DNA of 22,004 nucleotides, from positions 1 through 22,004 of the forward strand of contig CAZJVE010000017.1 in the NCBI GenBank assembly GCA_964549685.1, read 5' to 3'. The position numbers were made by a program, and so were the translations under genes. Source of the stretch: an uncultured archaeon. Its GTDB lineage: Archaea > Altiarchaeota > Altiarchaeia > IMC4 > QMZM01. Below the pieces are notes generated by a model. That model was not told the DNA's origin, did not search any database, and was given only the letters and a program-made list of their open reading frames with translations. Of the stretch, positions 1 to 22,004 are shown in pieces. Numbering within the stretch: position 1 is the first letter of the stretch; every line of letters starts with the position of its first letter.

Positions 1-24
1 AAATATTTATTAGTTAATGTAAAA

Positions 25-2355
25 ATGTCAGTGAAATGGGCTTTATTGGCGGTTTTCTTGATATTAGTCTCAACAACCCCCGTGGCTGAGGAAGAGCAGG
101 GACTCATACTGGACTGGGAGCGCCAGCTTCCCTCCAGAATTACAGCCATCATAGCCGGTGACTGGGACAACGACAGCTCGACCGAGATTATTGTAGCTGC
201 TTCAAAGAGCATCTATATCCTGGATTCTGAAGGGGAGCTGGAGAAGGAATATACTATCGATTCGGACGGAGAAATTTATGCACTGGCTGTTGGAAACATA
301 GACAACAAGACAGGGAATGAACTTCTATTCGGGACCGGGTTCACGCTAAGGGAACGCTCCAATGAAACATGGTTCGAATTCACAGGGACGGAACTAACTG
401 AAAAGACAGAGTATCTCTATGAAACGATAAGGAACAAGGGGGAACTGTACGTCATAAGGGACGATGAGATTAGTGAGCTGAAAGACATAGGTGAGTGGAT
501 AAGGGCAATTCATATCTCAAACCTGGACAACAACGGAACGGATGAGATAATACTCGGAACCGGCGGAGCCAACACCGACTGGATGATGGAATATAGTGAA
601 TGGACGGAAACTCTCTGTCGCTATGAGGATCAGCCCGGTCGTGATGTTCTAATATACGTATGTAACGAAACAGTCCATAACATAAGCTGGCATCGTGTTT
701 CCTACGAGATGAACAACGGCTCCGTTTACGTTTTGATAGGAAATGGGAGCGTTCTTGGGAACTACGTCTTTGATAACCCTGTATGGGGTTTAAGCACATC
801 CGACCTCTTTCATGACCAGGACGAGGAAATAGTGGCTGGCTCAGGCGATAACGTATATGAACTGGACAAAGACCTGGGACTCCTCTGGACTTATCCTCTT
901 CAGGGCGATGTCAAAAAAATAGAGATATCTGACATTGACAGGAACGGAAATGAAGAGATTATTGTCGAATTCAGGGCAACAAACGTTAATGGAATAGCCG
1001 TCATCGAAAGAGAAGGCGAGGAAATTTGGGAGTACAGGGTCAAGGGCGACGTAGTTCGGGGCTTCTCCATCAGGAACATTGACCTGGACGAGGAGGAAGA
1101 GGCGCTGGTTGCCTCATCCAATAGCGTATATGTCGTAGACAAAGACGGTAGACTTAAGAGGGAATTCTGGATATTCGAGGGCATTGACAACATTCTGTCC
1201 ACGGACATGGACAACGACAGCTATCAGGAGATTATACTCACGTCAGAGGACACCGTTTATAGCTATGAGATATCAGAGAGACTCATAATAGGGCATAATG
1301 CCACCATCTATTACTCGCTTGCAGAAAAAAACTATGGCCTGGAGAATTACCAGAATGCAATGGAATTTACTGAGATAGCAAAGGAACTATATTCTGAAAT
1401 CAATGATTCTGCAGGGATATTAAAGTGCGATTCGCTGTTGGAGAAAATACAGGAAGGCATAAACAGAAACAAGGAGATAGAAGCGCAATCCCTCTATAAC
1501 CAGGCGATGATGAGGTATCTTATGAACGACTATCTCAACGCAAAAGTGCTCGCAGAAAGAGCCAGGCAGCTCTATGTCGAGATTAACCATCCAGAGGGAA
1601 TCGGAACGTGCAGCTCTCTGATAGGGGATATAAACAGGGAGGGGGGGCTGGAGAACGTCACCGTGGAGAACATAACCTCAACTACGAGCACAATCACCAA
1701 CATTACGACCACCTCTCCAACCACAATCATTGTGACGATTGTGCCCATCGATGATGATGAACCACCGAATCCAATCACAGATTTCTTTACGAAAAACCGA
1801 GAAAAAGCACCCTACGCCATAGGAGTAGGTGTCGTCATGCTCATAGTATTCCTCATCATCAGGCAGCGCTACTTCAAAAAGAAAGAGGAGATGAAGGCCA
1901 GGATTGGGGAGGGGAAACCCGTGGAAGAGAAAGAAAAACCCGCCGAGGAAAAGGCCGAGAAACCAGCAGAAGAGAAGAAGGAAGAGAAACCGGTTGAAGA
2001 GAAGAAAGAAGAGAAACCAAAGCCAGTGGAAGAGAAGAAGGAAGAGAAACCGGCCAAAAAGAAGAAAGAGAAACCCAAGGAGGAAGCAAAGCCCGAGGAG
2101 AAACCAGCCGAGGAAGCGAAACCCGAACCAGAGAAGAAGGAAGAGAAACCCGTCGAAGAAGTGAAACTAGAGGAACCAAAACCAGAGGAAGAACAGAAAG
2201 AGGAACTAAAGCCCGAGGAGGAGCCGCCTGAAGAACCCACGGAAGAGGAGGAACCAGAACCAGAGGAGGAGCTGGAGCTGCCCGAAACGCCAGAGCTGGC
2301 CGAGGAGCTTGACGAGATAGACAAGGAATTCCAGGAGAAATACGGAAAGGAATAA
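25..2355 (+). CDS. Single-pass cell-surface protein: signal peptide, 7 FG-GAP/VCBS-like repeats (beta-propeller), TPR-like helices, Thr-rich linker, TM helix, charged E/K/P cytoplasmic tail
   Basis: Hydrophobic N-terminus MSVKWALLAVFLILVST; seven (D/N)xDxDxxxE(I/L)-type loops (GDWDNDSSTEII, GNIDNKTGNELL, SNLDNNGTDEII, SDLFHDQDEEIV, SDIDRNGNEEII, RNIDLDEEEEAL, TDMDNDSYQEII); helical repeats (YYSLAEKNY..YQNA, LYNQAMMRY..YLNA); TM APYAIGVGVVMLIVFLII at about 1807-1860. Confidence 0.8.
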   Translation: MSVKWALLAVFLILVSTTPVAEEEQGLILDWERQLPSRITAIIAGDWDNDSSTEIIVAASKSIYILDSEGELEKEYTIDSDGEIYALAVGNIDNKTGNELLFGTGFTLRERSNETWFEFTGTELTEKTEYLYETIRNKGELYVIRDDEISELKDIGEWIRAIHISNLDNNGTDEIILGTGGANTDWMMEYSEWTETLCRYEDQPGRDVLIYVCNETVHNISWHRVSYEMNNGSVYVLIGNGSVLGNYVFDNPVWGLSTSDLFHDQDEEIVAGSGDNVYELDKDLGLLWTYPLQGDVKKIEISDIDRNGNEEIIVEFRATNVNGIAVIEREGEEIWEYRVKGDVVRGFSIRNIDLDEEEEALVASSNSVYVVDKDGRLKREFWIFEGIDNILSTDMDNDSYQEIILTSEDTVYSYEISERLIIGHNATIYYSLAEKNYGLENYQNAMEFTEIAKELYSEINDSAGILKCDSLLEKIQEGINRNKEIEAQSLYNQAMMRYLMNDYLNAKVLAERARQLYVEINHPEGIGTCSSLIGDINREGGLENVTVENITSTTSTITNITTTSPTTIIVTIVPIDDDEPPNPITDFFTKNREKAPYAIGVGVVMLIVFLIIRQRYFKKKEEMKARIGEGKPVEEKEKPAEEKAEKPAEEKKEEKPVEEKKEEKPKPVEEKKEEKPAKKKKEKPKEEAKPEEKPAEEAKPEPEKKEEKPVEEVKLEEPKPEEEQKEELKPEEEPPEEPTEEEEPEPEEELELPETPELAEELDEIDKEFQEKYGKE
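1909..2310 (+). repeat. Degenerate coding tandem repeats (EEKPAEE/EEKKEEKP) in the cytoplasmic tail
   Basis: Repeated GAAGAGAAACC / GAGGAGAAACC units, directly visible. Confidence 0.85.
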
Positions 2356-2356
2356 T

Positions 2357-2833
2357 CTAAATTATCTTTATGAAGAAATCAAATGCTTCGACACCAGTCA
2401 ATGACACTATTGTTACAATAATCCCTGCAACCAGAACGCCGATAATATCTGCTATTATGAATTTCTTATAGTCCAGGCCGATTACGTGGGCTGCCAGTAC
2501 TCCTGAGTATACTCCCGAGCCAGGCAATGGAATCCCTATGAAGATTGCAATCCCCAGATAACCGTATTTCTTTACATATATGTCAATCCCTTTCTGGGTT
2601 CTCTTGATATACCTCCTGTACAGGTTATCCATAAATCCTATCCGGGTAAGTATCTTTATTATCGTATCTATTAGAGGATATAATACTGCGCCCAGAATTA
2701 TGTTCGTAATCACACAAACAAGGAATACCGGGGCCCAGTTCAGGTTGGCTTTAAGGATGCCGTATGGTATGGAGGCCCTCAGTTCCAGGAAGGGTAAAAA
2801 AGTAATCCACACTAAATTCAGGATTTCATTCAT
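2357..2833 (-). CDS. COG2426 / putative small multidrug export family membrane protein
   Basis: Motifs LPFLELRASIPYG and FIGIPLPGSGVYSG with several TM segments. ATG at 2833 (MNEIL) preferred over the ORF-track start at 2863. Confidence 0.8.
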   Translation of the reverse strand: MNEILNLVWITFLPFLELRASIPYGILKANLNWAPVFLVCVITNIILGAVLYPLIDTIIKILTRIGFMDNLYRRYIKRTQKGIDIYVKKYGYLGIAIFIGIPLPGSGVYSGVLAAHVIGLDYKKFIIADIIGVLVAGIIVTIVSLTGVEAFDFFIKII

Positions 2834-2872
2834 TTCCTTAATATTTATTTCTCGAATACACAATAATATACT

Positions 2873-3382
2873 ATGGCATCTAGGGTAAGTCTTAATCCAG
2901 TACTAGTTGATGTTCTTAACATGAGTATGAGTAACGACCATGTAGAGATTATGAAGAAGCTTTCCAAGCCCAAGCACGACGAGGATATTGCGGGGGAGCT
3001 TGGGATAAAGGCGACGATAGTGAGGACTCTGCTCAATGACCTCCATGCCAAGGGTCTGGTTGAATACGATCGCATGAAGAACAAGAAAACCGGCTGGTAC
3101 ACCTACCTCTGGATGAAGAGAGAGGATAAGATTGATGAGTACCTGAATGGCTATCTCCAGGAGACCCTCGAGGAGTTGAACGGCCAGCTGGAATCCGAAA
3201 AGGACACGGCCTTCTTTGGATGCTCCTGCAGCAAGGTCGCGATGGGCAGGGCAATGGAGCTCAACTTCATGTGTCCTGAATGCAATGGAGCGCTCACGGA
3301 GTTCAATAATAACAAAACCGTACGACAATTAAACGGTCAAATTGCAAAAATCAACAGAATTCTCAAGAAGAAGAAAAAATAA
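2873..3382 (+). CDS. tfe: Transcription factor E (TFE alpha)
   Basis: Winged helix DEDIAGELGIKATIVRTLLNDL, motif KKTGWYTYLW, Zn-ribbon AMELNFMCPECNG. Confidence 0.93.
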   Translation: MASRVSLNPVLVDVLNMSMSNDHVEIMKKLSKPKHDEDIAGELGIKATIVRTLLNDLHAKGLVEYDRMKNKKTGWYTYLWMKREDKIDEYLNGYLQETLEELNGQLESEKDTAFFGCSCSKVAMGRAMELNFMCPECNGALTEFNNNKTVRQLNGQIAKINRILKKKKK

Positions 3383-3872
3383 GGCGCTGCTCTTTCTGAA
3401 GGAACTATGTGCTGGGGACATAGTCAATCACTCATTGTCTGTTTCTAAAAAGGCGAGGGAAATTGCCGACAAAATTAAAGCAAACGGACACGACATAGAC
3501 CCTGATTTTGTCGAGACCGGTGCAATTCTTCACGACATCGGACGTTCCAGGAGCCATGGCATAGACCACGGAATCAAAGGCTCTGAAATCCTGAGGAATT
3601 CTGAATTCTCAGAATTTGCAAGAATATGTGAAGTCCATCTGGGTGCTGGAATAGACAAGGAAGAGGCAGCATCTGTCGGCCTTCCTGAAAAAGACTACAT
3701 CCCAGAAACACTGGAGGAGAAGGTAATTGCGCATGCCGACAATCTTACTGCCGATAAAGGATATGTCCCCATCTCGGAAACAATCAAAAAGATGGAGAAA
3801 AAACTAGGCAAAGAGCATCCCGCCATCGGGCTGGTAAAGGAACTGAACGACTTCATCAACTCCCTCTTATAA
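3342..3872 (+). CDS. HD(IG)-domain protein (TIGR00295-like); start codon uncertain
   Basis: GAILHDIGRS, HGIDHG, CEVHLGAGI, PETLEEKVIAHADNL; this family commonly lies next to tfe. No in-frame ATG near the N-terminus, TTG at 3342. Confidence 0.85.
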   Translation: MQKSTEFSRRRKNKALLFLKELCAGDIVNHSLSVSKKAREIADKIKANGHDIDPDFVETGAILHDIGRSRSHGIDHGIKGSEILRNSEFSEFARICEVHLGAGIDKEEAASVGLPEKDYIPETLEEKVIAHADNLTADKGYVPISETIKKMEKKLGKEHPAIGLVKELNDFINSLL

Positions 3873-5055
3873 TCTCTGCGCAGTCCTTCAGCAACAAATA
3901 GACGGCGCAGTACTCCGGGACCTTAACTCTGCCGGAGAAGGGTCCAAATTTGTTCTCATTAAAATCAAATTTCGGAACCTTCTTATTCAATTCAATTTCT
4001 ACTTCATCATCAGAAAAAGAAATAGAATCAACCAAGGGGTTGAACTTATCAATATTGTCAACAATGCTTGCCTCAAGCCCAGTACCTCCATGAAGGCTGT
4101 CGGGCAGCCGCATAATCCTTGCGGTATCTATTGTGACCATCTTGTCCGTGTCCTCGGCAGCAAGGGTCTTTATGGCACTCTCCCTTATTATTGCGTCCAT
4201 GAGCGGAGATGATACCTTCTTTATAACTGGCCTTGTTATATTCGGCGTACTGGTCTTGACCGAGGAGGTATCCACCGTGACAATCTCGGGAATTCTGCTG
4301 TATATGCCCTTCTCCACCTCTCTGAGAATTCTGTCCCTGTTGCCATGAATCTCCTTGGCCTTCTTCTCACCTATGCCCTTGATGGCCTCCATTTCCCTGA
4401 TGCCAGAATCCCTGATGAAATTATAAAGGCCGGTATATATCCTCCCCGCCCACCCGGAGTCTCCGTCCTTTGGACCCATGAGGACAGGGATTCCGTCCTT
4501 GTCCTCCTCCACCCTGAGATAATCCACAAAGTTTATACTGCCACTCACATAGTCAACAATCTCTCTCCTTTCCTCTCTGCCAAGACCCCTGATTCCCTCA
4601 TTTCTTATTCTCAGATGGTAGCCCTTGCTACCAGAAAAATTTATTTCCACATCCTTCTTTGAAAATCCGAAATCATTTTCGAGGAACTCCACCAGATTCA
4701 GTGTCTCTCTCTTCACCTCATCCATCTTTTCAGAGCTGAGGAATTCCATCGGCATGTCGAGGTCAAACACCAAATCCGCCCCTAACCAGTTCTTGCTACT
4801 CATCGGCTGGTTGCCGGGGAATTCATAGTATGCCGCGGAATAGGAGATGTAGAACGGTGCATCCCTCTTCAGGAAGTTCCCCAGCTCGGTGGAATTCTTA
4901 AAGGCCCTGTGCCTTGCCTTTATCTTCGTCTCCAGCGTGCCGAATCCAAATTCCCTCATCTCAATATCTGGAGGCGCTGGCGCCTGGTTCTTCCAGTAGT
5001 AATCCTTGAACCTCTTGCTGAGGAAGATTTTGGTTTCGGTGTTCATTATTAGCAT
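3856..5055 (-). CDS. priS: DNA primase catalytic (small) subunit PriS
   Basis: REFGF, YSAAYY, WLGADLVFDLD (DxD), FSGSKGYH, D(KMV)TIDTARIMRLPDSLHGGTGL; HhH-like insertion IKGIGEKKA. Start at 5055 or 5046. Confidence 0.95.
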   Translation of the reverse strand: MLIMNTETKIFLSKRFKDYYWKNQAPAPPDIEMREFGFGTLETKIKARHRAFKNSTELGNFLKRDAPFYISYSAAYYEFPGNQPMSSKNWLGADLVFDLDMPMEFLSSEKMDEVKRETLNLVEFLENDFGFSKKDVEINFSGSKGYHLRIRNEGIRGLGREERREIVDYVSGSINFVDYLRVEEDKDGIPVLMGPKDGDSGWAGRIYTGLYNFIRDSGIREMEAIKGIGEKKAKEIHGNRDRILREVEKGIYSRIPEIVTVDTSSVKTSTPNITRPVIKKVSSPLMDAIIRESAIKTLAAEDTDKMVTIDTARIMRLPDSLHGGTGLEASIVDNIDKFNPLVDSISFSDDEVEIELNKKVPKFDFNENKFGPFSGRVKVPEYCAVYLLLKDCAEIIRGS

Positions 5056-5257
5056 TTCAGATTGAGAGTAAAAATCTCAAAATACTGGGGTTAAAATGTT
5101 TAACAAAATTGCTATAATGATACAAATCATTATCCTTAAATGCAACCCTGCAAGCAATACTAATTGTTTAACATAAATCACAACTAATTTTAAAAGATGA
5201 AAAGAGATAGTATTATAAAAATTAACAAAAGCAAAATACTAACTAAAAAACGATAAA
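5056..5257. promoter_or_regulatory. AT-rich divergent promoter region (priS / relE) with several palindromes
   Basis: About 200 bp, very AT-rich; TTGAGA-N7-TCTCAA (5062-5080), TGTTTAACA twice (5097-5105, 5165-5173), ATAATGAT-ACAA-ATCATTAT (5114-5133). Confidence 0.55.
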
Positions 5258-5515
5258 ATGCCATACCAAATCCTAATCACCGAAACCGCCAAGAAAAAGC
5301 TCAGGAAGTTTGACAGAGAAATCCAGAGAAGATTCTTCAAGAAGGTTGATAAGGTGAAAGATGACCCGAAAACTTTTCTAAAACCCCTTCGCTCAGACAT
5401 GAAAGGCCAATGGGAATACTACTTCGAGAAAAGTTTCAGAATAATCTTCAAAATAAACGAAAAAGACAAAACCCTGACAGTAGATGCAATAAAACACAAG
5501 AATGATATGAAATAG
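5258..5515 (+). CDS. RelE/ParE family type II toxin
   Basis: 85 aa basic protein; YQILITETAKKKLRK, KPLRSDMKGQW, FRIIFKI...VDAIKH fit the RelE fold pattern. Confidence 0.85.
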   Translation: MPYQILITETAKKKLRKFDREIQRRFFKKVDKVKDDPKTFLKPLRSDMKGQWEYYFEKSFRIIFKINEKDKTLTVDAIKHKNDMK

Positions 5516-5517
5516 AA

Positions 5518-5706
5518 CTAAAATCCAAGCTCTTTCTTTACATCTTCCAATCGATGGACTCTACCTTCCTCCCTATCTTTCTCACTCTCAATCAGCTGCC
5601 CCATCAGTTCCTTATCCATCAAGATATCTATCCTTTCCTCCATTGCGGCTATCTCCTTCTTCATACTTAGAAATTCCGTTTTTGGGACTTGGATTGTAGA
5701 GTACAT
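5518..5706 (-). CDS. Putative antitoxin (RelB/Phd C-terminal-like)
   Basis: 62 aa acidic protein with DKELMGQLIESEKDREEGRVHRLEDVKKELG, typical of RelE-partner antitoxins; adjacent to the toxin. Confidence 0.7.
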   Translation of the reverse strand: MYSTIQVPKTEFLSMKKEIAAMEERIDILMDKELMGQLIESEKDREEGRVHRLEDVKKELGF

Positions 5707-5778
5707 TTTATCTGGTTGTATGAAATTATATGCTGTCAGGCATTAAATATATCATTTTATCACAATATCATAACTGTA

Positions 5779-7656
5779 ATGAATCCTGACTACAAAAAAC
5801 TCGGTCTGAAGTGCGGCATCGAAATTCATCAGCAGCTTGATACGAAGAAGCTGTTTTGTTCCTGTCCCTCCAAGATAAGGGATGACGAACCCCACCTCAC
5901 GATAAAGAGAAAGCTGCGAGCAGTCGCAGGAGAGGTGGGGGACATAGACCCCGCCGCTCTTCATGAATTCCTCAGGGACAAGGAGATAATCTACCAGGCC
6001 TACTCTGATACCAATTGCCTTGTCGAACTGGACGAGGAGCCGCCACATACCCTAAACGAAGAGGCATTGAACATAGCGCTGGAAGTTTCACTCCTCCTCA
6101 ATGCAAGGCCCGTGGATGAATTACAAGTCATGAGAAAGACGGTTATAGACGGTTCGAATACTTCCGGATTTCAGCGGACTATTCTCGTTGCAATGGACGG
6201 CTCCATTGAGACGGATTCCGGCAGGGTCGGAATTCCAACAATCTGCCTTGAGGAGGATGCTGCCAGAAAGATATCTGAAGAGGGCAATACAACCACCTAC
6301 CGTCTTGACAGGTTGGGAATCCCCCTCATAGAGATTGGAACCGACCCGGACATAAAGAGCCCGGAGCAGGCAAGGGAAACCGCAGAAAAGCTCGGCATGA
6401 TTCTCAGGGCGACTGGAAAGGTCAAGAGGGGCATTGGAACCATCCGGCAGGACCTCAACGTATCAATCAAAGGTGGGCAGAGAATAGAGGCCAAAGGGGT
6501 GCAGGACCTCCGTATCATCTCCAAGGGCGTGAAGCTGGAGGTGGAAAGGCAGCTGATGCTCATTGAGGTGGCAAAGGAACTGAAGAAAAGGAAGCTGAGC
6601 CCGGGGGAATTAAAACCTGATTTTCATGACGTGACTAATATATTCAAAAATACTAAATCAAAATTAATATCCTCACTTCTAAAGGACAGGGGCTCCAAGG
6701 TAGTCGCTGTAAGACTGCCCAAATTCAATGGACTCCTAAAAGGAAAGCTGGGCCCTGAGCTTGCCCAGTATGCAAGAGCCGCAGCAGGGGTCAAAGGCAT
6801 CTTCCATTCCGATGAGCTGCCCGGCTACGGCATAACAGAGAAGGAGGTTGAGGCAGTCGTTAAGGAATTCTCCCCAAAAGGGAATGATGCATTTGCCATC
6901 GTCGTCGAGAAGAAGGCCACAGCAGAAAAGGCCCTTGAGGCCGTTATTGATAGATGCAGGACGGCACTGGAGGGAGTCCCCAAGGAGACGAGAAGGGCAA
7001 AAGACGATGGCACTACGGAATTCATGAGGCCCCTGCCAGGCTCTGCAAGAATGTACCCTGAAACGGATGAACCTCTTGTCCCAATAACGAGGGAAAGGAT
7101 TTCAGAGATAAGGAAAAAACTTCCCAAGCTCCCGGAACAGCGCATCGGTGAATTCACCGGCATGGGCCTTAGTCACGAGCTTGCTAATCAGCTTGTGAGG
7201 TCCAGATTCCTGGAAGAGTTCGAGGAATTCACCAGGAAATTCAAGAATCTCAGGCCCTCGCTTATTGCGACAACCCTGCTGGCAACCCCAAAGGAGGCCA
7301 AGAAGAAATACGGAATAGAGCTCGATTCGATAGAGATACCTCATTATCACGATGTCCTGAAGGCCGTAAACGAGGGAAGAATTTCAAAGGAGTCCATCCC
7401 GGAGATTATTGCCGACATTGCAAAGGAGGCGGGGGGCATAGAAAAAGCAATCAAGAAGAAGGCAGCCAAGGTATCCCTGAAGGATATAGAGAAGGACATA
7501 GACCGGATAATAGAGGAAAATATCGAATTCGTCATGAGCAAGGGAGAGAGAGCAGTCGGGCCCCTGGTTGGCAAGGCAATGGCAGAATTCAAGGGCAGAG
7601 TCGACGGAAATGAGATAAGCAGGATTGTCAGAGAGAGGTTAAAGAAAGTAAAATAG
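5779..7656 (+). CDS. gatE: Glutamyl-tRNA(Gln) amidotransferase subunit E
   Basis: DYKKLGLKCGIEIHQQLDT, MRKTVIDGSNTSGFQRT, RLDRLGIPLIEIGT, GIGTIRQDLNVSI, IFHSDELPGYGI (insertion domain), RPLPGSARMYPETD. Start reassigned to ATG 5779. Confidence 0.97.
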   Translation: MNPDYKKLGLKCGIEIHQQLDTKKLFCSCPSKIRDDEPHLTIKRKLRAVAGEVGDIDPAALHEFLRDKEIIYQAYSDTNCLVELDEEPPHTLNEEALNIALEVSLLLNARPVDELQVMRKTVIDGSNTSGFQRTILVAMDGSIETDSGRVGIPTICLEEDAARKISEEGNTTTYRLDRLGIPLIEIGTDPDIKSPEQARETAEKLGMILRATGKVKRGIGTIRQDLNVSIKGGQRIEAKGVQDLRIISKGVKLEVERQLMLIEVAKELKKRKLSPGELKPDFHDVTNIFKNTKSKLISSLLKDRGSKVVAVRLPKFNGLLKGKLGPELAQYARAAAGVKGIFHSDELPGYGITEKEVEAVVKEFSPKGNDAFAIVVEKKATAEKALEAVIDRCRTALEGVPKETRRAKDDGTTEFMRPLPGSARMYPETDEPLVPITRERISEIRKKLPKLPEQRIGEFTGMGLSHELANQLVRSRFLEEFEEFTRKFKNLRPSLIATTLLATPKEAKKKYGIELDSIEIPHYHDVLKAVNEGRISKESIPEIIADIAKEAGGIEKAIKKKAAKVSLKDIEKDIDRIIEENIEFVMSKGERAVGPLVGKAMAEFKGRVDGNEISRIVRERLKKVK

Positions 7657-7699
7657 CTATTTTTATTCATCCCATCCAATATCTTGAGTACTTCTCGAA

Positions 7700-8455
7700 A
7701 TGGAGCTAAAGGTAGTAATCTCGGACCCTGAGACGGGTAAGGCATATCAGCAGGAGCTGAAGGACGATAGGGCCATCAGGTTCAAGGGCAAGAAGCTGGG
7801 CGATGAGATAAGCGGTTCGGTTCTCGGCCTGGAGGGCTACACCCTTAAGATAACTGGAGGCAGCGATAGAAGCGGCTTTCCGATAAAGCCGGGCGTCCAT
7901 GGAACCGCAAGGCCGAAGATTCTCATGACCGAAGGGATAGGTTACCATCCCAAGAGAAAGGTCCGCAGCAAGAAGCGAGTGAGGGGGGAGAACATAGACG
8001 AGGACATAACTCAGGTTAATACAAAGGTCATCAAGAAGGGCAGGAAGGATATATCGGAGTTACTTGGCGCTGCTGGAGAAGAAGGCGAAGCAGCAGAAGC
8101 AGGGGCGGAGAAGCCACCTGAGGCCAAGTCAGCCGAGGAGAAACCAGTAGATGAACCCAAGGCCGAAGAGAAGCCAGCCGAGGAAGCAAAGCCCGAGGAG
8201 AAACCTGCTGAGGAGCCAAAGACTGAAGAAAAGCCAGCTCCGGAACCCGAGGCCAAGCCAGCCGAGGAAAAGCCGGCCGAAGAACCAAAGGTAGAAGAAC
8301 CCAAGGCCGAGGAGAAACCTGCCGAAGAACCAAAACCAGAGGAAAAACCAGCCGAATCCAAGCCAGAGGAGGCAAAACCTGAAGAGAAACCAGCCGAGGT
8401 AGATGAAAAACCAGCAGAAGAAGCTGAGAAACCAGTAGGAGAAAAGAAGGCCTAG
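7700..8455 (+). CDS. rps6e: 30S ribosomal protein S6e with long E/K/P/A-rich C-terminal extension
   Basis: KVVISDPETGK, LKITGGSDRSGFP, KKRVRGENI..DITQVNTKV; about 128 aa repeat tail. Confidence 0.95.
   Translation: MELKVVISDPETGKAYQQELKDDRAIRFKGKKLGDEISGSVLGLEGYTLKITGGSDRSGFPIKPGVHGTARPKILMTEGIGYHPKRKVRSKKRVRGENIDEDITQVNTKVIKKGRKDISELLGAAGEEGEAAEAGAEKPPEAKSAEEKPVDEPKAEEKPAEEAKPEEKPAEEPKTEEKPAPEPEAKPAEEKPAEEPKVEEPKAEEKPAEEPKPEEKPAESKPEEAKPEEKPAEVDEKPAEEAEKPVGEKKA
8077..8452 (+). repeat. Coding tandem repeats ([10 protein letters not shown]) in the S6e tail
   Basis: Roughly ten degenerate EEKPAEE(A/P)K units. Confidence 0.9.
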
Positions 8456-8496
8456 AACTGCTTTTATGAACCCAATCTTATTCAATTACCTAAATG

Positions 8497-8543
8497 AAAA
8501 TTCGCAGGGCGAATTTTGATTTATTGAAAATTCATTTTCAATA
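8497..8543. promoter_or_regulatory. Two tandem perfect inverted repeats upstream of eIF2gamma
   Basis: AAAATTCGC-AGG-GCGAATTTT (8497-8517) and TATTGAAAAT-TC-ATTTTCAATA (8522-8543, includes the A of the ATG). Confidence 0.55.
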
Positions 8544-9769
8544 TGACTCAGTCAGAAATCAATATCGGTCTTATTGGCCACGTAGACCACGGCAAAACAA
8601 CATTAACAAAGTCCCTATCAGGCATATGGACCGACAAGCACTCGGAGGAAATCAAGAGGGGAATATCCATCAGACTGGGATATGCGGACTGTTCCTTCTA
8701 CAAATGCCCCTCCTGCAAGGGGTCGGAGTGCTACTGCACCTCCGAGAAATGCCCCAAGTGCGGTGCAAAGGCCGAATTTCTCAGAAGAGTTTCTTTTGTT
8801 GACTCCCCTGGCCACGAAACCCTGATGGCCACAATGCTCTCTGGGGCAGCAATAATGGATGGCGCCCTTCTTGTTATAGCAGCAAACGAGTCGTGCCCGC
8901 AGCCGCAGACAGCAGAGCATCTCATGGCACTTGAGATATTGGGAGTAAAGAATATCGTCATTGCACAGAACAAAATCGACCTGGTTTCAAAGGAGGAGGC
9001 GTTGGAGAATGACAACCAGATTAAGGAATTCATCAAGGGTACAGTAGCTGAGAATTCACTCATCATCCCGATTGCTGCCCATTACAATGCAAACATCGAT
9101 GCCCTGATTCAGGCAATAGAGGAGAAGATTCCAACGCCGGAGAGGGACCCAAAGAAGGACTCCAGGATGATGATTGCCCGCTCCTTCGACATAAACAAGC
9201 CCGGAACAAAGCCGGACGGGATAAAGGGAGGAATCATAGGCGGCTCGCTAGTCCAGGGTAAACTGAAGGTGGGCGATGAGATTGAACTCTCTCCAGGAGT
9301 GAAAAAGAAGAACGTCTACAGGCCGATTAAAACGGAGATAGTCAGCCTGAGTGCTGGGGGTTCGGAGCTGAAGGATGCAAACCCCGGCGGTTTGATAGCC
9401 ATAGGAACGAAACTCGACCCCTCCCTTACAAAATCAGACAACCTCTCAGGAAACGTAATCGGCAAGCCAGGAACCCTGCCTGAAGCAAGGAGCAAGCTTA
9501 CTCTCAAGGTCAATCTCCTGAAAAGGCTGATAGGTAGCAAGGAGGAGATAAATATAGTGCCCCTGCAGAAGAACGAGGCACTGATGCTGTCCGCCGGGAG
9601 TGCGGTGACAGTGGGCATAGTCACGGACCCGAAGAAGGGCAGGATGGAACTCAAACTTCCAGTATGTGTGGAGGAGAACGACCTTGTGGCCATAAGCAGG
9701 AGGTTCGGTGCAAGGTGGCGCCTAATTGGCTATGGAACAATCAAGGGAGATGAAAACACTAATTCTTGA
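8543..9769 (+). CDS. eif2g: Translation initiation factor 2 subunit gamma
   Basis: [19 protein letters not shown], Zn-knuckle [37 protein letters not shown]. Confidence 0.98.
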
Positions 9770-10139
9770 CACTAATTTTTTGATGATTCCCCACCAGCAG
9801 AGGGTCGATATCTTCAGAGAGATTGAGAGAATTATCGTCGCCAGATACGATTTACTTGTTCCTACCGGAGTTATAGAGGAATTGCAGGGAATTCAGGAGG
9901 AGGGTGGTTCAGATGCAATAGCGGCAAAGGTTGCGCTGCAGTTCATCGAGGACAGGGACAGGCACATCCATAAGATACACAGCCATGGTGATGTAGATGA
10001 ATTCATACTCGACTTCGCATCGAATAATCCTGGCTCAGTCGTATGCACCAATGACAAGGAGCTCAAGAGAAGACTGAGAAAATCCAGAGTCCCTGTGGTG
10101 CATCTGAGGGGCAAAAACAGGCTGGAACTGATAAATTAG
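9750..10139 (+). CDS. PIN-domain nuclease (Fcf1/Utp24-like)
   Basis: [31 protein letters not shown]; conserved position after eif2g. ATG at 9750 follows a GGAG SD-like motif. Confidence 0.9.
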
Positions 10140-10192
10140 CTAATTTAAATTGATTGAAGGTAATAATTAATCTCACTTCTATGCATGATAAA

Positions 10193-12211
10193 ATGGATCT
10201 TACGGTTTTACCTTTGATTTCGGGAATATGTGCATTGATATTTGTTGCGTTCCTCGCGAAGAGGGTTATGAAGCAGAGCCCCGGCTCTGAGAAGATGAGA
10301 GATATCTCGGATGCAATCCATGAGGGTGCGATGGCATTCCTTAAGAGAGAGTACTCTGCAATACTGGTATTTGCCGTCATAATGACGGCAGTTCTGGCGA
10401 CGTTTATAGGTATCCCAACTGCAATAGCCTACGTTGCGGGAGCCATATGCTCCTCGGCTGCAGGATTCGTCGGCATGAATATCGCAACCAAGGCTAATGT
10501 AAGGACTGCAGAGGCTGCAAAGAAGAGCATCAACAAAGCCTTGAGAGTCGCATTCTCCGGTGGGGGGGTAATGGGCCTCTCCGTTGTCGGCCTTGGCCTG
10601 CTTGGAATATACTTCTCATACTCGATACTTCAGGATGCAATCATGCAGGACAACCGAATGATTAACGTAATAACCGGCTTCGGCTTCGGAGCAAGCTCGA
10701 TAGCACTCTTTGCAAGGGTCGGCGGTGGCATATTCACTAAAGGCGCTGATGTCGGTGCCGATTTAGTCGGAAAGGTGGAGGTAGGAATCCCAGAAGACGA
10801 CCCCAGAAATCCAGCAGTCATTGCAGATAATGTTGGCGATAATGTTGGAGATGTTGCCGGAATGGGCGCGGACCTGTTTGAGAGCTATGTGAACTCGGTA
10901 ATCGCTGCGATGGTCATAGGACTGACAATAACTTCATACGGAGTCAATGGCGTCGTATTCCCAATGGCCCTTGCGGGAGCCGGAATTCTCGCATCCATTG
11001 CCGGGACGTTCTTCGTCTCGACCAAGGAGGATGCAACCGCATCACAGCTCCTATCGGCTCTGAGAAAGGGCGTATTCTCAGCAGGAACCCTCATCATCAT
11101 CGCGGCCTACTTCCTGGTGCAACAAACAGTTGGCGACATGAACGTCTTCTATTCTGCTGTAACGGGCCTTGTTGTTGGAGTCCTTATAGGACTCATAACC
11201 GAATACTACACATCAAGCCATTACAATCCAACCAAGAACGTTGCTGCTTCTTCACAGACAGGAGCAGGCACAAACATTATAAGCGGCCTCTCCATTGGAA
11301 TGAAAAGCACGGCGATACCTATAATCCTTATTGCCATAGCAATCGTTGTAACATTCAAACTCTCCGGTGTCTATGGGATTGCCATAGCAGCGGTCGGAAT
11401 GCTCTCAACACTCGGTATAACTATGTCAACAGATGCATATGGTCCAATAGCCGATAATGCGGGGGGCATAACGGAAATGGCGGGCCTCGGAAAGGATGTA
11501 AGGAAGAGGACCGACGCTCTTGATGCACTGGGCAATACAACGGCAGCAACAGGAAAGGGATTCGCGATAGCATCAGCAGCATTAACAGCATTGGCTTTAA
11601 TGGCGGCATACACTGCGGCAACAAACGTCGATGTGATAAACATAACGAAGCCGGGAGTGATAGCCGGAGTATTTATCGGCGGAATGCTGCCCTTCGTCTT
11701 TTCCTCATTCACAATGGATGCTGTTGGCAGAGCCGCCTTTGAAGTAGTCAATGAAGTCAGGAGACAGTTCAAGGAGATAACGGGCCTGATGGACGGGAAG
11801 GCCAAGGCAGATTATGCCAGATGCGTTGACATAAGCACAAAGACGGCAATCAGGGAGATGATAGTTCCTGGAACGATTGCAGTAATAACTCCCATAACCA
11901 TTGGCCTTCTACTTGGTGCCGAGGCACTTGGTGGGCTTCTTGCAGGCTCCATAGTGACGGGCTTTTTAATGGCCGTAATGATGGCGAATTCCGGGGCGGC
12001 ATGGGACAACGCAAAGAAGTACATAGAGGAAGGAAACATGGGAGGCAAGGGTTCCAATGCTCATAAGGCAGCGGTCATTGGAGACACGGTTGGAGACCCA
12101 TTCAAGGATACCTCCGGACCGTCATTAAACATCCTCATAAAGCTGATGTCCGTAGTCTCATTGGTATTTGCGCCGCTATTCGTAACTTACGGAGGTATGC
12201 TGGCTTTATAA
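10193..12211 (+). CDS. hppa: Membrane-integral K+-dependent pyrophosphatase (probably Na+-translocating)
   Basis: [65 protein letters not shown] (Ala marks K+ dependence), [15 protein letters not shown]; many TMs. Start likely 10193. Confidence 0.97.
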
Positions 12212-12237
12212 GAATCTAATCTATATCAAAAAAGAAA

Positions 12238-12843
12238 ATGTATAAACTACTCACTGTAGAGGACACGGTAAGACTCCCGCCTAAGAGATTTAACGAAGAC
12301 CTGGAGGAAGCACTCATGACGGAATTCGAGAACACCATGGTGGGCAGAATAGACCGGGAGATTGGTCTCGTTCTTGCGGCAACCCAGGTTATTGAGGTGG
12401 GGGACAGCAAGATAATAATGGGTGACGGGGCCATCTACTACAACACGGTTCTTGAAATTATAGTGTACGAACCCGTATTGAACGAGGTCGTTGAAGGAAC
12501 AGTAACCGAGATTACGGAATTCGGAGCCTTCGTGAACTTCGGTCCAATGGACGGTCTTGTCCATGTTTCTCAAGTTACAGAGGACTTCATGGGCTACGAC
12601 CAGAAGAATTCAAACCTTGTGGGCAAGGAGTCGAAGAAGGTCCTCAAGCTGAGTGATTATGTAAGGGCTAGGATAGTTTCGGTAAGCCTGAAGCCAAGGT
12701 TCTCAGACTCCAAGATAGGCCTTACGATGAGACAGCCATACCTCGGGAAGAAGGAGTGGCTCGAGGATGCGAAGAAGGCACAGAAGGAAAAGGAGAAAAA
12801 GAAGACAAAGGCAAAGAAAGAGAAAAAGGAGAAGAAGAAATAA
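12238..12843 (+). CDS. rpoE1: DNA-directed RNA polymerase subunit E' (Rpo7)
   Basis: MYKLLTVEDTVRLPP, GDGAIYY, S1 domain EFGAFVNFGPMDGLVHVSQV, IGLTMRQPYLGK. Confidence 0.97.
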   Translation: MYKLLTVEDTVRLPPKRFNEDLEEALMTEFENTMVGRIDREIGLVLAATQVIEVGDSKIIMGDGAIYYNTVLEIIVYEPVLNEVVEGTVTEITEFGAFVNFGPMDGLVHVSQVTEDFMGYDQKNSNLVGKESKKVLKLSDYVRARIVSVSLKPRFSDSKIGLTMRQPYLGKKEWLEDAKKAQKEKEKKKTKAKKEKKEKKK

Positions 12844-12844
12844 A

Positions 12845-13024
12845 ATGATTCGATCATGCAAGCAGTGTCACAGACTGAGCGAAGAGGAAGCATGCCCCGT
12901 TTGCAAGGGCCCAACATCACAATACTGGAGCGGTTACATGGCAATCGTTGACCCTGAGAAGTCAGAGATAGCGAAGATAATGGAAATAAAGACGCCAGGG
13001 GAGTATGCCCTGAAAGTACGGTAA
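12845..13024 (+). CDS. spt4: Transcription elongation factor Spt4 (RpoE'')
   Basis: CKQCH..CPVC, WSGY..IVDPEKSEIAK, PGEYALKVR; ATG at 12845. Confidence 0.95.
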   Translation: MIRSCKQCHRLSEEEACPVCKGPTSQYWSGYMAIVDPEKSEIAKIMEIKTPGEYALKVR

Positions 13025-13029
13025 GTCAA

Positions 13030-13542
13030 ATGAGGAACAAAACCCTAAAGCTTCCCAAGTCGCTGAGGGAAGGGCTAAAGGAACCGTTTGGAGAACTATT
13101 GGCCGGCCTGGAGGAGTTAAGGCATAACAAGAACATAATATGTGTCGGCGACGAAACATCAAAATTATCGCTGGAATTCGGACTCAAACCAAAGGTTTTG
13201 GTCTATGATGGTAGGATAAAGAGGGAATCTGTCCCGATTCCGGCCATAATAAGAAACTTCAAAGCGACTGAGGTAAGGGTCAAGAATCCGGCAGGTTACA
13301 TAACCCGGGAATCCTTTGAGGCGATATACGCAGGACTGACGGGCTTCGGGAGGGTCAAGATACGGGTTGATGGGGAGGAGGACCTGCTGACCATTGCTGC
13401 AATAGACCTCGCACCAGCGGGCTCGGTAGTACTCTATGGTCAGCCACACGAGGGTCTGGTAGTTGTGAAGGTCAACGAAGAAAGCAAAAAGAGAGCAAGA
13501 AAGGTACTTGAGCAGATGGATATAGAAGAAAATGAACATTGA
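13030..13542 (+). CDS. GTP-dependent dephospho-CoA kinase (DUF359)
   Basis: LREGLKEPFG, CVGD, YDGRIKR, NPAGYIT, VDGEEDLL, YGQPHEG; conserved position between spt4 and rps24e. Confidence 0.9.
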   Translation: MRNKTLKLPKSLREGLKEPFGELLAGLEELRHNKNIICVGDETSKLSLEFGLKPKVLVYDGRIKRESVPIPAIIRNFKATEVRVKNPAGYITRESFEAIYAGLTGFGRVKIRVDGEEDLLTIAAIDLAPAGSVVLYGQPHEGLVVVKVNEESKKRARKVLEQMDIEENEH

Positions 13543-14056
13543 AATTCTTGAAGAGAAGGAGAATCCCCTCCTTGGGAGGAAGGAGGTTAGGTTCAGGATT
13601 GATTATAAAGGGAAGACCCCTAGCTTTGTGGAGGTAAGGAATGAGTTGATAAAGAAGGTAAATGCTGACAACAACCTTACGGTTATAGATTCGGTTAATT
13701 CCGACTTTGGGACTCAGAGCGCATTTGCCTACGCGAAGATTTACAGGGACGAGAAGAGCATGATGGTAGAACCTGGCTACAGGATAGAGAAGAACATCAG
13801 GGGCAAGAAGAAAAAGGAAAAGAAACCTGAGGCGGAGAAGCCGGTAGCAGAAGCCAAGCCAGCAGAAGAGAAAGCTGAGAAGCCAGCTGAGGGAGCAAAG
13901 CCTGAGGAACCGAAGCAGGAAGAGAAACCAGCCGAGGAAAAGCCAAAGGAAGAACCCAAAGAAAAACCAGCGGAAGAACCCAAGCCCGAAGAATCCAAAG
14001 AGGAAGCAAAACCAGCCGAGGTAGAGGAAACCAAGGAGGAGAAGAAGGATGGCTAA
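13532..14056 (+). CDS. rps24e: 30S ribosomal protein S24e with E/K/P/A-rich C-terminal extension
   Basis: [35 protein letters not shown]; about 80 aa repeat tail. Confidence 0.95.
13819..14053 (+). repeat. Coding tandem repeats (EEKPAEE) in the S24e tail
   Basis: Degenerate EKPAEE units. Confidence 0.85.
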
Positions 14057-14243
14057 GAGAAATGTAAAGGAGAAGAAGAAATCCCCCAGCAGCAAGAAGT
14101 GGGAGAAGTACGATACCTCTGGAGAGAAGGTAGATAGGAAGAACAAGAGCTGCCCCAAGTGCGGTGATGGTGTCTTCATGGCAAGGCATCATGACAGGGA
14201 CACCTGTGGCAAATGCAGCTATACTGAATTCAGGAAAAAGTGA
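14049..14243 (+). CDS. rps27ae: 30S ribosomal protein S27ae
   Basis: [27 protein letters not shown]. Confidence 0.97.
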
Positions 14244-14791
14244 AAATCGTCGGCATCGACCTTGCAGGACACCCAACAAACGATACGGGTTTCTGCGTTC
14301 TAAGGGCCGATGATGATGGGAAGTCCGTTACAACATCAATTCTAAAATCAGATTCTGATATTCTCAAGAGGCTCAAGGAGATTCAGCCAAGCATAATTGC
14401 GATAGACGCCCCCCTCATCTTCGATGGAAGGAACAGGCCCTGTGATGACGAGCTCAGGGAATACGGCGCACTGCCCGTGACACTGAGGGGTATGGAGGTT
14501 CTCGCAAAGAGAGGCTCATCTCTAGCTAGAGAAATCAAAAAACTGAATCCAAATCTGATTGAAATATCTGCAAAAACGTCTGCAAAGATTCTCGGCTTTC
14601 ATGACCCAGACAATAAAAAGATGCAGAGGAGACTCATAGAGGCCAAGATATCCGGCGACATTGACAAAAGATTCCTGACAAAGGACGAGCTGGATGCCAT
14701 ATTTGCTGCAATTACCGGCTATCTGCACCTGAATGGTTCTACTGAGGAAGTGGGCGATGATAACGGGAGGATTATAATCCCCAAGGTATAG
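14240..14791 (+). CDS. DUF429 family protein (predicted RNase H-like nuclease)
   Basis: [32 protein letters not shown]; GTG start overlaps the rps27ae stop (GTGA). Confidence 0.8.
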
Positions 14792-14822
14792 ATTTATGCT
14801 TAAATCCCCAAAACTTTACTGT

Positions 14823-16211
14823 ATGAAAGATTCTTATGACATAGTAGTAATCGGCTCCGGACCTGCAGGAATGTTCGCGGCCAACGAGCTTCTCAACAAA
14901 AAACTGAGGATTCTGATTATCGACTCCGGCAAGCCCATAAGCGGGAGGGAGTGCCCCATGGAGGTGGATGGCAAGTGCATTAACTGCGACCCCTGTAACA
15001 TAATGTGCGGCGTTGGGGGTGCCGGAACCTTTTCCGATGGAACACTAAACCTTAGACCTGACATCGGCGGCGACCTGTCCGAGTTCGCAAGGAATTCCAA
15101 GGAGGCATATTCTCTGGTTGAAGAGGTCGATAAAACCTTTCTGAGATTCGGGGCCTCAAGGAAATTATCCGGGGCCAATAAGAAGGGCGTAACCAAGCTG
15201 AAGAGAAAGGCAGCATCAGCCGGTATAAAATTCGTTGACATTCGCCAGAGGCACATAGGCACCGACAAAGCACCGAAGATAATAAGCAAATTCGAGAAGC
15301 ACCTGAGAAAAAAGGGAGTCAAATTCCTGCTGCAGACAGACGTCAAGGACATCCTGATAAAGGACGGGAAATGTTCCGGAGTCAAACTGGAAAAGGACAG
15401 GAAAATAAAGGCAAGGTTCGTTCTTGTCGCTCCTGGCAGAATCGGGGCTTCATGGTTTGACAAACAGATAGAAAAGCACGGGATAAGGGCGAGGCATGGG
15501 CCAATAGATGTTGGAGTGAGAGTAGAGGTTTCATCGATAATAATGGATCCCGTCATTGAAATAAACAGGGACCCAAAGTTTCACATAAGGACCAAAAGGT
15601 ATGATGATTTCGTGAGGACGTTCTGTACCAATGACCACGGCTACGTAGTAAAGGAGAACTATGATGGCATGGTCGGAATCAATGGCCACTCTTTCATAGC
15701 CCAGGGTTCGGATAACACGAACTTTGCATTTCTCGTTAGAGTGGCACTAACCAAGCCGGTCGAGAATACGATAAAATACGGTGAATCTATCGCGAAACTG
15801 GCAACAACAATCGGTGGAGGCAAACCCATCCTGCAGATACTCGGCGACCTCAGAAGGGGAAGGCGCTCCCACAAGGAGAGAATCCTCCAGAACCCGGTGC
15901 AGCCAACTCTGAAGGAAGTAACCCCCGGCGATATATCCATGGCTCTCCCTCATAGAATTGTAATGGACATTATCGAAGGGCTTGAGAAGCTCAACGAGGT
16001 TATTCCCGGAGTCGCTTCGGACTCCACCCTCCTCTATGCCCCTGAGATAAAATTCTATGCAACGCAAGTGAAGATAAACGGGGGGATGGAAACCAGCATC
16101 AAGAACCTCTTTGCTGCTGGCGATGGCGCTGGACTATCCAGGGACATGGTGAATTCTGCCGCGACAGGAATTCTTGCAGGGAGAGGAATTCTAGCAAAAA
16201 TTGAAAGTTAA
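14823..16211 (+). CDS. NAD(P)/FAD-dependent oxidoreductase (COG2509-type) with a Cys cluster
   Basis: DIVVIGSGPAG, CP..CINCDPCNIMCGVGGAGTFSDG, VRTFC, LYAPEIKFY, FAAGDGAG. Start 14823 preferred over 14796. Confidence 0.88.
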   Translation: MKDSYDIVVIGSGPAGMFAANELLNKKLRILIIDSGKPISGRECPMEVDGKCINCDPCNIMCGVGGAGTFSDGTLNLRPDIGGDLSEFARNSKEAYSLVEEVDKTFLRFGASRKLSGANKKGVTKLKRKAASAGIKFVDIRQRHIGTDKAPKIISKFEKHLRKKGVKFLLQTDVKDILIKDGKCSGVKLEKDRKIKARFVLVAPGRIGASWFDKQIEKHGIRARHGPIDVGVRVEVSSIIMDPVIEINRDPKFHIRTKRYDDFVRTFCTNDHGYVVKENYDGMVGINGHSFIAQGSDNTNFAFLVRVALTKPVENTIKYGESIAKLATTIGGGKPILQILGDLRRGRRSHKERILQNPVQPTLKEVTPGDISMALPHRIVMDIIEGLEKLNEVIPGVASDSTLLYAPEIKFYATQVKINGGMETSIKNLFAAGDGAGLSRDMVNSAATGILAGRGILAKIES

Positions 16212-16713
16212 GGTTCTCAGACTCGGCCACAGATACAGCAGGGACAGAAGGATAAGCACCCATGTCGGTCTTGTGGCCAGGGCATTCGGAGCGGATGAGC
16301 TTCTTATGGACGTTGAGGACAAGCAGCTGGGTGAGAGCATTACTGGAATTGCAAAAGAGTGGGGTGGTGAATTCGAAATAAGCTTCATAAAGAACTGGAA
16401 GAAGTTTCTCAGAGAGTTTGACGGAGAGAAGATTCATCTTACGATGTATGGTATCAACATCGATGACCGCATAACCGATATCCGGGCATCAAAGAAGGAC
16501 AAGCTAATCATCATCGGCGGGCAGAAGGTGCCCTCCGACCTTTATGAGTTGGCTGACTATAACATAGCGATAGGGAGCCAGCCCCACTCAGAGGTTGCAG
16601 CACTCTCCATATTCCTTGACAGACTATTTGATGGAAAAGAACTGAGCAGGAAATTCAATGGCAGGAAAAGTATAATTCCTCAGGAGAGGGGCAAAAAAGT
16701 CATTGAGAAATAG
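16201..16713 (+). CDS. trm56: tRNA (cytidine(56)-2'-O)-methyltransferase (SPOUT)
   Basis: VLRLGHR..RDRRISTHVGLVARAFGA, HLTMYG, GGQKVP, ADYNIAIGSQPHSEVAAL; TTG start. Confidence 0.95.
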   Translation: MKVKVLRLGHRYSRDRRISTHVGLVARAFGADELLMDVEDKQLGESITGIAKEWGGEFEISFIKNWKKFLREFDGEKIHLTMYGINIDDRITDIRASKKDKLIIIGGQKVPSDLYELADYNIAIGSQPHSEVAALSIFLDRLFDGKELSRKFNGRKSIIPQERGKKVIEK

Positions 16714-17355
16714 CTACCACCCATCATCCCCGACCAGGGGAACGAACATGCAGCCACCCAGGTCCCCTATAATCTTTTTATTACCGCTCTTAACCACAAG
16801 TTTCAGCTCCTGGTACATTCTACCGCCGACAGGGATAAGCATCTTCCCCTCATCTTTCAGCTGCTCGAATAATGCCCTCGGAATCCTCGGGGCTCCCGCA
16901 GTCACGATAATCCTATCATAGGGGGACTCCTCCTCATAGCCTTTGCTACCTTCACCATAGATGACATGGACGTTCTTATACCCTGCCCTGCCCAGATTCC
17001 ACTGCGCCAGATCAACGAGCTCGGGAATTCTTTCGATACTATAGATTTTACCCTTCGTTACAATCTCTGAAATTATTGCGGCCTGATAACCGGAGCCGGC
17101 ACCAATCTCAAGAACCTTACTGTCCTCCACCAGGTCAAGATTTTCGGTCATCATTGCAACCATATGCGGCGCTGAGATGGTCTGCCCGTGACCTATAAAG
17201 AGAGGGACATCTCTGTAGGCCTGAACCTTCTGCCATTCCGGTATGAACTCATGTCTCCTTACGCTCAACATGGCCTTCTCAACGGCCTCGCTCTTTATAT
17301 AGCCCTCGGACTTGAGCGTCTCTATCAGAGTTTCTCTATCTTCTACCCATCCCAT
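16714..17355 (-). CDS. pcm: Protein-L-isoaspartate O-methyltransferase
   Basis: GQTISAPHMVA, VLEIGAGSGYQAA, PYDRIIVTAG, FVPLVG. Confidence 0.96.
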   Translation of the reverse strand: MGWVEDRETLIETLKSEGYIKSEAVEKAMLSVRRHEFIPEWQKVQAYRDVPLFIGHGQTISAPHMVAMMTENLDLVEDSKVLEIGAGSGYQAAIISEIVTKGKIYSIERIPELVDLAQWNLGRAGYKNVHVIYGEGSKGYEEESPYDRIIVTAGAPRIPRALFEQLKDEGKMLIPVGGRMYQELKLVVKSGNKKIIGDLGGCMFVPLVGDDGW

Positions 17356-17386
17356 TTTTCTTACCTTTAATCATTAATTATTAGAT

Positions 17387-18061
17387 ATGAATAAATTAAG
17401 CCAGCTCCTGCCGGGCGAGACAATATCTGTAGCCGTGAGAGTGCTGGACGAACCGGAAGAGAACAAGATTAATGGCAGGAAGAAATTAAGAGCGATGATT
17501 GGTGATGGTGACAATATAGCCAACCTTGTTGCATGGGACCGGGAAGCTGATAGACTGAACGTAGCAAAGGATGAAATTCTTGAGATAGTGGATGGGGAAT
17601 GCCCTGCCTTACACAAGGATACCCGACACCCGCCCACTCTGCTAGTCACAAAAAAAACTAACGTAACTAAGAAAAAGGTAAAATTCCCTTCAATCCAGGA
17701 ATGCATACAAGGGAAATTCCTGGACCAGGTTTCTGAGTACAGCTATGGCATAGCTACTGGCTTCATAAACCAGGTCTATCAAACCGCATCCTATTTCTGC
17801 GAGAGGTGCAAGAAATTTTCTGACGAGATGTGCAACTGCGGAAACTTCCCCAAGCCCATATTCCGGATAAGGGGGTTCTTCTCCGACGGAACCAAGACGC
17901 TTTTATTCTCAACAACCTCCGAAAGAGTGGCCGAGAAGCTCACCAAGGCGAGCAGGAGGGAGGCAAAAAAAATCAAACCCAAGGCGATTATGGACCGGCC
18001 CTACACACTTCTGGGCTATCTGAGGAACGAAAAATTCTGGGTGGAGGACGTAATAGAATGA
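17387..18061 (+). CDS. OB-fold plus Zn-ribbon protein, RPA1-like ssDNA-binding subunit
   Basis: First OB (IGDGDNIANLVAWD); second OB interrupted by CERC-x8-CNCG and followed by FSDGTKTL, as in the RPA1 C-terminal domain. Confidence 0.7.
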   Translation: MNKLSQLLPGETISVAVRVLDEPEENKINGRKKLRAMIGDGDNIANLVAWDREADRLNVAKDEILEIVDGECPALHKDTRHPPTLLVTKKTNVTKKKVKFPSIQECIQGKFLDQVSEYSYGIATGFINQVYQTASYFCERCKKFSDEMCNCGNFPKPIFRIRGFFSDGTKTLLFSTTSERVAEKLTKASRREAKKIKPKAIMDRPYTLLGYLRNEKFWVEDVIE

Positions 18062-18699
18062 ACGCACTGTTCCTCAAGATAAATGATCTGAAGGACTCAA
18101 AGTACAGGAGGGAAGGGAACAGGAATCTTCTGGAGACAGAGTTCGGGATAGGGGATACGGTAGCGCTCTGCGGCAGGCTGGAGAACATAAAGTATACTCA
18201 ATACGGCCCGAGGCTCTGGATTAACGACGGCAGCTCTCTGGGCGTGACGGTGGGAACATTCAGCAAGAACGTAAGGAAAGACGCCGAGGAGATTTTAAAG
18301 GAGTTCAAGGTCGGAGAAGAGAAATACATCCTGCTCTACGGAAGTCCATATGAAACGGACCAGCTCTACATCAACGTGAACCATGATAACGGAGTAATAG
18401 TTGTCAGCAAGAAGAACTACGAAAGGTTCCATCAGATGGGAATGGAGAGCAGAAGGTATCTCAGGGAAAAATTCGGCCTTCCTGTCGAGGATGAAACAAC
18501 AAGGGAGAAGTTGACTGCAATATCGAATTCGGATATTCTGGACATAATAAAAGGAAAGGACAAGGGCAAGGGAGTCAAGATTGAAGAGATACTGAGCCTC
18601 TTCGAAGACCGGGAGTTCATAGGGGACAAGCTCTTCGAGTTGATGGAGTCTGGAGCACTGTATGAACCAAAGCCCGGAATCTTTAAGGTAATCGCCTGA
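18058..18699 (+). CDS. RPA2/RPA32-like protein (OB-fold plus C-terminal winged helix)
   Basis: ATG 18058 coupled to the upstream stop (ATGA); OB features (VALCGRL, LWINDGS); C-terminal ILDII..GVKIEEIL..LMESGALYEPKPG typical of the RPA2 winged helix. Confidence 0.75.
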   Translation: MNALFLKINDLKDSKYRREGNRNLLETEFGIGDTVALCGRLENIKYTQYGPRLWINDGSSLGVTVGTFSKNVRKDAEEILKEFKVGEEKYILLYGSPYETDQLYINVNHDNGVIVVSKKNYERFHQMGMESRRYLREKFGLPVEDETTREKLTAISNSDILDIIKGKDKGKGVKIEEILSLFEDREFIGDKLFELMESGALYEPKPGIFKVIA

Positions 18700-19213
18700 A
18701 TCTTCTTATGACAAATTCCCCGATTAAAACCCCGATAACCGCCCCTACAAGAACATCGTGTGGATAATGCACCCCAAGATAGACTCTGCTCATGCTCGTC
18801 AGGATTGCATAACAGAGAAAGCCGACGAAGAATCTCCTGTCATAGGCCGTAAATGGAAGAACAGCGAATAGAATCGCTGCATGAACGCTAGGAAAGGATG
18901 AGGTACCGAATTCGAAGGGAAATATGGAGTCCCTGCAGTAAGGGACTCCGTTGACAAGGACCCTGTGGATGAAGGGAAGTGAGGATTCGCACGGCCTCGG
19001 CCACTTTGTGATAAATTTTAGCATGGTTCCAAGAGCCATTGAACCAAGAACCGAAACAGCCATCCCCGGAAATTCCTTCCTTCTTGCATAAAGGAAGTTT
19101 ATTGCTATCAGGATAACGACATAGATTAGAGTTTCGCTAAGAATCACCATAAGGAAATCCAGCCACGGTGTTGCTATCCACTCCATGAAGTAAAATACCA
19201 TCTCCTCCATCAT
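18683..19213 (-). CDS. PAP2 family membrane phosphatase (BcrC-like lipid-PP phosphatase)
   Basis: K-x6-RP variant (LKFITKWPRP), SFPSVH, SRVYLGVHYPHDV. Confidence 0.92.
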   Translation of the reverse strand: MMEEMVFYFMEWIATPWLDFLMVILSETLIYVVILIAINFLYARRKEFPGMAVSVLGSMALGTMLKFITKWPRPCESSLPFIHRVLVNGVPYCRDSIFPFEFGTSSFPSVHAAILFAVLPFTAYDRRFFVGFLCYAILTSMSRVYLGVHYPHDVLVGAVIGVLIGEFVIRRFRRLP

Positions 19214-19998
19214 ACCACGCTTGCCAGTGCAATTGTAACTGCACCAAAGATAACGCAGAAGAGGTCAAACCTCATCCTGTGCGCAATCCTCATGAGTAAG
19301 TCAATGCTGAGATATCCCACAATGAAGGAGAAGAGGATTCCAACGATAACGGCTACTGGACTGACAGCCATCGTGCCCCCTCCCGAAAATTCAAGGACGT
19401 TCGCTCCGATTACTGCAGGAATAGACATCAGGAAAGAGAGCCTCAGGGCGTCCTCCTGCCTGACTCCCGTGAACAGCAATGTGGAGATTGTAATTCCACT
19501 CCTCGAGACTCCGGGCAGGATTGCCAAGCCCTGTGATGCTCCGGCAATCGCCATGTCAATGGTAGTGATGTCCTTCAGCTTCTTACCGCTCTTTATTCCC
19601 TTTGATGCATAGAGAACCAGCCCCGTCGCTATCAGCAGCGCGCCAATTATCGCCATGACCAGCCCGCCGTAAAGCGACAAAAACAGGTCCTTCATCAGCA
19701 TATAGATGGGGATCCCCACCATTGCATTGAACAGCGTGGATACAAGAATGAACTGGACCAGTTTATCCTCCCTAAATTTAGGTAATGAATATACTATATC
19801 CCTGACATCGTCCCTGAACCTCAATATCACTGCGAGAAGGGTTCCCAAATGGAGATAAATTACAAGGGAAAAGGCATCCTTTGCACTCAGCCCGAAGAAA
19901 CCCATCATTGCGCCCATTCCCTGCCCCGAGCTGCTTATGGGGAGCCATTCGATAACCCCCTGGAGAACCCCCAGGATTATCGCTGAAATCAAATCCAT
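19210..19998 (-). CDS. uppP: Undecaprenyl-diphosphate phosphatase (BacA/UppP)
   Basis: LGVLQGVIEWLPISSSG, LHLGTLLAV, QGLAILPGVSRSGIT, SFLMSIPA. Confidence 0.95.
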   Translation of the reverse strand: MDLISAIILGVLQGVIEWLPISSSGQGMGAMMGFFGLSAKDAFSLVIYLHLGTLLAVILRFRDDVRDIVYSLPKFREDKLVQFILVSTLFNAMVGIPIYMLMKDLFLSLYGGLVMAIIGALLIATGLVLYASKGIKSGKKLKDITTIDMAIAGASQGLAILPGVSRSGITISTLLFTGVRQEDALRLSFLMSIPAVIGANVLEFSGGGTMAVSPVAVIVGILFSFIVGYLSIDLLMRIAHRMRFDLFCVIFGAVTIALASVV

Positions 19999-20015
19999 TT
20001 CATGTCTGTATAAAT

Positions 20016-20025
20016 TATTTAAACG
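20016..20025 (+). promoter_or_regulatory. Probable TATA box for tRNA-Lys (divergent from uppP)
   Basis: TTTAAA at 20018-20023, about 30 nt upstream of the tRNA. Confidence 0.5.
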
Positions 20026-20053
20026 TTACCTACTATATTCTTATCTATCTTGC

Positions 20054-20127
20054 GGGCCCGTAGCTCAGTCTGGTAGAGCACCCGGCTTTTAACCGAGTGG
20101 TCGCGGGTTCGAATCCCGTCGGGCCCA
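20054..20127 (+). tRNA. tRNA-Lys(TTT)
   Basis: Acceptor GGGCCCG/CGGGCCC, D-arm GCTC/GAGC, loop CT-TTT-AA, T-loop TTCGAAT; one C-A mismatch in the anticodon stem; CCA not encoded. Confidence 0.93.
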
Positions 20128-20175
20128 ACTGACCCCCGGAAATTCCCAGGGGAATTCAACACAATCCGAATCAAA

Positions 20176-20406
20176 ATGATACTAGAGGTAGGAAGAGTAT
20201 GCAGGAAGACCCGCGGAAGGGATGCAGGGAGCTACTGCGTAGTTGTGGACAAGGCCGAGAAGAACCAGGTCACGGTAGAGGGAAAGGACGTAAGGCGCAA
20301 GAAGACGAGCATAAGGCATCTTGAGCCCATACCTGTCGTTCTGAAGATAAAGAAGGGCGCAACGAAGGCCACAGTAGCAAAGGCCCTTGAGAAGGAAGGC
20401 CTCTAA
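20176..20406 (+). CDS. rpl14e: 50S ribosomal protein L14e
   Basis: EVGRVCRKTRGRDAG..CVVVD, VRRKK..IRHLEP; lies upstream of cbf5. Confidence 0.95.
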   Translation: MILEVGRVCRKTRGRDAGSYCVVVDKAEKNQVTVEGKDVRRKKTSIRHLEPIPVVLKIKKGATKATVAKALEKEGL

Positions 20407-20418
20407 CATCTTCACGAA

Positions 20419-21399
20419 ATGGAATCCGAACCATCGGGAGAGATTTTGGTAAAGAGCAAGTGTGAGACCGACCCCAGATACGGGACCGAGCCCGGGAAAA
20501 GGACCATTGACGAGCACATAAGGAACGGCATAATAAACCTGGACAAGCCCTCCGGCCCCACCTCCCACCAGGTCTCCTCGTGGGTCAAGAAGATTCTGGA
20601 GGTGGAGAAGGCGGGCCACTCCGGAACCCTCGACCCCGCAGTTACGGGAGTTCTGCCCATGGCGGTCGAAAACTCAACCAAGATTCTCAAAACGCTTCTT
20701 CTCGCGCCCAAGGAGTACGTGTGCCTGATGTCCCTGCATGGAGACATATCAGACGAAAAACTTAATGAGGTTCTGAAATACTTCCATGGAAAAATCTACC
20801 AGAAACCACCTCTCAAATCGGCTGTAAAGAGAAGTCTGAGAACAAGGACCATCTACTACCTAGAGCTCATTGAGAGGGACGGCAGGGACGTCCTTTTCAG
20901 GGTGGGCTGCGAGGCCGGCACATACATAAGGAAGCTGTGCCACGACATAGGCCTTGTCCTTGGAACCGGGGCCCACATGCAGGAGCTCAGGAGGACGAAG
21001 GCAGGGCCCTTCGACGAGAGCAACCTTGTAACTCTCCACGACCTCAAGGACGCGTATGAATTCTATCGCGAATCAGGCGATGAAGCGGAACTCAGAAAAT
21101 ACATCCTCCCGGTCGAGCATGCGGTTCATCACCTCTGGGGGATATGGATAAACGACGGAGCCGTGGATGCAATATGCCACGGAGCGGACCTCAATGCCCC
21201 CGGCATCTGCAGGCTGGACAGCGAGATAGAGCCCAACGACCACGTGGCCATTTTCACTCTAAAGGACGAGCTTGTAGCAATAGGAAGCAGCCTCAGAAAC
21301 TCTGCCGAGATAATGGATATGAAGGAAGGGAAGGTGGTGGATTTGCAGAGGGTTGTCATGCCATCGGGCACATATCCTAAGAAGTGGCACTCAAAGTAG
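20419..21399 (+). CDS. cbf5: H/ACA RNA-guided / tRNA pseudouridine synthase Cbf5 (TruB family)
   Basis: INLDKPSGPTSHQV, GHSGTLDP (catalytic Asp), KIYQKPP, EAGTYIRKLCHD, PUA domain, YPKKW. Confidence 0.97.
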   Translation: MESEPSGEILVKSKCETDPRYGTEPGKRTIDEHIRNGIINLDKPSGPTSHQVSSWVKKILEVEKAGHSGTLDPAVTGVLPMAVENSTKILKTLLLAPKEYVCLMSLHGDISDEKLNEVLKYFHGKIYQKPPLKSAVKRSLRTRTIYYLELIERDGRDVLFRVGCEAGTYIRKLCHDIGLVLGTGAHMQELRRTKAGPFDESNLVTLHDLKDAYEFYRESGDEAELRKYILPVEHAVHHLWGIWINDGAVDAICHGADLNAPGICRLDSEIEPNDHVAIFTLKDELVAIGSSLRNSAEIMDMKEGKVVDLQRVVMPSGTYPKKWHSK

Positions 21400-21438
21400 A
21401 TTTTTACCCCTTAATCCATTATTCTAAATACCTCTCGT

Positions 21439-21485
21439 GCCGAGGTGGCGATCAGGTTCGCTTCGCTCACTACCCGCCACTCGGC
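21439..21485. repeat. REP-like hairpin whose 5' arm duplicates the first 12 nt of tRNA-Ser
   Basis: GCCGAGGTGGCG...GTTCGCTTCGCTCAC...CGCCACTCGGC. Confidence 0.65.
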
Positions 21486-21505
21486 TTCAAAGGGTCATTC
21501 AACGA

Positions 21506-21591
21506 GCCGAGGTGGCGGAGTTTGGTTAACGCGCAGGCCTGCTAAGTCTGTGGCCCTTGCGGCCTCTTGGGTTCAAATCCCAACCTCGGCG
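21506..21591 (+). tRNA. tRNA-Ser(GCT)
   Basis: Acceptor GCCGAGG/CCTCGGC, G73, anticodon stem CAGGC/GTCTG with loop CT-GCT-AA, long variable arm GGCC/GGCC, T-arm TTGGG-TTCAAAT-CCCAA. Confidence 0.96.
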
Positions 21592-21614
21592 AACTTACAC
21601 TAAAATTTCAAACA

Positions 21615-21702
21615 GGGCCCGTAGATCAGCCTGGTAGATCGTCCGCTTGGCAACAATTAGCCAAAATGCGGGAGGCCTCGGGTTCAAATCCCGACGGGTC
21701 CA
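21615..21702 (+). tRNA. tRNA-Ala(GGC) with a 14-nt intron at 37/38 (21653-21666)
   Basis: G3:U70 identity pair (GGGCCCG/CGGGTCC), A73; anticodon GGC at 21649-21651; intron ACAATTAGCCAAAA forms a bulge-helix-bulge with TTGG/CCAA helix. Confidence 0.93.
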
Positions 21703-21703
21703 T

Positions 21704-21723
21704 TGAACTGACACGTCAGTTCA
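21704..21723. other. Perfect hairpin directly downstream of tRNA-Ala
   Basis: TGAACTGAC-AC-GTCAGTTCA. Confidence 0.6.
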
Positions 21724-21727
21724 CACC

Positions 21728-21775
21728 GGGGCGAGTATGTGGGGTTTCGCGTTGCTCAACCCCACGTAACGCACC
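21728..21775. repeat. Second REP-like hairpin between tRNA-Ala and tRNA-Pro
   Basis: TATGTGGGGTT-TCGC-GTT-GCTC-AACCCCACGTA, with outer GGGGCG/CGCACC pairing. Confidence 0.65.
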
Positions 21776-21824
21776 ATAAATTCCCCAGCAGAATTCCCAA
21801 GATATTCTTAACGGAATCAACAAG

Positions 21825-21898
21825 GGGGCCGTAGGGTAGCTTGGTTATCCTTCCAGCTCGGGGAGCTGGTGACCCGAGTTCAAATCTCGGCGGCCCCA
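21825..21898 (+). tRNA. tRNA-Pro(GGG), with C at position 33
   Basis: Acceptor GGGGCCG/CGGCCCC, A73; anticodon stem CCAGC/GCTGG, loop TC-GGG-GA; T-arm CCGAG-TTCAAAT-CTCGG. Confidence 0.9.
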
Positions 21899-21930
21899 AA
21901 TTTATCCCCAGAATACAAATAATAGATTGT

Positions 21931-22004
21931 GCCTCCGTGGCTCAGCCTGGTAGAGCGGCAGACTTGTAATCTGCATGTCCTGGGTTCAAATCCCAGCGGG
22001 GGCT
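21931..22004 (+). tRNA. tRNA-Thr(TGT)
   Basis: Acceptor GCCTCCG/CGGGGGC, T73; stem GCAGA/TCTGC, loop CT-TGT-AA; T-arm CTGGG-TTCAAAT-CCCAG; ends at the window edge. Confidence 0.96.

Follow-up and report, generated by a model that had tools for sequence, protein, structure and literature searches.

A membrane pyrophosphatase gene at a recurrent pyrophosphatase position upstream of archaeal rpoE1

Gene order around hppA

The window, ie the whole stretch of DNA analysed here, is 22,004 nucleotides long and contains the gene order rps6e-eif2g-PIN-hppA-rpoE1-spt4-DPCK-rps24e-rps27ae. All nine genes lie on the + strand and were identified using Pfam (Table 1). The domain of the rps6e product covers residues 4-122 and is followed by a long charged C-terminal tail. 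The PIN gene overlaps the 3' end of eif2g, its start being ATG 9732 or ATG 9750, and its stop is the TAG at 10137-10139. The hppA frame is read from ATG 10193 to the TAA at 12209-12211. An alternative in-frame ATG at 10181 is not conserved (it is ATA in the relative G002), so 10193 is the likely start. The rpoE1 gene starts at ATG 12238. The spacers on the two sides of hppA are therefore 53 bp (PIN-hppA) and 26 bp (hppA-rpoE1); a preliminary description of this DNA had given the same gene order and spacers, and was correct in both. The DUF359 family has been characterised as TK1697, according to the available part of the source (PMC6650551).

Table 1. Features of the hppA region, in window coordinates
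Feature	Position	Strand	Basis
rps6e (ribosomal protein S6e)	7700..8455	+	Pfam PF01092, 133 bits
eif2g (translation initiation factor 2 gamma)	8543..9769	+	Pfam GTP_EFTU + eIF2_C + GTP_EFTU_D2
PIN_9 / Utp24-Fcf1-like PIN-domain gene	9732..10139	+	Pfam PF18477, 105.8 bits
Conserved A/T-rich spacer element (TAATTTAAATT ... TAATAATTAATCTCA), putative promoter	10141..10176	+	Near-invariance among relatives
hppA, membrane-integral pyrophosphatase, 672 aa	10193..12211	+	Pfam PF03030
TTTATAA, possible weak internal TATA box (speculative)	12205..12211	+	Sequence
rpoE1 (RNA polymerase subunit E'/Rpo7)	12238..12843	+	Pfam SHS2_Rpb7-N + S1
spt4 / rpoE2	12845..13024	+	Pfam PF06093; ATG at 12845
DUF359 = archaeal GTP-dependent dephospho-CoA kinase (DPCK) family	13030..13542	+	Pfam PF04019
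rps24e	13532..14056	+	Pfam PF01282
rps27ae	14049..14243	+	Pfam PF01599

The encoded pyrophosphatase

HppA is unremarkable within a well-studied family. It matches the Pfam H_PPase profile PF03030 with 932.6 bits (cut-off 29.7) over all profile positions, 1-645 of 645, and the NCBIfam model NF001960 with 1001.5 bits (cut-off 546). In the PDB it matches 4A01/6AFS (619 bits) and 4AV3 (548 bits), the best solved relatives being VrPPase and TmPPase. All the catalytic motifs looked for are present, including DxYGP, DNAGG, WDNAKK, GDTVGDP and KDTSGPS, and they align with those of VrPPase. A crude Kyte-Doolittle scan gave 20 partly overlapping hydrophobic peaks, where about 16 transmembrane helices are the criterion for the family. 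The GC content of the gene (0.498, and 0.513 at third positions) is not distinct from that of its neighbours, and composition is therefore uninformative on horizontal transfer.

Membrane pyrophosphatase (M-PPase) subfamilies were assigned by motif positions and not by NCBIfam models. The 13 NCBIfam models all bear the name 'sodium-translocating pyrophosphatase' and are matched by proteins of either kind, K+-dependent or K+-independent. GNTTAA begins at residue 447 of HppA and DLFES at residue 227. At the K+ site the protein thus has Ala, where the type B relatives described below have Lys (GNTTKAVTKG). The gate Glu lies within DLFESYVNS, four residues before the Glu of VrPPase (DLFGSYAES). According to the part of PMC9408878 available, Ala together with Glu at the TmPPase-E246 position delineates the Na+-transporting enzymes from the K+-dependent H+-PPases, in which the gate Glu is found one helix turn later. 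By that rule HppA carries both the Ala for K+ dependence, which the preliminary description had read from GNTTAA, and the Na+-type Glu, with which it had held ADLFESY to be consistent. HppA is accordingly predicted from its motifs to be a K+-dependent enzyme with its gate Glu at the Na+-PPase position, and Na+ is the cation that it most probably pumps, perhaps with H+ as well. The Thermotoga maritima enzyme TmPPase (K+-dependent, Na+-translocating; PDB 4AV3) is likewise a full-length member of the H_PPase fold family and has the same Ala in the GNTT[A/K]A signature. HppA nevertheless scores higher against the plant H+-PPase 4A01 than against TmPPase, and the residue positions were read from the Vigna alignment.

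HppA might instead be an H+ pump, a Na+/H+ co-transporter or an enzyme that mainly runs in reverse as a PPi synthase, which we consider possible, though rather unlikely. The same partial source records that the position of the gate Glu fails to separate Na+-PPases from Na+,H+-PPases, which do exist, and that it is also common to K+-independent H+ pumps; that H+ is moved by typical Na+-PPases too when Na+ is low; and that in some organisms the chief role may be the synthesis of PPi (PMC9408878). Against these stand the Ala and Glu pair itself and the double-hairpin (V-type) ATP synthase c subunits carried by the genus of the window, g1. The c subunit of the window genome itself may have Na+ ligands. 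Double-hairpin c subunits are the kind found in archaeal and bacterial A1AO ATP synthases, the bacterial one being called Na+-dependent in the available portion of PMC9171764.

hppA is the only pyrophosphatase found in the genome. A profile search of the genome, which is 85% complete, gave one match to PF03030 and none to either PF00719 or PF02833, so that the soluble family I or II enzyme whose absence the preliminary description had proposed to check was not found; the missing 15% leaves room for a soluble PPase on unassembled DNA.

Occupants of the position upstream of rpoE1

The window belongs to the family f1, which comprises 22 genomes (G000-G021). In 20 of them the gene immediately before rpoE1 encodes a PPase of one family or another. 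The order PIN-hppA-rpoE1 is present in 11 genomes, and in eight the position is taken by a family II gene, ppaC (Pfam DHH + DHHA2; 380 bits against NCBIfam NF003877, cut-off 283). hppA is inverted and adjoins PIN in G010; the slot is empty in G016, which has a ppaC elsewhere; and G017 gave no data on the slot. Twelve f1 genomes have hppA only, nine have ppaC only and none has both, the genomes being incomplete; with the same proviso, no family I PPase was found in any of them by profile search. Three kinds of hppA occur in the slot: the K+-dependent type A, the K+-independent type B (GNTTKA) and a divergent K+-dependent form in G009 (A2). The f1 arrangement can thus be written PIN-X-rpoE1, where X is hppA of type A, B or A2, ppaC, or a scar; in Methanobacteriales X is a family I ppa.

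On a tree of the flanking genes (rpoE1+spt4+DPCK+rps24e) the state of the slot changes at least eight times among 20 f1 genomes; this and the other trees were quick searches with SH-aLRT support only. Pairs that differ in slot content include G004 (A) and G013 (B), with support of 99, G009 (hppA) and G016 (empty), with 96, and G003 (B) and G012 (ppaC), with 94. G016 keeps 31 nt, 90% identical, of the G009 hppA upstream region together with about 10 nt of the hppA 3' end, and these remnants mark a deletion scar. Homology between G003 and G012 (83%) starts at the start of rpoE1. The flanking DNA of G004 and G013 is only about 70% identical, so the A/B switch between them was not recent. The occupants belong to mutually unrelated families (PF03030, PF01368+PF02833 and PF00719), whose common activity is inferred from family annotation. 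In-place replacement among analogous, unrelated PPases within f1 is well supported, and the slot enzymes would have been swapped for one another several times.

Elsewhere in the phylum, hppA adjoins rpoE1 in the families f5 and f9, making three families with f1, and a family I ppa was never seen in the slot among the 45 other genomes examined. In most genomes of the sister family f7, and in both f3 genomes, PIN directly adjoins rpoE1 and hppA lies elsewhere, from which it follows that the linkage is dispensable. A set of 65 archaeal rpoE1 loci includes the DNA upstream of the gene. Eleven of these have hppA no more than two genes before rpoE1, five have a family I ppa there, and in 21 PIN is the immediate upstream neighbour and the slot holds no PPase. 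The preliminary description had placed a soluble ppa upstream of rpoE1 in Thermococcales and in Methanothermobacter, and the arrangement is borne out: in Thermococcales a family I ppa is directly upstream of rpoE1 in 29/29 genomes with a ppa, and Methanobacteriales have PIN-ppa-rpoE1 at 26 of 29 rpoE1 loci, the slot being empty at the other three. A sample of the class Thermoplasmata has hppA within 1.5 kb upstream of rpoE1 in 14 of 30 cases, 12 of them co-oriented, and the adjacency recurs in Syntrophoarchaeum, Undinarchaeota and Hadarchaeota. In a tree of hppA the genes adjacent to rpoE1 fall into three separate M-PPase clades. No PF00719 match was found in six of seven other genomes with hppA beside rpoE1, again incomplete ones. 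The occupancy in 20 of the 22 f1 genomes, with its repetition in other archaeal lineages, places the position beyond chance.

The ppa loci have the same flanks and the same position relative to rpoE1 as the window, being eif2g-PIN-ppa-rpoE1 in Methanobacteriales and ppa-rpoE1 in Thermococcales (TK1700-TK1699-TK1698-TK1697, in which TK1699 is presumably rpoE1 and TK1698 rpoE2), and the downstream order rpoE1-spt4-DPCK-S24e-S27ae is also that of the window. Their occupant differs, however. It is a soluble enzyme of family I, some 175-180 aa long, which conserves no energy and is related neither by sequence nor by fold to the 672-aa membrane pump. Across archaea, the occupants of this one slot are three unrelated kinds of PPase (family I, family II and M-PPase), and the fact that they are structurally unrelated argues against a specific contact between PPase and Rpo7.

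In-situ non-orthologous gene displacement is a general concept of comparative genomics, and the slot shares with it enzymes of the same activity that are unrelated, the same orthologous neighbours, and mutual exclusion within genomes. It differs from the generic case in the variety of its occupants, which are of five kinds or more (family I and family II enzymes and three M-PPase clades), and in that a switch also alters whether, and with which ion, the energy of PPi is conserved. Such displacement had been proposed for the window itself, with hppA taking the place of ppa. Replacement among unrelated PPases (hppA of types A, B and A2, and ppaC) is strongly supported within f1. A step from ppa to hppA in the lineage of the window is no more than a possibility: family I was never in the slot in the genomes of this phylum examined, the tree of K+-dependent hppA genes agrees roughly with taxonomy, and hppA lies beside rpoE1 in three families of the phylum and in other phyla. 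hppA may be old at the position upstream of rpoE1.

A cluster S6e-eIF2g-Utp24(PIN)-rpoE1-rpoE2-S24e-S27ae has been described from Asgard and other archaea (PMC10833476). In the portion of that paper available, the block and its order match those of the window, but PIN directly adjoins rpoE1 and no inorganic PPase is mentioned in the slot. The accessible parts of PMC2643942, PMC4390880 and PMC11210485 likewise do not mention the linkage of PPase and rpoE1, and the literature search found no paper describing it. The recurring PPase slot thus appears to be undescribed in the literature searched, though an earlier description is possible in older work on archaeal gene order.

The linkage could be a historical accident, in which a PPase gene came to lie beside rpoE1 in an early archaeon and was kept by inertia, the later PPases being unrelated insertions, without function, into a permissive gap. 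The empty slots in 21 of the 65 loci, in f7 and f3 and in a few Methanobacteriales agree with this, as do the non-PPase occupants found at some loci (a NUDIX gene in L104, a CmpB-like gene in L148 and FKBP in G044) and the assorted nucleotide-metabolism passengers of the extended cluster, such as ndk and dUTPase, noted in the part of PMC10833476 seen. However, three non-homologous PPase families and three M-PPase clades have returned to the one position. The PPase also stays beside rpoE1 where the PIN/eif2g side has been lost (f5, f9, Thermococcales and Thermoplasmata), and in f1 the occupant is always the only PPase found in its genome, replaced and not lost. We therefore regard an accident without function as improbable.

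Transcription and significance of the linkage

The sequence AATTTAAATT, at 10142-10151 just after the PIN stop, had been put forward in the preliminary description as a possible promoter. The spacer element that contains it, 10141-10176, is near-invariant in G000, G001, G002 and G004, which represent two genera, although the PIN proteins are only 49% identical. Such conservation across genera is as expected of a promoter, and the element is read here as a putative BRE/TATA promoter with a transcript start for hppA and probably also for the genes downstream. A second A/T-rich sequence, TTTATAA, includes the hppA stop codon, lies 27-33 nt before the rpoE1 ATG and is conserved only within the genus g1. 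It could, speculatively, supply rpoE1 with a promoter of its own.

hppA has the layout of a gene within a transcription unit, being co-oriented with rpoE1, with short spacers and no obvious terminator; neither spacer contains a run of five or more T. In the T. kodakarensis table of transcription start sites (TSS), TK1700 (ppa) has a primary TSS 33 nt ahead of the gene, and there are no rows for TK1699 and TK1698 (PMC4247193, supplement file 8). TK1700 is named inorganic pyrophosphatase in the available part of PMC4473059. At least one promoter lies within that cluster, in the DPCK gene (PMC6650551, from the part available), which means that the block is transcribed as more than one unit. By analogy with T. 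kodakarensis, we infer that hppA and rpoE1 are probably co-transcribed.

The spacer element might alternatively drive hppA alone, with rpoE1 starting from TTTATAA. The promoter-like element directly after PIN, the spacing of TTTATAA from rpoE1 in g1 and the internal promoters of T. kodakarensis all accord with independent transcription of this kind. Against it, the hppA-rpoE1 spacer of G004 is 12 nt long with neither TTTATAA nor any TATA-like sequence nearby; a Shine-Dalgarno-like GGTGA or AAGGAG precedes rpoE1 at the ppaC-type and G009 loci, as expected of an internal cistron; and G016 kept the former hppA upstream region ahead of rpoE1 after hppA was deleted. The missing TSS entry for TK1699 and the lack of T runs in both spacers also speak against it. 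Independent transcription of hppA is thus unlikely, and co-transcription with rpoE1 is the reading we prefer.

Taken together, the proposed explanation is as follows. HppA would hydrolyse the PPi released in RNA, DNA and aminoacyl-tRNA synthesis and spend its energy on pumping a cation out of the cell. hppA would fill a recurrent PPase slot just before rpoE1, where the rpoE1-spt4-DPCK-S24e-S27ae block begins, and the TATA-like element in the PIN-hppA spacer would probably start a transcript that runs over hppA into rpoE1. PPase output would thereby be tied to expression of the transcription and translation machinery. In archaea generally, the slot would hold PPases that are non-homologous but equivalent in function: those of family I, those of family II and M-PPases of at least three subfamilies. 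To this explanation as a whole, ie a sole K+-dependent M-PPase in a recurrent, swappable slot at the head of an operon, we give a probability of about 0.75. It is built on the identity of the gene, its position, the complementary distribution of the enzymes, the repeated switches and the one deletion scar; the pumped ion, use of the promoter, co-transcription and a selective reason for the linkage are its more conditional parts.

A wider reading can be offered tentatively, as a conjecture that may well not hold. The position upstream of rpoE1 would be an ancient dedicated slot heading the rpoE1-spt4 operon, into which any PPi-hydrolysing enzyme could be swapped as a promoter-plus-gene cassette. 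Such swaps would retune the bioenergetics of the cell by matching the type of enzyme (Na+-pumping, H+-pumping or non-conserving) to the coupling ion of the ATP synthase. Double-hairpin V-type c subunits accompany a K+-dependent hppA in 15 genomes against two, and in the remaining genomes single-hairpin c subunits prevail by 16 to three; on independent contrasts the association of c-subunit type with hppA type is not significant, about three of six pairs being informative, all in the same direction, with a median p of 0.25.

Cells must remove PPi, and in doing so they face a basic bioenergetic choice: a soluble PPase lets the energy go to waste, and a membrane PPase stores it as a Na+ or H+ gradient. 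At this locus the choice has been remade repeatedly at one fixed address beside the gene for a subunit of RNA polymerase, both between closely related uncultured archaea and between archaeal phyla. The slot is therefore a natural experiment on what selects each type of PPase. It also gives a testable hypothesis, that the promoter of the rpoE1 operon would couple PPase expression to the machinery of transcription and translation, and a rule for annotation, by which the gene upstream of an archaeal rpoE1 is likely to encode the housekeeping PPase of the cell.

The hppA gene and its product

To identify the genes, the long ORFs on the + strand of the window were searched with Pfam.

Genes of the rpoE1 block in the window
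Gene	Position	Strand	Evidence
rps6e (S6e)	7700-8455	+	Pfam
eIF2-gamma (eif2g)	8543-9769	+	Pfam
PIN_9/Fcf1-like PIN gene	ends 10139, stop 10137-10139	+	Pfam, sequence
hppA, full-length H_PPase	ATG 10193, TAA 12209-12211	+	Pfam, 932.6 bits, profile positions 1-645 of 645
rpoE1	12238-12843, ATG 12238	+	Pfam, sequence
spt4	12845-13024	+	Pfam
DUF359	13030-13542	+	Pfam
S24e (rps24e)	13532-14056	+	Pfam
S27ae (rps27ae)	14049-14243	+	Pfam

These gene ends, read directly from the sequence, reproduce the 53 and 26 bp spacers that the preliminary description gave on either side of hppA, and AATTTAAATT is indeed present at 10142-10151. A congener has ATA in place of the in-frame ATG that lies further upstream, at 10181, so the start of hppA is likely to be that at 10193. 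No difference in GC or GC3 was observed between hppA and its neighbours. The block S6e-eIF2g-Utp24(PIN)-rpoE1-rpoE2-S24e-S27ae has already been described as conserved (PMC10833476), and work on TK1697 characterised DUF359 as an archaeal family of GTP-dependent dephospho-CoA kinases (PMC6650551). S6e (251 aa, domain residues 4-122), S24e (174 aa, domain residues 4-95) and Rpo7, the rpoE1 product, all end in long Lys/Glu-rich tails. Two overlapping + strand ORFs at 17387-18699 (224 and 289 aa) are without a Pfam match.

The gene encodes an ordinary membrane pyrophosphatase (M-PPase) of 672 aa, in which all the catalytic motifs searched for were found. Among solved structures it matches the H+-PPase of Vigna radiata at 619 bits, the Na+-PPase of Thermotoga maritima at 548 and a K+-insensitive H+-PPase at 508; NCBIfam models did not discriminate among M-PPase subfamilies. 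According to the rule given in a review of the family, K+-dependent enzymes have Ala at the position of Lys in K+-independent H+-PPases (PMC9408878), and the GNTTAA of the window HppA would place it in the K+-dependent class, as had been proposed. In the gate region DLFESYVNS aligns to DLFGSYAES in VrPPase, so the gate Glu lies one helix turn earlier than in the plant enzyme, which agrees with the earlier reading of ADLFESY as consistent with a Na+-PPase. The review takes a Glu placed in this way, combined with the Ala, to set Na+ transporters apart from K+-dependent H+-PPases. From these motifs HppA is predicted to be a K+-dependent pump transporting Na+ (or Na+,H+).

The preliminary description had asked whether the genome lacks a soluble PPase. 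The assembly, 85% complete with 1.17 Mb in 27 contigs, has no match to PF00719 (family I, ppa), none to DHHA2 (family II) and one to H_PPase, and HppA is probably the sole PPase of the cell. With 40 relatives added, 28 of the 41 genomes have hppA. PF00719 was present in 14, namely all 13 of family f7 and one of two in f3, and in none of the 21 relatives belonging to f1, the window's own family. Only 4 of the 14 matches are full-length; the remainder, such as that of a 135-aa ORF, cover the profile (153 positions) only as far as about position 90. This short ORF (about 135-150 aa; L038:1495-1902, similar in L034-L047) occurs alongside hppA in most f7 genomes; its product could be Ppa-like, either truncated or put to another use. 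One f7 genome with a full-length ppa also has a very long-branched H_PPase paralogue of the K+-independent type (L028, G034:C25:8294-10432; 776 aa, 39% identical to the window's). Ten relatives have DHHA2, nine of the 21 in f1 and the single f6 genome. Among the 22 f1 genomes, the window's included, 12 have hppA only, nine a DHH-DHHA2 protein only and none both; G017 (77% complete) has neither, and its rpoE1 was likewise not found.

Occupants of the position upstream of rpoE1

The content of this slot in f1 was determined by tblastn of the window's proteins against fetched loci. The order eif2g/PIN-hppA-rpoE1 is found in G000 (the window's own genome), G001, G002 and G004, with hppA 80-92% identical to the window's, and also in G003, G007, G009, G011, G013, G014 and G019, where hppA is only about 52% identical and eif2g and rpoE1 65-76%. 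GNTTAA is present in the window's clade (type A) and in G009. In G003, G007, G011, G013, G014 and G019 the motif columns read GNTTKAVTKG, the K+-independent class (type B), and by the rule cited in PMC9408878 these proteins would be H+ pumps. G010 has an inverted hppA after PIN, with rpoE1 on a separate contig. PIN and rpoE1 are about 1 kb apart in G005, G006, G008, G015, G020 and G021, and the gap contains a 309-aa ORF with DHH and DHHA2 domains, scoring 380 bits (cut-off 283) with the NCBIfam model 'manganese-dependent inorganic pyrophosphatase' (ppaC). From the DHHA2 coordinates, ppaC is directly upstream of rpoE1 in eight of the nine f1 genomes having it, including contig-end fragments in G012 and G018. 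The slot of G016 is empty and its ppaC is on a separate 3-kb contig (L234, G016:C137:1-3028), flanked by a FeoB C-terminal fragment and a gene of the iron/manganese-dependent repressor family. Each hppA type has its own upstream spacer, TAATTTAAATT...TTAATCTCA for type A, almost unchanged between genera g1 and g3, and ATAATTTATTAAATAAAAAC for type B; ppaC starts 1-14 nt past the PIN stop.

The phylum sample comprised only 30 genomes at ≥85% completeness, with Pfam run on fetched upstream regions. The order is thermosome-hppA-rpoE1 in f5 and KsgA-rpoE1 in f8; f3 and most f7 genomes have PIN directly beside rpoE1. Both f9 genomes have hppA beside rpoE1, one with an intervening FKBP gene, and lack PIN/eif2g upstream. 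In f6 (G026, closed 1.39-Mb contig; L235:3016-4409) ppaC is remote from rpoE1 and immediately follows a PIN-domain gene, recognised by the general PIN profile; breakage of the block may have left the PPase on the PIN side.

A scan anchored on Rpo7, in which each prokaryote species was represented by one genome, gave 80 loci, 12 of them bacterial S1-domain matches and 68 archaeal, and Pfam was applied to the two nearest ORFs upstream of rpoE1 in the 65 archaeal loci with upstream DNA. PIN was nearest in 21. The nearest gene was hppA in 10 and the second-nearest in one; these 11 loci come from Hadarchaeota (two, one PIN-hppA-rpoE1 and one inverted), an Undinarchaeote (PIN-hppA-rpoE1), Syntrophoarchaeum, Methanomassiliicoccales (two), Thermoplasmata (four) and an unclassified archaeon. 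No PF00719 match was found in six of seven other-lineage genomes with hppA beside rpoE1. In the class of the Methanomassiliicoccales genome, hppA lies ≤1.5 kb upstream in 14 of 30 rpoE1 loci, co-oriented in 12. Family I ppa was nearest in four of the 65, three from Methanobacteriaceae (PIN-ppa-rpoE1) and one from Thermococcus, and effectively nearest in an Aenigmatarchaeote locus. The position upstream of rpoE1 given for it in the preliminary description was borne out in both orders concerned: in Thermococcales ppa is present in 29 of 31 genomes, 30-60 bp upstream of rpoE1 in all 29, and in Methanobacteriales, the order of Methanobacterium, rpoE1 was found in 29 of 31, with PIN-ppa-rpoE1 in 26 and PIN-rpoE1 in three.

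A NUDIX hydrolase gene lies between PIN and rpoE1 in one locus (L104:4082-4948, unclassified archaeal MAG), the slot thus being occupied by a different pyrophosphohydrolase family. In a Methanomassiliicoccaceae MAG (L122:2743-4876) the hppA upstream of rpoE1 is broken up into overlapping ORFs, one matching profile positions 1-417 and the other 419-645; the gene is either frameshifted or a pseudogene, or the assembly is wrong here. L106 and L131, filed as bacterial MAGs (Anaerolineales; Candidatus Deferrimicrobium), have contigs with an archaeal eif2g-PIN-rpoE1 block and are probably mis-binned.

Switching of the slot within the family

The hppA tree has three groupings. One clade is K+-dependent and two are K+-independent, of which one unites f1 type B with a gene of Syntrophoarchaeum and the other has GRGADLFEST. 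The K+-dependent clade roughly tracks taxonomy (f1 type A, f9, f3, and f7 with f5).

A flanking-gene tree was built by quick search from rpoE1, spt4, DPCK and rps24e (490 columns) of 20 f1 genomes. It requires at least eight changes of slot state, compared to a minimum of five for six states. Binning errors are immaterial to this count because the flanking genes were taken from the same contigs as the slot. Differing states are paired in G004 (type A)/G013 (type B), G003 (type B)/G012 (ppaC) and G009 (hppA)/G016 (empty), with SH-aLRT values of 99, 94 and 96, respectively. The first switch is older, since the flanks are only about 70% identical. The G003/G012 homology (83%) begins at the rpoE1 start. 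The flanking DNA of G009 and G016 is 79-83% identical, and the G016 spacer retains 31 nt that are 90% identical to the G009 hppA upstream region, plus about 10 nt matching the hppA 3' end, the signature of some 2 kb having been cleanly deleted.

In-situ non-orthologous displacement, as first suggested, therefore stands as a phenomenon, and the evidence for it within f1 is stronger than could have been known from the window. The specific history, a family I ppa displaced by hppA in the window's lineage, finds no support in these data: family I was never in the slot among the phylum genomes examined, and the K+-dependent hppA appears to have been inherited vertically, its link to rpoE1 being old.

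Possible ion coupling, expression and a proposed role of the slot

The ATP synthase c subunits (loci L237-L266) have two architectures among the genomes compared, which follow PPase type. The double-hairpin (V-type) form is that of f3, of most f7 genomes and of genus g1 and G010, which have type A hppA; where hppA is of type B or the PPase is ppaC, the form is single-hairpin. Excluding three genomes with no c subunit found, those with K+-dependent hppA have V-type c in 15 cases and single-hairpin only in two (G004, G009), and those without it single-hairpin in 16 and V-type in three. On independent contrasts the association was not significant, approximately three of six pairs being informative and all in the same direction. 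The window's genome has two V-type genes about 3 kb apart (G000:C6:126-533 and 3666-4073, outside the window), and its c subunit may carry Na+ ligands. V-type c subunits in the A1AO ATP synthases of anaerobes have been discussed (PMC9171764).

A run search found no RNA data set for this sequence, and the evidence on expression is indirect. The type A spacer element is conserved in the manner expected of a promoter. Neither spacer flanking hppA has a run of ≥5 T, and that between hppA and rpoE1 is only 12 nt in G004. Shine-Dalgarno-like sequences precede rpoE1 in the ppaC-type and G009 loci, and G016 retains the former hppA upstream region ahead of rpoE1. A TTTATAA at -33 to -27 relative to rpoE1, overlapping the stop of hppA in genus g1, counts against a single transcription unit, as does the presence of at least one internal promoter in the T. 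kodakarensis cluster, within its DPCK gene (PMC6650551). In T. kodakarensis the inorganic pyrophosphatase is TK1700 (PMC4473059); the TSS table in supplement file 8 of PMC4247193 gives a primary TSS 33 nt upstream of it and a secondary one further upstream, and has no rows for TK1699 and TK1698.

A full-text literature search, with older subscription papers outside its reach, found no prior description of PPase-rpoE1 linkage. The position of hppA is not peculiar to the window's genome; it is one case of a recurrent PPase slot heading the rpoE1 block. Since more PPi would be released as more RNA and protein are made, placing the PPase under the promoter of the rpoE1 operon would let its expression follow demand, and this seems the most economical functional rationale for the slot.
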